From: Comamonadaceae bacterium | Lineage (GTDB): Bacteria; Pseudomonadota; Gammaproteobacteria; Burkholderiales; Burkholderiaceae_C | Assembly (NCBI GenBank): GCA_947476285.1 | Contig: CANJPU010000009.1 | Location: 3,630 to 67,629 of the forward strand | Reading direction: 5' to 3' | DNA: 64,000 nucleotides | Part shown: piece by piece, positions 1-64,000 of the stretch | Position numbering within the stretch: the stretch's first letter is position 1 | Layout of the letters: each line of letters starts with the position of its first letter | Notes under the pieces: model-generated | Databases searched by the model: none | What the model was told of the DNA's origin: nothing | The model's input: only the letters and a program-made list of their open reading frames with translations | Position numbers and translations under genes: made by a program

Positions 1-1169
1 CCGGCGCGGGCATAGGTTGACAGCAAGGTCTTGAGCTTCACGCCTTGCTCACCGGCACGCGGATACGCGTAGGTGAGCGCGCCGCTCGGGCACACGGTGG
101 TGCAGGCACCGCAGCCCACACACAAGTTGGCATTGACCTTGATCTGCTGGCGTGATTTGTCGCTGGCAATCGCCTCAGCCGAGCAGACCTCGATGCAGGC
201 ATTGCAGCCGACGGTTTCGTTGCGGCTGTGGGCGCAAAGCTTTTGCTTGTAATTGAAGAAGCGGGGCTTATCAAATTCGCCAACCAGCTCGCGCAGTTTT
301 AGCAAGCTGCCGATAGCTGCTTCGCCCCAGGCCTGGCCTGCAGCAGGGGGCGGCAGATGAAAGAAACCCTGCGGCGGCGCATGCCGCAAGAAAGCCGGCG
401 TCGCACGCAGATCCAGCACCAGGTCAAAGCGCTCGCTGCGGGGTGAGTTGTCGCGGCCAAAATCAATTGCGCCGGCGGCATCGCACGCACTCAGGCAAGC
501 CCGGTGCGAGGCGCACTTGTTCATGTCGATCTGATAATCGAGCCCGATCGCGCCTTCCGGACAGGCGGCCACACAGGCATTGCAGCGGGTGCACAGATCG
601 AGGTCAATTGGATTGGTGGCGACCCAGGTCAACTCGAATGCGCCGAGCCAGCCCTTGATGCTGTCAATGCGCCCGCTGATCACCGGGTAGCGCCGCTCTT
701 GTGCGCCCGAGCCGCCCACGCTGAACACGCTCACATCAAGCGCATCGTCAAGCAAGGCCGCCGCCTTCTCGGCCTGCGCAAGCTCACCGATGATCAGCAG
801 GCGGCCTGCGCTCTTGAAGCTGACTGTGCCCACCGGCTCGGGCTGCGGCAGGCGCGCGGCAGCCAGCAAGGCGGCGATCTTGGGCATGGCCTGGCGTGCA
901 TCGCGGCTCCAGCCGCCGGTCTCGCGGATATTGACAAAGCGGATGGGCGATACCGTGCCCTCGGTGGCCTGGGCGATCTCGCCAAACAGGCGCGTCTCCT
1001 GCGTGCAGGCGACCAGCACCTCCCCGCCCGCGACAATCGCCTTCTGAAATGCGCCGGCCTCGCGCCGGCACAAGCTCGAATGCAGCGTCAGCTCTTCATT
1101 GAGTGCCTCGCCCAGGATCTTCCCCTGCAGAGGCATGGTTTTGTTGCAATCGCAGATCAGGGTCGGCAT
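1..1169 (-). CDS. 4Fe-4S multicluster protein of FDH clusters, HdrA-like architecture (partial, runs off window start)
   Basis: Manual translation from ATG 1169 (absent from ORF track): MPTLICDCNKTMPL..LCRRE..VACTQE..FVNIRETGGWS..LCTRCNACVAACP..GCNACIEVC..LCVGCGACTTVCP; several CxxCxxCxxxC motifs. Confidence 0.85.
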   Translation of the reverse strand, partial: MPTLICDCNKTMPLQGKILGEALNEELTLHSSLCRREAGAFQKAIVAGGEVLVACTQETRLFGEIAQATEGTVSPIRFVNIRETGGWSRDARQAMPKIAALLAAARLPQPEPVGTVSFKSAGRLLIIGELAQAEKAAALLDDALDVSVFSVGGSGAQERRYPVISGRIDSIKGWLGAFELTWVATNPIDLDLCTRCNACVAACPEGAIGLDYQIDMNKCASHRACLSACDAAGAIDFGRDNSPRSERFDLVLDLRATPAFLRHAPPQGFFHLPPPAAGQAWGEAAIGSLLKLRELVGEFDKPRFFNYKQKLCAHSRNETVGCNACIEVCSAEAIASDKSRQQIKVNANLCVGCGACTTVCPSGALTYAYPRAGEQGVKLKTLLSTYARA

Positions 1170-1680
1170 GGTGGGTGGGTTCGGGTTCGGCTTGTGCGGG
1201 TGGTGGCGGTTCGCACTGTGCCACTGTTTCGCCAATGGGGTTATCCGCATCATCCCTTGCCCGTTGCGCGGCCTCTTGTTTTTCCTCTTCGTCAAAGAGG
1301 CCCAGGAATTTCGCACTGGCCAATTGGCGCAGCATGGCGGGAGGAATCGGGTCAGGCTTTGAGTAGTCGTCGATGTAGACGTCCATGCCGTCCATGATGT
1401 TGTAGCGAGGGTCGGCAAACAGCTTTTTCAAGGCCGCGTTCTTCACCTCGGGGGCGACATCGGCAGCGGCGAAGCGAGCAAAGTCAGATTCAGGCGTGAG
1501 GGCCTTGGCCTCATCCAGGGTGGGTGCGGCTGGCGTGGCGGCGTCGGGCTCTCCTGGAGTCGCGACAGGCGATGCCTCTGCGCGCGTGGCCGGGGCAACG
1601 ACTGGCTCGGGTTCGAGCGCCTTGCCCTCTTTTGCATCGAGTTTGCGCCTGGACCAGCGCCCCAGAAAACCATCACTCAT
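1096..1680 (-). CDS. DUF3306 domain protein
   Basis: MSDGFLGRWSRRK; ESDFARF..VKNAALKKLFADPRYNIMDGMDVYIDDY; ATG overlaps DUF3305 stop. Confidence 0.85.
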   Translation of the reverse strand: MSDGFLGRWSRRKLDAKEGKALEPEPVVAPATRAEASPVATPGEPDAATPAAPTLDEAKALTPESDFARFAAADVAPEVKNAALKKLFADPRYNIMDGMDVYIDDYSKPDPIPPAMLRQLASAKFLGLFDEEEKQEAAQRARDDADNPIGETVAQCEPPPPAQAEPEPTHHADPDLRLQQNHASAGEDPGRGTQ

Positions 1681-2215
1681 TGCCGCCTCCACCAAACTTC
1701 TTCTCGGTGGACACCGATGCCGGATTGCCGAATCGGTCTTGCAAAGGCTTGAAGCTCTCGGGGCGCCTGCGCCGCTTGGGCTCGATCACATAGTGCGCGT
1801 CGGTGAAGGCACGCATCCACTCCACGATGTGCGCTGGCGCGGGCACCTGCTCCACTGTTTCTTGCGCGTCCAGCCAGCGGCCGGCGTCGTGGTAGCTCAG
1901 CGACACCATGGCCGGGCGCGCCAGAGCTTGCCCATCCCCAGACTCGTCCATGCGCCACAGGACAAACCAGCAGGGCGCCGGCGTGGTGATGTTCAGGTAA
2001 TAGCCCTCGGCATCGTCGCGGAACAACTCGACGACGAAGCCGGGGTGCAGCCAGCGCTCTTCGTCGTCGTTGCGCACCAAGAGGCGCGCTTGCGTGCCAA
2101 AGGCGGCCTCGTGAGGCACCACCTCGGCCAGCGCCCAACGCCAGGCTTGCCATGGGTTGTTGATGCGCTCACGGCGCATGATCACTGCCACTTCTGTACT
2201 CGGGCGCTGGCTCAT
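1673..2215 (-). CDS. DUF3305 domain protein
   Basis: NPWQAWRW, LFRDDAEGYYLN, VSLSYHDAGRWLDAQETVEQVP, KRRRRPESF. Confidence 0.85.
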   Translation of the reverse strand: MSQRPSTEVAVIMRRERINNPWQAWRWALAEVVPHEAAFGTQARLLVRNDDEERWLHPGFVVELFRDDAEGYYLNITTPAPCWFVLWRMDESGDGQALARPAMVSLSYHDAGRWLDAQETVEQVPAPAHIVEWMRAFTDAHYVIEPKRRRRPESFKPLQDRFGNPASVSTEKKFGGGGNE

Positions 2216-2229
2216 GGCCGCACTGTAGC

Positions 2230-3597
2230 CTACGGCGCCTGTTGCGCGCTGGACGGCTGGGCCAGCGTGATGCTTACCCGCAAGCCACCGAGTTGCGGAT
2301 CACGGTCAACATCCAGACGCCCGCCGTAGAAGTCGACGATGTCGGTGGCGATATTCAAACCCAGTCCATGCCCGGCCTTGGCTTCGTCCAGCCGCACACC
2401 GCGCTTGAGAATCTCCTGCATTTCCTCAGGCGAGCAACCCGGGCCATCGTCAGCTACCGTGATGCCCAGTTGCGCATCGCCCCCAGTCACCGGTGCCGTG
2501 ATGGCAATGGCCACACGCGCAGCGGCCCACTTGCAGGCGTTGTCGGCCAGATTGCCTATCAGTTCGAGCATGTCCTCCCGATCAAAGGGCAGCAAGATGT
2601 CGGGCATGGAGAGATTGAAGTCAATCTCTTTCTCACGGTAAACACCGGCCAGCACACGCGTGAGCACCGGCAAGTCCGATGTCGGGTTGAAGTAGGCGCC
2701 CGCGCCGGCGCCGGGGGTGCCGGCCAGCCGAGCCCGGCGCAGCTCGCGCTCCACCCGATCGCGAATCGCACCGGCTTGTTCGCGCAAGACCTGCTGCACC
2801 TGGGGCGGTGCAGCGGGGTCTTCGGCGCTGCGAAACAGCACCGCCAGTGGGGTCTTGAGCGCATGGGCCAGATTGCCCAGGGCGGTGCGCGATTGATTGA
2901 GCCTGCGCTGCAGCAGCACCAGCAGGCGATTGACTTCATCGACCAGGGGCTTGATCTCCTGCGGGACATCGCCGCTGATTTGCGCATTCTTGCCGGCGCC
3001 CACTTCACGCAACTGGTCGCGCACGCCAGCCAAGGGCTGCAAGGCACGCTGCACCGCCAGCCGCTGCATCCACACCGCCGCGCCCAACAGGGGAATGAAA
3101 ATCGCCAGCGAGGCCAGGCTGAGCTGCCAAATTTCGCGATTGGTCTCACTCAGATCTTCAGCGACAAAAAGGGTCAGCTCATGGCCTGCGACCTTTTCGC
3201 TGCGTGCAAATACGAGCACTGGCTGCCCGGCTGGACCCTGTGCGTGGTAGTCGAACTTTTCTCCAACCCGTATCGGTGCAGTGGGCAGGGCAAAGCCGCC
3301 GAGCGAGGCCGAATGCAGGCTGTGCGCATTGTCCACCCGTATCACGAAGTAGTGGCCCGAATGAAGCTGCTGATACACCGGCTCGATGCCATGGGTGTCC
3401 AGCCGGGGCCGGCCCGCCGCATCAAATTCAAGCGTGGCCTGCAGCGCGCCGCTGTCGTGGTCCAGGTGCGCCAGCATCTGCCCCTGGCTGACGCGCCGAA
3501 TGGCCACGCTAAGCAGCAACCACTGAGCCAGAAAAACCAGGACCAGCATCACCGTGAGCGTGCGTATCAGTCGGCCGCGCAAGGTCTTCATCTTCAT
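2230..3597 (-). CDS. Sensor histidine kinase (PhoQ/QseC-like)
   Basis: Two TM segments, H box LAHALKTPL, NLADNACK, DDGPG, GHGLGL. Confidence 0.92.
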   Translation of the reverse strand: MKMKTLRGRLIRTLTVMLVLVFLAQWLLLSVAIRRVSQGQMLAHLDHDSGALQATLEFDAAGRPRLDTHGIEPVYQQLHSGHYFVIRVDNAHSLHSASLGGFALPTAPIRVGEKFDYHAQGPAGQPVLVFARSEKVAGHELTLFVAEDLSETNREIWQLSLASLAIFIPLLGAAVWMQRLAVQRALQPLAGVRDQLREVGAGKNAQISGDVPQEIKPLVDEVNRLLVLLQRRLNQSRTALGNLAHALKTPLAVLFRSAEDPAAPPQVQQVLREQAGAIRDRVERELRRARLAGTPGAGAGAYFNPTSDLPVLTRVLAGVYREKEIDFNLSMPDILLPFDREDMLELIGNLADNACKWAAARVAIAITAPVTGGDAQLGITVADDGPGCSPEEMQEILKRGVRLDEAKAGHGLGLNIATDIVDFYGGRLDVDRDPQLGGLRVSITLAQPSSAQQAP

Positions 3598-4265
3598 GCC
3601 GCCTTTTCTTCTTGCAGCACGTAGCCCTGGCCGCGCCGTGTCGCGATCAAGCCCGCACCGATCTTGCGGCGCAGTCGATTGACATAGACCTCGATCACGT
3701 TGCTGTCGACATCGTGCTCGCCGTCATACACATGTTCGAGCAGGTAGGTCTTGGACAGCACCTTGCCGGGCTGCAACAGAAAGCAGCGCAGCATCCGGAA
3801 CTCGATGGCGGTGAGCGCGTCTTCCTGGCCGCTGGCGTGCACAATCATTTGCCGCTCCTCGTCCAGATGCCAGCCATCGGCCCCCAGCCGCTGTGGCGAG
3901 CGGACCCGGCTGCGCTTGGACAATGCCGCCAGCCGCGCGGCAAGTTCCTCGAAATGAAATGGCTTGCCAAGGTAATCGTCGGCACCGGCCTTGAAGCCGT
4001 CCACCCGCTCGTGCCAGGCGTCACGGGCGGTGAGGATCAAAGTGGGCACATTGAGGCCGGCCGCGCGCCACTCTCTAAGCACTTGCAGGCCACCTTTGCC
4101 CGGCAGGCCCAGGTCCAGCACCACAAGATCGTAGGGCTCGACACTGCCAAGGTGAGCGGCATCGATGCCGTTGTCCGCGACATCGACCGCATAGCCCGCC
4201 GCCACCAGATCGCGGCGCAGTGATTCGCTCAACTGGGGGTCGTCCTCGGCGAGAAGCAGGCGCAT
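3594..4265 (-). CDS. OmpR-family response regulator
   Basis: AEDD, VLDLGLP, LTARD, ADDYLGKPF, wHTH NVIEVYVNRLRRK. Confidence 0.95.
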   Translation of the reverse strand: MRLLLAEDDPQLSESLRRDLVAAGYAVDVADNGIDAAHLGSVEPYDLVVLDLGLPGKGGLQVLREWRAAGLNVPTLILTARDAWHERVDGFKAGADDYLGKPFHFEELAARLAALSKRSRVRSPQRLGADGWHLDEERQMIVHASGQEDALTAIEFRMLRCFLLQPGKVLSKTYLLEHVYDGEHDVDSNVIEVYVNRLRRKIGAGLIATRRGQGYVLQEEKAA

Positions 4266-4272
4266 GGTGTTC

Positions 4273-7140
4273 TCAAGCCGCGCTCACCTGCACCGCGCAG
4301 TATTTGAACTCGGGAATCTTGCCGAATGGATCGAGTGCGGAGTTGGTCAGCAGATTGGCTGCCGCCTCCGCATACGCGAAGGGGATGAACACCGTGCCTT
4401 GCGGTGTGCCGTCGTCGCGGCGGACAAAGAGCTCAACTTCACCACGACGCGAGCGCACGCGCAGGCGCTGGCCAGCCACCAGGCCCAGTGCCTGGATGTC
4501 GTGACCACACATGGACGCACTGGCCACCGGCTCGATCGCATCGAGCACGGCGCTGCGGCGCGTCATGCTGCCGGTGTGCCAATGTTCGAGCTGGCGGCCG
4601 GTGATGAGCACGAAGGGAAATTGCGCGTCGGGCTTTTCGTTTGCAGGCAGCAGTTGTGTTGGCACCAGATGAAGGCGCCCGTCCGATGTGGGGAAATGGT
4701 CAATGAACACGATGGGCTGGCCCGGATCGTCCGCGCTCAGGCACGGGTAGGTGACGCTGCCCTCGCGCTCAAGCCGCTCCCAGCTTATGCCGGCAATCGC
4801 CGCGTGCATCGCCTGGCGCATTTCTTCATAGACCTGCGCCACGCCCTCTTCAGGCCCACCATAGTGCCAGTGCAGACCCAGGCCTTTGGCCATTTGTTGA
4901 ATCAGCCACAAATCGGGCTTGGCGTCGCCCGGCGGATCGATCGCCTTGCGGCCTAGCTGCACCATGCGATCGGTGTTGGTCACCGTACCGGTTTTCTCGG
5001 GCCAGGCGGTCGCCGGTAGCACCACATCAGCCAGCCAGGCGGTCTCGGTCATAAAGATGTCCTGCACCACGAGATGGTCTAGCGAGGCCAGAGCATGGCG
5101 CGCATGGTTGAGGTCAGGGTCACTCATGGCTGGGTTCTCGCCCATGATGTACATGCCGCGCACTTTGTCAGGGTCATCCTCGTCGGCCAAGGCCTTGCGC
5201 ATGATCTCGACCACTGTGTAGCCAGGCCGCGCGTCGAGTTTTGTGCCCCAGAATGTTTCGAACCAGGCGTGGGCCTCGCCGTTGTCCACACGCTGGTAGT
5301 TGGGGAACATCATGGGAATGAGCCCGGCGTCGCTTGCGCCTTGCACATTGTTCTGGCCGCGCAAGGGGTGCAGGCCACTGCCAGGCTTGCCGATCTGACC
5401 AGCCACCGCGCACAACGCGATCAGGCAGCGCGCGTTGTCAGTGCCGTGCACGTGCTGGCTGATGCCCATGCCCCACAGGATCATGGCGGATTTGGCTTTG
5501 GCAAAAGCCCGTGCAACCTCGCGAATGGTGGCTGCCGGGATGCCACAGATATCTTGCATGGCTTCGGGGCTGAAGGCCAGCACGCCTTGGCGCAAAGCCT
5601 CGAAGTTGCTGGTGCGCTGCGCAATGAACCGGGTATCGGCCAAGCCCTCTTCGATGATGGTGTGGATCATCGCGTTGAGCAGGGCCACATCGGTGTCGGC
5701 CTTGAACTGCAGGGTGCGCCAGGCGTGGCGCCCGATGTCGGTGATGCGCGGGTCGGCCAGCACGATCTTCGTGCCCTGGCGGGCGGCATTCTTCATCCAG
5801 GTGGCGGCTACCGGATGGTTGCTGGTGGGGTTGGAGCCGATGACGATGATCAACTCGGCATGTGCCACATCACTGACCTGGTTGCTCACCGATCCCGAGC
5901 CCACGCCTTCGAGCAGCGCGGCCACGCTGGAGGCATGACACAGCCGGGTGCAATGGTCCACGTTGTTGCTGCCAAAGCCAGTGCGCACCAGCTTCTGAAA
6001 CAAGTACGCCTCTTCGTTGGTGCCCTTGGCCGAGCCGAAGCCGGCCAGCGATTTGGGGCCATAGGCATCGCGCAGAAACATGAGCTTGCCGCTGGCCAGT
6101 TGCAGCGCCTCGTCCCAGTCGGCCTCGCGAAATACCTCGGCCCAGCGCGTGGGGTCGCGCATCACGTTCGCATCCTTGTCCACACCAGCCTTGCGGATCA
6201 AGGGCCGCGTCAGGCGATGCGGATGGTGCGCGTAGTCAAAGCCGAAGCGGCCCTTGACGCACAGCCGGCTGTGATTGGCCGGGCCGTCGCGGCCATCGAC
6301 GCCGACGATTTTTTCGTCTCGCACCTTGTAGGTGATCTGGCAGCCGACTCCGCAGAACGGGCAGACCGAGTCAACTTCGCGGCCCACTGCCTGCGATCCG
6401 ATCAGCGTCTTTGGCATGAGCGCGCCAGTGGGACAGGCCTGCACGCATTCGCCGCAGGCCACGCAGGTGCTAGCGGCCATGGGGTCGGCCAGGTCAAACA
6501 CGATCTGGCTGTGCGCTGCGCGATGGGCGTAGCCGATCACGTCGTTGGCCTGCACTTCGCGGCAAGCACGCACGCAGCGGGTGCACTGGATGCAGGCGTC
6601 AAGATTGACGGCCATGGCGGGGTGGGAGAGGTCTGCGCTGGGTTGTTCGCGGCGCAGCGCTTTGAGTTGCGCGCGCGGTGTGACGCCCATGCGCTGCGCC
6701 CAGGCGCTGAGCTCGCCGTGCTGGCCGGAGGGGGTGGATCCCGGATCAAGTCCGGGATGACAGTCAGTTGTCATTGCGGCCTCCGAGCCGCCATCCATGC
6801 GACGCGCGCCATCGTTCCACTTAAAGCCGTCATCGGGCATGTCCGCCAGCAGCATCTCCAGCACCATCTTCTGGCTCTTGCGCGCTCGTTCACTGCTCGC
6901 CTGCACTTGCATGCCAGGCGTAACAGCGCGGCAGCAACTGGGCGCGAGCACGCGTTCGCCGGCTACCTCAACCACGCAGGCGCGGCAGTTGCCGTCGGGG
7001 CGCATGCCCGCCTTGTAGCAAAGCCGGGGGATCTCAACGCCCACACGATCAGCAGCCTGCAAAACAGTCTCGCCCTCAAGCGCCTGCACACGCTGGCCGT
7101 CCAGCGTGAACTCAACAAGGGGTAGATCAGCTGATTTCAT
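4273..7140 (-). CDS. fdhA: Formate dehydrogenase alpha subunit (Mo/W-bisPGD, Cys ligand), NAD-linked type
   Basis: 2Fe-2S (PRLC..GNCRAC..PSCC), two 4Fe-4S motifs, CPFCGVGC, RLCHASS, LRGQNNVQG, PFAYAEAAANLLT; start MKSADL overlaps beta stop. Confidence 0.93.
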   Translation of the reverse strand: MKSADLPLVEFTLDGQRVQALEGETVLQAADRVGVEIPRLCYKAGMRPDGNCRACVVEVAGERVLAPSCCRAVTPGMQVQASSERARKSQKMVLEMLLADMPDDGFKWNDGARRMDGGSEAAMTTDCHPGLDPGSTPSGQHGELSAWAQRMGVTPRAQLKALRREQPSADLSHPAMAVNLDACIQCTRCVRACREVQANDVIGYAHRAAHSQIVFDLADPMAASTCVACGECVQACPTGALMPKTLIGSQAVGREVDSVCPFCGVGCQITYKVRDEKIVGVDGRDGPANHSRLCVKGRFGFDYAHHPHRLTRPLIRKAGVDKDANVMRDPTRWAEVFREADWDEALQLASGKLMFLRDAYGPKSLAGFGSAKGTNEEAYLFQKLVRTGFGSNNVDHCTRLCHASSVAALLEGVGSGSVSNQVSDVAHAELIIVIGSNPTSNHPVAATWMKNAARQGTKIVLADPRITDIGRHAWRTLQFKADTDVALLNAMIHTIIEEGLADTRFIAQRTSNFEALRQGVLAFSPEAMQDICGIPAATIREVARAFAKAKSAMILWGMGISQHVHGTDNARCLIALCAVAGQIGKPGSGLHPLRGQNNVQGASDAGLIPMMFPNYQRVDNGEAHAWFETFWGTKLDARPGYTVVEIMRKALADEDDPDKVRGMYIMGENPAMSDPDLNHARHALASLDHLVVQDIFMTETAWLADVVLPATAWPEKTGTVTNTDRMVQLGRKAIDPPGDAKPDLWLIQQMAKGLGLHWHYGGPEEGVAQVYEEMRQAMHAAIAGISWERLEREGSVTYPCLSADDPGQPIVFIDHFPTSDGRLHLVPTQLLPANEKPDAQFPFVLITGRQLEHWHTGSMTRRSAVLDAIEPVASASMCGHDIQALGLVAGQRLRVRSRRGEVELFVRRDDGTPQGTVFIPFAYAEAAANLLTNSALDPFGKIPEFKYCAVQVSAA
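6735..6803. repeat. Intragenic REP doublet (TGTC-tagged) in fdhA
   Basis: TGGATCCCGGATCAAGTCCGGGATGACA-GTCAGT-TGTCATTGCGGCCTCCGAGCCGCCATCCATGCGAC; both halves resemble the REPs at 59629-59720. Confidence 0.88.
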
Positions 7141-8815
7141 GGGGAAAATACTTCTGCACGCAACGCACCGGGTTAGGCGCGGCCTGGCCCAGTCCACAGA
7201 TGGACGCGTCGGCCATGACCTGGTTCAAGTCTTCCAGCGTTGCGTTGTCCCACACCTGTGCCTGCATCAACTGCGCCGCCTTGGCCGTGCCCACACGACA
7301 TGGCGTGCACTGGCCGCAGCTTTCATCAGCGAAAAATTTCATCATGTTCAGCGCTGCGTCGCGGGCCTTGTCATGCTGGCCGAGGACGATGACCGCAGCC
7401 GAGCCGATAAAGCAACCGTGCGGCTGCAAGGTGTCGAAATCCAGCGGAACATCGGCCAGGCTGGCCGGCAAAATACCGCCGGACGCGCCACCTGGCAGGT
7501 AGGCATAGAGCTCGTGCCCGGGCGCCATGCCGCCGCTGTATTCATCGACCAGCTCGCGCAGCGTGATGCCGGCCGGTGCCAGCTTGACCCCGGGCTCGCG
7601 CACCCGCCCGCTCACACTGAATGAGCGCAAGCCGCTGCGGCCATGCCGGCCATGGCCTGCGAACCATTGCGGGCCTTTCTCCACAATATCGCGCACCCAG
7701 TAAAGGGTTTCGAAATTGTGCTCCAACGTGGGCCGCCCGAACAAGCCTACCTGCGCGATGTAGGGTGGCCTCATGCGCGGCTCACCGCGCTTGCCTTCGA
7801 TGCTTTCGATCATGGCGGATTCTTCGCCGCAAATGTAGGCGCCTGCGCCACGGCGCAACTCGATGCGCGGCAAGGGGCAAGGCGGGTTCGACTGCAGCTT
7901 GGCCAATTCGGCCTGCAGCATGGCGCGGCATTCGTGGTATTCGTCGCGCAGATAGATGTAGATGGCCTCAACGCCCACCACCTGGGCGGCGACCAGCATG
8001 CCTTCCAGGAAGCGGTGCGGTTCGCGCTCAAGATAGTGCCGGTCTTTGAAGGTGCCGGGCTCGCCTTCGTCGATGTTCACGGCCATCAGGCGCGGCGACG
8101 CTTGCTCGCGCACGATGCGCCACTTGCGCCCGGCCGGAAAGCCCGCGCCGCCCAGACCGCGCAGGCCGGCGTCTTCCATGGCCTTGAGAATGCGCTCGGC
8201 CTCATCTTGGCTATTGGCCACTGCTGCGGCCAGTGCGTAGCCGCCGGCGGTGCGATAGGGTTCGTAGCCGATGAAGCCCGCAACAGGTTCTGAAGGTGAA
8301 GGCTTGCCAACTTGTTCAGCAACGCGCTGCGCCGTGGCACAAGCCACCGCGACCTGCCCCACCAGCACTGCCGGCGCCTGCTCACACCGGCCAATGCACG
8401 GCGCGGCAATCACGCGCACTGCGCTGCCCAAGACGGCGGGCAGACGCGCAAGCAGATCGCCCGCGCCGCTCATCTCGCATGAAAGGCCATTGCACACCCG
8501 CACCGTCACGGGCGCGCCTTGTTTTCCATCGCGCAATATCTCGAAGTGGTGATAAAAGCTTGCGACTTCGAACACTTCAGCCATCGAAATGTTCATCTCG
8601 TGCGCCAGCGCCACAAGGTGGTGATCGTGCAAGCCGTGGAAGGCATCATTGAGACGATGCAGCTGCTCGATCAGCAGATCGCGCCGGTGGCCGCCTGCCG
8701 GGGCCGCACCCACTAGGCCGCGAACCTCGGCCACCGCACGCTCATCGGGCTGGCGCCCCTTGAGCTTGCCAGAGCGCTCGCCTGACCTGACAACGCGGAT
8801 GGGCGCCTCGTGCAT
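7127..8815 (-). CDS. Formate dehydrogenase beta subunit (NuoE+NuoF-like: 2Fe-2S, FMN, 4Fe-4S)
   Basis: VCNGLSC..CIGRC; GLRGLGGAGFP, DEGEPGT, GAGAYICGEE, ESCGQCTPCR..ICGLG. Confidence 0.92.
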   Translation of the reverse strand: MHEAPIRVVRSGERSGKLKGRQPDERAVAEVRGLVGAAPAGGHRRDLLIEQLHRLNDAFHGLHDHHLVALAHEMNISMAEVFEVASFYHHFEILRDGKQGAPVTVRVCNGLSCEMSGAGDLLARLPAVLGSAVRVIAAPCIGRCEQAPAVLVGQVAVACATAQRVAEQVGKPSPSEPVAGFIGYEPYRTAGGYALAAAVANSQDEAERILKAMEDAGLRGLGGAGFPAGRKWRIVREQASPRLMAVNIDEGEPGTFKDRHYLEREPHRFLEGMLVAAQVVGVEAIYIYLRDEYHECRAMLQAELAKLQSNPPCPLPRIELRRGAGAYICGEESAMIESIEGKRGEPRMRPPYIAQVGLFGRPTLEHNFETLYWVRDIVEKGPQWFAGHGRHGRSGLRSFSVSGRVREPGVKLAPAGITLRELVDEYSGGMAPGHELYAYLPGGASGGILPASLADVPLDFDTLQPHGCFIGSAAVIVLGQHDKARDAALNMMKFFADESCGQCTPCRVGTAKAAQLMQAQVWDNATLEDLNQVMADASICGLGQAAPNPVRCVQKYFPHEIS

Positions 8816-8829
8816 GGTTCAAGCTGGGT

Positions 8830-9921
8830 TCAAGTGTCTTTCGAGATCTTGATCGAGGGAAACTTGGACGAAAAATCTTTGGCCTTGGCCGCGATCTTGA
8901 TCGCCACCTGGCGCGCCACCGACTTGTAGATGCCAGCCAGTTCGCCATCAGGGTCGGACACCACGGTGGGCTTGCCGCTGTCGGCCTGCAGACGGATCTT
9001 GATGTCCAGCGGCAGTGCGCCCAGATAGTCCATGCCGTATTCGGCTGCCATGCGTTTGCCGCCGCCTTCTCCAAAGATATGCTCGGCATGGCCGCAGTTG
9101 CTGCACACGTGCACCGCCATGTTCTCCACGATGCCAAGAATGGGCACGCCCACTTTCTCGAACATCTTGATGCCCTTCTTGGCATCGAGCAGGGCAATAT
9201 CTTGTGGCGTAGTGACAATCACCGCGCCGGTCATGGGCACACGCTGGGACAAGGTGAGCTGAATGTCGCCGGTGCCAGGCGGCAAATCGACGATGAGGTA
9301 ATCGAGGTCGCCCCAGTTGGTCTGACGCAGCAGTTGCTCCAGTGCCTGGGTGGCCATGGGGCCGCGCCAGATCATGGCTTCATCGGGTGCCACCAAAAAG
9401 CCGATGGACATGACCTGCACACCATAGTTTTCCAGCGGCTCCATGGTCTGGCCGTCAGTGGATTCGGGCCGACCTTCAATGCCCATCATCATGGGCTGAC
9501 TGGGGCCGTAGATGTCGGCATCGAGCAGCCCCACAGTCGCGCCCTCGGCAGCCAGTGCCAGCGCCAAGTTCACCGCAGTGGTGCTCTTGCCCACGCCGCC
9601 CTTGGCCGAGGCCACGGCAACAATGTTCTTGACCTTGGGCAGCAAGGCCACGCCGCGCTGCGCCGCATGGGCCACGATCTTGCTGGTGACATTGGCCGAC
9701 ACGTTCTGCACGCCGGCCACGCCCCGGGCGGCGGCAATGAGCGCGCTGCGCAGGCTGGGTATCTGGCTTTTCGCCGGATAACCCAGTTCCACATCAAATG
9801 AAACATCCCCGCCGTTGACCTGGAGATTCTTCAGCGCCTTGGTGCTGACGAAGTCTTGGCCGGTGTTGGGGTCGGTCACGGCCGCAAGGGCCTGGAGAAG
9901 CTGGTCTGGGGTAGCTGCCAT
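8830..9921 (-). CDS. apbC: Mrp/ApbC Fe-S cluster carrier ATPase
   Basis: Deviant Walker A KGGVGKST, DADIYGPS, DLPPGTGD, ENM..CSNC; divergent from metG; start MAATPDQ. Confidence 0.95.
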   Translation of the reverse strand: MAATPDQLLQALAAVTDPNTGQDFVSTKALKNLQVNGGDVSFDVELGYPAKSQIPSLRSALIAAARGVAGVQNVSANVTSKIVAHAAQRGVALLPKVKNIVAVASAKGGVGKSTTAVNLALALAAEGATVGLLDADIYGPSQPMMMGIEGRPESTDGQTMEPLENYGVQVMSIGFLVAPDEAMIWRGPMATQALEQLLRQTNWGDLDYLIVDLPPGTGDIQLTLSQRVPMTGAVIVTTPQDIALLDAKKGIKMFEKVGVPILGIVENMAVHVCSNCGHAEHIFGEGGGKRMAAEYGMDYLGALPLDIKIRLQADSGKPTVVSDPDGELAGIYKSVARQVAIKIAAKAKDFSSKFPSIKISKDT

Positions 9922-10480
9922 GGGGTTTGATATTCCTGTTTCGAAAGGCAGTGTAACGACACCTTGAAGACCTTTTGTGGAAGGGTCTTGACACGCCGAA
10001 CATCCGGCTTTGCACGCCCGCACCTTGTGCCGCACCCGACAAGGCCTTGAATTCCTCCGCTGTCTGCTTGCGCAGCTCAAGTCGCTCCTTGTCGGCCGCT
10101 GCCTGCTCGCTCAGCTCCTGTCGCCGGGTTTGCACTGCGAAATACTGCTGGGCATGCGCGATCTCTGGCTTGCGGGGGTCGCCATTTTGCGCAATCAGGT
10201 AACAGGCGAAGCGCGAGAGCTGGTAGTCGTCGACAGGTCGTTGGCTTCCTGAACCCAGATCGACCATTTTGCCGGCGCCGGCAAAATGGTTCTTCGGATC
10301 GTTCCCCGAAGCCGCACACGATGCCCTGGCGCGTTCAATAGCTTGTTCAAAGCGGCGCCACTGGCTGTAACCCAGCAAAGGCTGAAGATCCCGGGCGCTC
10401 CAATATTCAGCGCCGTGCTCGTTGGTGCGCTTGTGCGCTTCGAATGTGCCGCCTTTGGGTAACACCTCACTGGACCTCAT
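9794..10480 (-). pseudogene. dinD: 3'-truncated DNA-damage-inducible protein D
   Basis: EYWSARDLQPLLGYSQWRRF..LSRFACYLIAQNGDPRKPEIAHAQQYFAVQTRRQE; similarity stops near codon 163 (nt 9992), and the 65-aa tail runs out of frame into mrp. Confidence 0.82.
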
Positions 10481-10540
10481 GTCGACGCCTCTCTGTCGGT
10501 TGCTGTGTTGATGTGTCAGTCATTGCCACATGGGCAAGGG

Positions 10541-10556
10541 CTGTTATTTTATACAG
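10541..10556. promoter_or_regulatory. LexA (SOS) box
   Basis: CTGT-TATTTTAT-ACAG, AT-rich spacer, 60 bp upstream of dinD ATG. Confidence 0.8.
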
Positions 10557-10678
10557 TTTCCGCAGCCGCATGGAATCGATCCCGCCACGATGCCGACACC
10601 CAGTTGCAGCGTCGCCCGCATATCGCCGCTGCGCCGTCACCTGCCCTAAAATGCTCGGTTCCCCTGGAAAATCCCCAC

Positions 10679-12751
10679 ATGTCCTCACAGCGCAAGCTTT
10701 TCGTCACCACCGCCTTGCCGTATGCCAACGGCAAGTTCCACATCGGCCACATCATGGAGTACATCCAGGCCGACATCTGGGTGCGGCACCAGCGAATGCA
10801 GGGGCATATGGTGCATTTTGTCGGGGCCGATGACGCGCATGGCGCGCCCATCATGATCGCGGCCGAGAACGCTGGCGTCTCGCCACAGGAGTTCGTGGGC
10901 GCGATTGCCGCCGGCCGCAAGCAGTATCTGGATGGCTTTCACATCCAGTTCGACAACTGGCACTCCACCGACAGCGCGGAGAACACCGAGCTTGCACAAG
11001 GCATCTACCAGCAGCTCAAGACCAATGGCCTCATCGCCACCCGCACGATCGAGCAGTTCTATGACCCGGTCAAGGGCATGTTCCTGCCTGACCGCTACAT
11101 CAAGGGCGAGTGCCCCACCTGCCACGCCAAGGACCAGTATGGCGACGCCTGCGAAGTGTGCAGTAGCGTTTACTCGCCCACCCAACTCATCAACCCCTAT
11201 TCGGCCCTGACCGGCGCCACACCTGAGCTGCGTAGCTCCGACCACTTCTTCTTCAAGCTGTCCGACCCGCAGGTGGTGGAGTTTCTCAAAACCTGGACGC
11301 AAGACAAGAACGCCGACGGCACCGGCCTGCCGCGGTTGCAGCCCGAGATGGCCAAGAAGGCCAGTGAGTGGTTCGAGGCCGGCATGGCCGACTGGGACAT
11401 CAGCCGCGATGCGCCTTACTTCGGCATTGAAATTCCCGACGCACCGGGCAAGTATTTTTATGTGTGGCTGGATGCGCCCATCGGCTATCTGGCCAGCCTG
11501 AAGAACCACTTCGACAAAGGCCAGGCACGCGAACACTGGCATGCGCCCTCGCGCACCAGCGCCAGCTTTGATGATTTTCTGGCGGATCCGGGAGTGGAGC
11601 AGGTTCACTTCATCGGCAAGGACATCGTGTACTTCCACACCTTGTTCTGGCCGGCCATGCTCAAATTTTCCGGCCGCAAGACCCCCAGCCAAGTCAATGT
11701 GCACGGCTTCATCACCGTCAGCGGCGAGAAAATGAGCAAGAGCCGTGGCACTGGCATTGACCCGCTCAAGTATTTGTCGCTGGGCATGAACCCCGAGTGG
11801 CTGCGCTACTACATCGCAGCCAAGCTCAATGGCAAAGTGGAAGACGTCGATTTCAACCCCGATGATTTCGTGGCCCGCGTCAATGCCGATCTGATCGGCA
11901 AGTACGTCAACATCGCCAGCCGGGCGGTGAAGTTCGTTCCCGGCGGCAAGCTGGTGGCTGGCGAATTCGCGCAGCTCAAACCCGTGCAACTGGTGGAGAG
12001 CATCAAGCACCTCCTTGAAACCCGCGAATACGGCAAAGCCTTGCGCGAGATCATGGCTTTTGCCGACGAGGTGAATCTGCGCTTTGACAGCGCAGCGCCC
12101 TGGAAGCTGGCCAAGGAAGGCAAGGGCGCGCAAGCGGCGCAGGTGTGCTCAGAATGTCTTGAGATGTTCAAGGTGCTCACCGCCTGCCTCAAGCCGGTGC
12201 TGCCCGAGCTGGCCAAACAGGCCGAGGCTTTTCTGCAGTGCGCGCCGCTGGACTGGTCCAACGCCGCACTGCCGCTGGGCGAAGGCCATCAGGTGGGTGA
12301 CTACAAGCACTTGATGCAGCGTGTCGACGTCAAGCAGATCGACGCGCTGTTCGAGCTTCCCCCCGAGGCCGCGCCAGCGAAACAAGTGCCCGGCGGCGAA
12401 GAACTTGCGCCCACTATCTCCATCGACGACTTCGCCAAGATCGATCTGCGCATCGCCAGAATCGTCAACTGCGAGTCGGTGGAAGGCTCGACCAAGTTGC
12501 TGCGCCTGACCCTGGATGTGGGCGAAGGCCAGACGCGCAATGTGTTCTCGGGCATTGCTTCGGCCTACAAGCCCGAAGACCTGGTGGGCAAGCTGACCGT
12601 GATGGTGGCCAACCTCGCGCCGCGCAAGATGAAGTTCGGCATCAGCGAAGGCATGGTGCTGGCCGCCGGCCATGCCGATGAAAAAGCCCAGCCGGGCATC
12701 TACATTCTCAACCCCTGGCCAGGCGCGCAGCCAGGTATGCGGGTGAGGTGA
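10679..12751 (+). CDS. metG: Methionyl-tRNA synthetase
   Basis: HIGH, KMSKS, CPTC..CEVC knuckle, C-terminal tRNA-binding domain. Confidence 0.98.
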
Positions 12752-12957
12752 TGATGCGCTGCGCGGCTTTGCTCGCGACAATGCTGCTAGCCGGCGCGCT
12801 CTCTGGCTGCGCAGTGATCGCGGTGGCTGACACGGCAGTGGGCGTGGTCGCCAGCGGCGTCGGCCTGGTGTTCGACGCGGCCGTGGGCACCGTCAGAATT
12901 GCCGGCAAGGCGATAGGCGCCGCCGCGGATGCCGTCATTCCGCAAGCCGGTCAGTAA
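12748..12957 (+). CDS. Small hypothetical lipoprotein
   Basis: Signal peptide with LSGC lipobox; overlaps metG stop. Confidence 0.65.
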
Positions 12958-13131
12958 ACGCAAGCAGAGCGCAGTGCGGCTGGTTTCGGCCAGGGCGTAC
13001 ACTTGTCCCCATGGCACACCCGCCTGTCCTGCCCCTGTCGCGCCGCAAGCGCTTCATCACCCGGCTGCATCACTGCGGCCCTCCGGCCGTTTGAACCGAT
13101 CGCACGTCGTTCAAACTTCCGGAGATTCCAT

Positions 13132-14784
13132 TTGACTTTTTCCTTCGCTTTTCGGCCCCGCCTGCTGGACGCCATGCGCGGCTACACGCGCGAGCGCTTC
13201 ATGCACGACCTGGGCGCCGGCCTGACCGTTGGCATCGTCGCCCTGCCCCTGGCCATGGCCTTCGCCATCGCCTCGGGGCTCAAGCCGGAGGCCGGCCTGT
13301 GGACTGCGATCATCGCTGGCCTGCTGATCGCCCTGCTGGGTGGCTCCAATGTCCAGATCGGCGGGCCGGCCGGCGCCTTCATCGTGATCGTCTACGGCAT
13401 CGTCGAGCGCTACGGCCTGGCCAATCTGATGATCTGCACCGCCTGCGCCGGCGTGCTGCTGTTCGCCATGGGCGTGCTGCGCCTGGGGCGGCTGGTGCGC
13501 TATGTGCCGGTCAGCATCGTCATCGGTTTTACCAACGGCATCGCGGTGCTGATCGCGGCATCGCAACTCAAAGACTGGCTGGGCCTGGAGATCGCCAAGA
13601 TGCCAGCCGACTTTTTCGCTCAATTGAAGATGCTGGGTCAGCATATGAACACCTTCAACCCCTATGCCTTCTCGTTGGGTTTGACTTGCGTGCTGGGTCT
13701 GTACATATGGCCCAAACTATGGAGCGATCGTTCGCCGATTCAGTATGCGCTGGAGCTGCCGGCGGTGCGTCGCGCCGCCACCGTCAGCGCGCGCCTACCC
13801 GGCCCCATCGTGGCGCTGGCCACGCTGACTTGGTTCGCCTGGTATTTTGGCCTGCCGGTGGAGACCATTGGTACGCGCTTTGGCTCCATTCCGCAAGGCC
13901 TGCCGGCGTTGGTTCTGCCGGAATTTTCCTGGGAAACGGTCAAGCTGCTGGTCACCCCCACGATCACCATTGCGCTGCTGGGCGCAATCGAATCGCTGCT
14001 GTGTGCCCGCGTGGCCGACCAGTTGAGCAGCCTGCCCAGGCATGACCCCAACCAGGAACTGATGGCCCAGGGCATCGCCAACTTCGTGGTGCCTTTTTTC
14101 GGCGGAATGCCCGCCACTGGCACCATCGCGCGTACCGTGACCAATGTGCGCTCAGGCGGCACGACGCCGGTGGCCGGCGTCGTGCATGCGCTGATGATTG
14201 CGCTGGTGGTCATGCTGGCCGCGCCACTGGCCCTGTTGGTGCCGCTGTCGGTGCTGGCGGGCATTTTGCTGTTCGTGGCCTGGAACATGGGTGAGTGGCA
14301 TGAGTTCACCCAACTCAAGAAGTACAGCACGCACTACCGCATGCTGATGCTGGGCACATTCTTCCTCACCGTGGTGTTTGACCTCACGGTGGCGGTGCAG
14401 GTGGGGCTGGTGTCAGCCTGCGTGCTGTTCATCACCCGCATGAGCTCGATCTTCAACGTCGAGCGATTGCCTGCGCAGGGGGCGCTGCTGCAGTTTCGCC
14501 TGTACGGTTCGCTCTTCTTCGGCGCCGTGGCCAAGATTGACGAAATCGTGGAGGCGGTGGAGACCGGCCCGAAGGAACCAGTGGTGGTGCTGGACGCGCT
14601 GCAGCTGGTGCACATCGACACCTCCGGCCTGGACTCGCTGCGACAGGTGCACAAGGTGGTGCTGGCACGTGGCGGCACACTGCATCTGGAGAACCTGCAG
14701 CCCGATCCAAAGCAAGTGCTTGACCGCGCCGGTTTCTCGGCCGAACTGGCGGCCAATCAAGCCTCGCCAGAGGTGTCGGGGTAA
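13132..14784 (+). CDS. SulP-family anion transporter with STAS domain
   Basis: DLGAGLTVGIVALPLAMAFA, GGPAG, NQELMAQG, C-terminal STAS; TTG start after GGAG. Confidence 0.92.
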   Translation: MTFSFAFRPRLLDAMRGYTRERFMHDLGAGLTVGIVALPLAMAFAIASGLKPEAGLWTAIIAGLLIALLGGSNVQIGGPAGAFIVIVYGIVERYGLANLMICTACAGVLLFAMGVLRLGRLVRYVPVSIVIGFTNGIAVLIAASQLKDWLGLEIAKMPADFFAQLKMLGQHMNTFNPYAFSLGLTCVLGLYIWPKLWSDRSPIQYALELPAVRRAATVSARLPGPIVALATLTWFAWYFGLPVETIGTRFGSIPQGLPALVLPEFSWETVKLLVTPTITIALLGAIESLLCARVADQLSSLPRHDPNQELMAQGIANFVVPFFGGMPATGTIARTVTNVRSGGTTPVAGVVHALMIALVVMLAAPLALLVPLSVLAGILLFVAWNMGEWHEFTQLKKYSTHYRMLMLGTFFLTVVFDLTVAVQVGLVSACVLFITRMSSIFNVERLPAQGALLQFRLYGSLFFGAVAKIDEIVEAVETGPKEPVVVLDALQLVHIDTSGLDSLRQVHKVVLARGGTLHLENLQPDPKQVLDRAGFSAELAANQASPEVSG

Positions 14785-14988
14785 ACCGGCGCAAGCTCGG
14801 CACTTGAAGCTCCAGGGGAGTTCAGGGGGCTGAATTTCAATAAGATAAATGATATTATCCAAAGTAAATTTGAGCCAAGTCATCTCAGATCCATCCATTG
14901 GTTGATGACTCGTATCAGTAAAAAACTGTTTTAAATCAAAGAGCTAAATTGTTTTTCAGAACAAGATAACTCGAGTTACCCAGAAACC

Positions 14989-16512
14989 ATGGCTGATTGG
15001 TCGTTCTACGGTCGCGACACGGACCTGCAAGAGTTGCGCGCGTTGCTTGGCGCCGGCCGCTGGTTTTTCTGCCGCATCCAGGGACGTCGCCGAATCGGCA
15101 AGACGGCCCTGCTCAATCAATTGGCGAAGTCGGACGAGCAACTGCGGCAGCGTTTGATCTACATGCAGGTTCCCGATTCAGACGAGCTGGACGTGATCTC
15201 CACCTTCAGGGTGAGCCTGGAGGAATCCGATGTGCCGATGGTTCGGGAGCTTGCACCGACGGTGTTGGACTTCCTCTCCATGGCAGCGGCCATAGGTGCG
15301 ATGTGCCGTGCCGGGATGGTGGTCGTGCTCGACGAGTTTCAGTACTTCACGCGAGCGGGCCTGTGGCCCTTCAACTCGTTCCTGCAGGCCCAGGTCGACG
15401 AGCTACGCAATACACAGCAAGGGGGGCTCTTCGTCCTGGGCTCCATTCAGTCCGAGATGGAAGCCTTGCTCAACGACAAGGCCGCGCCACTGTATGGACG
15501 GCTCACGGCGCAGCGCCATCTCGATCACTGGGATTTTCAAGACCTCCAGGAGGTGTTCGCGGCGCACGCGATTGGGGATCCCTATCAGTGGCTCACCCTT
15601 TGGTGCTTCTTCGAAGGCGTCCCCAAGTTTTATCGGGACGCTTATGAGCAGGGGCTCTTCGACGTGGCACCAGACCGGTTCCAGGCTGAAGTGCTCAGCC
15701 GCATGTTCCTCATGAGCTCCAGTCCGCTGACCGAAGAAGCCGACACCTGGTTCTTGCGTGAAATTCGCGGACGCGGCGTTTCCATTCTGAACTTCCTGGC
15801 GCGCCATCCAGGCTGCACCAACGGCGAACTCAAAGCTGCCGTCGCCGACCACAGCGAGTCGGCACTGGGAGCTTATTTGAGCAGCCTGGCGAACAACTTT
15901 CGGATGATCGACAAGCAATGGCCTGTCTTTTCCGGCACGCAGAGCCGCAACGCGCGTTACTACATCACCGACAACTTCCTGCAAGCCTGGCTCGCGGTGG
16001 CCAAGCCGGCGCGAGACGCCGCCAGGCTGCGACCACTGGAGCGTGCGATTGAAATCGCCCTGCCGCGCCTGTTGACACTGGAAGGTCACGCATTCGAGAG
16101 GTTGATCAAGAACCTGCACATCGAATGCTCCAAGAAGGGACTCGGCGACTTCGAACTGACCGACATCAACATGGGCTATTGGAACCGTCCAAAGGATGCA
16201 GCGCGCGCCATAGAAATCGACCTCGTGGCACTCAACCGCGAAACCAGGACGGTCAGATTCGGCTCGTGCAAGCGATCGCCGGCCGTGCACACCAGCGCGT
16301 CCCTGAGCGAGTTCGACAGACACATCGAGGCCTTCCTATCCACCAAAGAGGGCAGGCAGTTGCTCGGGTGGACCATCCAGAAAGTCTGCTTTTCACCTGT
16401 GTTCAGTGCTGCGCAGCGGGAGGCGCTCAGGTCCAAGGGCTACGATAGCCGCGACCTGCGCGATTACGCCAAGTTGTTCGCAATGAAGAATGCACCGCGC
16501 GACGAGAAGTAA
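14989..16512 (+). CDS. Archaeal-type AAA ATPase + wHTH + DUF234-like restriction-endonuclease-fold domain
   Basis: Walker A GRRRIGKT, Walker B VVVLDEFQY, PLYGRLT, EGVPKFY, C-terminal EIDLVA..FGSCK; AT-rich upstream DNA. Confidence 0.82.
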   Translation: MADWSFYGRDTDLQELRALLGAGRWFFCRIQGRRRIGKTALLNQLAKSDEQLRQRLIYMQVPDSDELDVISTFRVSLEESDVPMVRELAPTVLDFLSMAAAIGAMCRAGMVVVLDEFQYFTRAGLWPFNSFLQAQVDELRNTQQGGLFVLGSIQSEMEALLNDKAAPLYGRLTAQRHLDHWDFQDLQEVFAAHAIGDPYQWLTLWCFFEGVPKFYRDAYEQGLFDVAPDRFQAEVLSRMFLMSSSPLTEEADTWFLREIRGRGVSILNFLARHPGCTNGELKAAVADHSESALGAYLSSLANNFRMIDKQWPVFSGTQSRNARYYITDNFLQAWLAVAKPARDAARLRPLERAIEIALPRLLTLEGHAFERLIKNLHIECSKKGLGDFELTDINMGYWNRPKDAARAIEIDLVALNRETRTVRFGSCKRSPAVHTSASLSEFDRHIEAFLSTKEGRQLLGWTIQKVCFSPVFSAAQREALRSKGYDSRDLRDYAKLFAMKNAPRDEK

Positions 16513-16534
16513 AATCCCCCAAAAGGCACACACC

Positions 16535-16753
16535 ATGTCCATCCTGCTTCGCATCTTCCGCCGCCCGGATTACAACTCCGACATCTCGCAGTTCATTGGG
16601 CAACTCAAGGCCGACAAGCCCGATCTGGAAGCCAAGCAGCTTGCCGGGCGCGCCCTGCTGTGGGACAAGCAGATCAACCGCGAAGCCCAGGCCGACTGGC
16701 TTGACGCGCGAGTACCTCAAAAGCCCTACGTCTACCAGACCGAAGGCAAATGA
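16535..16753 (+). CDS. DUF3460 family protein
   Basis: YNSDISQFIGQLK..GRALLWDK..VPQKPYVYQ; ATGA overlap with scpA. Confidence 0.8.
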   Translation: MSILLRIFRRPDYNSDISQFIGQLKADKPDLEAKQLAGRALLWDKQINREAQADWLDARVPQKPYVYQTEGK

Positions 16754-17604
16754 ATTCCTCCGGGCAGGCGACTCTGCCGCAGCCACCGGAACCAGCATTG
16801 GCCGGCATGCCACAAGTGGTGGATCAGGTGGCGCTGGCCCGGCTTTATGGCGAACCCCTGTTCGCCATGCCCACCGACCTGTACATCCCGCCCGATGCGC
16901 TGGAGGTGTTCCTCGAAGCCTTCGAAGGCCCGCTGGACCTGCTGCTCTACCTGATCCGCAAGCAGAACTTCAATATCCTTGACATCCCCATGGCTGGCGT
17001 CACGCGCCAGTACCTGGTGTATGTAGAAGAGATTCGCAGCCGCAACCTGGAGCTGGCGGCCGAGTATCTGCTCATGGCAGCGATGCTGATCGAGATCAAG
17101 TCGCGCATGCTGCTGCCACCCAAGAAGACGGCCGAGGGTCAGGAGCCAGAAGACCCGCGCGCCGAGCTGGTTCGCCGCCTCCTCGAATACGAGCAGATGA
17201 AGGCTGCGGCTTTCCGCCTGAATGAAGTTCCGCAAATGGGGCGCGACGTGTTGCGCGCCCAGGTGTTCATTGAACAATCGCTGCAGCCACGTTTTCCTGA
17301 TGTGAACGTGGTGGACCTGCAGGAAGCATGGCGCGACATCGTCAAGCGGGCCAAGCTGGTGCAGCACCACAAGATCACCCGCGAAGCGCTTTCGGTGCGC
17401 GAGCACATGAGCATCGTGCTGCGCCGCCTCCAGGGCCGCAAGTTTGTCGAATTTGAAGACTTGTTCGACCCTTCGCGCGGCGTGTCGGTTCTGATTGTCA
17501 CATTCATCGCGATGCTGGAGCTGGCCAAGGAGTCACTGATCGACGTGACCCAGGCTGAAGCCTTCGCTCCCATTTACGTGCGCCTAGCCTATCAAACGGC
17601 ATGA
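16750..17604 (+). CDS. scpA: Segregation/condensation protein A (kleisin)
   Basis: [42 protein letters not shown]. Confidence 0.95.
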
Positions 17605-19175
17605 TGGACTTTGATGTACTCATCGTAGGCAGCGGCTTGGCCGGTCTGTCGGCCGCCCTGCATCTGGCGCCCACGCACAAGGTGGCGGTGTTCACCAAGC
17701 GCTACATGACCGATGGCTCCAGCGGTTGGGCCCAGGGCGGCATTGCTGCGGTGCTGGGCGAGGGCGATACTTTTGCCTCGCATGTGGACGACACACTGGT
17801 GGCCGGTGCGGGCCTGTCCGATCGGGCGGCAACCGAGTTCGTGGTGGAGCATGCGCCCGAGAGCATCGAATGGCTGCGCAATATGGGCGTACCCTTCTCT
17901 CAAGAGGACGGCCACCTGCACCTGACGCGTGAGGGCGGGCACAGTGCCCGGCGCATCGTGCACGTGACCGACGCCACCGGCGCGGCCGTGCAGCGAACCA
18001 TGATCGAGCAGGTGCGCCGCACGCCCAACATCACCCTGTTCGAGCAGCACACGCTGGTCGACCTGATCACCAGCCGCAGGCTGGGCCAGGCCGGCCCGGC
18101 GCGCACCTGTCTAGGACTCTACGCGCTGGACGGCAACACCGATGAAGTGCTGACTTTCCGTGCGCCGCACACCATACTGGCCACCGGCGGAGCTGGCAAG
18201 GTCTACCTGTACACCACCAATCCCGACACCGCAACCGGTGATGGCATTGCGGCGGCCTGGCGAGCCGGTTGCCGCGTGACCAACATGGAGTTCATTCAGT
18301 TCCACCCAACCTGCCTGTACCACCCGAACGTCAAGTCATTCCTGATCAGCGAAGCGGTGCGTGGCGAGGGCGGGCGACTGCTGCTGCCCGATGGCACCCG
18401 CTTCATGCCTGGGCATGATCCGCGCGCAGAGCTGGCGCCGCGCGATGTGGTGGCCCGCGCGATCGATTTCGAAATGAAAAAGCACGGCCTGGACTGCGTG
18501 CACCTGGACATCTCACACCAGCCACCCGAGTTCGTGCGTGAGCATTTCCCCAACATCTACGCGCGCTGCCTTGAGCTGGGCATAGACATCACCCGCGAAC
18601 CGATTCCAGTCGTGCCCGCTGCCCATTACACCTGTGGCGGCATCCACACGGATTTATCTGGCCGCACCGATCTGACCGGCCTGCACGCGATTGGCGAGAC
18701 CGCCTACACCGGCTTGCACGGCGCCAACCGGCTGGCCAGCAATTCGCTGGTGGAGTGCATGGTGTTTGCCCGCGCGGCAGCGGCCGACATCCGCTCCGAG
18801 CCACTGCCGGCGCCGCCCGCGCTGCCGGCCTGGGACGAGAGCCGCGTGACAGATGCCGACGAAGCCGTGGTGATCTCGCACAACTGGGACGAGCTGCGCC
18901 GCTTCATGTGGGACTATGTGGGCATTGTGCGAACCAACAAACGCCTGGAACGCGCGGCGCATCGCATCCGCCTGCTGCAGGAAGAAATCCACGAGTTCTA
19001 CGCCAATTTCCATGTGAGCCGCGACTTGCTGGAATTGCGCAACTTAGTCACCGTGGCAGATCTGATCGTCAGATCCGCACAGGCCCGGCATGAAAGCCGA
19101 GGCTTGCATTTCAGCCGCGACTATCCGCAGATGGCGCAAGTAGCAATCCCCACCATCCTCACACCACCGCGCTGA
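17601..19175 (+). CDS. nadB: L-aspartate oxidase
   Basis: [52 protein letters not shown]. Confidence 0.97.
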
Positions 19176-19176
19176 A

Positions 19177-21174
19177 TTGAAGCACCGGCCACGCAATGCC
19201 CCTGCGGGCGCCCGTCACTCGGATAGCGCGCTGGCTGCACAGGCCGCGCAGGCCCGGGACCGCTTCAAGCAGGCCTTTGAACTGCACAAGCACGGGCAGA
19301 TTCCCCAGGCAGAAGCCCTCTACCATCAGGTGCTTCGCCTGTGGCCAGGCCACCCGGAAGCCTTGCATTTGCTGGGCATGATCGCCTTGCAGAAGGGCCA
19401 GACCGAGCAGGCGCTTGAGTGGGTGAACAAGTCACTCCTCGCGCGCCCCGACGATGCCCCCACCCTCAACACTCAGGCCGTCGCCTTGAACGACTTGAAT
19501 CGCCATGCGCAGGCCCTGGGCGCATGCGACCACGCCTTGCGACTGCGCCCGGAGATGGCCGATGTGCATTACAACCGGGGCAATGCACTGATGGGACTGG
19601 AGCGCATGCAGGAGGCTGTGCAGGGATACGCCCAGGCGATTCGGCTTGAGCCCGACTATGCCAAAGCCTACGCCAATGCCGGCCTCGCCTTCGCGGCCTT
19701 GCGCCGGTTTGCGCAGGCCATTGCGGCCTATGACAAGGCAATCGCTCTGGGCGCCAACATCGATTTCCTCTTGGGCAACCGCTTGCAGGCCCGCATGCCA
19801 GTATGCGACTGGACGGGGATAGAGCCAGAAATCGCCGCAATGCTCCAGGCAGTGGACCAGGGACAGGCTGCAGCCACTCCCATGACGGTGCTCGCCTTGA
19901 CGGACAGGGCCGACCTGCATCTCAAGGCTGCGCAAACCTGGGTGGCCCGCAAGCACCCGCCTGCGACTCCTTCCAAAGCGATTGCTCCCAAGCGCAAAGT
20001 CGCAGACCAGGGCAATGGCCGCATCCGAGTCGGATATTTCTCGATGGATTTTCGTAACCACCCGGTGTCATGGCTCACGGCCGGCGTGTTCGAGCACCAT
20101 GATCGCGAGCGCTTTGAAATCTTCGCGTTCTCCTACGGCCCCGCAACTGGCGACGAGATGCACACGCGGCTGCAGTCGGCCTTTGACCGATTCATCGACA
20201 TCCGCCATCTAGGTGATGATGCAGTCGTGCAACTGGTGCAGTCTCTGGGCCTCGACATTGCTGTGGATTTGGCGGGCCTGACCGGCGATGCCCGCACCAG
20301 CCTCTTTGCGCGGCGGCTCGCGCCGGTGCAAGTCAATTACATCGGCTTTCCCGGCACCATGGGCGCACCCTACATGGACTACATAATCGCTGATGAAACG
20401 CTGGTGCCCGCGTCGTCGCGCGGACTGTACAGCGAAAAGATCGCGAGCCTGCCTTGCTTTCAGGCCAATGACCGCATACGCCGCATCTCCGACCGTGTGT
20501 TCAGCCGCGCCGAACTGGGCCTGGCCCACGCCAAGTTCGTCTTCTGCAACTTCAATCGCAGCTACAAGCTTGTGCCCGCCGTCTTCCACTCATGGATGCG
20601 CATCCTGGCGAGCGTGCCAGGCAGCATGCTGCTCCTGCATTCGGACAGCGACACGGCGCAGAACAATCTGCGAGAACATGCTGCCGGGCAGGGCATCGAT
20701 CCGGCGCGTCTGGTGTTTTGCGCCCACCTGCCGGTGGCGGACTACCTGGCTCGATTTCGCGCGGCCGATTTGTTTCTCGACTCGTTTCCGTTCAACGGCG
20801 GCACGACTGTCAGCGATGCGCTGTGGGCCGGTCTGCCCCTGCTGACCTATCCAGGCCAGGCTTTCGCCAGCCGCATGGCAGCCAGTCTGCTTACTGCGAT
20901 AGAACTGCCCGAGCTCATCGCCGCAGACGCAGCGCACTATGAGGCGCGGGCAATCGAATTGGCTTTGGACCCAATGCAACTGGCGGCTTTGCGCGCGAAG
21001 CTCGCACGCAACAGGTTGACGACAAGCCTGTTTGACACCGCTGGGTTTACCCGCCACCTGGAGAAAGCCTATGACCTGATGCACGAGCGCAGTGTTGCAG
21101 GCCAGGCACCGGACCACATCCATGTGAGCCCCACCAGCCCGAGCTCAGACCGCGCCGATATCGGGCACCAATGA
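19177..21174 (+). CDS. TPR-containing GT41 (OGT/SPINDLY-like) glycosyltransferase
   Basis: N-terminal TPRs, [46 protein letters not shown]; TTG start. Confidence 0.88.
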
Positions 21175-22272
21175 GCCGGCAGAGTGCCCAGTTTTGAGCG
21201 CCGCAGTGAAAGCCAGCATGCGGTCGATGGGCACGCGTGCGCGCAGGCCCAGTGCAGGGTCCACATGCACTTCGTTGGCGCCACTGTCCAGCACCTGTGC
21301 CAGGCCAAGCAAGCCGTTCATCGCCATCCAGGGGCAATGCGCGCAGCTCTTGCAGGTGGCACTGTTGCCGGCGGTAGGCGCCTCGATGAAGACCTTGTCC
21401 GGGTTGAGCGTGCGCAGCTTGTGCATCATGCCGTTGTCGGTGGCCACGATGAACTCTTTGGCGTTCATCTCGTGCGCCGCCTTGAGAATGCCCGAGGTAG
21501 ACCCCACCGCGTCGGCCAGGGCCACGACGTCAGCGGGTGATTCGGGATGCACCAGCACCCGAGCCTGCGGGTATTGCTTCTTGAGCGCTTCGAGCTCGAA
21601 AGCCTTGAACTCGTCGTGCACGATGCACGAGCCGTTCCACAACACCATGTCCGCGCCGGTCTCGCGCTGGATGTAGCTGCCCAGATGCTTGTCAGGTGCC
21701 CACAAAATCTTCTGGCCTTTTTCTTTGAGCGCTCGCACGATGTCCACCGCGCAACTGGAAGTCACCAGCCAGTCGGAGCGGGCCTTCACCGCTGCGCTGG
21801 TGTTGGCATAAACCACCACCGTGCGGTCGGGGTGTTGGTCGCAGAAGGCTGAAAATTCATCGACCGGACAGCCAAGATCCAACGAACAGGTCGCGTCCAG
21901 GTCGGGCATGAGCACCCGTTTTTCCGGCGAAAGTATCTTGGCGGTCTCGCCCATGAAACGAACACCCGATACCACCAAGGTGCGGGCCGGATGGTCGCGC
22001 CCAAAGCGCGCCATCTCCAGCGAATCGCTGACAATGCCGCCGGTTTCTTCGGCCAGGTCCTGCAAGTCGGGGTGCACATAGTAGTGCGAGACCATCACCG
22101 CGTTGCGCTCTTTCAGCAGACGCCGGATGCGATCCTTGAGCACGGCGCGCTCGGCCTGCGAGGGCTCGGGCGGCACGCGAGCCCATGTGTGGCGGGTGTC
22201 GCACGCGGAGGCGGAAATGCTGGCCAGCGGATGCTGATACTCGACATCGCGGATGGGAATCACTGTGCTCAC
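21145..22272 (-). CDS. nadA: Quinolinate synthase A
   Basis: [37 protein letters not shown]. Confidence 0.96.
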
Positions 22273-23159
22273 GGCCGCACCCCTGAGCCTACAGTTGCCA
22301 CAGTTTCCATGCGCATCGAAAAATCCGTCGCCTTCACGTCCTTGGTCAAGGCGCCTATGGAGATGCGATCGACGCCGGTTTCCGCCAGAGCGCGCACGCT
22401 ATCGAGCGTCACGCCGCCCGAAATTTCCAGGATGGCGCGGCCTTCATTGATGCGCACTGCTTCGCGCAAGGTCGGCAAGTCCATGTTGTCCAAGAGGATC
22501 ATTGTGGCGCCGTTGTCCAGCGATTCCTTGAGCTGGGCCAAGGTTTCCACCTCGATCTCAACGAAAGCGGCCTTTGGCGCGACGCGGGCCACCGCCTGGA
22601 GCACCTGGGCCACGCCACCGGCAGCCGCGATGTGGTTCTCCTTGATCAGGACCGCGTCGTACAGACCAATGCGGTGATTGGTACCGCCGCCGCAGCGTAC
22701 CGCGTACTTTTGCGCCAGCCGCAAACCGGGCAAGGTTTTGCGCGTGTCGACGATTTTCGCGCGGGTACCACGCACAGCCTCAACATAGACGGCGGTGCGG
22801 CTGGCCACGGCGCTCAGAAGCTGAAGGAAATTGAGCGCGGTGCGCTCAGCGGTGAGCAGCCCGCAGGCTGAGCCTTCCACTTCGAGAACAACCTGGTTGG
22901 CCATGCAGCGCGCGCCTTCAGCGACCAGCCACCGAACACGGGCCTGCGGATCCACCTGCATAAACGCGGCCTGCACCCAGGGCGCACCGCAGATGACTGC
23001 GTCTTCACGCACCAGCACCCGGGCCTTGGCGCGGCGGTTCGGATCAACCAGTCCGGCCGTGAGGTCGCCAGACCCCACATCTTCGGCCAACGCGCGCATG
23101 ACGTCGCGGCTCGCCAGTTGAGCCAGCGCCTGATCAGAAAAATCGAAAGTCGGAAGCAT
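22269..23159 (-). CDS. nadC: Quinolinate phosphoribosyltransferase
   Basis: [39 protein letters not shown]. Confidence 0.97.
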
Positions 23160-23214
23160 GTGCCAAGCATAGCGCCATCGGCGAAGGCCGGTCGGCCCGC
23201 CCGATGCCGGCCCC

Positions 23215-23586
23215 TTGCGGGAAATGGAATCGATTTATCGCCATACTTGGCACATGACCAAGCCCTCTGCCCAGACTGAACCCGCACGCGCCGAGGTGGA
23301 TGCGCTGCCCGGCGCCACACTGCTTGAATTCGGAACATCCTGGTGTGGCCACTGCATTGCCGCGCAGCCGTTGATTGCTGAGGCTTTGAAGTCGCATCCT
23401 GGGCTGCGGCATATCAAGGTCGAGGACGGCAGCGGACGTCCGCTGGGGCGCTCCTATCGCGTCAAGCTGTGGCCGACACTCATATTTTTGCGAGACGGGC
23501 AGGAGCAGGAGCGTCTCGTTCGACCAAGCGATGCCAATCTGCTGGGTCAGGCGTTGCGAAAGATCGACCCTACCAACCCGCTCTGA
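23215..23586 (+). CDS. Thioredoxin-family protein
   Basis: WCGHC, cis-Pro motif WPTL; true start may be downstream (MTKPS). Confidence 0.85.
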   Translation: MREMESIYRHTWHMTKPSAQTEPARAEVDALPGATLLEFGTSWCGHCIAAQPLIAEALKSHPGLRHIKVEDGSGRPLGRSYRVKLWPTLIFLRDGQEQERLVRPSDANLLGQALRKIDPTNPL

Positions 23587-23601
23587 AGCACACAGCGCCA
23601 C

Positions 23602-24606
23602 TTAACCCGCTTCGTGCCGGGCCTGCCGCTCCATCAAAACAGCAACAGCCTGCGCCGGAGTGCACAGCCCATCCAGCAGCGACACCACGCAGGACGCAAT
23701 GGGCATCTCCAACCCAAGCTCCTGGGCCCGCCCGAGCACGGTGCGTGCGCTGTATACGCCCTCGGCCACATGACCAAGCGACTGCACTGCCTGCTCCAGA
23801 GTCTGCCCCTGGGCCAGCAGGATGCCGACCTGGCGGTTGCGACTCAAGTCGCCGGTGGCGGTGAGGACCAGATCACCCAAGCCCGACAAACCCATGAAGG
23901 TTTCGGCGCGTGCGCCCAGCGCCACACCCAGACGGGTCATCTCAGCCAGGCCACGGGTAATCAGCGCGGCGCGTGCGTTAAGCCCTAGCTGCAGGCCATC
24001 GCAAAGGCCGGTGGCGATCGCCAGCACGTTCTTGACCGCGCCACCGATTTCGACACCGGGTATGTCGTCGCTGGCGTAGACCCGCAGGCTGGCGCTGTGA
24101 AATGCGGACACCAGGACGTCGCGCACAGGGCTCTGTGCGCTTGCGGCCACCAGCGCGGTCGGTTGACCGCGGGCGACTTCCTGGGCAAAGCTCGGGCCAC
24201 TGAGCACGCCAGCCTGCAAATCGGGGGCAAGCTGCGCCATGATTTCATGACCCATCAGCCCGTGAGCGCCGTCAATCGGCGCTTCAAAACCCTTGCAAAG
24301 CCAGGCCACCGGGCCGCGATGCCCGCGCAGGAGCAAGAGCATCTGGCGCAAGCCAGCCATCGGCGTGGCGATGATGGTGAGGTCGCTCGCGGCTGCAAGA
24401 TCCGGGATGTCCTGCACCGGGTCGCTGCAAATGGCCAAGCTTGCCGGCAAAGGAATGCCGGGCAGATAGCGTTTGTTCTCGCGCTGCGCGGCCAAAGCCT
24501 GAACCTGGGACGCATCGCGCGCCCACAGGCTGACCGAATGCCGGGCGGCCGCGGAAACGGCAAGCGCCGTACCCCAAGCGCCGGCTGCGAACACCGCAAT
24601 TTTCAT
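23602..24606 (-). CDS. gpsA: NAD(P)H-dependent glycerol-3-phosphate dehydrogenase
   Basis: [40 protein letters not shown]. Confidence 0.96.
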
Positions 24607-24628
24607 GGCGATGCAGCGCCGCTGGGCT

Positions 24629-25108
24629 TCAAGCGGTGGTGATGATGCGCGACGGCTCGGCCTCAGCTTGAGCTTGCGCCGCCTGTTTCTGCTGCTGTTC
24701 GAACATGGCCTGGAAGTTGATTTCGGCCAGATGGACTGGCGGGAATCCGGCACGGGTCACGATGTCCGACACATTGCTGCGCAGATACGGGTAGACGATT
24801 TGCGGACAGGCGATGCCCATGATGGGGGCCATCTGGTCTTCGGGGATGTTTCGAATCTCGAAAATGCCGGCCTGCTTGACCTCCACCAGAAAGACAGTTT
24901 TGTCCTCAATCTTGGTGGTGACGGTGGCCGTGATGCACACCTCGTACACACCTTCGGATGCCTGACCGGCCTCAACGCCAAGCTGAATGTCCACCGAGGG
25001 CTGCTGCTGTTCAAGCAGGATGGCCGGTGAATTGGGCTGTTCGAGCGAGGCCTCCTTGAGGTAGACGCGCTGAATCTGGAATACGGGTTCGGTTTGCTGG
25101 TCAGCCAT
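24629..25108 (-). CDS. secB: Protein export chaperone SecB
   Basis: [31 protein letters not shown]. Confidence 0.97.
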
Positions 25109-25214
25109 GGTTTTCTTTCAATCAATGCAAAAGCCCGCGCGCCGTCGGCGCAGCGGGCCGGATAAAGGTCAGGCGGGGATTATCCCGGAATCCTGGAGGA
25201 GGTCGTTCGATCGG

Positions 25215-25481
25215 TCAGGCCGCCGTGCCTCGCAGCAAGGCGTCGAGCCCGCCCTTGCGGTCCAGAGCCATCAGGTCGTCACAGCCTCCGACGTGGGTTT
25301 GGCCAATGAAAATTTGCGGTACCGTGCGCCGGCCGGTGACGTGCATCATCTCGATGCGCTCCTGCGGATGAATGTCGACGCGGATCTCATCGATTTCCTC
25401 GACGCCCTTGGCCTGCAGTATCCGCTTGGCGCGTACGCAATAGGGACAAAACTCAGTGGTGTACATCTTGACGGGCTGCAT
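25215..25481 (-). CDS. grxC: Glutaredoxin 3
   Basis: [16 protein letters not shown]; rhodanese-grxC-secB-gpsA order. Confidence 0.95.
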
Positions 25482-25505
25482 GGATCTCTGGGTGGCCTTT
25501 CACGC

Positions 25506-25910
25506 CTAGCTTTTCTCAAGCGGGAGATTAGCGTCTTTCCAGGATTTCAGCCCGCCGGCCAGAACTTGAGCCTTCTCGTAGCCCAGTTTCTTGGCCATCG
25601 GCAGGGCGCGGCCAGCGCGCGCCCCTGTGGAGCACACCAGTATCAGGGGCACAGTTTTGTTCTTCACCACCTCGGGCAGGCGCTGCTCCAGTTGCCCCAC
25701 TGGCACGTTGCGCGCTCCACCCACATGTGCTTGGGCGAACTCCTCGGCCTCGCACACATCCACTACCACTGCCTTTTCCCGGTTGATCAGTTGCACCGCC
25801 CCAGCGGCCGTCAGTCCGCCGCCAGCGCCTTGCACCGCCGGCCACATCAGCAGCGCGCCAGAGACAAATGCCACCGAAATGAGCATCCAGTTGTCGATAA
25901 GAAATTTCAC
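25506..25910 (-). CDS. Membrane-anchored rhodanese-domain protein (YibN-like)
   Basis: N-terminal [22 protein letters not shown]. Confidence 0.9.
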
Positions 25911-25991
25911 AGCTTTCCTTGTATTCAGGGTCGTTCAACCCGTGATTCTAAAATGTCGGGTTTCGCACTGTATTCCCTTCGGGCCCTCGTC

Positions 25992-26735
25992 ATGCACAAA
26001 CTCGTTTTGATCCGCCACGGCGAATCGACCTGGAATCTTGAAAACCGCTTCACCGGCTGGACCGATGTGGACCTCACGCCTACCGGCGTTGAGCAGGCCA
26101 AGGCCTCTGGCCGTCTGCTTTTGCAAGAGGGCTACGACTTCGACCTGTGCTACACCAGCGTGCTCAAGCGCGCCACCCGTACCCTTTGGCACTGCCTGGA
26201 CGAGTTGGACCGCACCTGGCTGCCTGTGGCGCATTCCTGGCGCCTCAACGAGCGCCATTACGGGGCGCTGCAAGGCCTGAACAAGGCGGAAACCGCCCGC
26301 AAGTTCGGCGACGAGCAGGTTCTCATCTGGCGCCGCAGCTACGACGTGCCGCCACCGGTACTGGAGCCGACCGACCCCCGCTGCGAGCGCGCCGACCGCC
26401 GCTACGCCGACATGGGCCCTGACGCAGTTCCACTGACCGAATGCCTCAAGGACACAGTGGCGCGGGTATTGCCCTACTGGAGCCAGCATATGGCCCCTGC
26501 CATCAAAGCGGGCAAGCGGGTGCTGGTGGCCGCCCACGGCAATTCGATGCGGGCGCTGGTGAAGTACCTGGACGGAATTTCCGACGATGACATCGTCAGC
26601 CTGAACATTCCCAACGGCATCCCGCTGGTGTACGAGCTGGACGAAAACCTCAAACCCCTTCGGCACTACTACCTGGGCGATGCCCAGGCTGCGGCGGCTG
26701 CGGCCGCAGCCGTCGCCAGCCAGGGCAAGGCCTGA
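25992..26735 (+). CDS. gpmA: 2,3-BPG-dependent phosphoglycerate mutase
   Basis: [17 protein letters not shown]. Confidence 0.98.
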
Positions 26736-26884
26736 ACGAGCGCTGCCTGCAGGTAAAGCGCAGGCAAAGCGTGGGGATTTTGCATCCAGGCGCAGCGCGT
26801 GGGGAACCCATCACGCTACTCTTGCGTCATATGCTCAGTGCGGGTGTATATTTTCACCATTGACGAGAACTGGATGCGTTCGAC

Positions 26885-28321
26885 ATGAGCCACAAACTAA
26901 AGATAGCCGGCTGGATTTCCGTGGGCGCCCTGGCCGGTGCGCTAACGACCGTATCCTTGCAAACGGTGGCCCGCGGCTCGCTCGCGCCGCTGCCACTGGA
27001 AGAATTGCAGCAGCTTGCAGCGGTTTTTGGCATGGTCAAGAGCGACTATGTCGAGCCGGTGGACGAGAAAAAGCTGATCAGCGATGCGATTTCCGGCATG
27101 GTGGCCAGCCTGGATCCGCATTCTCAGTACTTCGACAAGAAGTCCTTCAAAGACTTCCGCGAAGGTACATCCGGCCGATTTGTCGGTGTGGGCATCGAAA
27201 TCTCCCAGGAAGACGGCCTCATCAAAGTGGTCTCTCCCATTGAAGGTTCCCCCGCCTACCGCGCCGGACTCAAGCCCAATGACCTGATCACCAAGATCGA
27301 CGACACCTTGGTCAAGGGCCTGTCGCTGAGCGAAGCGGTCAAACGCATCAAGGGCGAGGCCAACACCAAGGTGATGTTGACCGTCTTTCGCAAGGACGAG
27401 AACCGCAGCTTCCCCGTGACCATCACCCGCGAAGAGATCCGCACGCAGTCCGTTCGCGGCAAGGTCATGGAGCCCGGTTACGGCTGGATACGCCTCACAC
27501 AATTCCAGGAGCGCACGGTCGACGACTTCGTGCGCAAGGTCGACGAAATCTACAAAGCCGAACCCAACCTCAGGGGTTTGGTGCTGGACCTTCGCAATGA
27601 CCCGGGTGGCCTGCTCGACGCCGCAGTGGCCATCTCCGCCGCCTTCCTGCCGGAAAACGTGACAGTGGTGTCCACCAACGGCCAGCTTGCGGAAAGCAAG
27701 TTCGTCTACAAGGCATCGCCTGAGTTTTATCAACGCCGCGGCTCTGATCCCCTGCGCCGCCTGCCCGCAGCCATCAAGACCGTGCCACTGGTGGTGCTGG
27801 TCAACGAAGGCTCGGCCTCGGCCAGCGAAATCGTCGCAGGCGCCCTGCAGGACCACAAGCGCGCCACCATTCTGGGCAGCCAGACTTTCGGCAAGGGTTC
27901 GGTGCAAACGGTACGCCCGCTCGGCCCCGACACCGGCCTCAAGCTCACAACCGCACGTTATTTCACACCCAGCGGTAAGTCCATCCAGGCCCGTGGCATC
28001 GTCCCTGACATCATGGTCGACGAGAGCGAAGAGGGCAATGTATTCGCCGCGCTTCGTACCCGCGAAGCCGATCTGGACAAGCACCTGACCAGCGGCCAGG
28101 GCACCGAGGTCAAGGACCCGGCTCGCGAGAAACAACGCGAGGCAGCCCGCAAGAGGGCCGAGGAAGAGTCCAGAAAGCCCGCCAGCGAGCGCAAGTTGCC
28201 AGAGATTGGCACCGACAAGGACTTCCAGCTCACCCAGGCCCTGAACCAGCTCAAGGGGCGCCCGGTGCTGGTAAGCAAGACCCAGGTGGTCGAGAACAAG
28301 GAAGAAAAGAAGGAAAACTAA
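26885..28321 (+). CDS. ctpA: S41 carboxy-terminal processing protease
   Basis: PDZ GVGIEI, DLRNDPGG, SASASEIV, FGKGSVQ. Confidence 0.93.
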   Translation: MSHKLKIAGWISVGALAGALTTVSLQTVARGSLAPLPLEELQQLAAVFGMVKSDYVEPVDEKKLISDAISGMVASLDPHSQYFDKKSFKDFREGTSGRFVGVGIEISQEDGLIKVVSPIEGSPAYRAGLKPNDLITKIDDTLVKGLSLSEAVKRIKGEANTKVMLTVFRKDENRSFPVTITREEIRTQSVRGKVMEPGYGWIRLTQFQERTVDDFVRKVDEIYKAEPNLRGLVLDLRNDPGGLLDAAVAISAAFLPENVTVVSTNGQLAESKFVYKASPEFYQRRGSDPLRRLPAAIKTVPLVVLVNEGSASASEIVAGALQDHKRATILGSQTFGKGSVQTVRPLGPDTGLKLTTARYFTPSGKSIQARGIVPDIMVDESEEGNVFAALRTREADLDKHLTSGQGTEVKDPAREKQREAARKRAEEESRKPASERKLPEIGTDKDFQLTQALNQLKGRPVLVSKTQVVENKEEKKEN

Positions 28322-28386
28322 TTCATGAAGGCTGGCACGTGCGCCGGCACGTGCGCCGGCCCTTCCTTCGGCGCCGCCACGCCCTC

Positions 28387-29139
28387 ATGACCGACGAGCA
28401 ACTCCTGCGCTATTCACGCCACATCCTTCTGGATGAGCTGGGCGTAGAAGGACAAGAACGGCTGATGCGCTCCCATGCGCTGGTCATTGGCGCTGGCGGG
28501 CTGGGTTCGCCGGTGGCTCTGTATCTGGGCACCGCCGGCGTAGGCCGCATCACACTGGTGGATCACGACACGGTCGATCTGACCAACCTGGCGCGCCAAA
28601 TCGCTCACAGGCTGTCCAGCGTGGGCACTGCCAAGGTCGAATCAGCCCGTCTGGCCATCGCCGCCATCAACCCTGATCCGCAGGTGCAGGCGATCAACGC
28701 CCGGGCCGAGGGCGCCATGCTCGAAGAACTGGTGAGCCAGGCCGATGTGGTCATCGACTGCAGCGACAACTTCAGCACCCGTCAGGCCATCAACGCCAGT
28801 TGCGTGCGCCAACACAAGCCACTGGTCTCAGGCGCGGCCATTCGCTTTGACGGACAAATCTCTGTCTACGACATGCGAAGCGACACGTCACCCTGCTATG
28901 CCTGCGTGTTCCCGCCCGCGAACGACTTCGAGGAGACCCGCTGCGCCACCATGGGCGTGTTTTCCCCCCTGGTGGGGATCATCGGCAGCATGCAGGCCAG
29001 CGAAGCACTCAAGCTGCTGGCCGGCGTGGGTAGCTCACTGGCGGGCCGCCTGCAGATGCTTGATGGGCGGGCCATGGAATGGACCGAGGTGCGTATTGCG
29101 CGCAACGCCGACTGCCCGGTGTGTGCTCAGCACCGGTGA
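28387..29139 (+). CDS. moeB: MoeB/ThiF-family adenylyltransferase
   Basis: RYSRH, GAGGLG, NLARQ, CYAC, CPVC. Confidence 0.85.
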   Translation: MTDEQLLRYSRHILLDELGVEGQERLMRSHALVIGAGGLGSPVALYLGTAGVGRITLVDHDTVDLTNLARQIAHRLSSVGTAKVESARLAIAAINPDPQVQAINARAEGAMLEELVSQADVVIDCSDNFSTRQAINASCVRQHKPLVSGAAIRFDGQISVYDMRSDTSPCYACVFPPANDFEETRCATMGVFSPLVGIIGSMQASEALKLLAGVGSSLAGRLQMLDGRAMEWTEVRIARNADCPVCAQHR

Positions 29140-29205
29140 TGCTGCGGCAAGTCATGGCTTCAGCAACCCAACCCAGGCCCGCCACGATTCACCAAAAAAA
29201 GCCGG

Positions 29206-30036
29206 TCAAGGCTTGACGAACTTCAAAACGAACTCGTCCTTGGGCATGGGCGGCTCGGGCGTGTTGCGGTTGCGTGGGTCGGCTGGGTTACGCAGGAAGT
29301 TGCCCGTGGCAACAAACCTGAAGCCCGCAGCTTCGACCTCACGGCGCACGAAGGCTTCCTCCACCCGGTGCAGTGTGCCAGCCTCCGAAATGCCGGTGCC
29401 GTCGCGTCCCGCGTGGTCTGCAATCACATAGTGGCCTCCGGGCTTGAGGGCCTGAAACAAGGCACGATTGAGGCTCGCCCTGTCCACACCCATGTGTCCG
29501 AAGTCATGGTAATTGAACATCAGCGTGACCAGATCCAGACCACCGCTCGCGACCTCTGGCGGCGCCGGGTCTTCGAAGCGTCGCATGACGGGAACGATGT
29601 GGCTGGTGGCCGGCTTTTGCGCGCGCTCGGCAAGCGTGGGCGCGACCGGCGGCGCACCGGGTGGGCGCGGCGCTGCCGCGCCTTCAGCTTGCGCGGGGGG
29701 CGTGCTGCCGGGATTTCTAGGGGCGTTCTGCGCGTAGACCTTGCCGGTCGAGCCCACGGCCCTGGCAATCAGCTCCGAGGTGTAGCCGCGTGCCGCACTA
29801 ACGTCCAGCGCCACCATGCCCGGTCGCACCTCGATGAAGGCCAGCATCTGGGCGGGCTTGCGCCGTTGGTCATTGATGCGATCGGCCGCACTGCGATCGG
29901 GGCTGGCCACGATGGCTTCAATGCGATCGGCAGACAGCGGTGGGGTGCTGGCGCAGCCCAGCAGCACAGAGGCGCCGGCAGCTGCGGCAAGCAGGCGCAG
30001 GACGCGCAGGGCAAGAGACGAACCTGAACATTGCAT
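29206..30036 (-). CDS. Predicted class I SAM-dependent methyltransferase, lipoprotein (COG4798-like)
   Basis: LLGC lipobox, RRKPAQML, NYHD, LKPGG..DHAG, LRNPAD. Confidence 0.78.
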   Translation of the reverse strand: MQCSGSSLALRVLRLLAAAAGASVLLGCASTPPLSADRIEAIVASPDRSAADRINDQRRKPAQMLAFIEVRPGMVALDVSAARGYTSELIARAVGSTGKVYAQNAPRNPGSTPPAQAEGAAAPRPPGAPPVAPTLAERAQKPATSHIVPVMRRFEDPAPPEVASGGLDLVTLMFNYHDFGHMGVDRASLNRALFQALKPGGHYVIADHAGRDGTGISEAGTLHRVEEAFVRREVEAAGFRFVATGNFLRNPADPRNRNTPEPPMPKDEFVLKFVKP

Positions 30037-30087
30037 GGTGAGCCTTCGATGCGCCGTGGCGGCGAAGGCCCAATGATACGGGGGCTC

Positions 30088-30981
30088 TCAGGGATTTGCT
30101 TGCGTCACCAGCTCCATCACCGCATCCGCGAACAGCTGCGGCGCCTCCTGGGGCATGTTGTGCCCGACGCCCGGCACGATGCGGTGTGAGCGTGGGCCGG
30201 TGAAACGGTGCGCCTGGGCAGTGGCGAAGGCGGCTGGGCGCACGCCGTCGTCGGTGCCGTCAAGGGTGATGGCTGGCACGCTGATCGCGGGCTGGGCGGC
30301 CAGACGGCGCTCAATGTCAGCATAGGCCGGATCGGCATCAGCCAAGGCAAAGCGATGTCGATAGGACTGAATCACGACGTCAACGAAATCGGGGTTGTCG
30401 AAGGCGTCTGCGCTGCGCTGGAAGGTCTCGTCATCAAACACCCAGGTGGGTGACCACAGCTCCCACAAGAGCCGGGTGAAGCCCCGCCGGTCACGTGCCA
30501 AGCCCGCACGGCCGCGCTCGCTGTGGAAATAGTACTGGTACCAGAAGCGGTGCTCTTGCTCGGGTGTGTCTGGCAGCAAGCTGGTGGCGATGTTCTGAAT
30601 GTTGTAGCTGTTGACTGACACCAGCCCGGCGCAACGCTGCGGCCACAGCGCCGCCACCACGCAAGCAGCGCGACCGCCCCAGTCGTAGCCCGCCAGCACC
30701 GCGCGCGGGATGACCAGTGCGTCCATCAGCGCCAAAAGATCTGCACCCAGTGCGGCTTGCTCGCCTGAGCGCGGCGTGGCCTCACTCAGAAAACGCGTGG
30801 GGCCGTAGCCGCGCAGATAGGGAACGATGACGCGGCAACCCGCGGCAGCCAATATGGGTGCGACCTCGCCATAGCTGTGCACATCATAGGGAAAGCCATG
30901 CATCAGAAAAACCGGCGCGCCATCGGGGGGGCCCGATTCCAGGTACGCGACCTTGAGTACGCCGGCCTGGATGTGCTTCAT
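30088..30981 (-). CDS. Alpha/beta hydrolase (epoxide hydrolase-like)
   Basis: HGFP, GYDWG nucleophile elbow, GHNMPQE; ATGA overlap with OMF stop. Confidence 0.88.
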   Translation of the reverse strand: MKHIQAGVLKVAYLESGPPDGAPVFLMHGFPYDVHSYGEVAPILAAAGCRVIVPYLRGYGPTRFLSEATPRSGEQAALGADLLALMDALVIPRAVLAGYDWGGRAACVVAALWPQRCAGLVSVNSYNIQNIATSLLPDTPEQEHRFWYQYYFHSERGRAGLARDRRGFTRLLWELWSPTWVFDDETFQRSADAFDNPDFVDVVIQSYRHRFALADADPAYADIERRLAAQPAISVPAITLDGTDDGVRPAAFATAQAHRFTGPRSHRIVPGVGHNMPQEAPQLFADAVMELVTQANP

Positions 30982-32384
30982 CGGTTCCAATCGCCTCCGA
31001 GGGCTTTCACCAGAAACACCGACACCACCATGCGCTGGCCCAGCAACTGCGCGGCCTGGCGCTGGCTGGTCAGCAGGGCCTGCTGCGCCGTGATGACCTC
31101 CAGGTAGGTGGTGACGCCGCCCTCGTAACGATCAGTGGCCAGCTTCAGCACCTTCTCGGCGCTGGCGCTGGCCTGCTGGGCGCGGGCCAAGGCGCGATCC
31201 AGAGCCTGGGTGCTGGTGATGCCATCTTCGACTTCCTGCATCGCAGTGAGGACCACGCGCCGGTAATTGGCGAGCGCCGCTTCGTAACCGGACCTGGCGA
31301 ACTGCACGTTCGCATCGATGCGCCCGCCATCGAAAATCGGCTGCGCCAGCGACACACCGAGCGACCACAACAGACTGGGTGCATTGAAGAGCGTGGAAAT
31401 CGCCCGGCTGTCATAGCCCACAGTGGGCGAAAGTGCGATGCTGGGGTAGTAGGCAGCGCGGGCCACACCAATCTGTGCGTTGGCCGCCGCCATGGCGCGC
31501 TCGGCCGAGGCCACGTCGGGCCGGCGCTCCAGCACGTCCGATGGCACGCCCAAGGGCAGGTCGGGTGCCACACGCAAGCTGGCCTCGGGGGCCAGTGAAA
31601 ACAGCGGTGCCGGCGTGCCCACCAGAGTGGCGATCGCATGCTCGAACTGGTCGCGTTGGCGCCGCAAGATCTCGACCTGGGTCAGTGTCGAGTCCAGCAA
31701 GGCCTGCTGCTGCGCAAGGTCAAGGCCCGAGGTCGCGCCCAGCTCATAGCGCGCCGCGGCCAGCTCCAGTGCCTTGCGCTGCAACTGGATGGATTTGGAC
31801 AGCACATCGAGCTCGATGTCCAACTCGCGCAGGTTGAAATAGTTGGCTGCGAGGTCGCTGGTCATGAGCAGGCGCAAGCTCTCCAGGTCAGCAGTCGATT
31901 GCTGCGCCGTTGCCTCGGCTGCATTAACGGTACCGCGTACGCGCCCCCACAAGTCGGCCTCATAGTTGACAGTGAAGGACAAGGCAAAGTCGCTCTGCAC
32001 TGTTGAAAAATTGTTTGAGTTGTAGTTGGTCAGAGGCCGATTCGCGGAAATGTCCAGCCGACTGACACGGGAGTTGAACGCCGCCTGCGGAAACAGGCCG
32101 GCCGAGGCAGCATCCACCGTGGCGCGTGCCTGAGCCAGCCTGGCACTGGCCAGCGACAGCGTGGGATTGGCAGCCAAAGCCCGCTCTTGCAACGCATCGA
32201 GCTGTGGATCCTTGAACTGGCGCCACCACGGCCCACGCACCTCGTCGTCCTTGGGTGCGCTCACACGCCATGGCGCCTCGACCTTCCATGCAGCAGGCAT
32301 GTCGAGGGCCGGGCGTTGATAGGCGGGCGAGCTGGCGCAACCGGCCAGGGCCAACAGCGCAAGCGCGGCGAGGCCTGATCTCAC
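30978..32384 (-). CDS. NodT/OprM-family outer membrane efflux lipoprotein
   Basis: LAGC lipobox, DLWG, RRPDV..AE, YLEVITAQ..ALGGDW. Confidence 0.93.
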   Translation of the reverse strand: MRSGLAALALLALAGCASSPAYQRPALDMPAAWKVEAPWRVSAPKDDEVRGPWWRQFKDPQLDALQERALAANPTLSLASARLAQARATVDAASAGLFPQAAFNSRVSRLDISANRPLTNYNSNNFSTVQSDFALSFTVNYEADLWGRVRGTVNAAEATAQQSTADLESLRLLMTSDLAANYFNLRELDIELDVLSKSIQLQRKALELAAARYELGATSGLDLAQQQALLDSTLTQVEILRRQRDQFEHAIATLVGTPAPLFSLAPEASLRVAPDLPLGVPSDVLERRPDVASAERAMAAANAQIGVARAAYYPSIALSPTVGYDSRAISTLFNAPSLLWSLGVSLAQPIFDGGRIDANVQFARSGYEAALANYRRVVLTAMQEVEDGITSTQALDRALARAQQASASAEKVLKLATDRYEGGVTTYLEVITAQQALLTSQRQAAQLLGQRMVVSVFLVKALGGDWNR

Positions 32385-33601
32385 GACGCTGCCTTCGCAG
32401 GCTTGCTCGGCGCATCGGGCGTGACTTGAACCTTGTCGCCTTCGGCCAGGGAGTCAGAAGGGTTGAGCACAAGCTGCTCATTGCCCTGCAAGCCATCGAG
32501 CACCTCGACCGACTCGCCCAGGTTGCGGCCCAGACGAACCTTTTGCAGGCGCACCGTGCCCTTGTCGTCGACCAAGGCCACGCGGGTGCCGTCCGCTCGG
32601 AACATGAGGGTATTGGATTTCACGCTCAGCATGCCGCTGGGCGCGAGCGAGAGCGCAACCTGCACGAACGCGCCGGGCAGCAAGATGCCCTCGCGGTTGG
32701 GCAGCGCCACCTCGACCTGCATGGTGCGGTTGCCGGCATCGATGGACGCCGCGGTGCGGGCCACCCGGCCTTCGAAGGTCTTGCCCCGCAATTCGGTTTG
32801 GGTCACCACCACCTTCTGGCCGGGCCGCACCAACTGTGCATAGGCCTGCGGCACGTTCACGTAAACACGCAAGGGATCGGTCTGCGCCAGCAAGAACAGC
32901 GGCTTGCCGGTGCCATCGATCAGATCGCCGATGTCGACATTGCGCTTGGTAATGACACCCGCGAACGGTGCCACCACGCGCTTGAACGATGACAGCTCGC
33001 GCAGGCGCTGCACATTGGCCTCGGCAGCCGCAAGGTTGGCACGCGCCTGTGCCAGGGCGCTGCGCCGCTCTTCCAGCTCTTGTTGCGAGACTGCGTCGCG
33101 CTGACGCAGTGCTTCCCATCGCTCGGCCGTCGTGCGGGCCAGGTCCATGCTGGCCACCGCCTGCTGCCGTACCGCCACGGCCTGCGAGAGTTGCTGGTCC
33201 AATTCAGGTGACTCAATCTCTGCCAGCAGTTCTCCTTTTTGCACCCGGCTGCCGATGTCTTTGCTCCACTTCTGCAGATAACCGCCCGCACGGGCCGCCA
33301 CCGGAGACTGAACAAAGCCTTGCAGCGTACCGGGCAGCATGAGCGTCTGGCCCGCACTGGCGCCGCTGACCTTCGTTGTTTTCACATAAAGGATCGAGCC
33401 CTGCACGACGCCGGCTGCGAGCACGTCGGCGTTTTGCATGCGACTGACCACGGTACGCGCGGCACCCAGCCCCAGAAGCAGCAACACCACCAGCGACACA
33501 ATGCGCATGCGCCGCGCCACCTGATGACGATGCAGCAGTTCCTGTGCATCCACCCCCTCGATCGGGTGAATGGCAAGTTGCGAATGAGTTTGTTGCGACA
33601 T
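32381..33601 (-). CDS. RND membrane fusion protein
   Basis: TM anchor, biotinyl-lipoyl-like halves, APFAGVI, LLPG, GRNLG. Confidence 0.93.
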   Translation of the reverse strand: MSQQTHSQLAIHPIEGVDAQELLHRHQVARRMRIVSLVVLLLLGLGAARTVVSRMQNADVLAAGVVQGSILYVKTTKVSGASAGQTLMLPGTLQGFVQSPVAARAGGYLQKWSKDIGSRVQKGELLAEIESPELDQQLSQAVAVRQQAVASMDLARTTAERWEALRQRDAVSQQELEERRSALAQARANLAAAEANVQRLRELSSFKRVVAPFAGVITKRNVDIGDLIDGTGKPLFLLAQTDPLRVYVNVPQAYAQLVRPGQKVVVTQTELRGKTFEGRVARTAASIDAGNRTMQVEVALPNREGILLPGAFVQVALSLAPSGMLSVKSNTLMFRADGTRVALVDDKGTVRLQKVRLGRNLGESVEVLDGLQGNEQLVLNPSDSLAEGDKVQVTPDAPSKPAKAAS

Positions 33602-33606
33602 GAATT

Positions 33607-36600
33607 TCAACTCTTTTGGGGCAAGGCGTCTGTGTGCGGGACCTGTGCGTGAGCGGTGCCCGAATGGCGGGCCAACCACTGGTGTACACCTGCATAGACA
33701 ACCGGGACAAACAACAATGTGGAAACCGTGGCGAAGAGCAGGCCGCCGATGACGGCACGGCCCAGCGGCGCGTTCTGCTCGCCGCCTTCACCCAGGCCCA
33801 GCGCCATGGGAATCATGCCAATGATCATGGCCAAGGCCGTCATCAGAACTGGGCGCACACGGGTCGCGCCAGCCTCCAGGGCTGCCGCCAAGGGAGACGC
33901 GCCAGCCTCGCGCTGCTGCTTGGCAAATGAGACAACCAAAATGCTGTTGGCAGTGGCCACGCCCATGGTCATGATGGCGCCAGTCAGTGCGGGCACGCTG
34001 AGCGTGGTGCCGGTCAGAAACAAGATCCAGGCAATGCCAGTCAGAGCCGCCGGCAAAGCCGCGATGATGATGGCTGCATCGATCCACGACTGGAAATTGA
34101 CCACGATCAAAAGGTACACCAGCACGATGGCCATGGCCAGACCGACACCCAGACCGATGAAGGATGACTGCATGGTCTCCACCTGCCCGCGTACGGTGAT
34201 CTGGTTGCCCGGCTTCAACTTGGAACGCGTCTGATCCACCAGTGCCTGCACGCGGGAAGCCACATTGGCCAGGTCGGTGCCCTGAACGCTGACGTAGATG
34301 TCGATGGCCGGGGCGATGTTGTAGCGCGAGACCACCGGCAATTGCCGAGCCGCTCGCGCCTCCACCACATTGCCCAGCAGTTGGGTGGGCGTGCCGGCTA
34401 TCGCAGGGTTGCCCACCGGTATGCTCAGCAGGGAATCGAGCGAGTCGATCTGGTATTGCGGGCTTTGTATCACCACGTTGTACACCACGCCGTTTTGCGG
34501 ATTCAGCCAGAAGGCAGGCGCCGTCTGCGAACTGCCAGACAGCGCGATCAACACGTTCTGCCCGACGTTGGTGGCGCTCAGGCCCATTTGCTGCAGTCGG
34601 GTGCGGTCCATCTGCAAGGCCAGACTTGGCCCGTCCAACCGCTGGTGCACGTGGGCGTCCACCGCGCCGGGGATCTGTCGGATGGCCTTGGTCAGCTCTG
34701 CGGCCAGCTCGGCGTTGCCGGCCAGATTGGCGCCGGTGAACTGCACGTCAATCGCTGCGGGCAAACCGAAGTTGAGAATCTGCGTGACGATGTCGGCCGG
34801 CTGGAAGAAGAACTCCACGCCAGGAAAGCGCTTGGGCAATTCAGCGCGCAACAGCGACACCAGGTCGGCTGTGGGCCTGTGGCCTTTGCGCAGCGAAAGC
34901 AGCAACTCGCCATCAAGCGTGCCGATGGTGCCCGAATTGCTGTAGGAGAGGTTGATGCCGCTATTGGGCACACCCAGGTTGTCCAGAATGGTTTCCAGCT
35001 CGCTCGCGGGAATCAGCTCGCGAATGGCGACTTCCACCGCATCGGCGATGCGCGCGGTCTCCTCGATGCGCGTGCCGGTGGCTGCCCGCATATGCAGCTT
35101 GATCTGGCCCGCGTCGACCGAGGGGAAGAAATCACGCCCCAACACCGGATAAAGCAGGCAGGACAACAGGCAAAAAACCGTGAACATGGTGGCAAAACGC
35201 GCACGGTGAACCAAGACCGAAGACAAGGCCAGCGCATAGGTGCGCCGCAGGCGTTCGAACCAGCGATCGAATGCGAGGTAGAGCCTGCGCAACATGCTGG
35301 CCCGAGCACCGGCAGCGGTGGCTACGCCATGGCTTTTTCCCATCATCAGCATCACCAGCGTGGGCACCAAACTGCGCGAGAGGAAGTAAGAGGCCAGCAT
35401 CGCGAACACCACGGCTTCGGCCATTGGCACGAACAGGAAGCGCGCCACGCCCGACAGAAAGAACATCGGCACGAACACGATGCAGATGCACAAGGTGGAC
35501 ACAAAGGCTGGCACACCGATCTCGCCAGCGCCCACCTCAATGGCTTCGAGCAGCGGTTTGCCAAGCTGCAAATGCCGCTCGATGTTCTCAATGGTGACAA
35601 TGGCCTGGTCCACCAGAATGCCCACCGACAAGGCCATGCCACCCAGTGTCATCAGGTTAAGGGTTTCCCCCAGGGCGTACAGCGCCAGGATGGACGCAAG
35701 GATCGACAAGGGGATGGTCAAGGCGATGATCAGCGTGCTGCGCCAGTTGCCCAGGAACAGCAGCACCATCGCGGCAGTCAGCACGGCGGCGATGATCGCT
35801 TCGACCACCACACCCTTGATAGCAGCGGACACGAACAGTGACTGGTCGAACAAGGGCGTGATCTTGATGTCAGCCGGCAGCGCCTGGGCAGCGCGTGGCA
35901 GCATCGCCTTGAGGTTGGCCACGATGTCCAGCGTGGACGCGCCGCCATTTTTCAGCACCGACAGCAGCACCCCGCGGGCTCCGTCCTGTCGCACCACATT
36001 GGTCTGGGGCTGGAAGCCATCGCGCACATTGGCCACGTCGCGCAGATAGGTCGTGGTGCCGGCAGCCGTGCGAACCGGCAGATCGTTGAGTCCGGTCAGC
36101 ACATCGGGCGAGCCGTTCATGCGCACCACGTATTCGGTTTCTCCAAGCTTGACGGTGCCCGAGGGCAGAATCAGGTTCTGCGTATTCACCGCATTCACCA
36201 CGTCGGAGGGCGAGAGTCCACGCGCCTGCAGTGCCTGGGTGTCCAGATCAACCGAGATGACCTTGACTTTGCCACCGTAGGGGAAAGGAATGGCCACGCC
36301 AGGAATCGTCACAAGCTGTGGCCGCAACTGATTCACGGTTGCATCGAACACCGCCTGCTCGGGCAGGGTGTTGCTCGACAGAGCAAGCTGTATCACCGGA
36401 ATGCTGGAGGCGGAATACTTGATGATCAAAGGCGGCGTGATACCCGGCGGCAGTTGTCGCACCTGTGTCTGCATGGCCGCCACCAACTGGGCCAGGGCGG
36501 TCTGGATGTTGGCAGTAGGTTGGAAGAAGACCTTGATGACAGTGACACCATGCAATGAGGTGGACTCGATGTGCTCGATGTCGCTGACCGTGGTGGTCAT

Positions 36601-36810
36601 TCCCCGTTCGCTGCCAGCGGCAATGCGCTGCCCCATTTCCTGGGCCGGCAGGCCGTTGTAAACCCAGATGACGCTGATAACCGGGATGTTGATCTCGGGG
36701 AAGATGTCAGTGGCCATGTTGCGCAGCACAAATGGCGTTGCCAACACGATCAGCATCGCCATCACGATGAACGTGTAAGGGCGCCGTAGCGCCAACTGAA
36801 CCATGGACAT
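33607..36810 (-). CDS. RND efflux transporter permease
   Basis: DIFPEINIPV, two large periplasmic loops, RVRPVLMT, APLGRAVIGGL. Confidence 0.95.
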   Translation of the reverse strand: MSMVQLALRRPYTFIVMAMLIVLATPFVLRNMATDIFPEINIPVISVIWVYNGLPAQEMGQRIAAGSERGMTTTVSDIEHIESTSLHGVTVIKVFFQPTANIQTALAQLVAAMQTQVRQLPPGITPPLIIKYSASSIPVIQLALSSNTLPEQAVFDATVNQLRPQLVTIPGVAIPFPYGGKVKVISVDLDTQALQARGLSPSDVVNAVNTQNLILPSGTVKLGETEYVVRMNGSPDVLTGLNDLPVRTAAGTTTYLRDVANVRDGFQPQTNVVRQDGARGVLLSVLKNGGASTLDIVANLKAMLPRAAQALPADIKITPLFDQSLFVSAAIKGVVVEAIIAAVLTAAMVLLFLGNWRSTLIIALTIPLSILASILALYALGETLNLMTLGGMALSVGILVDQAIVTIENIERHLQLGKPLLEAIEVGAGEIGVPAFVSTLCICIVFVPMFFLSGVARFLFVPMAEAVVFAMLASYFLSRSLVPTLVMLMMGKSHGVATAAGARASMLRRLYLAFDRWFERLRRTYALALSSVLVHRARFATMFTVFCLLSCLLYPVLGRDFFPSVDAGQIKLHMRAATGTRIEETARIADAVEVAIRELIPASELETILDNLGVPNSGINLSYSNSGTIGTLDGELLLSLRKGHRPTADLVSLLRAELPKRFPGVEFFFQPADIVTQILNFGLPAAIDVQFTGANLAGNAELAAELTKAIRQIPGAVDAHVHQRLDGPSLALQMDRTRLQQMGLSATNVGQNVLIALSGSSQTAPAFWLNPQNGVVYNVVIQSPQYQIDSLDSLLSIPVGNPAIAGTPTQLLGNVVEARAARQLPVVSRYNIAPAIDIYVSVQGTDLANVASRVQALVDQTRSKLKPGNQITVRGQVETMQSSFIGLGVGLAMAIVLVYLLIVVNFQSWIDAAIIIAALPAALTGIAWILFLTGTTLSVPALTGAIMTMGVATANSILVVSFAKQQREAGASPLAAALEAGATRVRPVLMTALAMIIGMIPMALGLGEGGEQNAPLGRAVIGGLLFATVSTLLFVPVVYAGVHQWLARHSGTAHAQVPHTDALPQKS

Positions 36811-36915
36811 CGGGGGGGTTTAGGTAGCCTGGAAAGCCACATGTTACATGAGCGAATGTTTCTGGCAGGTAAACCTGGCCTTAAGCCCTTCGCTGCAGTC
36901 GGGAGTGTGAACGCT

Positions 36916-39210
36916 TCACCGCCGCACGGCCAAGAGCACAGTCTCGGCCGTAGCCGGCGCATCCAAGCGCACAGGCCCGCCACCGCGCGCGGTAGCCACC
37001 GCCTCGCGCAAGGCCTCCCACACGCTGATCGCCAACATGAAAGGCGGCTCGCCCACAGCCTTGCTTGCGCCAACGTTGTCTTCACGATTGGGTTCGGGCC
37101 ACAGGGCGACCTTGAAGTGCTCGGGAATGTCGCCTGTGGCCGGGATCTTGTAGGTGCTGGGCGCGTGGGTGCTCAGATAGCCTTTGTCATTCCAGACCAG
37201 TTGCTCGGTGGTGAGCCAGCCCATGCCCTGCACGAAGCCGCCTTCGATCTGCCCGATGTCAATGGCCGGATTGAGCGACGTGCCCACATCGTGCAAGATG
37301 TCCACCTCCAGCACGCGGCTCTCGCCGGTGAGGGTGTCGATGGCCACCTCGCTGCAGGCGGCGCCATAGCTAAAGTAATAGAAGGGCCGGCCAGTGAGCG
37401 TGGTCTTGTCGTAGTGGATCTTGGGCGTGCGGTAAAAACCATCGCTCCAGAGTTGTATGCGGTTGGCATACGCGGCCTTGACCACCTCGTCAAAGCTGCG
37501 TGTGGCGGCGGGCGAGATGACCCGCCCACCCTGGAAGCTCACCGCCCCGGCGCCGCAATTGTCCATGCCGCCCACGAACGCCGCGAGGTTCTCGCGCACA
37601 TGGCGCGCTGCAAACTGCGCGGCGCGGCCATTGAGGTCAGTGCCGCTGGACGCTGCGGTGGCCGACGCGTTGGGCACTTTGCTGGTATCGGCTGCGGTGC
37701 TGCACACCCGTGCAAAGGGCACGCCCAGTTCGTCGGCCACAACCTGGGCCACCTTGGTGTTCAAGCCCTGGCCCATCTCGGTGCCGCCGTGGTTCACCTG
37801 CACACTGCCGTCGGTGTACACATGCACCAATGCACCAGCCTGATTGAACAAGGTGGCCGTGAAGCTGATGCCAAACTTCACCGGCGTGATCGCGATGCCG
37901 CGCTTGATTACCGGGCTTTGCGCGTTCCAGGCTGCGATGCCCTGGCGCCGCTCGCGGTAGCCGCAATCCTTCGCCAGCCGAGTCAGAAGCGGATGCAAGA
38001 TGTTGTCTTCTACCTTCATCTGGTAGTGAGTCACGTTGCGCTCCTCGATGCCATAGAGGTTGCGCATGCGCACATCGAAGGGGTCCAGCCCGAGCCGGCG
38101 CGCGATGTCGCCCATGATGGCCTCGATCACGATCACGCCCTGGGGGCCGCCAAATCCGCGAAACGCAGTGTGACTCTGGGTGTTGGTCTTGCAGCGGTGC
38201 GAGATGATTTCTACGTCACTGAGGAAGTACGCGTTGTCGGTGTGGAAGATGGCCCGGTCGGCCACTGGGCCCGACAGATCGGCACTGAATCCGCAGTTGG
38301 CCAGCATGGTCAGCTTCAATGCGGCGATGAGGCCGTGGTCGTCGAAACCCACGGTGTAGTCATACGCAAAAGGGTGGCGCTTGCCGGTGACCATGAAGTC
38401 ATCGTCGCGGTCCAGCCGCAGCTTGACCGGGCAGCCGAACTTGCGCGCCGCCAGCGCGGCCCACACGGCCAGATGGCCCGCCTGGGTTTCTTTGCCGCCA
38501 AAGCCGCCGCCCATGCGCCGGCACTGCACCGTCACCGCGCTGTTGGACAAGCCCAGGGCGTGCGCCACCCAGTGCTGGACCTCGCCCGGGTGCTGGGTGC
38601 TCGAATGAATCTGCCATTGGCCTTGTTCCATGGGCAGGGCGTAGGCGATCTGGCCCTCCAGGTAGAAGTGTTCCTGCCCGCCCACTTCGAGTTGCCCAGT
38701 GAGCGTGTGTTTCGACCGGTCCATGGCCGCATCGGGCTCACCTCGGCGCACCGTGACCGGCGGCAGCACATAGCTTTTCGCCGCATGCGCATCGCGCGGG
38801 GTCAGCAGGGGCGGCAAGGGTTCGATCTTCAACTGCACTTTGCGCGCCGCGCGCCTGGCCTGCATGACAGTGTTGGCCAGCACCAGGCCCACGACCTGGC
38901 CAATGTGTTCGACCTTGTCGCGGGCGAAGATGGGTTCGTCATGCACAAATGTGGCCAGCAAGGGGTCGCCGGGGATGTCGCCCGCCAGCACCACACCGCG
39001 CACACCAGGCATGGCCAGTGCGGCCTGCGCGTTCACGCCGAGCAGACGGCCGTGTGCCTGGGTCGAGAGAATCGGCGCGGCGTGCAAGGTGCCCTTGACT
39101 TCGGGGATGTCGTCCACATAAGTGGCGCTTCCGGCGACCTGGGCACGGGCGCTTTCATGGGGGTGGGAGGCGCCGCTGGCTGGGTTGGAATCGGTGTCGA
39201 TCACCGTCAT
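36916..39210 (-). CDS. xdhB: Xanthine dehydrogenase molybdopterin subunit
   Basis: QEHFYLE, GGGFGGKE, AFRGFGGPQG, GTEMGQG, ASSG, SKAVGEPP. Confidence 0.97.
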   Translation of the reverse strand: MTVIDTDSNPASGASHPHESARAQVAGSATYVDDIPEVKGTLHAAPILSTQAHGRLLGVNAQAALAMPGVRGVVLAGDIPGDPLLATFVHDEPIFARDKVEHIGQVVGLVLANTVMQARRAARKVQLKIEPLPPLLTPRDAHAAKSYVLPPVTVRRGEPDAAMDRSKHTLTGQLEVGGQEHFYLEGQIAYALPMEQGQWQIHSSTQHPGEVQHWVAHALGLSNSAVTVQCRRMGGGFGGKETQAGHLAVWAALAARKFGCPVKLRLDRDDDFMVTGKRHPFAYDYTVGFDDHGLIAALKLTMLANCGFSADLSGPVADRAIFHTDNAYFLSDVEIISHRCKTNTQSHTAFRGFGGPQGVIVIEAIMGDIARRLGLDPFDVRMRNLYGIEERNVTHYQMKVEDNILHPLLTRLAKDCGYRERRQGIAAWNAQSPVIKRGIAITPVKFGISFTATLFNQAGALVHVYTDGSVQVNHGGTEMGQGLNTKVAQVVADELGVPFARVCSTAADTSKVPNASATAASSGTDLNGRAAQFAARHVRENLAAFVGGMDNCGAGAVSFQGGRVISPAATRSFDEVVKAAYANRIQLWSDGFYRTPKIHYDKTTLTGRPFYYFSYGAACSEVAIDTLTGESRVLEVDILHDVGTSLNPAIDIGQIEGGFVQGMGWLTTEQLVWNDKGYLSTHAPSTYKIPATGDIPEHFKVALWPEPNREDNVGASKAVGEPPFMLAISVWEALREAVATARGGGPVRLDAPATAETVLLAVRR

Positions 39211-40706
39211 GATGCATTCCCGCCTTTGTCACTGCGGACTTGATCCGCACGCCATTGGGCAGATTCCAGGTTGATGTTGTGCACGCCCTGGCTTTCCAGC
39301 CAGAAGCGCTGCATCAAATTGCCAAGCACCTGGCTGCGATAGGCGGCGCTGGCGCGCATGTCCGAGATGGGCTGGAACTCATCACGCAACTGCGCACTGG
39401 CCTCTTGCACCAGGGCTTGCGTCCACGGCTTACCCCCCAACACCTCCTCGGTGCGAAGGGCGCGCACCGGCGTGGCGGCCACACCGCCGACGCCGATGCG
39501 GGCCTGCGCCACCCTGCCCTCGGCAAGGCGCAGACGAACGACCAGGCAAACCGCGGAGATGTCATCGTCGTAGCGTTTGCTGATCTTGTAGGCGCGCAGC
39601 AACTCACCCGGCCCTGCAGGCCGCGGCACCTTGATCCAGGCCAGCACTTCATCGGGCGCCATCACGTTCTTGCGATAGCCGGTATAGAAATCTTCCAGCG
39701 GCATTTCGCGGTGACCGCGCACACTCATCACGACCACATGGGAACCCAAGGCGATCAAGAGGGGCATGGCGTCGCCAATGGGCGAGCCATTGGCGATGTT
39801 GCCGCCCAGCGTGCCCGAGTTGCGCACCGGCAGTCCGGCAAAACGCATGGCGAAGTGTTTCAACTGCGGGCGCTGCGCCACCAGCGCCTCGAAGGCATCG
39901 GTGAGGCTCACTGCCGCGCCGATGGCGATGTGGTGTTTGTAGTTTTCGATACGCCGCAGTTCCTCCACGCGGGTGACATCGAGCACCTTGGCAAACTGAA
40001 GGTGCATCTTGGTGACCCACAAGCCGACATCGGTGCAGCCAGCAACGAGTTGCGCGTCGAGGTGGGCGGCGCGATCTGAAAGCAGCGCGGCGAGCGTGCG
40101 TGGACTGAGGTAGGTGGCCCCGTCACTCGGTGCATTCAACTTCCGAAGCTGGCCGAGCAACTTCGCCCTGTCCACCCTGACCGGCGGCAGGCGCGCCATC
40201 GCCTGCGCCGCATCCAGTATGGGCCGGTAGCCGGTGCAGCGGCACAAATTACCCGACAAGGCTTCTTGAGCCAGCTCGCGGGTGATGGGCTCGCCACGGC
40301 AAACATGGTTCTCGTACATGCCGAACAGGCTCATCACGAAGCCCGGCGTGCAAAAACCGCACTGCGAGCCGTGGCAACGCACCATGGCCTCCTGGGCCGG
40401 GTGCAAGCCGGCGCCCTGAGCGGCGAGATCCTCCACCGTCCACAAGGCCATGCCGTCGATCGAGTGGGCCAAACGGATGCAACTGTTGATGGCACGAAAC
40501 TGAAGCTGCCCGCCATCGGCTGCGGCCGGACCGATATCGGCCAGGACCACGGTGCAAGCGCCACAGTCGCCCTCCCCGCAGCCCTCCTTGGTGCCGGTGC
40601 ACGACATATCCTCGCGCAGCACTTCCAACAGTGTGCGTTCGGGTGGTACATTGCCGATGGACACAAGTTCGCCCCGGCGGATAAATCTGATCGTTTTCGA
40701 TTCCAT
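39207..40706 (-). CDS. xdhA: Xanthine dehydrogenase Fe-S/FAD subunit
   Basis: GTKEGCGEGDCGAC, QCGFCTPG, GNLCRCTGY, DMRASAAYR. Confidence 0.97.
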   Translation of the reverse strand: MESKTIRFIRRGELVSIGNVPPERTLLEVLREDMSCTGTKEGCGEGDCGACTVVLADIGPAAADGGQLQFRAINSCIRLAHSIDGMALWTVEDLAAQGAGLHPAQEAMVRCHGSQCGFCTPGFVMSLFGMYENHVCRGEPITRELAQEALSGNLCRCTGYRPILDAAQAMARLPPVRVDRAKLLGQLRKLNAPSDGATYLSPRTLAALLSDRAAHLDAQLVAGCTDVGLWVTKMHLQFAKVLDVTRVEELRRIENYKHHIAIGAAVSLTDAFEALVAQRPQLKHFAMRFAGLPVRNSGTLGGNIANGSPIGDAMPLLIALGSHVVVMSVRGHREMPLEDFYTGYRKNVMAPDEVLAWIKVPRPAGPGELLRAYKISKRYDDDISAVCLVVRLRLAEGRVAQARIGVGGVAATPVRALRTEEVLGGKPWTQALVQEASAQLRDEFQPISDMRASAAYRSQVLGNLMQRFWLESQGVHNINLESAQWRADQVRSDKGGNAS

Positions 40707-40843
40707 GAATTCCAGTATGTTCGATTTTCTCGCGGTTGGCGCAAGACCTGACAAACGATTGTCGGGTGACCCGAGTTTGGTGCAAACAGGCTCCATCATG
40801 GTGCTCTCAGCACAAATGAACAAAGACTGAGAAGATACGAGCC

Positions 40844-42352
40844 GTGACCATCCCCCGACTCCAGCTCGCCCACATCACCAAGCGCTACCCGGCAGTCGTT
40901 GCCAACAGCGACGTGTCGCTCGCCGTCCTGCCCGGGCAGACCCATGCGGTGCTGGGCGAGAACGGCGCGGGCAAGTCCACCTTGATGAAAATCATCTACG
41001 GATCGGTCAAGCCCGACGACGGCAGCGTCATGTGGAACGGCCAGCCGGTGCACATCCGCAATCCGCAGGAGGCGCGCTCGCTGGGCATCAGCATGGTGTT
41101 CCAGCACTTCAGCCTGTTCGATACGCTCACCGTGGCTCAGAACGTGTGGCTGGGGCTGGACAAGCGCCTCACGCTCAATGAGGTCACACACAGCATCAAC
41201 GCCAAGGCGGCCGAGTATGGCCTTGACATCGAACCCACCCGGCCAGTGCATACGCTGTCGGTAGGCGAGATGCAGCGGGTGGAGATCATCCGTGCCCTGC
41301 TGACCAACCCAAAGCTGCTGATTCTGGACGAGCCCACTTCGGTGCTCACGCCGCAAGCCGTGGAAAAGCTCTTCGTCGTGCTCAAGAAGCTGGCGTCCGA
41401 GGGTTGCAGCATCCTCTACATCAGCCACAAGCTGCACGAGATACGTGAGCTGTGCAGCGCGTGCACCGTGCTGCGCGGTGGCAAGGTCACGGGTGTATGC
41501 AACCCTCAGGAAGAATCCAATGCCTCGCTCTCGCGCATGATGATTGGCGCCGAACCGCCGGCTCTGGCGCATCATCAGCGCCAGCCCGGCGATGTGGTCT
41601 TGCAGGTGCGCGATCTCGGGCTGGCACGTGAAGACCAGTTCGGAGTCGATCTGGAGCGCATTTCCCTGCAGGTGCGGGCCGGTGAAGTGGTGGGCATCGC
41701 AGGCGTGTCGGGCAATGGCCAGCAGGAGTTGCTGTATGCCCTGTCTGGCGAGGACACGCGCGCGCAGCATGCAAGCATTCAGGTTCTGGGCAAAGATGTG
41801 GGGCGTTTCGGCCCTGCGCATCGGCGCCACCTGGGTGTGCATTTCGTGCCCGAGGAAAGGCTGGGCCGCGGCGCGGTGCCGACGCTGGGCCTGGCCCACA
41901 ACCTCATGCTCACCCGCACCGATGCGGTAGGCAAGAGCGGCTGGATCCATGTGAAGGCACTGGAGAAGCAGGCCCGCGACATCATCAGCCGATTCAATGT
42001 GAAGGCCGGTGGGCCGGATGCAGCGGCCAAGTCGCTCTCTGGCGGCAATTTGCAGAAGTTCATCGTCGGACGCGAGATCGATGCCAACCCCAAGCTGCTG
42101 ATTGTGTCGCAGCCCACCTGGGGGGTTGATGTGGGGGCTGCCGCGCAGATTCGCGCAGAGATACTCGCGCTGCGCGACGCTGGCTGCGCCGTGCTGGTGG
42201 TGAGCGAAGAGTTGGAAGAACTGTTTGAGATCAGCGACCGCCTGCACGTGATCGCCAAGGGGCGCTTGTCTCCCTCCATCGACAGGGCGAGCGCGAACGT
42301 AAGCCTGATTGGCGAGTGGATGAGCGGCCTGTGGGAGGCGACCCATGCTTAA
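40844..42352 (+). CDS. Purine/nucleoside ABC transporter ATPase (two NBDs)
   Basis: GENGAGKST, LDEPT, LSGGNLQK, SQPTWG; GTG start. Confidence 0.92.
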   Translation: MTIPRLQLAHITKRYPAVVANSDVSLAVLPGQTHAVLGENGAGKSTLMKIIYGSVKPDDGSVMWNGQPVHIRNPQEARSLGISMVFQHFSLFDTLTVAQNVWLGLDKRLTLNEVTHSINAKAAEYGLDIEPTRPVHTLSVGEMQRVEIIRALLTNPKLLILDEPTSVLTPQAVEKLFVVLKKLASEGCSILYISHKLHEIRELCSACTVLRGGKVTGVCNPQEESNASLSRMMIGAEPPALAHHQRQPGDVVLQVRDLGLAREDQFGVDLERISLQVRAGEVVGIAGVSGNGQQELLYALSGEDTRAQHASIQVLGKDVGRFGPAHRRHLGVHFVPEERLGRGAVPTLGLAHNLMLTRTDAVGKSGWIHVKALEKQARDIISRFNVKAGGPDAAAKSLSGGNLQKFIVGREIDANPKLLIVSQPTWGVDVGAAAQIRAEILALRDAGCAVLVVSEELEELFEISDRLHVIAKGRLSPSIDRASANVSLIGEWMSGLWEATHA

Positions 42353-43424
42353 GCTTGAAGCGCGCGCGCAAACCTCGCGCTTATGGAGCCTGGCCTCGCC
42401 CTTGCTGGCATTGGCCATCACGGTGGTGATTGGCGTGCTGCTGTTTGTCGCGCTGGGCAAAGACCCAGTCAAGGGTCTGCAGGTATTTTTCTGGGAGCCA
42501 ATCAAGTCGCCCTACGCAATTGGCGAGCTGATGGTCAAAGCCACGCCGCTGCTGGTGATCGCGCTGGGCTTGGCCGTGTGCTTTCGATCCAATGTCTGGA
42601 ACATCGGCGCTGAGGGCCAATTCATCATCGGCGCAGTATTCGCTGGTGGCGTGGCGCTGCTGGCCGACAAGGACACGAGCCGCTGGATCGTGCTGGTCAT
42701 CATGCTGGCGGGCATTGCCGGGGGCATGCTGTGGGCCGGCATCACGGCGCTGCTGCGCGACCGCTTCAATGCCAACGAGATTCTGGTCAGCCTGATGCTG
42801 GTGTACGTGGCCGACATGGTGCTGAGCTTTCTGGTCTATGGGCCGTGGAAAGACCCGGGCGGCTACAACTTTCCCCAGACCAAGAACTTCGAGGCGGTGA
42901 CCCAAATTCCGCGTTTGATGCAGGGCTCGCGCGTGAGCATCGGGCTTGTGATCGCGCTGGCGGCTGTCGCCGCGCTGTGGGTCTTCTTGTTTCGCACCCG
43001 TGCCGGTTTCGCGCAGCAGGTGGGCGGCTTGGCACCGGCTGCGGCGAGGTATGCCGGGTTTTCTTCGCGCAAGGCCTTGTGGATTGCCTTGCTCAGCTCC
43101 GGCGGCGCGGCTGGCCTGGCCGGTGCGCTGGAGGTGGCCGGACCCATCGGACAACTCACGCCCTATGTGCCGGCGGGCTACGGCTTTGCCGCCATCATCG
43201 TGGCCTTTGTCGGGCGGCTGCATCCAGTGGGCATGGTGTTCTCGGCCATTCTCATGAGCATGTTCTACATCGGCGGCGAGCTGGCGCAATCGCGCCTGGG
43301 GCTGCCCAAGTCGCTGACTGGCGTATTCCAGGGCTTGTTGCTGTTCACCTTGCTGGCTTGCGACACACTGATGTTCTACCGCCTGCGCTGGCTCGCCCCG
43401 CAGGTGCACAAGGGAGCGAGCTGA
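42345..43424 (+). CDS. Purine/nucleoside ABC permease 1
   Basis: WNIGAEGQ, ANEILVSLML, GYGFAAIIVA. Confidence 0.92.
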   Translation: MLKLEARAQTSRLWSLASPLLALAITVVIGVLLFVALGKDPVKGLQVFFWEPIKSPYAIGELMVKATPLLVIALGLAVCFRSNVWNIGAEGQFIIGAVFAGGVALLADKDTSRWIVLVIMLAGIAGGMLWAGITALLRDRFNANEILVSLMLVYVADMVLSFLVYGPWKDPGGYNFPQTKNFEAVTQIPRLMQGSRVSIGLVIALAAVAALWVFLFRTRAGFAQQVGGLAPAAARYAGFSSRKALWIALLSSGGAAGLAGALEVAGPIGQLTPYVPAGYGFAAIIVAFVGRLHPVGMVFSAILMSMFYIGGELAQSRLGLPKSLTGVFQGLLLFTLLACDTLMFYRLRWLAPQVHKGAS

Positions 43425-44342
43425 GTGGAATCCTATGCATTGCTCATCGCTGCCACGCTCAACGCGGGCACCGTGCTGGCCATCGCGGCCCTGGGGCTGT
43501 TGATCAACGAAAAAGCCGGCATCGTCAACCTGGGCGCCGAGGGCATGTTGCTGTGCGCCGCGGTCGCCGGCTTCGCTGCCGTGGTGCACACCGGCAACGA
43601 CTGGCTGGGCTTTGCGGCGGGCATGGGCGCGGGCGCGCTGCTGGCGGCCCTGTTCGGCGTGCTGGTGATCTGGCTCAACACCAACCAGTACGCGACCGGT
43701 CTGGCGCTCAGCCTCTTTGGCGCGGGCTTCTCGGCCTTTGCTGGCATCAAGTATGTGCAAGAGAAATTGCCCGAGCGGCCGCACTTCTCCATTCCCCTGC
43801 TGGGCGACATTCCCCTGCTGGGCCCGGCCCTGTTTCGCCAGCATCCCCTGGTGTATTTCACGATCGCGCTCGTTGCCTGGTTGATCTGGTTTCTGTACCG
43901 CTCGCGCACGGGTCTGGTGCTTCGATCGGTCGGTGAGTCACCCGAATCGGCGCATGCGCTGGGCTATCCGGTGCGGCGCATTCGCCTGGCCGCGGTGGTG
44001 GCCGGCGGCGCCCTGTGCGGGTTGGCCGGCGCCTACATTTCAGTCATCTACACGCCACTGTGGGTCGAGGGCATGGTCGCCGGCAAGGGCTGGATCGCCT
44101 TGGCCCTGACCACTTTCGCCACATGGCGCCCGGCACGGGTGTTGCTTGGTGCTTATCTTTTTGGAGGCGTGACCATGCTGCAGTTTCACTTTCAAGGCAT
44201 AGGCGTGGACGTGCCCAGCCAGTTTCTCACCATGCTGCCTTACCTTGCCACCATCGTGGTGCTGGCCCTGATCTCGCGCAACCCTGCCTGGATACGCATC
44301 AACATGCCAGCGTCGCTGGGCAAACCTTTTTATCCCGGCTGA
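43425..44342 (+). CDS. Purine/nucleoside ABC permease 2
   Basis: EKAGIVNLGAEG, GKGWIALA, LPY. Confidence 0.92.
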   Translation: MESYALLIAATLNAGTVLAIAALGLLINEKAGIVNLGAEGMLLCAAVAGFAAVVHTGNDWLGFAAGMGAGALLAALFGVLVIWLNTNQYATGLALSLFGAGFSAFAGIKYVQEKLPERPHFSIPLLGDIPLLGPALFRQHPLVYFTIALVAWLIWFLYRSRTGLVLRSVGESPESAHALGYPVRRIRLAAVVAGGALCGLAGAYISVIYTPLWVEGMVAGKGWIALALTTFATWRPARVLLGAYLFGGVTMLQFHFQGIGVDVPSQFLTMLPYLATIVVLALISRNPAWIRINMPASLGKPFYPG

Positions 44343-44391
44343 TAATCTCAGCCTTCAACCACAACACCAACCACCGCAGAAGGAATTTGAA

Positions 44392-45543
44392 ATGACCGAC
44401 TTGAACAAACGCTCCATGCTCAAACTGGCAACGCTGTCGGCCCTGGCCGCTGCGGTGCTTGTGGGCTGCGGCAAGTCCGAGCCGCCGGCACCCGTAGCAG
44501 CTCCGGCAGCCGCGCCAGCGCCCAAGCCCGAGCCTTTGAAAATCGCATTCGCTTATGTCGGCCCGGTTGGCGATGGCGGCTGGACATTCGCCCACGACAA
44601 CGGCCGCAAGGCAGTGGAAAAAGAATTCGGCGACAAGGTTGCCACCAGCTTCGTCGAGAAAGTGCCCGAGTCGGCCGATGCCGAGCGCGTCATCCGCGAC
44701 ATGGTGGGTCAGGGCAACAAGCTGATTTTCGGCACCACCTTCGGCTACATGGAGCCCATGCTCAAGGTCGCCGCCGACAACAAGGCAGTGAAGTTCGAGC
44801 ATGCCACCGGCTACAAGACCGGCGAGAACATGCGCACCTACGACAGCCGCACCTACGAAGGCGCCTACATGGCCGGCGTCATCGCGGGCAAGATGACCAA
44901 GACCAACACACTGGGCGTGGTCGCCTCCATCCCAATCCCCGAGGTGGTGCGCAACATCAACAGCTTCACCATGGGCGCGCAGTCGGTCAACCCGAAAGTC
45001 AAGACCAAAGTGGTGTGGGTCAACGAGTGGTTCAATCCCCCGAAGGAAACCGAGGCCGCCACATCCCTCATCAACGGCGGTGCCGACGTGCTCATGCAAA
45101 ACACCGACTCCTCCGCAGTGTTGCAGACGGCCGAAAAAATGGGCAAGCGTGCCTTCGGCTGGGACAGCGACATGACCGCCTACGGCCCCAAGGCCCACCT
45201 GGGCTCGGCCATCATCAACTGGGCGCCCTACTACATCAAGGCCACGCGTGACGCGCTGGAAGGCAAGTGGGCCACCGGCCAAACTTGGTGGGGCGTGAAA
45301 GAAGGCGCGATCGACATGGTGTCGGTGGCCGCCGATGTGCCTGAAGACGCCAAGAAGAAGCTCGATGAAGTCAAGGCCGGCTTGAAGGACGGCAGCTTCT
45401 CCATCTGGAAGGGCCCGCTGATCAGCAACGCCGGCAAGGAAATGCTGGCCAAGGACACCGTGGCCGACGACAAGTTCTTGGGCGGCATCAACTTCTACGT
45501 CAAGGGTGTCGAAGGCAAGGTGCCGGGCGGCGACAAGAAGTAA
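44392..45543 (+). CDS. BMP-family purine-binding lipoprotein
   Basis: LVGC lipobox, DGGWTFAH, GTTFG, W.NP..E, WGVKEG. Confidence 0.92.
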   Translation: MTDLNKRSMLKLATLSALAAAVLVGCGKSEPPAPVAAPAAAPAPKPEPLKIAFAYVGPVGDGGWTFAHDNGRKAVEKEFGDKVATSFVEKVPESADAERVIRDMVGQGNKLIFGTTFGYMEPMLKVAADNKAVKFEHATGYKTGENMRTYDSRTYEGAYMAGVIAGKMTKTNTLGVVASIPIPEVVRNINSFTMGAQSVNPKVKTKVVWVNEWFNPPKETEAATSLINGGADVLMQNTDSSAVLQTAEKMGKRAFGWDSDMTAYGPKAHLGSAIINWAPYYIKATRDALEGKWATGQTWWGVKEGAIDMVSVAADVPEDAKKKLDEVKAGLKDGSFSIWKGPLISNAGKEMLAKDTVADDKFLGGINFYVKGVEGKVPGGDKK

Positions 45544-45551
45544 GTCGACAT

Positions 45552-45582
45552 GCTCAGGAGGTCTTGACTTGGCCTCTTGAGC
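45552..45582 (+). terminator. Stem-loop after BMP gene (possible terminator or mRNA stabiliser)
   Basis: GCTCAGGAGG...CCTCTTGAGC, 10-bp stem with one G-U pair; no strong U tract. Confidence 0.4.
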
Positions 45583-45585
45583 TAT

Positions 45586-46702
<1,117 letters not shown>

Positions 46703-46706
46703 CGGG

Positions 46707-48029
46707 CTATCCCGCCCAAACCAGAATCGCCCGAAAGTCATTCACGTTGGTATACGTGGGGCCTGTGATCACCAGATCATCGAGTTTGCGAAAGTAGCCA
46801 TAGGCGTCGTTGCGATCCAGGTAGTCTTCAATCCGCATGCCCAGCGACAGGCCGCGCAACAAGGTTTCCGGGCCAACGAATGCCCCGGCGTTGTCCTCTA
46901 CGCCATCAATGCCGTCGGTGTCCGCCGCCAGCGCCCACACGCCAGACTGACCCTGCAGTGCCTGTGCCAGACCCATGCAGAACTCGCCTGCCCGCCCACC
47001 GCGGCCGCGTGGTGTACCTGCGGGCTGCTGGCGCACGGTGACGGTAGTTTCACCACCCGAGAGAATCACGCAGGGGGCCGCAAAGGGCGCAGCATGGCGC
47101 GCCACTGCGCGCGCCAGCGCAGCATGCACCTTGCCCACCTCGCGCGATTCGCCTTCCATCTCGTCGCTGAGGATGTACGCCTGCACGCCAGCCGCTCGTG
47201 CCTGCGCCGCCGCAGCCTCCAGCGACTGACGCGGCGTGGCGATCATGTGCAGCGCATGGCCATCGAATGCCGGGTCGCCGGGTTTGGGCGTCTCCAGTTC
47301 GCCCTGCTCCAGTTGGTGCGTCACAGAGCCAGGCAATTCGATGCCGTAGCGCCGCAAGATCGCCAACGCGTCGGCGCAAGTGCTGGCGTCTGGCACCGTG
47401 GGGCCGCTGGCAATGATGGATGGATCATCTCCCGGCACATCGCTGATGGCGAGCGTCACCACCTTTGCGGGCGCGCAGGCTGCGGCCAGCCGGCCGCCCT
47501 TGATGCGCGAGAGATGCTTGCGCACGCAATTCATCTGCGCGATGTCGGCACCGCTGTTCAGCAACTCGCGGTTGATGCGTTGCTTGTCTTGCAGCGTCAG
47601 GCCTTGCGCCGGCAGCGTCAGCAGCGCCGAGCCGCCACCCGAGATGAGGCACAGCACCAGGTCATCGGCGCTCAAGCCCCGCACCATCTGCAGGATGCGC
47701 TGCGCGGCGGCCATGCCCGCCGCATCCGGCACGGGATGAGAAGCCTCCACCACCTCGATGCGCGGCGCCAGGCCCTGCGGCCGAGGAGGAATATGGTGGT
47801 AGCGAGTGACCACCAGGCCTTGCAGCGGTGCATCGGCCGGCCACAGGGCCTCCACCGCTTGTGCCATCGATCCGCCGGCCTTGCCCGCACCGATGACGAC
47901 CGTACGGCCTTTGGGCACGGGCGGCAAATGCGCAGCCATGTTGTGCAGCGGCAGCGCACGCCGCACAGCCGTCTGATAGAGGTGCTGTAGAAAAGCGTGT
48001 GGCTCGGTCGCTGGGTCGGGCGTGCTCAT
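46707..48029 (-). CDS. ttuD: Glycerate 2-kinase (MOFRL / TtuD-like)
   Basis: GAGKA, HPVPD, ISGGGSAL, SDVPGD, GGETTV, TDGIDG, TYTNVND. Confidence 0.88.
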   Translation of the reverse strand: MSTPDPATEPHAFLQHLYQTAVRRALPLHNMAAHLPPVPKGRTVVIGAGKAGGSMAQAVEALWPADAPLQGLVVTRYHHIPPRPQGLAPRIEVVEASHPVPDAAGMAAAQRILQMVRGLSADDLVLCLISGGGSALLTLPAQGLTLQDKQRINRELLNSGADIAQMNCVRKHLSRIKGGRLAAACAPAKVVTLAISDVPGDDPSIIASGPTVPDASTCADALAILRRYGIELPGSVTHQLEQGELETPKPGDPAFDGHALHMIATPRQSLEAAAAQARAAGVQAYILSDEMEGESREVGKVHAALARAVARHAAPFAAPCVILSGGETTVTVRQQPAGTPRGRGGRAGEFCMGLAQALQGQSGVWALAADTDGIDGVEDNAGAFVGPETLLRGLSLGMRIEDYLDRNDAYGYFRKLDDLVITGPTYTNVNDFRAILVWAG

Positions 48030-48071
48030 GCGTTGGGTCTCCAGCGCGTATTGTGATGCGATCAGTTTGGT

Positions 48072-49139
48072 TCAGGCCGCCAGCGCCTCGCACACCGCGC
48101 GAGTCACCTGCGCCGTGGTGGCCTTGCCGCCCAAATCCGCAGTGTGCAGCGACACATCGGCGGTCACGGTTTCGATCGCCTGCATCAAGCGGGCAGCAGC
48201 ATGCGTCTCACCCAGATGCTCCAGCAACATCACCACCGACCAGAAGGTGCCCACCGGATTGGCCAGGCCCTTGCCCATGATGTCGAAGGCCGAGCCATGA
48301 ATCGGCTCGAACATGGAGGGGTAGCGGCGCTCGGGGTCGATGTTGCCAGTGGGCGCGATGCCCAGGCTTCCCGCCAGCGCCGCAGCCAGATCGCTCAGGA
48401 TGTCCGCATGCAGGTTGGTTGCGACAAGCGTGTCCAGCGAAGCCGGTCGATTGACCATGCGGGCAGTGGCGGCGTCCACCAGCTCTTTGTCCCACCGCAC
48501 ATCGGGGAACTCTCTAGAAATTTGCAGCGCGATCTCGTCCCACATCACCATCGCATGACGCTGCGCATTGCTCTTGGTCACCACCGTCAGCAGTTTGCGC
48601 GGGCGCGACTGCGCAAGCTTGAAGGCAAAGCGCATGATGCGCTCGACCCCGGCGCGCGTCATCATCGACACATCGGTGGCCACCTCGATCGGATGACCCT
48701 GGTGCACGCGGCCGCCCACACCAGCATATTCGCCTTCGGAGTTTTCGCGCACGATCACCCAGTCGAGGTCTTGCGGCCTGCAGCGCTTGAGTGGCGCATC
48801 GATGCCCGGCAGGATGCGGGTAGGCCGCACGTTGGCATACTGGTCAAAGCCCTGGCAGATCTTCAGGCGCAGGCCCCACAGCGTGATGTGATCGGGAATG
48901 TGCGGATCACCGGCCGAGCCGAACAAAATCGCGTCCTTGTCGCGCAAGGCATTGAGGCCATCGTCGGGCATCATCACGCCGTGCGCGCGAAAGTAATCTC
49001 CACCCCAGCCGAAGTTCTCGAATTCAAATCGAAAACCGCTGCCGGACGCGGCCAGCGCCTGCATGACTTCCTGCCCGGCGGGCACGACTTCCTTGCCGAT
49101 GCCGTCACCCGGGATGGTGGCAATGCGATAGGTCTTCAT
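48072..49139 (-). CDS. ttuC: Tartrate dehydrogenase / D-malate dehydrogenase
   Basis: IPGDGIG, DQYANVRP, RENSEGEY, VTKSNA, FEPIHGSAFDI. Confidence 0.88.
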   Translation of the reverse strand: MKTYRIATIPGDGIGKEVVPAGQEVMQALAASGSGFRFEFENFGWGGDYFRAHGVMMPDDGLNALRDKDAILFGSAGDPHIPDHITLWGLRLKICQGFDQYANVRPTRILPGIDAPLKRCRPQDLDWVIVRENSEGEYAGVGGRVHQGHPIEVATDVSMMTRAGVERIMRFAFKLAQSRPRKLLTVVTKSNAQRHAMVMWDEIALQISREFPDVRWDKELVDAATARMVNRPASLDTLVATNLHADILSDLAAALAGSLGIAPTGNIDPERRYPSMFEPIHGSAFDIMGKGLANPVGTFWSVVMLLEHLGETHAAARLMQAIETVTADVSLHTADLGGKATTAQVTRAVCEALAA

Positions 49140-49209
49140 GGGTTTTTCTCCGTGGGGTTTGCTCTGATGTGGCGCAACTGTAGCCCCAGACAGTTCACGC
49201 AAGAGTAGC

Positions 49210-49220
49210 TATACTGTACA
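49210..49220 (+). promoter_or_regulatory. TA promoter -10 overlapped by TGTACA operator
   Basis: TATACT directly overlapping palindrome TGTACA, the core of E. coli YefM operators. Confidence 0.55.
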
Positions 49221-49248
49221 TGTTGGCCACTTATCTTTTGACCACCTT

Positions 49249-49524
49249 ATGATCACCGTCACATCCGTGCAAGCCCAGAACAATTTCGGTCAGTTACTGG
49301 ACACTGCCCTGCGCGAACCCATAACGATCACACGGCACGGACGTCCGGCTGCATTCATTGTGTCACCGCAAGACATGGACGAGCTGATGGACGCGCGGCG
49401 CAAGCGCAGCAAGGCAGTTCAGGAATTTGAAGCTTTCTTCGCCAAGTCAGACAAGCATCTCAAGCCGGCTGCGCGCAAACTGACTGAGCAGGACATCGTC
49501 AAACTGGCGCGCACCAGTCGATGA
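49249..49524 (+). CDS. Phd/YefM-family antitoxin
   Basis: SVQAQNNFGQLLD..EPITITRHGRP. Confidence 0.9.
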   Translation: MITVTSVQAQNNFGQLLDTALREPITITRHGRPAAFIVSPQDMDELMDARRKRSKAVQEFEAFFAKSDKHLKPAARKLTEQDIVKLARTSR

Positions 49525-49982
49525 GCCGGCCGCCGCGCGCGGTGTTCGATACCAGCACCCTGATAGGCGCCTTGCTTGGCCCACGCTCCGTTCCCCGGCA
49601 AGCCCTGACCTTGGCTCTACCGAGCTTTGAGCTGTGCGTCTGCGAAGCCACCCTGACAGAACTCGACAAGGTGATGAGGCGAACCAAGTTTGACAAGTAC
49701 CTTTCATTGACCGAGCGCCTGGACTTCGTGGCCCTGTATCAGAGGCGGTCCTCGATGCACTCTGTGGACAGGTCGAGCGAATTGATCGCGCGCGACGTCT
49801 GTCGCGATCCAGAGGACGCAAAGTTCCTTGCGCTCGCCCACGCATGCTCAGCCGAAGTGCTGGTGTCGAGCGACGAAGACCTGCTGGTGCTCAATGGATG
49901 GCAGGGGATCGGCATCGTCCGCGCGTCGCAGTTTGTCGACGCACTTAACGGTGTATCGGGTACAGGCTATGCGGATCGCTGA
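49521..49982 (+). CDS. PIN-domain (VapC-like) toxin
   Basis: VFDTS, CRDPEDAKFL, SSDEDLL; ATGA overlap with antitoxin. Confidence 0.88.
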   Translation: MSRPPRAVFDTSTLIGALLGPRSVPRQALTLALPSFELCVCEATLTELDKVMRRTKFDKYLSLTERLDFVALYQRRSSMHSVDRSSELIARDVCRDPEDAKFLALAHACSAEVLVSSDEDLLVLNGWQGIGIVRASQFVDALNGVSGTGYADR

Positions 49983-50021
49983 TGTTTTCGTGGTTCACGA
50001 CAAGACCCCGTTCGGGCTGAG

Positions 50022-50981
50022 CTACTTCTTCCCCATCCCCAATCTCTGCGCCCCCTCCGTATAGAGCCTGGACTTCTCTCGCATGAAGGCGTCCATCTGG
50101 TCGGGCCCGACGTTGACCAGTTCGAAGCCAGCCTTGGCCGCCAGCTCTTTCATCTCGGGGTCGTTGTTCAGTTGCGCCCACAAATCGGCCATGCGCCTGC
50201 GGGCTTCGGGCGGTGTGGACTTGGGCACACCGATGCCGCGGTAGGCGCCGTCCACCCAGTCAACACCCAACTCGCGGAAGGTGGGCACGTCAGGCATCAG
50301 CGGGTGGCGCCTTTCCATGGCCACGGCCAGTGCGCGCACTTTGCCTTTGTTGCCAATCGCAAAGGGCGTGTAGGTGACCGCACCATCGATCTGATTGCCC
50401 ACCACCGCCAGCGCCATGTCGCCGGTGCCCTTGTAGGGCACGTAAGTGCTCTTGATGCCGAACACCGCGTTGAGGCGCTCATGCGCGGCATGGTTGGCCG
50501 AGTTCAGGCCCGAACCGCCCAGACTCATCTTGCCGGGGTTGCGCTTGGCCCCGGCGATGAATTCGGCGAAGGTCTTGTAGGGGCTGGCCTCGGGCACCAC
50601 CAGTGCGTCGGGCGTGAAGTGAAACCAGAACACTGGCGTCACGTCTTCGGTCTTGTATTGCACCTGGCCTTCCAGGGGCTGGAACACAATGTGCGGCAGG
50701 TTGATGCCCACGATGTTCAGGCCGTCGCCTGGCAACTGGTTCATCTGCGACCACATCAGGCCGCCGCCGGCGCCGGGTTTGTACTGAATGACGGTGTCGA
50801 TGAGCGGGCATTTTTTCTTGAGCACCACCTGCTGGTGGCGGCCGGACAAGTCTGACTCGCCGCCCGGCGGGAATGCCTGCCAGTACAAAACGTTCTTGTC
50901 AGGGCATGCCTGTGCAAGGCCAGCCAGGGGCGCGAGTGTCAGGCAGGCCATCGCCATCCATTTTGCGAATTTGATCTTCAT
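50022..50981 (-). CDS. TctC/Bug-family solute-binding protein
   Basis: Signal peptide, AFPPGG.SD, PGAGG, VPYKG, PDVPT. Confidence 0.9.
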   Translation of the reverse strand: MKIKFAKWMAMACLTLAPLAGLAQACPDKNVLYWQAFPPGGESDLSGRHQQVVLKKKCPLIDTVIQYKPGAGGGLMWSQMNQLPGDGLNIVGINLPHIVFQPLEGQVQYKTEDVTPVFWFHFTPDALVVPEASPYKTFAEFIAGAKRNPGKMSLGGSGLNSANHAAHERLNAVFGIKSTYVPYKGTGDMALAVVGNQIDGAVTYTPFAIGNKGKVRALAVAMERRHPLMPDVPTFRELGVDWVDGAYRGIGVPKSTPPEARRRMADLWAQLNNDPEMKELAAKAGFELVNVGPDQMDAFMREKSRLYTEGAQRLGMGKK

Positions 50982-51003
50982 GAGTTTTTTCCCTTTGATT
51001 TGT

Positions 51004-52200
51004 TCACGGCGTCAGCGCGCCAGCGCGAAACCACTGCCCGATCAAGGCGCGCTCTTGCTCGGTGATGCCAGTGGCATTATTCATCGGCATCAATCTGGCC
51101 ACCACTGCCTGCTGGTACACTGCCTGCGCATTCTGCTTCACGCCAGCCGCCGAATCCAGGCGCACATTCTTCATCTGCACTTGTGGGCCGTGGCACATGT
51201 AGCAGCGTTGCTCCAGTACCTTTTGCACATCGGTATAGCTCGCCGATGCAGGCGCAGGTACCGCGCTTGAAACAGGCGGCCTCAGCCAGACGATGACGCC
51301 AACGATCACCAGCACACCGGCCAACGCATAGGGCCATGGGTGAGCATTGCGCCCGAGCTTATAGCCGTGCCGCATCACGAAAAACTGGCGAATGGCCGCG
51401 CCGGCGAACATCATCAGAATGAGCACCAGCCAATTTTGCGGATGGCTCCAGGTGAAACTGTAGTGATTGCTGAGCATGGCAAACAGGACCGGCAACGTGA
51501 AGTAGGTGTTGTGCACGCTGCGCTGTTTGCCACGAATGCCGTGTATCGCATCCACTGGCTGGCCCGCCTTGATGGCAGCCACCACTGTCCTTTGGCCCGG
51601 GATGATCCAGAAAAACACATTGGCGCTCATGGCGGTGGCGATCATGGCGCCCACCAGCAGGAATGCCGCACGGCCTGCGAACCAGTGGCAAGCCAGCCAC
51701 GAGGCCAGGCACACCAACAGCAAGACCAAGGCACCCACAATCGCGTCGCCATTCTTGCGTTGGCCCAGGTGCTGGCAGATGGCGTCGTACAGCACCCAGA
51801 ACACGACCAGGAAACTCAGGGCCACCGAAATGGCCGCCCCCGGCGCCCAGTTCATCAGGCTCTTGTCGATGAGATACGTGCTGGCGCTCCAGATATAGGA
51901 AACAGCAAAGAGCGCAAACCCGGTCAGCCATGTGGAATAGCTTTCCCAATAAAACCAATGAAGATGCGCTGGCAAGCTCGGCGGCTGCACGGCAAACTTC
52001 ACCGGGTGGTAGAAGCCGCCGCCATGCACCGCCCACAACTCGCCGCTCACGCCCTGCTTCTTCAAGTCTTCATCGACCGGGGGCGTGAGACTGGAATCGA
52101 GGAAAACAAAATAGAAGGATGAGCCAATCCAGGCGATGGCGGTGAGCACATGAACCCAGCGCAGCAGCAGATTGGCCCAGTCGAGAATGTAGCTTTCCAT
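51004..52200 (-). CDS. puuD: Membrane urate hydroxylase with C-terminal cytochrome c
   Basis: RWVHVLTAIAWIGSSFYF, WAVHGGGFY, HNTYFTLPV, RCYMCH. Confidence 0.9.
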   Translation of the reverse strand: MESYILDWANLLLRWVHVLTAIAWIGSSFYFVFLDSSLTPPVDEDLKKQGVSGELWAVHGGGFYHPVKFAVQPPSLPAHLHWFYWESYSTWLTGFALFAVSYIWSASTYLIDKSLMNWAPGAAISVALSFLVVFWVLYDAICQHLGQRKNGDAIVGALVLLLVCLASWLACHWFAGRAAFLLVGAMIATAMSANVFFWIIPGQRTVVAAIKAGQPVDAIHGIRGKQRSVHNTYFTLPVLFAMLSNHYSFTWSHPQNWLVLILMMFAGAAIRQFFVMRHGYKLGRNAHPWPYALAGVLVIVGVIVWLRPPVSSAVPAPASASYTDVQKVLEQRCYMCHGPQVQMKNVRLDSAAGVKQNAQAVYQQAVVARLMPMNNATGITEQERALIGQWFRAGALTP

Positions 52201-52240
52201 GTGTGTCAGCGCCTGTTCGTCGCTGCGGTAAGTGCCGACC

Positions 52241-52255
52241 AGTGTATGCAGTTTT
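52241..52255. promoter_or_regulatory. Shared 15-bp motif AGTGTATGCAGTTTT upstream of puuD
   Basis: Exact copy at 55159-55173; sense strand contains TACACT -10 overlapped by near-palindrome TGCATACA. Confidence 0.6.
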
Positions 52256-52279
52256 GATGCGTCATTCCCGTACCGTGCC

Positions 52280-53086
52280 TCAGGGTTTGCCCGGCGGTGC
52301 AAGCTGCAAGATCTGGGCCGCCACGCTGGCCGCGATGACCTCTGGCTCTTTGCCGCTGATGCCCGGTATGCCAATGGGGCAAGTGACCTGGTTCAGCTCG
52401 ACATCGGTGAAGCCGCGCGCTTGCAAGCGGTGGCGAAAGCTCGCCCACTTGGTCTTGCTGCCGATCAGGCCCACATAGGGCAGGTCTTGGCGCTCGCGCA
52501 GCCGCAGCAGGCAGGCCGCCACGATGTCCAGATCTTGCGCATGGGAAAAGCTCATGATCAGCACTCGCGACCGCGTGGCCAGATGCGGCACCGCTGCGTG
52601 CACCGGATCGCTGTGCTCGCACTGCACCTGGGGCGGCAGATGCGCGGGGAATATCTCGTCGCGGCTGTCGATCCAGTGCACCGCAAAGGGCAGCGGGCTC
52701 AGCGCGGCCACCAGCGCCTTGCCGACATGACCGCCGCCAAACAAGGCCAGCGGCGCACGCTGGGGCCGCAGCTGCCGCGCCAGCGCGTTGGCGTCGCCAG
52801 CGCCCACCCGTGCCAGCGCCAGTTGCACCACACCGCCGCAGCACTGCCCCAGACTGGGCCCCAGCGCCTGGCGCAGCTGCTCGGGCGCTGCGCCCGGGCT
52901 GGCCAGCAAGCGGCGCGCCTGCGCGATGGCATTGAATTCAAGTTGCCCACCGCCTATGGTGCCCGTCTCGTCATGCGCAAACACCAGCATCCAGGCGCCC
53001 ACCTCTCGTGGCACCGAGCCCTCAGTGGCTTGCACCGTGACCAGCACGGCGTCTTCACGGGCCAGACGCAGAGTGACAGTGTTCAT
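52280..53086 (-). CDS. xdhC: Xanthine dehydrogenase accessory protein
   Basis: GSVPRE, TIGGGQLE, LGQCCGG, FGGGHVG, IGSKTKW; start uncertain. Confidence 0.93.
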   Translation of the reverse strand: MNTVTLRLAREDAVLVTVQATEGSVPREVGAWMLVFAHDETGTIGGGQLEFNAIAQARRLLASPGAAPEQLRQALGPSLGQCCGGVVQLALARVGAGDANALARQLRPQRAPLALFGGGHVGKALVAALSPLPFAVHWIDSRDEIFPAHLPPQVQCEHSDPVHAAVPHLATRSRVLIMSFSHAQDLDIVAACLLRLRERQDLPYVGLIGSKTKWASFRHRLQARGFTDVELNQVTCPIGIPGISGKEPEVIAASVAAQILQLAPPGKP

Positions 53087-53241
53087 GTTCAGGTATGCAA
53101 GTGCAAAATCGGGCACCGGCGGCCACGGGCAGTCCACAATAGCGCCCATGCCTGCGTTGTAGGTGAATGACGCCGCCCCCAGTGCGGCGCTGATTTTGAC
53201 AGGAGCATCGATGCAGCATACCTTCAACCTAGAAACGGCAG

Positions 53242-53883
53242 TTGACCGCTTGTTTTCAGCAGGAAGTGCCCGTGGACATTGACTTTTTGGCCTTGAAGTT
53301 TCTCACCTGTTGGGTGAGAGCGCGTCCAACTGCCGTTTCTAGGTTCAACCGCCACTTTGTGCTGACCGGGTTGGCAGCCGCGGCACTGGCGGCATGCGCG
53401 CCGGCACCGCGGGTGGACGCGCCCGCGCCCGCGCCCGTGCTGGCTCCCTTGGCCCCCGCACCGCCGGTGGAAATCCGCTCTGCGGTGCCGCCGCCCCCAG
53501 TTGCGCCCATCGCCGCAGCGCCCCTCGGGCGGCCAGCGGTTTCATCGGTCGCGGCCAATCCCAGAGCCTATCGGGCCGATGCGGCCGGCCATCTTTATGG
53601 CCTCAACAGCGAGCGAATCTACAAGGGCCGCTTGCCGCCCATGCTTTATGCCATCGGTGTTTTGCAGGTGGAGCTAGATGGGCGCGGCCAGGTGCGCAAC
53701 TTGAACTGGATGCGCGCGCCCCGGCATGCGCCGGAAGTGATTGCCGAGATCGAGCGAACCGTGCGTGCCGCATCACCTTTTCCTGCGCCGGTGCGCCTGG
53801 GCAAGGTGGTCTATACCGACACCTGGCTGTGGCACAAGAGCGGCCGCTTTCAGCTGGACACGCTCACTGAAGGGCAAGATTGA
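53242..53883 (+). CDS. Hypothetical lipoprotein with Pro-rich linker and TonB-C-like domain
   Basis: LAAC lipobox, PAPAP tract, GVLQVELDGRG..AASPFPAP; true start probably downstream of 53242. Confidence 0.65.
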   Translation: MTACFQQEVPVDIDFLALKFLTCWVRARPTAVSRFNRHFVLTGLAAAALAACAPAPRVDAPAPAPVLAPLAPAPPVEIRSAVPPPPVAPIAAAPLGRPAVSSVAANPRAYRADAAGHLYGLNSERIYKGRLPPMLYAIGVLQVELDGRGQVRNLNWMRAPRHAPEVIAEIERTVRAASPFPAPVRLGKVVYTDTWLWHKSGRFQLDTLTEGQD

Positions 53884-53898
53884 GCGGATCGGCCTGTA

Positions 53899-54702
53899 TC
53901 AACTGACCTTAATCTGCGCGCTGACCGGATCGCTCGAATGGATGGCCAGCAGATTGCCGCCCATGGGGAAGGTCTTGTAGCCAGCGTCCTGGACAAACTT
54001 CAGAATGTCGCCTTCATTGGTCTTGATGCGTTCGATCAGGAGTTGGGGCTTGCATTCGTAGATGGTTTTCTTGCCGCCCATCAGCGCGTCCATCTCCATG
54101 GCCTCGATGTCGATCTTGACAAAATCAACGCGCTTGAGTTGCAAGTCATCGATCGCAATCATCTGGGTGAGTTGCATCTTGTCTTCGCTGTAATCGATCT
54201 GCTGGCCAATAAACTCGGTGCGCGCTGTCTTGCGGATTTCCAGGCTGCCGAAACTGCCGGGCTGAAAGTAATTTGGAATGGGCACGCGGATGGAACCGGC
54301 TTCCTGGCCTACCGCCGCCCACAGGGCCCGCGCGTTGAAGCAATTGTTCATGGTGATGTTGCCAGCCAGCGCGTAGAAGATGCGCTCCTGTGCTTCGAAG
54401 GCAATGACGCTGCCCCAGCCGTGCATGTGCTGGGCCCATTCAATGGTGTGCACGCCGATGTTGGCGCCACAGTCGATTCCCACCACGCCGTCGCCAAAGT
54501 TCTTGCGGCGCGCATCCAGCATCTGGACTGCGAAGTCCACCTCGCCCTGGTCAAAGCAAGACGCACCCAACAACTGGTGCCCCACCCCGTAGGCACCCCT
54601 GCCATCGGGCAGGATGTGATAGTCATGCCGGTTGACCAGCATGCTGCCGTGATTGGTTGCCAGCGTGACGAATGCGGTAGGGCGTCGGTTGGATCTTCTC
54701 AT
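53899..54702 (-). CDS. FkbM-family methyltransferase
   Basis: IDCGANIG, AFEAQ, VKIDIEAME, PQLLIE. Confidence 0.88.
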   Translation of the reverse strand: MRRSNRRPTAFVTLATNHGSMLVNRHDYHILPDGRGAYGVGHQLLGASCFDQGEVDFAVQMLDARRKNFGDGVVGIDCGANIGVHTIEWAQHMHGWGSVIAFEAQERIFYALAGNITMNNCFNARALWAAVGQEAGSIRVPIPNYFQPGSFGSLEIRKTARTEFIGQQIDYSEDKMQLTQMIAIDDLQLKRVDFVKIDIEAMEMDALMGGKKTIYECKPQLLIERIKTNEGDILKFVQDAGYKTFPMGGNLLAIHSSDPVSAQIKVS

Positions 54703-54780
54703 TTTGCTTGCGTCGAGTAGAAAGAATGACCGATTCTAATTACATGCGACGCATCTGCCGAATTTGCGGCAAACACAAGC

Positions 54781-55134
54781 TCAAGACCCCCGATAGGTCG
54801 AGTAACTCCATGGGCTCACCAGCAAGGGCACGTGATAGTGCTGGTCTTCCTGCGCGACACCAAAATCAAGACTCACCTTGTTCAGGAAGCTCGGCTCTGG
54901 CAGATCAACACCCCGGCTTTTGAAATAACCGGCCACATCAAACACCAGTCTGTAGCTACCCCGCCTGAGCGCGCCATCCGGGTAGAGCGGGCCGTCCGGG
55001 CTGCGCCCGTCGGCATCCAGCACGAACTGCCGCACCAGCGTGGCTTGATCGCCTTGCGTGGTGTAGAGCGCCGCATGCATGCCGCCCGCCGGGCAGCCGT
55101 GCATGGTGTCGAGAACATGTGTGCTCAGGCCCAT
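54781..55134 (-). CDS. uraH: 5-hydroxyisourate hydrolase
   Basis: MGLSTHVLD, DGR, HYHVPLL, C-terminal YRGS. Confidence 0.96.
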   Translation of the reverse strand: MGLSTHVLDTMHGCPAGGMHAALYTTQGDQATLVRQFVLDADGRSPDGPLYPDGALRRGSYRLVFDVAGYFKSRGVDLPEPSFLNKVSLDFGVAQEDQHYHVPLLVSPWSYSTYRGS

Positions 55135-55158
55135 GGTGAATCCTTCAATCGATAGCAG

Positions 55159-55173
55159 AGTGTATGCAGTTTT
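55159..55173. promoter_or_regulatory. Shared 15-bp motif in uraH/puuE divergent promoter
   Basis: Identical to 52241-52255, same orientation relative to the minus-strand gene. Confidence 0.6.
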
Positions 55174-55212
55174 TCGACCAGCGCTATCATCCCAGAACCC
55201 TGAGACCCGCCC

Positions 55213-56172
55213 ATGCAAGAGGACACCCCCACCCCCTACCCGCGCGACCTGATCGGTTATGGCCGCAAGCCGCCACACGCACAATGGCCCGGCGGTGCGC
55301 GCATTGCGCTGCAGTTTGTGCTCAATTACGAAGAGGGCGCTGAGAACTGCGTGCTGCACGGCGATGCGGGCTCTGAACAATTTCTCTCCGAGATGTTCAA
55401 CCCGCCCAGCTTCCCCGATCGCCACCTGACCATGGAAAGCAGCTTCGAATACGGCTCGCGCGTGGGGGTGTGGCGCATTCTTCGCGAGTTCGAAAAGCGC
55501 AAGTTGCCGCTGACCATTTTTGGCGTGAGCATGGCACTGCAACGCCACCCCGAACTCACCGCTGCGCTGCTTGAGCTGGGCCACGAGATCGCCTGCCATG
55601 GCTGGCGCTGGATCAACTATCAGCAAGTCGATGAAGCCACCGAGCGCGAACACATGCGCCTGGCCCTGAAGGTGCTGCGCGAACTGACCGGCACGCCGCC
55701 CGCCAGTAAGCCTCCCCTGCACGGCGTGGGCTGGTACACCGGCCGCGACAGCCCCCATACCCGCCGCCTGCTTGCCGACCATGGCGGCACCGAATACGAC
55801 AGCGACTACTACGGCGACGACCTTCCCTTCTGGATGCCCGTGCGCAAGACCGATGGCAGTGTCGTGCCTCGGCTGATCGTGCCCTACACGCTGGATACCA
55901 ACGACATGCGCTTTGCCCAGCCCCAGGGTTTTTCGCAAGCCGAAGATTTTTTCATCTACCTGCGCGACAGCTTCGATGCGCTTTATGCCCAGGGCGATGA
56001 GTCGCCCGCCATGCTCAGCATCGGCATGCACTGCCGCCTGCTGGGCAGGCCCGGGCGCATTGTGGCGCTGCAGCGCTTTTTGGACCATGTGGCAAGGCAC
56101 GATCGCGTCTGGGTTTGCCGGCGCATTGACATCGCGCGCCACTGGCAGCGAACCCATCCCTTCCAAGGCTGA
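55213..56172 (+). CDS. puuE: Allantoinase PuuE (polysaccharide deacetylase fold)
   Basis: YPRDLIGYG, LNYEEG, YGSRVG, HGWRW, GWYTGR, GMHCRL. Confidence 0.95.
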   Translation: MQEDTPTPYPRDLIGYGRKPPHAQWPGGARIALQFVLNYEEGAENCVLHGDAGSEQFLSEMFNPPSFPDRHLTMESSFEYGSRVGVWRILREFEKRKLPLTIFGVSMALQRHPELTAALLELGHEIACHGWRWINYQQVDEATEREHMRLALKVLRELTGTPPASKPPLHGVGWYTGRDSPHTRRLLADHGGTEYDSDYYGDDLPFWMPVRKTDGSVVPRLIVPYTLDTNDMRFAQPQGFSQAEDFFIYLRDSFDALYAQGDESPAMLSIGMHCRLLGRPGRIVALQRFLDHVARHDRVWVCRRIDIARHWQRTHPFQG

Positions 56173-56183
56173 GGAAAGCCGCT

Positions 56184-57983
56184 ATGCCAATCACCCTGGA
56201 CGAACTCAATCAAGCAAGCACGGAGCAGGCCGCCGCCATGCTGGACGGTTTGTACGAACACTCCCCATGGGTGGCGCAGGCGGCCTTGCCCCTGCGCCCT
56301 TTCCATTCGCTCACGCACCTCAAGCACAGCATGGCGCGCATCGTGGCCGATGCCGGCAAGCAAGCCCAGCTCACCCTGATACGTGCCCACCCCGAGCTGG
56401 CCGGCAAGGCCATGGTCAGCAAAACGCTCACAGCCGAATCGACCCATGAGCAAGGCAAGGCTGGCCTGACCGATTGCACGCCGCAGGAGTTCACCAGGAT
56501 ACAAAAACTCAACACCGACTACAAAGCCAAGTTCGGTTTTCCTTTCATTCTGGCGGTGCTCGGCGCGCGCGGCGCAGGCCTGTCTAAGCAAGAGATCATC
56601 GACACCTTCGCGCGGCGACTGGAGAACTCACCCGACGAAGAATTGGCCCAGTCGCTGCGCAACATCCACCGCATCGTGGAGATGCGCCTGAATGTCAAAT
56701 TCGGCGTGCAACCCAGCCTGGGCGACCTGGTATGGGATTGGCATGAAAGCCTGGCGCAATTCAGCGACCCAGGCTTTGCCGAGCAAGGGCAGCTCACCGT
56801 CACCTACCTCACGCAGGCCCATCGCGCCGCTGCCGCGCAGATTGCAGACAACATGAAACGCTGCGGCTTCGATGAAGTGACGGTCGACGCCGTGGGCAAT
56901 GTGGTGGGCCGCTACCGAGCCACGCAGCCTGGTGCCAAGACCCTGATGACAGGCTCGCACTACGACACGGTGCGCAACGCCGGCAAGTACGACGGCAGAC
57001 TTGGCATCTTCACACCCATGGCTTGCGTTCGCGAACTCTCGCGCCAGGGCCGGCGCCTGCCCTTCGCCCTGGAAGTAGTCGGCTTCGCTGAAGAAGAAGG
57101 CCAACGCTACAAGGCATCCTTCCTCGGCTCGGGCGCACTGATTGGTGGGTTCAAGCCTGAGTGGCTTGATCTGCGTGACGATGAAGGCATCAGCATGCGC
57201 GAGGCCATGCAGGCCGCCGGGCATGCGGGCACGATGGAGGCGATCGCCGCCCTGCGCCGCAAGCAGCAAGACTATCTGGGCTTTGTCGAGGTGCATATCG
57301 AGCAAGGCCCAGTGCTGGCGCAAGCCGATCTGCCACTAGGCATCGTCACCTCCATCAACGGCAGCCTGCGCTATCAATGCGAAGTGCTGGGCACCGCCAG
57401 CCATGCCGGCACCACACCCATGAACCAGCGGCGCGATGCCGTGCTGGCTGTGGCCGAGCTGGCGCTCTACATGGAACAGCGCGCCACCCGCGATGCCGAT
57501 TCAGTTGCCACCATGGGCATGCTGCAAGTGCCGGGCGGCTCGGTCAATGTGGTGCCAGGGCGCTGCCAGTTCAGCCTGGACATGCGCGCACCCACCGATG
57601 CGCAGCGCGACGCACTGGCCGCTGACGTGCTGGCTCAACTGCACAGCCTGTGCGAAGCACGCGGCCTGCGTTGCAGCGCACTGGAAGTGCTGCGCGCGGC
57701 GGCGGCTCCCAGCGATGCACAGTGGCAGCAGCGCTGGGAAAAGGCCGTGCAGGCACTGGGCGTGCCGGTGTTTCGCCTGCCCAGCGGCGCCGGCCACGAC
57801 GCCATGAAGCTGCATGAGCTCATGCCCCAGGCCATGCTGTTTGTGCGCGGCCAGAACAACGGCATCAGCCACAACCCCCTGGAGAGCACCACCAGCGACG
57901 ACATGGAACTCGCCGTGCAGTCCTTCATGGCGCTGCTGGACCAGCTCTCGCAGGAGTCGGCAAGCGTGGGTGCACCCACATGA
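56184..57983 (+). CDS. uraD: OHCU decarboxylase (UraD) fused to allantoate amidohydrolase
   Basis: N-term EHSPW, HPELAG, KFGFPFI; C-term GSHYDTV, DG, EEEG, HIEQG, GAGHDA. Confidence 0.92.
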   Translation: MPITLDELNQASTEQAAAMLDGLYEHSPWVAQAALPLRPFHSLTHLKHSMARIVADAGKQAQLTLIRAHPELAGKAMVSKTLTAESTHEQGKAGLTDCTPQEFTRIQKLNTDYKAKFGFPFILAVLGARGAGLSKQEIIDTFARRLENSPDEELAQSLRNIHRIVEMRLNVKFGVQPSLGDLVWDWHESLAQFSDPGFAEQGQLTVTYLTQAHRAAAAQIADNMKRCGFDEVTVDAVGNVVGRYRATQPGAKTLMTGSHYDTVRNAGKYDGRLGIFTPMACVRELSRQGRRLPFALEVVGFAEEEGQRYKASFLGSGALIGGFKPEWLDLRDDEGISMREAMQAAGHAGTMEAIAALRRKQQDYLGFVEVHIEQGPVLAQADLPLGIVTSINGSLRYQCEVLGTASHAGTTPMNQRRDAVLAVAELALYMEQRATRDADSVATMGMLQVPGGSVNVVPGRCQFSLDMRAPTDAQRDALAADVLAQLHSLCEARGLRCSALEVLRAAAAPSDAQWQQRWEKAVQALGVPVFRLPSGAGHDAMKLHELMPQAMLFVRGQNNGISHNPLESTTSDDMELAVQSFMALLDQLSQESASVGAPT

Positions 57984-59209
57984 CAGAACACGACAAACTC
58001 GACGCCTGGGTCGATGCCCACTTCGATGAAGAAGTGCGCTTTCTTCAAGAGCTGGTGCGCGTGCCCACCGACACGCCGCCAGGCAACAACGCACCCCACG
58101 CGCAGCGCACCACGCAGTTGTTGCAGGCCTTCGGCTTTGAGGCCGAGCAATACCCTGTGCCGCAAGACGAAGTGCGCGCCTATGGCCTGCAGTCCCTCAC
58201 CAACCTCATCGTGCGTCGGCCTTACGGCCCGGGCGGGCGCACCATCGCGCTCAATGCCCACGGCGATGTCGTGCCACCGGGCGAGGGCTGGGCCCATGAT
58301 CCTTATGGCGCTCAGATTGAAGACGGCAAAATGTATGGCCGCGCCACGGCAGTGAGCAAGGGCGATTTCGCCAGCTTCACCTTCGCGGTGCGTGCGCTGG
58401 AATCATTGCAGGCGCAACTACATGGCAGCGTGGAATTGCACTTCACCTACGACGAAGAATTTGGCGGCGAGATGGGGCCGGGCTGGCTGCTGCGCAACAA
58501 GCTCACTCGGCCCGACCTGATGATTGCCGCGGGTTTCAGTTACGAAGTGGTCACCGCGCACAACGGCTGCCTGCAAATGGAAGTCACCGTGCACGGCAAG
58601 ATGGCCCATGCGGCCATACCGCACACCGGTGTGGATGCACTGCAGGGTGCGGTGCACATCCTTAATGCCTTGTATGCGCAAAACCAGCTCTACCGTGCGG
58701 TCAGCTCCAAGGTGCCGGGCATCACCCACCCCTACCTGAACGTGGGACGCATCGAAGGCGGCACCAACACCAATGTGGTCCCAGGCAAGGTGGCGTTCAA
58801 ATTCGATCGGCGCATGATCCCCGAGGAGGACCCCGTCGCTGTCGAGGCCAGCATACGGCAGGTGATTCAAGACAGCACCGGCGCCTGCCCTGGCATCACA
58901 GTGGACATCAAACGCCTGCTGCTGGCCCACTCGATGCAGCCCCTGCCCGGCAATCAGCCACTGGTCGATGCGATCCAAAAGCACGGCGCCGCGATTTTCG
59001 GCCAGCCCATTCCTGCGATGGGCACACCGCTCTACACCGACGTGCGCCTGTACGCCCAGGCAGGCATCCCCGGCGTGATCTACGGCGCAGGCCCGCGCAC
59101 GGTGCTGGAATCGCATGCCAAGCAGGCCGATGAGCGCCTGGATCTGCAAGACCTCAAAGGCGCCACCAAGGTCATCGCCCGCACGCTGCTCGATCTGCTG
59201 CGCTCTTGA
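57980..59209 (+). CDS. M20/ArgE-DapE-fold protein with non-canonical metal site
   Basis: NAHGDVVP, YGRATAVSKGD, YDEEFGG, GGTNTNVVP, DRR..PEE; ATGA overlap with upstream gene. Confidence 0.85.
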   Translation: MTEHDKLDAWVDAHFDEEVRFLQELVRVPTDTPPGNNAPHAQRTTQLLQAFGFEAEQYPVPQDEVRAYGLQSLTNLIVRRPYGPGGRTIALNAHGDVVPPGEGWAHDPYGAQIEDGKMYGRATAVSKGDFASFTFAVRALESLQAQLHGSVELHFTYDEEFGGEMGPGWLLRNKLTRPDLMIAAGFSYEVVTAHNGCLQMEVTVHGKMAHAAIPHTGVDALQGAVHILNALYAQNQLYRAVSSKVPGITHPYLNVGRIEGGTNTNVVPGKVAFKFDRRMIPEEDPVAVEASIRQVIQDSTGACPGITVDIKRLLLAHSMQPLPGNQPLVDAIQKHGAAIFGQPIPAMGTPLYTDVRLYAQAGIPGVIYGAGPRTVLESHAKQADERLDLQDLKGATKVIARTLLDLLRS

Positions 59210-59320
59210 GCGCGCACCGGGTTTGATCCTGTCAGCCCAAATTGGAAATGCCCCTCGCACCAGCCATCCGGTCTGCACCGGCATTGGCAATGCTGCGGTT
59301 GATTGCCTGCTTGGTTTGCG

Positions 59321-59552
59321 CGTCGCGTCAGGCGATGCCCGGCAGGCGCTCACTGTGGCGGTCTGCGCTTCGCTTCGACTTCGCTGGGATTTGCGGCCTG
59401 AGGTCGGCGGCGCATAACTCACTTCGCGCCCTTCGGCCGCTACGTTCAAACAGATGCGCCGAGCATGAATTGAAGCGCTTCGCGCCCAACCTCAGGCCGC
59501 AAATCCCAGCCGCCCCAGAATGAGCGCCTGCCGGGCATCGCCTGCCGCGACG
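59321..59552 (+). repeat. Nested-hairpin element A (MITE/REPIN-like or structured RNA)
   Basis: 32-bp terminal IR with one mismatch, 22-bp perfect inner IR (59383-59404 / 59489-59510), central GGCGCAT/ATGCGCC stem. Confidence 0.85.
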
Positions 59553-59628
59553 GGTAAGGGGTGGGCGTGCGTTGCGGTGAAGACATGTCGAGCGCACAGA
59601 TTCCACAATACGCAGCCCAGACGCCTTC

Positions 59629-59718
59629 TGTCATTGCGGGCTTGACCCGCAATCCATGCGACCCCGGCCAACACGTTTGTTCAAATGAGCTGGATCCCGG
59701 CTCGAGTCCGGGATGACA
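59629..59718. repeat. Intergenic REP doublet (TGTC-tagged)
   Basis: TGTCATTGCGGGCTTGACCCGCAATCCAT ... TGGATCCCGGCTCGAGTCCGGGATGACA. Confidence 0.88.
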
Positions 59719-59773
59719 GTGGTGGGTGTAGTGAGCACTCCGCCTGAAACCTTCGCGCGCCTACCAAGTTGTC

Positions 59774-60013
59774 TGTCGCGGCAGGCGCAAGGCGGCCAGG
59801 GCTCATTCTGGGGCGGCTGTGATTTGTGCTCTGGGGTCGGATCGCGCGTAGCGCGACACGTTGTCATGCTCGGTGCCCTTGTTTGAGCGGAGCGGCCGTA
59901 GGGCGCGCAGCGAGTTGGGCACCGCCGACCCCAGAGCGCAAATCACAGCGGAGTCGAAGCGCAGCGTAGACCGCCACAGCATGAGCCCTGGCCGCCTTGC
60001 GCCTGACGCGACA
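59774..60013 (-). repeat. Nested-hairpin element B, inverted diverged homolog of A
   Basis: 33-bp terminal IR with one mismatch, ~25-bp inner IR, central GGTGCCC/GGGCACC stem; spacers shared with A. Confidence 0.85.
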
Positions 60014-60269
60014 CGCGACACATACCGCATGAAGCGAAGCGCGACACATGAAAGCAGCGTACGAGGCCGGCGCCTAATTGCAGCCCAGTCAAGATAGCCT
60101 GCAACGGCTGCCCAGGGAACATGTCAAATTCAGGCCGCCACCCCGGGTTTGATCCACCCCAGGGTGGACAATATGACGCAGGACAAAGCGTCCGCTTTTT
60201 TTCTAGCCACCCATCGATCCACGCATGATCCAGCGTGCGAAGATTCGCTACCGTTCTCAGGAGACCGCA

Positions 60270-62564
<2,295 letters not shown>

Positions 62565-62651
62565 CCGGGTAATTGTGCATGCGTGCGCTAAGCGGGCACC
62601 TTTTGTGCTTTGTGTCTTCGTCCATTTCCTCAACTCAGCTTGGAGCCTTGA

Positions 62652-63689
62652 ATGAATATGCGCTTGGTCCTTCAATCCGCCCTCGCTTTGGGGCTGGCTA
62701 CCGGCATGGCCGTCGCCCAGGCCCAGACCACCCCCATCAAGTTCCAGCTTGACTGGCGCTTCGAAGGGCCGGCTGCGCTCTTCCTCACGCCAGTGGCCAA
62801 GGGCTACTTCAAGAGCGCAGGGCTGGACGTGACCGTCGACGCGGGCAACGGCTCGGGCGGCGCGGTCACCCGGGTTGCCTCGGGCACTTATGACATCGGC
62901 TTTGCCGACCTGGCCGCGCTGATGGAATTCCACGCCAACAACCCGGATGCACCCAACAAGCCGGTGGCCATCATGATGGTCTACAACAACACGCCCGCAT
63001 CGGTGATGGCACTGAAGAAATCAGGCATCACCAAGCCGGCCGACCTGGTCGGCAAGAAGCTGGGTGCGCCGGTGTTTGACGCCGGGCGCCGCGCCTTCCC
63101 TATCTTTCAGAAAGCCAATGGCATCGGCGCAGTGAACTGGACCGCGATGGACCCGCCGCTGCGCGAGACCATGCTGGCGCGCGGCGATGTCGATGCCATC
63201 ACCGGCTTTACTTTCACCTCGCTGCTCAACCTGGAAGCACGGGGCGTGAAGGCCGAAGATGTGGTGGTGCTGCCCTACGCCGATTACGGCGTCAAGCTCT
63301 ATGGCAACGTGATCATCGCCACACCGAAGATCATTCGCGAGAACCCGGCCGCCGTGAAAGCCTTTCTCGCAGCCTTCACCAAGGGCGCCAAGGACGTGGT
63401 GGCCAAGCCCGAGGCCGCCATTGCCGATGTGAAAGCGCGCGACGGCATCATCAACACCACGCTGGAGACCCGCCGGCTGAAGCTGGCGATTGACACCGTG
63501 ATCAACAGCCCCGATGCCCGCGCCGAAGGCTTTGGCCAGATCAACCCGGGGCGGCTGGCGCTCATGGCCTCGCAGGTGTCAGATGCCTTCGCCACCAAGA
63601 CGCGGGTGAATCCGGACGCAGTGTGGAACGGCTCTTTCCTGCCACCCAAGGCGGAGTTGAACAGCGTGTTGCCCGCGCCTAAGAAATGA
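62652..63689 (+). CDS. NMT1/THI5-like ABC substrate-binding protein
   Basis: Signal peptide, FQLDWRFEG, GNGS, GFADL, LYGN. Confidence 0.9.
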   Translation: MNMRLVLQSALALGLATGMAVAQAQTTPIKFQLDWRFEGPAALFLTPVAKGYFKSAGLDVTVDAGNGSGGAVTRVASGTYDIGFADLAALMEFHANNPDAPNKPVAIMMVYNNTPASVMALKKSGITKPADLVGKKLGAPVFDAGRRAFPIFQKANGIGAVNWTAMDPPLRETMLARGDVDAITGFTFTSLLNLEARGVKAEDVVVLPYADYGVKLYGNVIIATPKIIRENPAAVKAFLAAFTKGAKDVVAKPEAAIADVKARDGIINTTLETRRLKLAIDTVINSPDARAEGFGQINPGRLALMASQVSDAFATKTRVNPDAVWNGSFLPPKAELNSVLPAPKK

Positions 63690-64000
63690 CGGCCGGCCTC
63701 GAAGACTACTTCGTCGATTTTCAGGACGTCTGGCTCGCCTACAACCCAGAGCTGCAGGCCCAGGGCCAGTTCGCGGTCGAAGCGATCGACCTGAAAGTCA
63801 AGCGTGGCGAGTTCATTGCCATCGTCGGGCCTTCGGGCTGCGGCAAATCAACCTTCATGAAGCTGGCCACGGGCCTGAAGCGCCCATCCAGGGGCCGCAT
63901 CCTGATCGACGGCCAGGCCGTGACCGGGCCGCTCAAAATCTCAGGCATGGCATTTCAAGCGCCCTCGCTGCTGCCATGGCGCACCACGGTGGACAACGTG
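63686..64000 (+). CDS. NitT/TauT-family ABC ATPase (partial)
   Basis: Manual translation from ATG 63686: MTAGLEDYFVDF..IVGPSGCGKST..AFQAPSLLPW. Confidence 0.9.
   Translation, partial: MTAGLEDYFVDFQDVWLAYNPELQAQGQFAVEAIDLKVKRGEFIAIVGPSGCGKSTFMKLATGLKRPSRGRILIDGQAVTGPLKISGMAFQAPSLLPWRTTVDNV

Follow-up and report, generated by a model that had tools for sequence, protein, structure and literature searches.

Within the fdhA gene of a Comamonadaceae bacterium, about 69 bp (6735-6803) form a tag-to-tag dimer of TGTC/CGTC-tagged REPs, located in an inter-domain linker of the FdhA protein. Positions are those of the window, the whole stretch of 64,000 nucleotides that was analysed. The best explanation of the evidence as a whole, with a probability of about 0.78, is that an REP dimer entered the FdhA linker in frame in an ancestor, that its peptide is carried as a passenger, and that its palindrome has been preserved.

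Table 1. Genes and repeat units in the window
Feature	Position	Strand	Description
fdhA	4273..7140	(-)	955 aa; predicted alpha subunit of an NAD-linked FDH1-type Mo/W formate dehydrogenase
REP unit beta	6735..6762	(-)	coding strand TGTCAT-CCCGGA-CTTGA-TCCGGG-ATCCA
Spacer	6763..6768	(.)	6 nt between facing tags; ACTGAC on the coding strand, encodes T125-D126
REP unit alpha	6769..6803	(+)	TGTCAT-TGCGGC-CTCCGA-GCCGCC-ATCCA, then TGCGAC
Diaphorase subunit	7127..8815	(-)	fused NuoE/NuoF-like (FDH1 beta type); Pfam PF01257, PF01512, PF10589
Intergenic alpha unit	59629..59662	(+)	TGTCATTGCGGGCTTGACCCGCAATCCA + TGCGAC
Intergenic beta unit	59691..59720	(-)	(AC)TGTCATCCCGGACTCGAGCCGGGATCCA; tail-to-tail pair with intergenic alpha

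The repeat units and their family

Alpha and beta units share one architecture: TGTCAT, a 6-bp stem, a loop of 5-6 nt, the returning stem and ATCCA. The beta unit in fdhA has a TGTC tag, an 8-bp stem starting with an A-T and a T-A pair, a 5-nt loop and a CCA tail, and it encodes C127-H-P-G-L-D-P-G-S135. The sequence TGGATCCCGGATCAAGTCCGGGATGACAGT at 6735-6764 matches 59691-59720 at 28 of 30 positions. A degenerate form of this 30-mer has exactly two matches in the window, where 0.00 are expected (100 shuffles). The 28-mer of the beta unit is identical in fdhA of the orthologous loci L081 and L085, and its RNA hairpin has a folding energy of -12.7 kcal/mol.

The alpha unit in fdhA, TGTCATTGCGGCCTCCGAGCCGCCATCCATGCGAC at 6769-6803, matches the intergenic alpha at 59629-59662. 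The ends of the two copies, TGTCATTGCGG and ATCCATGCGAC, are identical, while stem and loop differ. The loop in fdhA is 6 nt long, and the coding strand reads the reverse complement of the unit as (R)M115-D-G-G-S-E-A-A-M-T124. The outermost pair of the alpha stem is broken in the window, so the Cys that orthologs have here (MDCGS) becomes Gly. The alpha hairpin is -10.6 kcal/mol in the window, compared with -14.0 in L081.

The two loci have their units in permuted order: the fdhA units are placed tag to tag, with a TGTCAT on either side of the spacer, and the intergenic units tail to tail, with 34 nt between the ATCCA ends. The calculated fold of the intergenic pair is a single long hairpin (-39.6 kcal/mol, z -3.6), that of the fdhA dimer a stable four-way junction (-30.1 kcal/mol, z -3.35). 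In a 91-nt context the fold of the fdhA dimer is no better than that of shuffles (z -0.94). Over the 64 kb visible, the REP family has 3-4 units, present as one intragenic and one intergenic dimer.

A first-pass annotation of this DNA had described an REP pair translated in frame inside fdhA. That description is borne out by the 28/30 match, by the shared ends and by an open reading frame (4273-7140) that crosses the units without a stop, giving RRMDGGSEAAMTTDCHPGLDPGST. The units encode FdhA residues 115-135. The annotation had also named misassembly as a possible source of error. Its form here would be a repeat-induced chimera joining fdhA fragments via the REP. Some unitigs do break within the dimer (X3 and X4 end at 6764/6765), as is expected at a repeat. 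However, Logan contigs from two independent studies run through the dimer into both flanks and show 0 differences (6566-6814 in X1 record 7, 6442-6876 in X2 record 11), and the same dimer occurs in fdhA in independent assemblies of other taxa. Because contigs from two studies cross the site without a difference, misassembly is excluded as an account of the dimer, and a chimera is very improbable.

By its sequence features, the repeat is a member of the CGTC/TGTC-tagged REP superfamily of Di Nocera et al. 2013 (PMC3733652). The survey describes a CGTC tag that frequently reads TGTC, stems of 8-9 bp starting with complementary A/T, loops of 4-5 nt, a CCA tail and inverted dimers, and it lists in-frame copies inside genes. 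The tag is TGTC in both fdhA units and both intergenic units; in orthologous units it is CGTC or TGTC, and TGCC in L084. The beta unit has the 8-bp stem and a loop of CTTGA, and the fdhA alpha has a 6-nt loop and, in the window, one broken pair. All four units of the window end in ATCCA, which is nearly invariant in orthologs. The REP family is abundant in related genomes, where inverted dimers are common; the source genome was viewed over 64 kb. The beta pattern was found in at least 120 stretches from many phyla, making the family pan-bacterial. The genomes of Ramlibacter, Polaromonas and Rhodoferax carry it, and tail-to-tail heterodimers of beta and alpha occur in Ramlibacter and Polaromonas genomes (L088, L128, L137, L118, L110, L180). 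Orthologs with the same segment in genomes lacking the REP, which the annotation had proposed looking for as contrary evidence, did not turn up among these genera.

The closest described relatives are the CGTC-1/CGTC-2 repeats (BMC Genomics 14:522), which resemble the units in tag, A/T-started stem, CCA tail, inverted dimers, occurrence in several phyla and the peptide RHPGLDPGS. In-frame intragenic CGTC copies encode 20-30 aa, and RHPGLDPGS is found in E. litoralis dnaE2 (PMC3733652). The present case differs from the CGTC survey in that one linker holds the same dimer across genera, which makes the conservation of the units measurable, and in the 6-nt alpha loop. Comamonadaceae and FdhA are not listed in the survey, whose sole formate-dehydrogenase-related case is a GTAG repeat in Geobacter fdhD (PMC3733652).

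The precedents cited in the first-pass annotation, Rickettsia palindromic elements and CGTC/TGTC-tagged REPs, are both apt. Among the former, RPE-1 has a length of about 100-150 bp and is restricted to Rickettsia, whereas the repeats here are REPs of 28-30 bp in free-living Betaproteobacteria. The likeness to the Rickettsia elements (RPE; Ogata et al. 2000) is that palindromic repeats interrupt genes of functional proteins without a shift of frame, at positions compatible with the protein surface. RPE-4 and RPE-6 were equated with CGTC families by Di Nocera et al. (PMC3733652). REPINs and BIMEs (the mosaic elements of E. coli) are similar in their inverted doublets forming long hairpins, the alternating orientation of their arrays and the two unit types of each heterodimer, but their tag is GTAG, with REPINs mobilised by RAYT transposases, while the tag here is TGTC/CGTC.

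Several other identities were considered and rejected. A GTAG REP or REPIN-RAYT element does not fit the TGTC tag. A MITE does not fit either: no direct repeat flanks the dimer, which begins after GCGCGTCGC with ATGGAT and ends with ATCCA before CCCCCTCC, and its units are self-palindromic rather than bounded by TIRs. The cloverleaf-like fold is not read as a tRNA-like structure, with 0 genes found by ARAGORN in 6600-6950 and no Rfam family above threshold; for both the fdhA and the intergenic locus, Rfam gave only sub-threshold chance matches. A search of the fdhA repeat for an internal terminator or promoter found no terminator-like or promoter-like signal.

The FdhA linker

FdhA consists of a [2Fe-2S] domain, the linker, two ferredoxin-type [4Fe-4S] sites, Molybdop_Fe4S4, a molybdopterin domain and an MGD-binding cap (Pfam PF13510, PF22117/PF12838, PF04879, PF00384, PF01568). 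Its best solved relatives are 7vw6 and 7e5z, the alpha subunit of MeFDH1 (E=0). The gene starts at 7140 and overlaps the upstream gene by 14 nt, as it does in L085, and the order of fdhA and the diaphorase gene is kept in orthologous loci. The FDH1-type assignment is based on the presence of this domain set, on the absence of the His-Cys3 (N5/A4-type) cluster and on the diaphorase partner. MeFDH1 is alike in domain order, cofactor motifs, lack of a His-ligated [4Fe-4S] cluster and fused NuoE/F-like beta partner. The two differ in the linker, which has about 26 residues in MeFDH1 (chain 168-193) compared with 59 in the FdhA of the window; HMMER aligns neither to the other.

In Rhodobacter FdsA, cluster A4 is held by His117, Cys121, Cys124 and Cys130 (PMC7171172). 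FdhA aligns to FdsA only as far as chain residue 120, and the motif HxxxCxxCxxxxxC is absent from its sequence. MeFDH1, the closest solved relative, is likewise without the His-ligated [4Fe-4S] cluster (PMC10869683). On these alignments, the REPs occupy the linker standing in for the His/Cys3 [4Fe-4S] site (N5 equivalent) of FdsA, where FdsA and NuoG have the HxxxCxxCxxxxxC motif, as the annotation had said. The whole FDH1-type subfamily has lost this cluster, not this fdhA alone.

The dimer and its short flanks add about 27 residues to FdhA, roughly A112-S138. In the closest insert-free orthologs (P0012, P0020 and P0025, 82-83% identical), the linker is 27 residues shorter and reads KWT[DE]GGQHGELS; a gap of about 20-25 residues had been predicted. 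The linker is the main site of insertions and deletions in the protein, ranging over 0-58 aa in A1 and reaching 129 aa in P0053. An AlphaFold model from a low-diversity alignment of 72 sequences has low confidence at residues 105-139, which is no proof of disorder because the model is poor overall (mean pLDDT 54.7).

Orthologous inserts and what they preserve

Evidence for an old insertion can be provided by the geometry of the dimer in other species. The nucleotide comparisons cover orthologs other than the closest one, P0002. An identical geometry, with 24 nt after AAGTGG, a 6-nt spacer and 8 nt before GGNCARCAY, is shared by L081 (Polaromonas), L084, L085, L233 and L303. L299 repeats the sequence of L085, and L082/L083 keep the geometry with one additional codon ahead of the alpha unit. 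The fdhA genes that carry the dimer in Polaromonas and other Comamonadaceae are only 76-81% identical to that of the window, and frame, orientation and distances are equal.

Other arrangements are also found. The geometry differs in L209 because its alpha/beta pair has a 27-nt spacer and a longer 3' flank, and in L210 because beta is duplicated in a 39-nt tandem duplication. Singlets occur in L086, L211, L212 and L087, a decayed alpha remnant in L019, and decayed singlets in P0004 and P0006. A recognisable REP-derived peptide lies in the linker of 42 of the 116 top homologs. The insert is absent from more than half of the close orthologs, some of which have a 13-residue linker segment. This linker houses no fewer than three types of repeat, told apart by their DNA or peptide signatures, and for two of these the DNA was confirmed to be palindromic.

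The distribution on a neighbour-joining protein tree of the 116 sequences, with the linker masked, is very patchy. Beta, present in 23 of them, requires at least 16 state changes, and a single gain needs at least 25 losses; none of the seven alpha carriers is sister to another. Repeated gain of the insert, or exchange of parts of the gene, is therefore to be reckoned with. Among 126 genomic matches to the alpha allele, the arrangement of alpha, 6-nt spacer and beta occurs only in fdhA. The 6-nt-loop alpha itself was considered as a shared character specific to fdhA and dropped, since a genome scan showed it to be a common genomic allele. Common descent is therefore argued from geometry and not from the allele.

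Mean pairwise identity among orthologous units is 0.90 for alpha and 0.91 for beta. It is 0.40 for the spacer, whose length is fixed at 6 nt in most orthologs while its sequence is free, and 0.46-0.65 for the flanks. Third codon positions of fdhA reach 0.52-0.66 and neighbouring conserved codons 0.83-0.85. In 12 orthologous beta units, stem pairing is 100% (72/72 stem cells), and two stem pairs covary with both sides changing (CG/GC/UA and AU/GC), a covariation score reached by 0 of 500 shuffles. These base-by-base alignments show the stem changes to be compensatory. With spacer and flanks as the internal control, the comparison shows that the preserved entity, as far as sequences tell, is the palindrome and not the peptide.

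The annotation had also suggested that the insert added a Cys-His pair to a redox enzyme. This suggestion is not supported: the pair is a mere translation of TGTCAT, the tag Cys is Arg (CGTCAT) in 4 of the 12 units, and no metal-binding motif results. Most orthologous dimers encode C-x13-C-H (MDCGS...CHPG). The same REP peptides appear in unrelated proteins, namely an HrpB helicase, a radical-SAM protein and dnaE2. Long open reading frames over REP matches in GC-rich loci are in many instances spurious-looking; two that were checked against Pfam were accepted as real in-frame cases. Searches of a collection of 5.8 billion proteins for other REP-decorated proteins gave 17 candidates and nothing useful with a doubled 54-aa query, and only short fragments with the 86-aa linker. 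A scan of metagenome contigs for the beta/fdhA junction gave one locus, without fdhA anchors.

Origin of the insert and its significance

In the preferred history, a Comamonadaceae ancestor would have acquired the dimer in this linker, by a single event or by a few, and the dimer would since have moved along with fdhA. Its later fate would have differed between lineages: some kept it whole, others retained one unit, duplicated it, let it decay, lost it or gained further REP families beside it. The peptide would be carried along in a surface loop that accepts insertions and is probably disordered, and would have no catalytic or metal-binding role. What is preserved would be a nucleic-acid palindrome with tag, loop and tail, and the coupling of P/A/S at position 3 to G/A/E at position 8 would be dictated by stem complementarity. 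The palindrome may have been preserved by template-switch repair within it, by conversion from copies elsewhere in the genome, or by selection acting on the hairpin. The annotation's proposal that selfish DNA colonised a loop freed by Fe-S cluster loss is right about the site. The loss is subfamily-wide, and the insertion is probably not recent, because the same pair, frame, orientation and distances are found in the 76-81% identical genes.

The repeat could instead still be active, so that the fdhA copies are recurrent site-specific insertions or are overwritten from the genome's own REP pool. The patchy tree is in keeping with this, as is the observation that the three stem alleles in fdhA (C-G, G-C and T-A at the first variable pair) are the dominant pan-bacterial ones. 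The fdhA-type alpha allele, TGCGGCTCGnnGGCCGCA, also lies outside fdhA in Polaromonas, Rhodoferax and Comamonadaceae genomes; the extension ATCCATGCGAC, common to the two alphas of the window, is absent in orthologs; and with at least three repeat types in the linker, the site must have been struck more than once. However, independent insertions are unlikely to reproduce frame, orientation, spacer length and codon distances in distant orthologs. Spacer and flanks diverge like old orthologous DNA, the decayed remnant and singlets show long residence, and the fdhA alpha of the window is nearer to the alphas of orthologs than to its own intergenic copy, which has a different loop length. Continued activity is possible, though unlikely, and no transposase or RAYT association is known for CGTC REPs (PMC3733652).

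The hairpins might also be selected as a cis-acting element at the domain boundary, with the peptide as a by-product. They might, for example, slow ribosomes between the [2Fe-2S] and ferredoxin domains, or act in the protection or processing of the operon mRNA. The conservation of the units above neighbouring codons and far above spacer and flanks, the compensatory changes, the four-way junction and the unrelated palindromic families at the same boundary in other lineages would all agree with such a role. Yet many close orthologs do without the insert, the alpha stem is weakened in the window, the fold is unremarkable in its 91-nt context, and no terminator-like or promoter-like signal accompanies it. 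Mutational template switching in quasi-palindromes can maintain pairing without selection. A cis-acting element is rather improbable. A new function of the protein itself in place of the N5-type cluster, be it metal binding or redox activity by Cys/His or a loop for regulation or docking, is far less probable still. The position at the former cluster site and the frequent C-x13-C-H speak for it. Against it stand the replacement of the tag Cys by Arg and of the alpha Cys by Gly, a maximum of three ligands forming no known cluster motif, coupled substitutions that track base pairing rather than protein chemistry, the same peptides in unrelated proteins, and many active-looking orthologs without the insert.

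Ancestral entry with a passenger peptide is thus the preferred reading, and one aspect of the units goes beyond it: the conservation of tag, loop and tail, beyond mere pairing, exceeds what a passive passenger predicts. Since these parts are kept across genera and the motif recurs across phyla, sequence-specific pressure on the REP units in fdhA is suggested, as a speculative idea with the odds well against it. It could act through a widespread factor that recognises or homogenises CGTC/TGTC REPs, or through a cis-acting hairpin affecting translation or the fate of the mRNA.

Because in-frame REP insertions are already documented, this case is in itself ordinary. What goes beyond the documented cases, judging from the homologs compared, is that the same linker carries repeats in many related bacteria. 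Within this very conserved 950-residue enzyme, insertions are tolerated above all in the linker that remained when the N5-type cluster was lost, which may thereby be a place where FDH1-type CO2-reducing enzymes can safely take engineered insertions or tags. For annotation, CHPGLDPGS, MDCGSxAAMT, PLPxGEGRGEG and VRPELVEG should be taken as translated repeats, not as motifs. Orthology of the insertion between genera allows old REP copies to be aligned nucleotide by nucleotide, with spacer and flanks as a neutral control. If sequence-specific pressure does act on the units, the FdhA linker would be a natural reporter, an orthologous and datable copy with which the maintenance of REPs may be measured.

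A REP dimer in frame within formate dehydrogenase

A TGTC/CGTC-tagged dimer of repetitive extragenic palindromes (REPs) lies in an FDH1-type formate dehydrogenase alpha subunit (FdhA), in frame and within its most permissive loop. This loop is the linker that follows the [2Fe-2S] domain. The first-pass annotation had matched the dimer to an intergenic REP pair, and the match is borne out. As a degenerate 30-mer, the first fdhA unit has two matches in the window, one at each locus (0.00 expected from shuffles). All four units, which are of two types (alpha and beta), share a common plan: TGTCAT, a 6-nt stem arm, a loop of 5-6 nt, the complementary arm, and ATCCA. Their order is permuted between the loci, such that the TGTCAT tags face each other 6 nt apart in fdhA, and the ATCCA tails face each other 34 nt apart in the intergenic copy. 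Rfam found nothing at the two REP loci, nor did ARAGORN at the fdhA dimer.

Features of the window that bear on the REP units
Feature	Position (nt)	Strand	Remark
fdhA ORF	4273-7140	-	955 aa
fdhA REP dimer	6735-6803		TGGATCCCGGATCAAGTCCGGGATGACA + GTCAGT + TGTCATTGCGGCCTCCGAGCCGCCATCCATGCGAC; sequence reading
Upstream gene	7127-8815		fused NuoE/NuoF-like diaphorase
M20 peptidase gene	57980-59209
Long inverted repeat	59300-60030		~730 nt, near-perfect
First arm	59316-59557		hairpin-like itself
Intergenic REP pair	59629-59720		TGTCATTGCGGGCTTGACCCGCAATCCATGCGAC + 28 nt + TGGATCCCGGCTCGAGTCCGGGATGACAGT; sequence reading
Second arm	59774-60016		hairpin-like itself
Malic-enzyme/PTA gene	60225-62564

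Two freshwater/lake metagenome studies yielded independently assembled contigs that run through the fdhA dimer and its flanks on either side with 0 differences. The site is thus not the misassembly that had been considered, and the source is a lake-dwelling Comamonadaceae population. In one sequencing run (X1), two low-depth contigs have the linker segment (6725-6832, ~106 nt) replaced by 34-35 unrelated nt. These come from co-occurring relatives whose fdhA linker is short and repeat-free.

The intergenic alpha/beta pair sits at the exact apex of the long inverted repeat, which occupies most of the 1-kb gap between the peptidase and malic-enzyme/PTA genes. Folded as single-stranded DNA, this repeat reaches -269.8 kcal/mol (z -17.6). 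In bacteria, palindromes of this length are as a rule unstable. One possible origin is an inverted duplication for which the REP hairpin served as the seed; another is a pair of MITE-like elements of ~240 nt each.

The window repeats match the features of the CGTC-tagged REP superfamily. In this superfamily, the tag is CGTC, often TGTC, and stems of 8-9 bp start with complementary A/T residues. Loops are 4-5 nt long, the tail is CCA, and inverted dimers are formed; a transposase dedicated to these REPs is not known. Copies of CGTC and GTAG REPs that lie in frame within genes and code for 20-30 residues have already been catalogued, an example being RHPGLDPGS in a dnaE2 gene (all Di Nocera et al. 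2013).

When GTCATNCCGGRCTTGAYCCGGNATCCA is scanned against one genome per species, the matches listed include Alpha-, Beta-, Gamma- and Deltaproteobacteria, Campylobacterota, Nitrospirota, Chloroflexota, CPR groups, and others. Among those from Ramlibacter and Polaromonas, the usual form is a tail-to-tail beta+alpha heterodimer (TGCGGGTCAAGCCCGCA), like the intergenic copy of the window. Repeats that share this family's tag, loop, and tail carry many phylum labels among the loci listed as L088-L207 and L213-L331, including CPR/Patescibacteria, Bacteroidota, Chloroflexota, and Nitrospirota. Mis-binned contigs may underlie some of these MAG labels. Locus L233, for instance, bears the label Kapabacteria, yet its fdhA, which includes the dimer, is Comamonadaceae-like.

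This REP family is read in frame in two further genes, one for an HrpB helicase and one for a radical-SAM protein; in each, Pfam domains on either side of the repeat confirm the case. The former (L146, a Campylobacteraceae MAG) reads WIPGQARNDE between Helicase_C and the HrpB connector. The latter (L147, a Nitrospirota MAG) holds a REP dimer read as VIPGLTRNPAPFKNPLDSRFRGNDE.

The linker as an insertion site

FdhA has the Pfam domains Fer2_4, a ferredoxin-type di-cluster domain, Molybdop_Fe4S4, Molybdopterin, and Molydop_binding. An Mrp/ApbC-type Fe-S carrier gene lies upstream of the diaphorase gene, and the gene order around fdhA is the same in orthologous loci. The best solved relatives are structures of the tungsten FDH1 alpha subunit of Methylorubrum extorquens, MeFDH1 (7vw6 and 7e5z, E=0). 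HMMER aligns FdhA with it over residues 9-104/105 and 163/164-953, leaving the linker between unalignable; the dimer codes for M115-S135 within that linker.

In FdsA of Rhodobacter capsulatus, an off-pathway [4Fe-4S] cluster, A4, is ligated by His117, Cys121, Cys124, and Cys130. These form an HxxxCxxCxxxxxC motif at the enzyme's dimer interface (PMC7171172). MeFDH1 is without an A4-type cluster (PMC10869683). The alignment of FdhA with FdsA ends at FdsA chain residue 120, and the motif is absent from the window FdhA sequence. The earlier placement of the insert at a lost cluster site therefore stands; the loss itself, however, is a trait of the whole FDH1-type subfamily.

Across the best 120 homologs (76-85% identical), the stretch that separates KW(N/T)D from (G)QHGELS varies in length from a few to >120 residues; indels in FdhA fall mainly in this linker. 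Compared with the shortest orthologs, KWT[DE]GGQHGELS, the window linker is 27 residues longer, close to the predicted gap of ~20-25 residues. Recognisable translated repeats occur in the linker of 42 of 116 sequences: the alpha+beta dimer (7), a beta singlet, in some cases decayed (GHPGSDPGC, RHPGIDSGS; 16), PLTPALSPEGRGS or PLPLGEGRGEG (8), and VRPELVEG or LRQAQGDRN (11). In the DNA of loci L035 and L008, the GEGRGEG type consists of CCCTCTCCC...GGGAGAGGG palindromes arrayed every 39 nt.

Smaller REP-like inserts are found in orthologs near residue 331 (P0011, P0013, P0032), 756 (P0013, P0083), 766 (P0040), and 277 (P0010). These short in-frame inserts in surface loops include PHPNPPPEGEGA, PHASLPPEGAGPALGRPGGAG, and AASTSSGRS. 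The linker is thus the main permissive site and not the sole one.

Descent and maintenance of the units

Alpha followed by beta, in shared orientation and frame, is found in the orthologous loci L081 (Polaromonas), L082/L083, L084, L085, L209, L210, L233, and L303; L299 repeats the L085 sequence. The window spacing (AAGTGG +24 nt, a 6-nt spacer, and 8 nt to GGNCARCAY) is kept in L081, L084, L085, L233, and L303. L082/L083 have one additional codon ahead of alpha; in L209 the spacer is 27 nt long and the 3' flank is extended. L086, L211, L212, and L087 are singlets, and L019 retains a decayed alpha alone. L210 (2393-2554, ortholog P0011) reads alpha, beta, beta through a 39-nt tandem duplication of beta with surrounding spacer and tail nucleotides, which adds 13 residues (TEPRHAGLDPAST twice). 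This duplication shows that local slippage is one route of linker growth.

The alpha/6-nt spacer/beta arrangement is confined to fdhA among the 126 genomic alpha-allele matches listed. The case for common descent of the fdhA dimers rests mainly on the constancy of this geometry. Mapping onto a neighbour-joining tree built from the masked protein points in the opposite direction: the distribution is very patchy, beta requiring at least 16 changes, or at least 25 losses under a single gain. High turnover, exchange of segments, or gain on more than one occasion may thus underlie the pattern.

For five dimers that share one register, pairwise identity averages 0.90 for alpha and 0.91 for beta, compared with 0.40 for the spacer, 0.46 for the 3' flank, 0.65 for the 5' flank, and 0.83-0.85 for flanking conserved codons. 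Over the whole gene, the figure for third codon positions is 0.52-0.66. Across 12 orthologous beta units, all stem positions are paired. Both partners vary in two of the stem pairs (C-G/G-C/U-A and A-U/G-C), and 0 of 500 shuffles attain this score. The changes are non-synonymous and coupled (position 3 P/A/S with position 8 G/A/E), and thus the sequence is dictated by the nucleic-acid palindrome and not by the peptide.

Hairpin energies are -12.7 kcal/mol for beta, -10.6 for the window fdhA alpha, which has one broken pair, and -14.0 for the alpha of L081. By itself the dimer folds into a four-way junction (-30.1 kcal/mol, z -3.35); in a 91-nt context its fold is no better than shuffles. No terminator-like or promoter-like signal was found at the dimer.

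The annotation had also credited the insert with adding a Cys-His pair to a redox enzyme. The residues are present, being the translated TGTCAT tag, but a metal or redox role is very improbable, since 4 of 12 units have Arg-His (CGTCAT) instead and the insert holds no Fe-S cluster motif. The alpha-unit Cys of orthologs (MDCGS) is Gly in the window FdhA, and the insert peptides are also found in unrelated proteins.

The dimer is very probably translated as a passenger. Its units could be maintained by hairpin selection, conversion from a genomic pool, or template-switch repair. Repair that preserves pairing is insufficient alone, as the tag, loop (CTTGA), and tail of beta units are nearly invariant. 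What is worth keeping is that dimer copies are orthologous across genera, that the REP units are better conserved than what surrounds them and show compensatory changes, and that the linker of a vestigial cluster has been reused by several repeat families.

What the first reader, a model, noticed from the sequence alone, without database searches (positions are those of the whole stretch)
57980..59209. M20 protein with a remodelled metal site: candidate missing ureide enzyme
Compared with the DapE/ArgE motifs: His of NAHGD and the EE pair remain, but the bridging Asp (GRGAADMKG) reads GRATAVSKGD, the GEP Glu reads AAGFS, and the last His (HxxNE) reads SHAKQADE. Three of five ligands are replaced, with possible relocated Asp and His. 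The ORF is intact and coupled by ATGA to allantoate amidohydrolase, where the ureidoglycine-processing step is missing. Inference: a mono-metal or metal-free enzyme acting on ureidoglycine, ureidoglycolate or oxalurate, or a pseudo-enzyme partner. I know of no characterised member.
Basis: partly seen in the sequence, partly recalled or inferred. Interest (0 to 1): 0.75.

Follow-up and report, generated by a model that had tools for sequence, protein, structure and literature searches.

The report
Remodelled M20 partner of allantoate amidohydrolase
An intact, strongly conserved enzyme-like gene sits directly behind the allantoate-splitting enzyme in the purine-breakdown operons of hundreds of bacterial species. 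It has lost three of the five metal-binding residues its family normally needs, so it probably carries out or assists the still unassigned next step of that pathway in an unusual way.

Summary
ORF 57980-59209 (409 aa) has the M20 ArgE/DapE fold. Against H. influenzae DapE, the bridging Asp is Val125, the GEP Glu is Ala184 and the last His is Lys381. His94, the general-base Glu159 and Glu160 remain. The start overlaps by ATGA the stop of a fused OHCU decarboxylase / allantoate amidohydrolase (AAH) gene.

In 160 orthologs (48-86% identity), Val125, Ala184, Asp129, His94, Glu159, Glu160, His210 and Arg277/278 are invariant. Position 381 is Lys in the window's subclade (80/80) and His in the sister subclade (80/80). 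The proposed relocated His379 is not conserved.

An AAH gene lies immediately upstream in 77/77 and 39/53 loci with enough flank. A 31-38% identical sister clade (one member from Sulfobacillus) is also next to AAH.

In 2.0 Mb of ortholog loci there is no ureidoglycine aminohydrolase, one ureidoglycolate lyase and no second AAH paralog.

No characterised member was found. All source names are generic.

Best reading (about 0.5): a non-canonical enzyme, metal-poor or metal-free, acting on ureidoglycine or ureidoglycolate. Main rival (0.2): a non-catalytic partner of AAH. Function is inferred, not shown.

The parts
57980..59209 (+). M20t: 409-aa ArgE/DapE-fold M20 protein with a dismantled binuclear site
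   Evidence: Pfam Peptidase_M20 plus M20_dimer. TIGR01910 scores 221.7 against a cutoff of 217.6, and all DapE/ArgE equivalog models fall far below their cutoffs. AF2 model has pLDDT 95.8. Foldseek top hits are DapE, ArgE and NaaA.
57980..57983 (+). ATGA start/stop overlap with the upstream AAH fusion gene (translational coupling)
   Evidence: Read directly from the sequence. The same 4-nt overlap occurs in 37/77 loci of subclade A and 17/39 of subclade B.
58259..58267 (+). Codons for His94-Gly95-Asp96 (HxD; first metal ligand retained)
   Evidence: Invariant in 160 orthologs. Maps to DapE H67 and D69.
58352..58366 (+). Codons for Val125-Ser-Lys127-Gly-Asp129. Val replaces the bridging Asp; Asp129 is new and invariant.
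   Evidence: GTG at 58352-58354 was read.
58454..58459 (+). Codons for Glu159 (general base) and Glu160 (metal-2 ligand), both retained
   Evidence: Invariant in 160 orthologs. Maps to DapE E134/E135.
58529..58531 (+). Codon for Ala184, replacing the metal-1 Glu of the GEP motif
   Evidence: Invariant Ala in 160 orthologs.
59120..59122 (+). Codon for Lys381 at the position of the last His ligand (DapE H349)
   Evidence: Ungapped register to Glu385. Lys in 80/80 of subclade A and His in 80/80 of subclade B.
56184..57983 (+). OHCU decarboxylase (res 9-170) fused to a canonical AAH-type M20 amidase (res ~180-599)
   Evidence: Pfam and NCBIfam hits. 32% identical to E. coli AllC with all motifs kept.
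55213..56172 (+). PuuE-type allantoinase
   Evidence: TIGR03212 scores 481.5 bits against a cutoff of 424.6.
54781..55134 (-). 5-hydroxyisourate hydrolase
   Evidence: TIGR02962. Gene call taken from the identical contig L001.
51004..52200 (-). PuuD-type membrane urate oxidase (Urate_ox_N)
   Evidence: Pfam annotation on the identical contig L001.
52280..53149 (-). XdhC accessory protein
   Evidence: TIGR02964.
36916..40823 (-). Xanthine dehydrogenase XdhA and XdhB
   Evidence: TIGR02963 and TIGR02965, both above cutoff.

Best explanation
M20t is a functional ureide-pathway protein that works directly after allantoate amidohydrolase (AAH).

Shown by the data:
- It has an intact two-domain M20 fold.
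- The binuclear centre cannot form: the bridging Asp is Val125, the metal-1 Glu is Ala184, and the metal-2 His is Lys381.
- The general-base Glu159 is invariant, as are His94/Asp96, Glu160 and the residues that align with the DapE substrate pocket (His194, His210, Asn265, Arg278, Tyr352, Arg356).
- The gene is co-transcribed with AAH and usually translationally coupled to it.

Inferred:
- It is an enzyme that takes the unstable AAH product (S)-ureidoglycine, or the ureidoglycolate derived from it, towards glyoxylate.
- Arg278 would hold the substrate carboxylate.
- The acidic cluster left by the lost metals (Asp96, Asp129, Glu159, Glu160) would hold the substrate amine or hydroxyl and activate water.
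- Residue 381 (Lys here, His in the sister subclade) would act as a cationic proton donor rather than a metal ligand.
- At most one loosely held metal, possibly brought in by the substrate, would take part, as in the M20 hydrolytic deaminase NaaA.
- In the window's subclade, the Asp36/Cys37/His199/His381 set of the sister subclade reads Asn/Asn/Gln/Lys. That suggests a metal-free version.
For: Fold and selection:
- AF2 model pLDDT 95.8; DapE, ArgE and NaaA are the best structural matches.
- dN/dS is 0.10-0.21 within the subclade.
- 115 positions are conserved across both subclades. They include E159, H94, D96, E160, K127, D129, H194, H210, N265, R277/R278, Y352 and R356, which map onto DapE active-site and substrate residues.

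Linkage:
- AAH is adjacent upstream on the same strand in 77/77 and 39/53 loci. The ATGA overlap occurs in 37 and 17 of them.
- PuuE, HIU hydrolase, OHCU decarboxylase and PuuD are in the same loci.
- The sister clade P0142/P0256/P0260 (31-38% identity; P0256 is from Sulfobacillus) shows allantoin-type racemase - M20' - AAH - PucR - AllB.

Open slot in the pathway:
- In 2.0 Mb of ortholog loci there are 0 AllE hits, 1 AllA, 1 allantoicase and no second AAH/UAH paralog.
- Gcl/Hyi/GlxR or glycerate kinase often follow, so glyoxylate is the expected product.
- In E. coli, allE sits next to allC.

Residue 381 and precedent:
- The His/Lys alternation at 381 occurs with an otherwise invariant site and an unchanged context.
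- NaaA, an active M20 aminohydrolase, also lacks the C-terminal His motif. It is structurally as close as 3pfo (TMq 0.82-0.83).
Against: No biochemical or genetic datum exists.

Genome-wide absence of UGlyAH, AllA or UAH in these organisms could not be tested. Only +/-10 kb around each gene was visible.

L146 has allantoicase-AllA-M20t. That route makes no ureidoglycine and already has a ureidoglycolate lyase.

Three loci add a PucG-like aminotransferase, which also consumes ureidoglycine.

A more degenerate sister clade (P0135: His->Tyr twice, Asp->Ile, base Glu->Gly) is still next to AAH. This fits a non-catalytic role at least for that clade.

Confidence: 0.5

Rival explanations
1. Non-catalytic (pseudo-enzyme) partner. 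M20t would form a heteromer with the AAH-type M20 amidase through the shared dimerisation domain. It would stabilise AAH, regulate it, or channel its product, without turning over a substrate itself.
For: Both proteins carry M20_dimer domains. The gene pair is conserved in both orders and in two phyla (Pseudomonadota and Bacillota), and is often translationally coupled. Three of the five ligands are lost, and a ligand position swaps His for Lys without any change of context. Still more degenerate relatives remain beside AAH-like or other M20 genes: P0135 has lost the general base, and P0133 is similarly degenerate.
Against: The general-base Glu159, His94, Glu160 and pocket residues including the carboxylate-binding Arg278 are invariant over 160 orthologs. 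That is unusual for a dead site. The neighbouring AAH domain keeps its own trans-acting motifs (SHAGTTPM, NVVPG, RA/RH), so it needs no donor. From my own knowledge, E. coli and plant AAH are active homodimers. No AAH-M20t fusion was seen.
Confidence: 0.2
2. Amidohydrolase for oxalurate or another downstream ureide, for example after PucG-type transamination of ureidoglycine, rather than for ureidoglycine or ureidoglycolate.
For: A PucG-like class V aminotransferase lies in the same operon in L089, L090 and L093 (AAH-M20t-PuuE-PucG), and in the P0135 clade (AAH-PucG-M20'). From my own knowledge, the fate of oxalurate in PucG-type pathways has no assigned hydrolase.
Against: A PucG-like gene is present in only 3 of 160 ortholog loci and is absent from the window. 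AllD is absent. Amide hydrolysis without a metal centre is chemically harder than the deamination or elimination of a carbinolamine or aminal.
Confidence: 0.1
3. Ordinary ArgE/DapE-type N-acyl-amino-acid deacylase, as the sources annotate it, placed next to purine genes by chance.
For: TIGR01910 scores just above its cutoff (221.7 vs 217.6). JGI names it succinyl-diaminopimelate desuccinylase.
Against: The bridging Asp, the metal-1 Glu and the metal-2 His are all missing, invariantly. Every DapE/ArgE equivalog model scores far below its cutoff. AAH adjacency in 77/77 loci cannot be chance.
Confidence: 0.03

Closest known systems
DapE / ArgE (M20A deacylases; PDB 7uoi, 5vo3, 3ic1, 7rsf)
   Same: Same two-domain fold (Foldseek E 1e-34 to 1e-31, TMq 0.76-0.80). 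Shares the HxD motif, the Glu-Glu pair, the trans-acting His of the dimerisation domain (H210) and the carboxylate-binding Arg (R278).
   Different: Lacks the bridging Asp, the metal-1 Glu and the metal-2 His (V125, A184, K381). Has a longer GAGPRT loop before the last ligand position. Its context is purine catabolism, not lysine or arginine synthesis.
5-nitroanthranilate aminohydrolase NaaA (M20; PDB 5k8m-5k8p)
   Same: M20 fold, as close structurally as the best DapE/ArgE-like hits (TMq 0.82-0.83). Best PDB match for the C-terminal 114 residues, and it also lacks the last His...DE ligand motif. From my own knowledge of Kalyoncu et al. 2016 (paper not held), it is a hydrolytic deaminase whose single metal is labile and is loaded with the substrate.
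   Different: Only about 20% identical. Its substrate is aromatic and it forms an octamer. Its other ligand positions were not compared here. It has no link to purine genes.
(S)-ureidoglycine aminohydrolase UGlyAH / AllE (Mn bicupin)
   Same: In E. coli it occupies the same genomic slot, directly beside allC. The reaction it catalyses is the one left unassigned in the M20t clusters.
   Different: Unrelated fold. No sequence similarity and no co-occurrence in any of the 168 loci examined.
AAH / ureidoglycolate amidohydrolase UAH / N-carbamoyl-amino-acid amidohydrolases (M20, TIGR01879)
   Same: Same superfamily and pathway. These enzymes have ureido substrates.
   Different: A different M20 subfamily. 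M20t matches none of these models, whereas its upstream neighbour does. They keep a full binuclear site.

Membership tests
Peptidase M20 (Pfam PF01546 + PF07687), ArgE/DapE subfamily TIGR01910 | Catalytic domain plus inserted dimerisation domain; profile score above cutoff | tested here: met
   PF01546 93.7 bits and PF07687 73.2 bits. TIGR01910 221.7 vs 217.6, which is marginal. AF2 pLDDT 95.8 and Foldseek hits to DapE/ArgE.
Peptidase M20 (canonical co-catalytic metallohydrolase) | Five metal ligands: His, bridging Asp, Glu, Glu/Asp, His | tested here: not met
   Only His94 and Glu160 remain. Asp->Val125, Glu->Ala184 and His->Lys381 are invariant in the subclade.
Peptidase M20 | General-base Glu preceding the metal-binding Glu | tested here: met
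   Glu159 is invariant in 160 orthologs.
DapE or ArgE proper (equivalog level) | Score above the equivalog cutoffs; lysine or arginine biosynthetic role | tested here: not met
   Best equivalog NF006400 scores 197 vs 374. TIGR01892 scores 150.5 vs 297.7 and TIGR01246 scores 85 vs 362. The context is purine catabolism.
AAH / UAH / carbamoylase family (TIGR01879) | Match to the hydantoinase/carbamoylase amidase model; His-Asp-Glu-His-His site | tested here: not met
   No such model appears among the best 25 of M20t's 57 NCBIfam hits. The upstream ORF scores 327.6 on it.
UGlyAH (AllE, bicupin) | Cupin fold; homology to AllE | tested here: not met
   Different fold. tblastn with AllE finds nothing in the window or the loci. 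Only functional analogy is proposed.
UGlyAH-like or UAH-like activity (function, not family) | Conversion of ureidoglycine or ureidoglycolate | not testable with these tools
   Requires an enzyme assay. Only genomic association is available.
NaaA-like M20 aminohydrolases with a labile single metal | Incomplete ligand set; metal loaded with the substrate | tested here: inconclusive
   Structural similarity TMq 0.82-0.83. NaaA also lacks the last His motif. The other ligand positions and the metal behaviour were not tested.

The most novel reading that the evidence does not exclude
M20t is a metal-independent enzyme built on the M20 metallopeptidase scaffold. Lys381 and an acidic cluster would stand where the two metals were. 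It would be the non-homologous replacement of the Mn-cupin ureidoglycine aminohydrolase, or a one-step ureidoglycine-to-glyoxylate enzyme, in the purine catabolism of several hundred Burkholderiales species, with metal-retaining relatives in other lineages (one sister-clade member is from Sulfobacillus, Bacillota).
Probability: 0.3. Interest if true: 0.8.

Novelty: new variant of a known kind. Interest (0 to 1): 0.66.

Why it matters
Databases treat bacterial purine and ureide catabolism as solved. Yet these operons encode every step from xanthine to ureidoglycine and then only this unassigned gene.

It would also correct a systematic misannotation as 'succinyl-diaminopimelate desuccinylase'.

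It would further add a second example, after NaaA, of an M20 scaffold working without its co-catalytic metal pair. The natural His/Lys and Cys/Asn switch between sister subclades could then be used to study how a metal site is replaced.

If it instead proves to be a pseudo-enzyme partner, it would be the first heteromeric M20 amidase that I know of.

Tried and rejected
- Relocated His379 as a replacement ligand: rejected, because it is Asn in 20/80 close orthologs.
- phmmer's gapped alignment that kept the last His: replaced by the ungapped register, which shows Lys381 and is confirmed by the subclade pattern.
- The 249-aa gene between hiuH and puuE in 47 related loci as a possible UGlyAH: it is a GntR/FCD regulator.
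- Frequent neighbours in both locus sets, checked for cupin or AllA: none found.
- First locus search with the diverse alignment A1: failed because no stretch was conserved enough.
- Literature searches for a characterised member or for notes on the missing step: nothing relevant.
- The NaaA paper could not be read.
- tRNA and Rfam scans of the downstream spacer: empty.
- (a PDB search with a truncated query) added nothing.
- Genome-wide presence or absence of UGlyAH, AllA or UAH could not be tested.
- Coordinates of the AF2 model are not exposed, so no distances around D129, K381 or N37 could be measured.
Full report
**Observation**

Its ATG overlaps the TGA of the upstream 599-aa ORF, giving ATGA at 57980-57983.

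The upstream ORF is an OHCU decarboxylase domain fused to an AAH-type M20 amidase. That amidase domain is 32% identical to E. coli AllC and keeps all of its motifs: SH.DTV, DG, AEEEG, HIEQG, SHAGTTPM and GAGHDA.

M20t itself matches Pfam Peptidase_M20 and M20_dimer. It scores just above the cutoff of the generic ArgE/DapE subfamily model TIGR01910 (221.7 vs 217.6). Every DapE or ArgE equivalog model scores far below its cutoff.

**The metal site**

A profile alignment to H. influenzae DapE (3ic1, native numbering) gives this mapping:

| DapE | M20t | Role |
|---|---|---|
| H67 | H94 | metal-1 ligand, kept |
| D100 | V125 | bridging Asp, lost |
| E134 | E159 | general base, kept |
| E135 | E160 | metal-2 ligand, kept |
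| E163 | A184 | metal-1 ligand, lost |
| H349 | K381 | metal-2 ligand, lost |

phmmer had kept the last His only by inserting a 2-residue gap. The ungapped register from the invariant Glu385 places Lys381 there.

DapE substrate-pocket residues map as follows: R178->H194, trans H194->H210, N245->N265, R258->R278, T325->Y352, R329->R356 and N345->E377.

An AlphaFold2 model built on a 51-sequence alignment is very confident (pLDDT 95.8, pTM 0.92). Only the 371-380 loop is lower, at 82. Its best PDB neighbours are DapE 7uoi, the ArgE-like 3pfo (TMq 0.84), DapE 5vo3, and the M20 hydrolytic deaminase NaaA (TMq 0.82-0.83). For the C-terminal 114 residues NaaA is the best PDB hit, and it also lacks the last His...DE motif.

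**Is it conserved?**

The family is large. 8000 of 8000 scored candidates had E<=1e-10, and the best 120 are at least 82% identical. They come from Caenimonas, Ramlibacter and Polaromonas, and all names are generic.

The best 80 (74-83% identity) are Comamonadaceae, genera such as Rubrivivax, Aquabacterium and Rhizobacter, and Achromobacter.

A 52% identical representative, P0123, was used to fetch 80 further loci from metagenomes, at 48-58% identity to the window protein. Its named close relatives are uncultured Burkholderiales or Betaproteobacteria, again with generic names.

Across these 160 orthologs, H94, D96, V125, K127, D129, E159, E160, A184, H210, R277 and R278 are invariant. In total 115 positions are conserved in both subclades.

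Position 381 is Lys in 80/80 of the window's subclade (A) and His in 80/80 of the sister subclade (B). Position 379 is His in 60 and Asn in 20 of subclade A, so the 'relocated His' is not supported.

Several positions co-vary with 381 at 95-100%:

| Position | Subclade A | Subclade B |
|---|---|---|
| 36 | Asn | Asp |
| 37 | Asn | Cys |
| 199 | Gln | His |
| 381 | Lys | His |

Pairwise dN/dS within subclade A is 0.10-0.21.

**Context**

The window carries a purine catabolic island:
- XdhAB (36916-40823, -)
- a BMP-type ABC transporter
- adenosine deaminase
- glycerate 2-kinase
- PuuD-type urate oxidase
- XdhC
- HIU hydrolase
- PuuE
- the OHCU decarboxylase / AAH fusion
- M20t

The rest of the window holds unrelated genes. 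No cupin, AllE or AllA is present.

In subclade A an AAH gene lies immediately upstream on the same strand in 77 of 77 loci with enough flank, and 37 of these have the 4-nt overlap. In subclade B the figures are 39 of 53, with 17 overlaps. Another five subclade B loci have purine genes nearby. The loci without purine genes are scattered singletons in the tree, not a separate paralog.

Across the 2.0 Mb of the 160 ortholog loci:

| Gene | Loci with a hit |
|---|---|
| E. coli AllE (UGlyAH) | 0 |
| AllA | 1 |
| Allantoicase | 1 |
| Second AAH/UAH paralog | 0 |
| PucG-like aminotransferase | 3 |
| Urease accessory gene | 9 |

Glyoxylate-assimilation genes (Gcl, Hyi, GlxR, glycerate kinase) often follow. 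In E. coli, by contrast, allE sits directly beside allC.

**A wider radiation**

Among 52 full-length 50%-cluster representatives, many relatives at 30-40% identity also lack the bridging Asp and the GEP Glu. Canonical sites reappear only at about 30-33% identity.

- **P0142/P0256/P0260 clade (one member from Sulfobacillus).** It has the subclade-B-type site. It lies in racemase - M20' - AAH - PucR - AllB allantoinase clusters.
- **P0135 clade.** It is more degenerate: both His->Tyr, Asp->Ile, and base Glu->Gly. It lies in PucR | AAH - PucG-like - M20'.
- **P0133.** It lies beside a canonical M20 and hydantoinase A/B.
- **P0149 and P0198.** They lie beside ornithine-cyclodeaminase-like genes.

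So pairing of a remodelled M20 with an AAH-type M20 is old and recurrent.

**Mechanism**

What is shown:
- The protein is intact, under purifying selection and co-expressed with AAH.
- It cannot form the family's binuclear centre.
- It keeps the general base and a carboxylate-binding pocket.

What I infer, as the most likely reading (about 0.5), is an enzyme acting on the AAH product (S)-ureidoglycine or on ureidoglycolate:
- Arg278 would bind the carboxylate.
- The acidic residues freed from metal binding would bind the amine or hydroxyl and activate water.
- Residue 381 would serve as a cationic proton donor. His and Lys can both do that, but only His is a good metal ligand.
- Loss of ammonia or urea from these aminal or carbinolamide substrates is already spontaneous, so it needs only acid-base help and stereocontrol.

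NaaA shows that an M20 with an incomplete site can be an active hydrolytic deaminase (and my own knowledge). The Asp/Cys/His/His to Asn/Asn/Gln/Lys switch suggests that the window's subclade is a metal-free derivative of a mono-metal ancestor. That rests on sequence only.

**Rivals**

- **Non-catalytic partner of AAH (0.2).** It is supported by the two-M20 gene pairing, the ligand losses and the very degenerate P0135 clade. It is weakened by the invariant catalytic and pocket residues and by the self-sufficient AAH motifs.
- **Role on oxalurate (0.1).** It is suggested by the PucG co-occurrence in three loci and in the P0135 clade.
- **Ordinary DapE/ArgE activity (0.03).** It is essentially excluded.

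Locus L146 (allantoicase - AllA - M20t) is a single case that fits none of the enzyme readings cleanly. I record it as unexplained.

**Novelty**

No source name, family model or paper assigns a function (and the literature calls). I class this as a new variant of a known kind: an M20 subfamily with a remodelled, probably metal-poor site, dedicated to ureide catabolism.

The function still needs an assay, a genome-wide profile and a knockout.

Noticed in passing
window 59316-60016: The 1-kb spacer after M20t holds two inverted copies of a self-complementary element of about 240 nt. The arms are 43 nt at 88-93% complementarity and 116 nt at 84%. Public contigs carrying the identical gene end or diverge at 59552-59601. 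This looks like a REP/MITE-type repeat that breaks assemblies. No tRNA or Rfam match was found.
   Followed up: partly
window 53899-54702 (-): An FkbM-family methyltransferase gene lies inside the purine cluster between xdhC and hiuH. None of the 80 related genome loci has a homolog there, so it is probably a lineage-specific insertion.
   Followed up: partly
window 55135-55212: 47 of 80 related loci carry a GntR/FCD regulator between hiuH and puuE. The window has only a short gap of about 60-80 bp there, so the usual local regulator is missing.
   Followed up: partly
window 49249-49982 (+): A PhdYeFM antitoxin / PIN toxin pair sits between the tartrate-dehydrogenase-like gene and the TctC receptor of the purine island.
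   Followed up: no
window 56184-57983 (+): The OHCU decarboxylase and AAH domains are fused into one 599-aa protein. NCBIfam PRK13799 still names this 'unknown domain/N-carbamoyl-L-amino acid hydrolase fusion'. The fusion is typical of subclade A; many subclade B loci have the two genes separate.
   Followed up: partly
L146 6135-9236: This locus has an allantoicase - ureidoglycolate lyase (AllA) - M20t operon with no adjacent AAH. It is the only ortholog locus with AllA or allantoicase. It does not fit the ureidoglycine hypothesis.
   Followed up: partly
L089, L090, L093; L174/L175 3434-7275: PucG-like class V aminotransferases share operons with remodelled M20 genes. The arrangements are AAH-M20t-PuuE-PucG in L089, L090 and L093, and AAH-PucG-M20' in the P0135 clade. 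The P0135 site has Tyr for both His residues and Gly for the general base.
   Followed up: partly
M20t residues 36, 37, 199, 381 (window 58085-58090, 58574-58576, 59120-59122): There is strict co-variation between the subclades: Asn/Asn/Gln/Lys in the window's subclade versus Asp/Cys/His/His in the sister subclade. A 'PPG-[DE]C' motif is widespread in the degenerate radiation, while canonical relatives have 'PPG-xY'. Spatial proximity to the active site was not verified.
   Followed up: partly
window 62652-63689 (+) and 60225-62564 (+): An NMT1/THI5-like ABC substrate-binding protein and the NADP-malic enzyme MaeB lie downstream. The same two gene families recur downstream of M20t in 32 and 21 of the 80 related loci. 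This suggests a further conserved module of the island.
   Followed up: no

Follow-up and report, generated by a model that had tools for sequence, protein, structure and literature searches.

The spacer between an M20 family peptidase gene and a malic enzyme gene in a Comamonadaceae bacterium holds two homologous elements in inverted orientation, A and B, whose stems differ in sequence but stay paired. The original prediction, made from the sequence alone, described them as a structured ncRNA or an ssDNA-mobilised element selected on its fold. The locus thus raises the question of what the elements are, whether the fold itself is selected, and on which strand and in which nucleic acid it acts. 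The whole stretch of DNA that was analysed, 64 kb in length, is referred to as the window.

Two convergent modules downstream of an M20 peptidase gene

The features of the locus, in window positions, are as follows.

57980-59209, + strand: M20 family peptidase gene, upstream flank (Pfam PF01546, PF07687)
59210-60269: intergenic region between the M20 peptidase gene and maeB, holding A and B
59316-59557, + strand: module A, type 1, subtype with a paired mid stem (nhmmer, family-HMM positions 2-243, E 5e-59)
59361-59383, + strand: side-branch of A, read directly from the sequence as GTC-TGC-GC-TTC-GC-TTC-GAC and followed by a fourth CTTCG pentamer, a tandem CTNCG array
59772-60016, − strand: module B, type 1 (nhmmer, HMM positions 3-242, E 7.5e-58)
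59952-59979, − strand: conserved motif and side-branch of B (exact motif match)
60175-60202, + strand: terminator-like hairpin and T run between B and maeB (consensus scan, 1 site vs 1.3 expected by chance)
60270-62564, + strand: MaeB-type malic enzyme gene with malic and PTA_PTB domains, downstream flank (Pfam PF00390, PF03949, PF01515)

A and the reverse complement of B were homologous over the full length of the modules (about 242 nt), which confirms the end-to-end alignment first proposed, with identity in 188 of 250 columns (75%). B is inverted relative to A, and the two are convergent, tail to tail. Each module folds into one long branched hairpin, with RNA-parameter energies of −164.7 kcal/mol for A and −168.9 kcal/mol for B; the corresponding z scores were −12.3 and −13.9, and none of 200 shuffles folded equally well. 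Thirteen pairs, of which the outer arm has 9 and the inner arm 4, are altered on both sides between A and B yet still pair; the compensated changes originally counted, 8 in the outer arm, 4 in the inner arm and 3 in the core stem, come close to this. The T/C mismatch noted near the ends is indeed present in A and B, but most members of the family described below have a G-C pair there. The 64 kb contain the motif CTGTGGCGGTCT.CGCT.CGCTTCGACT at exactly two places (0 expected), and CCGCCCCAGAATGAGC also has exactly 2 occurrences in the window.

If the hairpin at 60175-60202 is the terminator of the M20 gene, A and B may lie within its 3' UTR. We also considered whether B arose from A by a recent local inverted duplication. 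A is equally near to a Ramlibacter copy (LC086, 78%) and to B (76%), and the spacer halves are unrelated apart from small REPs; therefore, this origin was rejected.

The modules belong to a multi-copy intergenic repeat family of Burkholderiales

Searching the whole window against Rfam 15 gave no match at the gathering score. With E values up to 10, the sole match was Metazoa_SRP at 15 bits vs a gathering score of 70, a chance match.

In a collection with one genome per species, a 26-base motif from the modules found 12 loci, in Ramlibacter, Caenimonas, Methylibium and other Burkholderiales MAGs, many of them 150 bp or less from a contig end. A looser 21-base motif found at least 117 genome loci and at least 120 metagenome loci, and a profile HMM (nhmmer) found 181 genome modules and 162 metagenome modules in the matches listed. 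In total, more than 240 loci carry the module, in Ramlibacter, Variovorax, Rubrivivax, Piscinibacter, Methylibium and other Burkholderiales, with at least 12 loci in one Piscinibacter MAG and at least 3 on one closed MAG chromosome; the viral and plasmid collections searched held no copies. In freshwater metagenomes that bear the window, Logan unitigs end at 59334 and 60004, and word depth rises from about 5 to 60-100 across the modules. The 21-base motif also matched L033, L092 and L097, contigs binned as Vicinamibacterales, Verrucomicrobiota and Armatimonadia, in which the family HMM found no module; these matches are chance hits, fragments or mis-binned contigs.

Among 50 blocks, 46 contain no coding ORF and are intergenic. 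The flanking gene pairs of these blocks are co-directional in 34 cases, convergent in 12 and divergent in 4. The modules avoid divergent promoters, and most copies are found downstream of genes or within operons.

A and B are therefore members of a family of intergenic, non-coding palindromic repeats that has many copies in Burkholderiales, namely in Comamonadaceae and the Rubrivivax/Piscinibacter/Methylibium group. A literature search returned no description of the module family, which is apparently undescribed. A match to a known repeat family had been named as the outcome that would speak against the original reading; the high-copy dispersed repeat found here answers to that outcome, though it apparently has no published description.

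Covariation and architecture of the module and the unit

To describe the fold, we used an alignment of 60 full-length copies with a median pairwise identity of 74%. RNAalifold predicted 51 stem pairs, of which 38 show double compensatory changes. A pair counter applied to the same 60 copies found 95.2% of cells paired, with double changes in 324 cells, and none of 500 shuffles matched any of the covariation measures; slid controls were 37-52% paired. The selection on fold first suggested by two copies is thus seen as massive covariation across 60. The covariation reflects fold selection, and the elements form a palindromic repeat family of high copy number instead of a discrete ncRNA gene. That the family is a dispersed palindromic repeat selected on its fold is, in our judgement, highly likely.

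Four parts make up the module of about 240 nt: the outer stem, a side hairpin of small size, the mid stem and a core with three tips. GC content in the family is about 70%, and pairing extends along the whole length. Conservation across copies is found in the asymmetric side-branch of the 5' arm and in short motifs that surround the three-tip core; the asymmetric branches are kept across genera. In each GNA of the side-branch, G and A are invariant and N is variable among the 60 copies.

Two variations of the mid stem were observed. In most copies, the 3' arm contains an 11-nt stretch, TGCGCTCCTCG, that runs inverse to the sequence needed for pairing with the 5' arm (CTGCGGTGCTC; alignment columns 77-98 and 232-242). 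A symmetric internal loop results, and on the GNA strand each of its sides contains CGCAG. Full pairing of this stretch is seen in the window copies (59383-59398 and 59495-59510) and in several others, mostly Ramlibacter (L016, L072, L074, L078 and L089). Further, an extra branch of about 80 bp with two hairpins, GCCCTGGCGC..GCGCCAGGGC and CACAGAACAGTCC-GAAG-GGACTGTTCTGTG, was found in L027:7472-7555, L073:231-314, L110:919-994, L112:4384-4464 and L102:3536-3612. In four loci it replaces the mid-stem loop on the 5' arm, and in L102 it does so on the 3' arm; its GNA-type loops are on the strand opposite to the rest.

Modules are nearly always arranged in convergent pairs. In the matches listed, convergent and divergent pairs numbered 56 vs 0 in genomes and 38 vs 2 in metagenomes. 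Among 97 convergent pairs listed, 73 joined a type-1 to a type-2 module, 12 were of type 1 only and 12 of type 2 only. The usual unit is a convergent pair of about 525 bp in which a small spacer hairpin separates a type-1 module from a diverged type-2 module; measured between its outer ends, the pair is 510-541 bp long in about 30 of 48 cases. The window unit, at 702 bp, is the rarer pair of two type-1 modules. The ends of the two types read as follows.

Type-1 module ends: CGCGGCAGGCGG...CCGCCTGCCGCG
Type-2 module ends: GCAAAGGCG...CGCCTTTGC

The unit ends form imperfect inverted repeats, GCGGCA(AA)GGCG...CGCCTTTGCCGC. These terminal repeats, about 12 bp long, are present only within the homology between type-1 and type-2 modules. 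A GTAG/CGTC end tag is absent; the modules end in GCGCG(T/G)CGCGGCAGG and CGCCTTTGCCGC, and CGTC occurs in only some copies, inside a stem.

Strand asymmetry and GNA motifs

We compared the two strands of the module, taking as sense the strand with GGCGGTCTNCGCTNCGCTNCGACT, which is the strand folded in the original prediction. In the main stems, the sense strand has A.C mismatches in 80 cells at 28 positions vs G.U in 17 cells at 9 positions, counts that come from related, non-independent copies; therefore, the complement is the strand that keeps wobble pairs. Helix 61-65/243-247 runs contrary to this general asymmetry, with U.G kept on the motif strand. The complement folds more stably in 56 of 60 copies, by 8.9 kcal/mol on average. 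In type 2, the complement is the stabler strand in 20 of 24 copies, with the same CGNAG-strand bias. Wobble pairs and lower folding energy thus favour the complement over the strand originally folded.

The complement is rich in CGNAG pentamers, with 513 vs 91 on the sense strand in the 60 copies, or about 8 per module. A and B each carry 8 on the GNA strand, which is the − strand for A and the + strand for B, and none on the other. The heptamer GCGNAGC is still more biased, with 168 on the complement vs 10 on the sense strand; its N is C in 95 cases, A in 58, T in 12 and G in 3. All core tips on the complement read C(GNA)G, and DNA-parameter folds of the GNA strand of A and B have triloop tips, with z scores of −14.6 and −14.0. 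The core loops had been taken for UNCG tetraloops, a reading that leaves one closing pair in CCCTTCGGCC and CCCTACGGCC, whereas the triloop register gives 5 pairs. These loops pair better as CC(TTC)GG and CC(TAC)GG triloops, which on the other strand read C(GAA)G and C(GTA)G.

The segments described as single-stranded linkers are conserved, as had been stated, but they are largely tandem (CTNCG)x4, whose complement, (CGNAG)x4, itself folds into the side hairpin. The main linker is the complement of CAG-CGNAG-T-CGNAG-CGNAG-CGNAG. On the GNA strand the side-branch reads GTC[GNA]GC[GNA]GC[GNA]GAC, or GTC[GAA]GC[GAA]GC[GCA]GAC in A, and is predicted to fold with a GNA/GNA internal loop on which a GNA triloop mini-hairpin is stacked; written as a DNA oligo it is d(GTCGAAGCGAAGCGCAGAC). 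The facing GNA/GNA loop presumably resembles the (GGA)2 sheared-G.A motif. In some copies (e.g. L085 and L106), the GNA/GNA internal loop is swapped for Watson-Crick pairs, GTCGGCGC-TTT-GCGCCGAC (GTCGGCGC-AAA-GCGCCGAC on the GNA strand), which gives independent support for the side-branch register.

GNA triloops are found in RNA too, and G-U or G-T wobbles do not distinguish RNA from ssDNA. As DNA, the GCGNAGC mini-hairpin far exceeds its RNA form in stability, and it is a mark of natural ssDNA signals such as the G4 origin, ssiA and the N4 promoters (PMC13037366). The GNA strand is favoured as ssDNA because GCGNAGC is an extraordinarily stable mini-hairpin as DNA and a weaker one as RNA. The orientation of the unit relative to the gene reading into it showed no bias (23 vs 30, p 0.41). 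The type-1 GNA strand tends to lie on the G-rich strand by GC skew, a weak trend that is not significant (p 0.08). Taken together, the evidence from strand, motif and orientation favours a folded ssDNA of the GNA-rich strand over RNA. Of the two readings offered originally, the ssDNA-mobilised element fits better and the structured ncRNA is less favoured. We regard the chances as evenly balanced that the active form is in fact ssDNA of this strand.

Small REPs in the spacer

The spacer between A and B contains a doublet of small REPs, and a further inverted pair of the same kind lies elsewhere in the window.

59628-59658, + strand: small TGTC-tagged REP in the A-B spacer, TGTC-AT-TGCGGG-CTTGA-CCCGCA-AT-CCA
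59689-59719, − strand: second small TGTC-tagged REP, inverted relative to the first and forming a REP doublet with it
6735-6761, − strand, and 6768-6797, + strand: further inverted pair of small REPs

CGTC/TGTC-tagged REPs have a tag, an 8-9-bp stem starting with AT, a 4-5-nt loop and a CCA tail, and form head-to-head dimers (Di Nocera et al., PMC3733652). The small REPs of the window, which have the form TGTC-AT, 6-bp stem, 5-nt loop and AT-CCA in inverted doublets, fit this class in every feature. They are separate from the large module. The small-REP family was also found in the Burkholderiales loci L006, L012, L055, L064, L089, L107, L154, L188 and L198, in some loci less than 100 bp from a large module.

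Insertion into intergenic DNA

The spacer between the M20 gene and maeB is about 1,060 bp in the window vs about 105-250 bp in L161, L174, L176 and L184. The element is in none of 80 orthologous M20 loci, of which the best (Ramlibacter sp. WS9) has 85% amino-acid identity. Two ABC ATPase genes that are separated by about 10 bp in Variovorax sp. MHTC-1 have a 537-bp unit between them in Variovorax sp. LT2P21. Comparisons of this kind show that the family expanded by insertion into intergenic DNA. The short spacers of L161, L174, L176 and L184 share, upstream of maeB and some 60-110 bp past the stop codon of the M20 gene, a conserved sequence of about 60 nt that includes the hairpin TAGGTAGTCTCCACGGGGACTACC; this sequence is absent from the window.

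No direct repeats indicative of target-site duplication were found around 24 canonical units, and orthologous spacers and flanks were too diverged to align, so that precise empty-site junctions were not definable. A linked Y1 transposase or RT had been proposed as a check of the original prediction. Neither a transposase nor a reverse transcriptase linked to the copies was found in the flanks searched: ORF clustering of the 8-kb flanks gave only common paralogs (ABC ATPases, SDR, acyl-CoA dehydrogenases and Bug receptors), and about 3 Mb of flanks had no match to the Y1 motif NPV(R/K)AGL by regular expression, nor any by tblastn to an approximate query sequence of E. coli RayT. The gene between two copies in L082 was considered as a linked enzyme and rejected; it encodes an ordinary PLP enzyme. 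Across more than 240 loci, neither a unit containing a long coding insert nor a parent insertion sequence with matching ends was found.

Two copies have themselves been interrupted. In L080 (2860-4367), the single example of its kind, an IS110-family element (DEDD_Tnp_IS110 and Transposase_20) that has subterminal inverted repeats of its own, TATGGACGCCTCCC, lies inside a module, with its insertion point exactly in the AACT^C linker, which is conserved. In L064 (3839-5098), an IS3-family transposase (rve, HTH_21) lies inside a module at family-HMM position of about 150. Both elements are insertions into copies, with their own ends. Insertion of IS110-family elements into REP-like targets is known behaviour.

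Proposed mechanism and alternative explanations

We consider it somewhat probable that the modules are a non-autonomous, REPIN/BIME-like repeat family that is selected on its fold and acts as folded ssDNA of the GNA-rich strand. In this mechanism, the active form would be ssDNA of the CGNAG-bearing strand, with hairpin tips forming C(GNA)G triloops, often the full GCGNAGC DNA mini-hairpin, and with G-T wobbles tolerated. A trans-acting enzyme would recognise the structure and the GNA motifs, so that fold selection would keep the stems; the leading candidate is an HUH/Y1 (RAYT/TIRYT-like) transposase that may be encoded elsewhere in the genome. The GNA mini-hairpins would be the feature by which the folded ssDNA intermediate is recognised. 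The model expects the DNA GNA strand of the side-branch to have a Tm well above that of its complement and of the RNA version.

The same fold could instead belong to a structured RNA, transcribed alone or in neighbouring mRNAs and serving as a 3'-end stabiliser, a terminator, a REP-like processing site or an undescribed ncRNA class. Very stable folding and strong covariation are in keeping with this, the strand-specific wobble bias suits any single-stranded form, a terminator-like site follows B, and most copies, being downstream of a gene or in operons, are probably co-transcribed. However, an RNA would be expected neither to have one module per orientation in every unit nor to occur equally in both orientations relative to the upstream gene, and the loops are GNA triloops of the DNA mini-hairpin type, not GNRA or UNCG tetraloops; Rfam gave no match, and the modules have no conserved promoter or terminator of their own. 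The search of sequencing runs found no RNA run holding the window element, and the search with a Variovorax copy listed none identified as RNA. We therefore consider a structured RNA unlikely. We see still less prospect for an IS-derived MITE moved as dsDNA by a DDE transposase through terminal inverted repeats, with complementarity as a by-product of palindromic origin and gene conversion within the palindrome. The imperfect inverted repeats at the unit ends and the size and intergenic multi-copy habit would fit, and GC-to-CG flips are possible through templated repair within a palindrome, but the asymmetries in mismatches (80 vs 17) and in pentamers (513 vs 91) are not what a process blind to strand predicts. 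The conservation of asymmetric branches across genera, the lack of target-site duplications and the lack of a parent insertion sequence in more than 240 loci also stand against a MITE.

Equally improbable, in our view, is a DNA site exapted by the host, in which a cruciform or a fold of the lagging-strand template binds a nucleoid protein or gyrase, as BIMEs do, or acts in G4-type or ssiA-like priming or restart, and spreads only occasionally. Its motifs are deeply conserved across several genera with both subtypes kept, natural GNA mini-hairpins mark ssDNA priming sites and promoters (PMC13037366), the type-1 GNA strand shows its weak trend towards the G-rich strand, and a dedicated transposase is missing, as for CGTC REPs. 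Yet we found no conserved genomic positions, copy number varies greatly and copies are broken by insertion sequences; a protein partner is not known, and the replication-strand trend is not significant.

Relation to known repeat systems

Like the REPs and REPINs associated with RAYTs (Bertels and Rainey 2011, PMC3116915) and like BIMEs, the modules are extragenic, multi-copy, GC-rich palindromes with a strong preference for convergent doublets with a short spacer, often heterodimers of two subtypes. They share with them persistence across related genera, absence from the plasmid and viral collections searched, and use as a target by the IS110 family. Unlike REPs of 20-40 nt and REPINs of about 100 nt, they form 240-nt modules and 525-bp units, about ten times larger, are branched with a side hairpin and a three-tip core, and have no GTAG/CGTC tag and no flanked RAYT in about 3 Mb of flanks. 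The repeats of TIRtrons, associated with TIRYTs (Di Nocera et al. 2013, PMC3733652), are likewise longer, partly self-complementary, moderately abundant and dimeric, and their mobilisation by IS200-like tyrosine transposases has been proposed (PMC3733652). The modules differ from them in having no tyrosine transposase gene beside any copy and no sequence kinship (no GGGGWSAS motif). Overall, the modules behave most like REP/REPIN or TIRtron-type repeats, yet depart from them in size, in tag and, as far as the flanks are concerned, in a flanked RAYT.

Other systems share fewer features with the modules. Bacterial MITEs (Correia/NEMIS, ERIC, RUP, Nezha) are also non-coding, intergenic elements of 100-600 bp with long hairpins and presence/absence between relatives, but they are usually AT-rich, with 15-30-bp terminal inverted repeats, target-site duplications and a recognisable parent IS, whereas the module family is about 70% GC and paired over its full length, with no target-site duplication or parent IS found. 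The d(GCGNAGC) ssDNA signals of the phage G4 origin, ssiA and the N4 promoters (PMC13037366) have, like the modules, C(GNA)G triloops with invariant G and A, on one strand and several per element; each of them is one functional site in a phage or plasmid replicon, in contrast to a dispersed chromosomal repeat. Integron attC sites also use a specific folded DNA strand, as the modules are inferred to do, and keep their structure by compensatory stem changes with little sequence conservation, but they are 57-141 bp long and occur in cassette arrays next to intI, with R/L boxes and extrahelical bases, a context that the module family does not have.

On a more tentative note, the family may represent a new class of ssDNA element, with a recognition code of C(GNA)G triloops and facing GNA/GNA internal loops in a conserved branched fold of about 240 nt, kept over the long term as a type 1/type 2 unit by an ssDNA-acting enzyme or a host replication/repair function, that is, a 'giant REPIN' with its own structural grammar.

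For the organisms that carry it, the family enlarges intergenic regions and splits operons, and it breaks short-read assemblies of soil and freshwater Burkholderiales. With covarying stems and DNA-specific mini-hairpin motifs on one strand, it is a natural system for the recognition and propagation of large folded ssDNA. With it, the REPIN/RAYT picture would come to include far larger elements, and the family would offer a defined substrate for finding the responsible enzyme.
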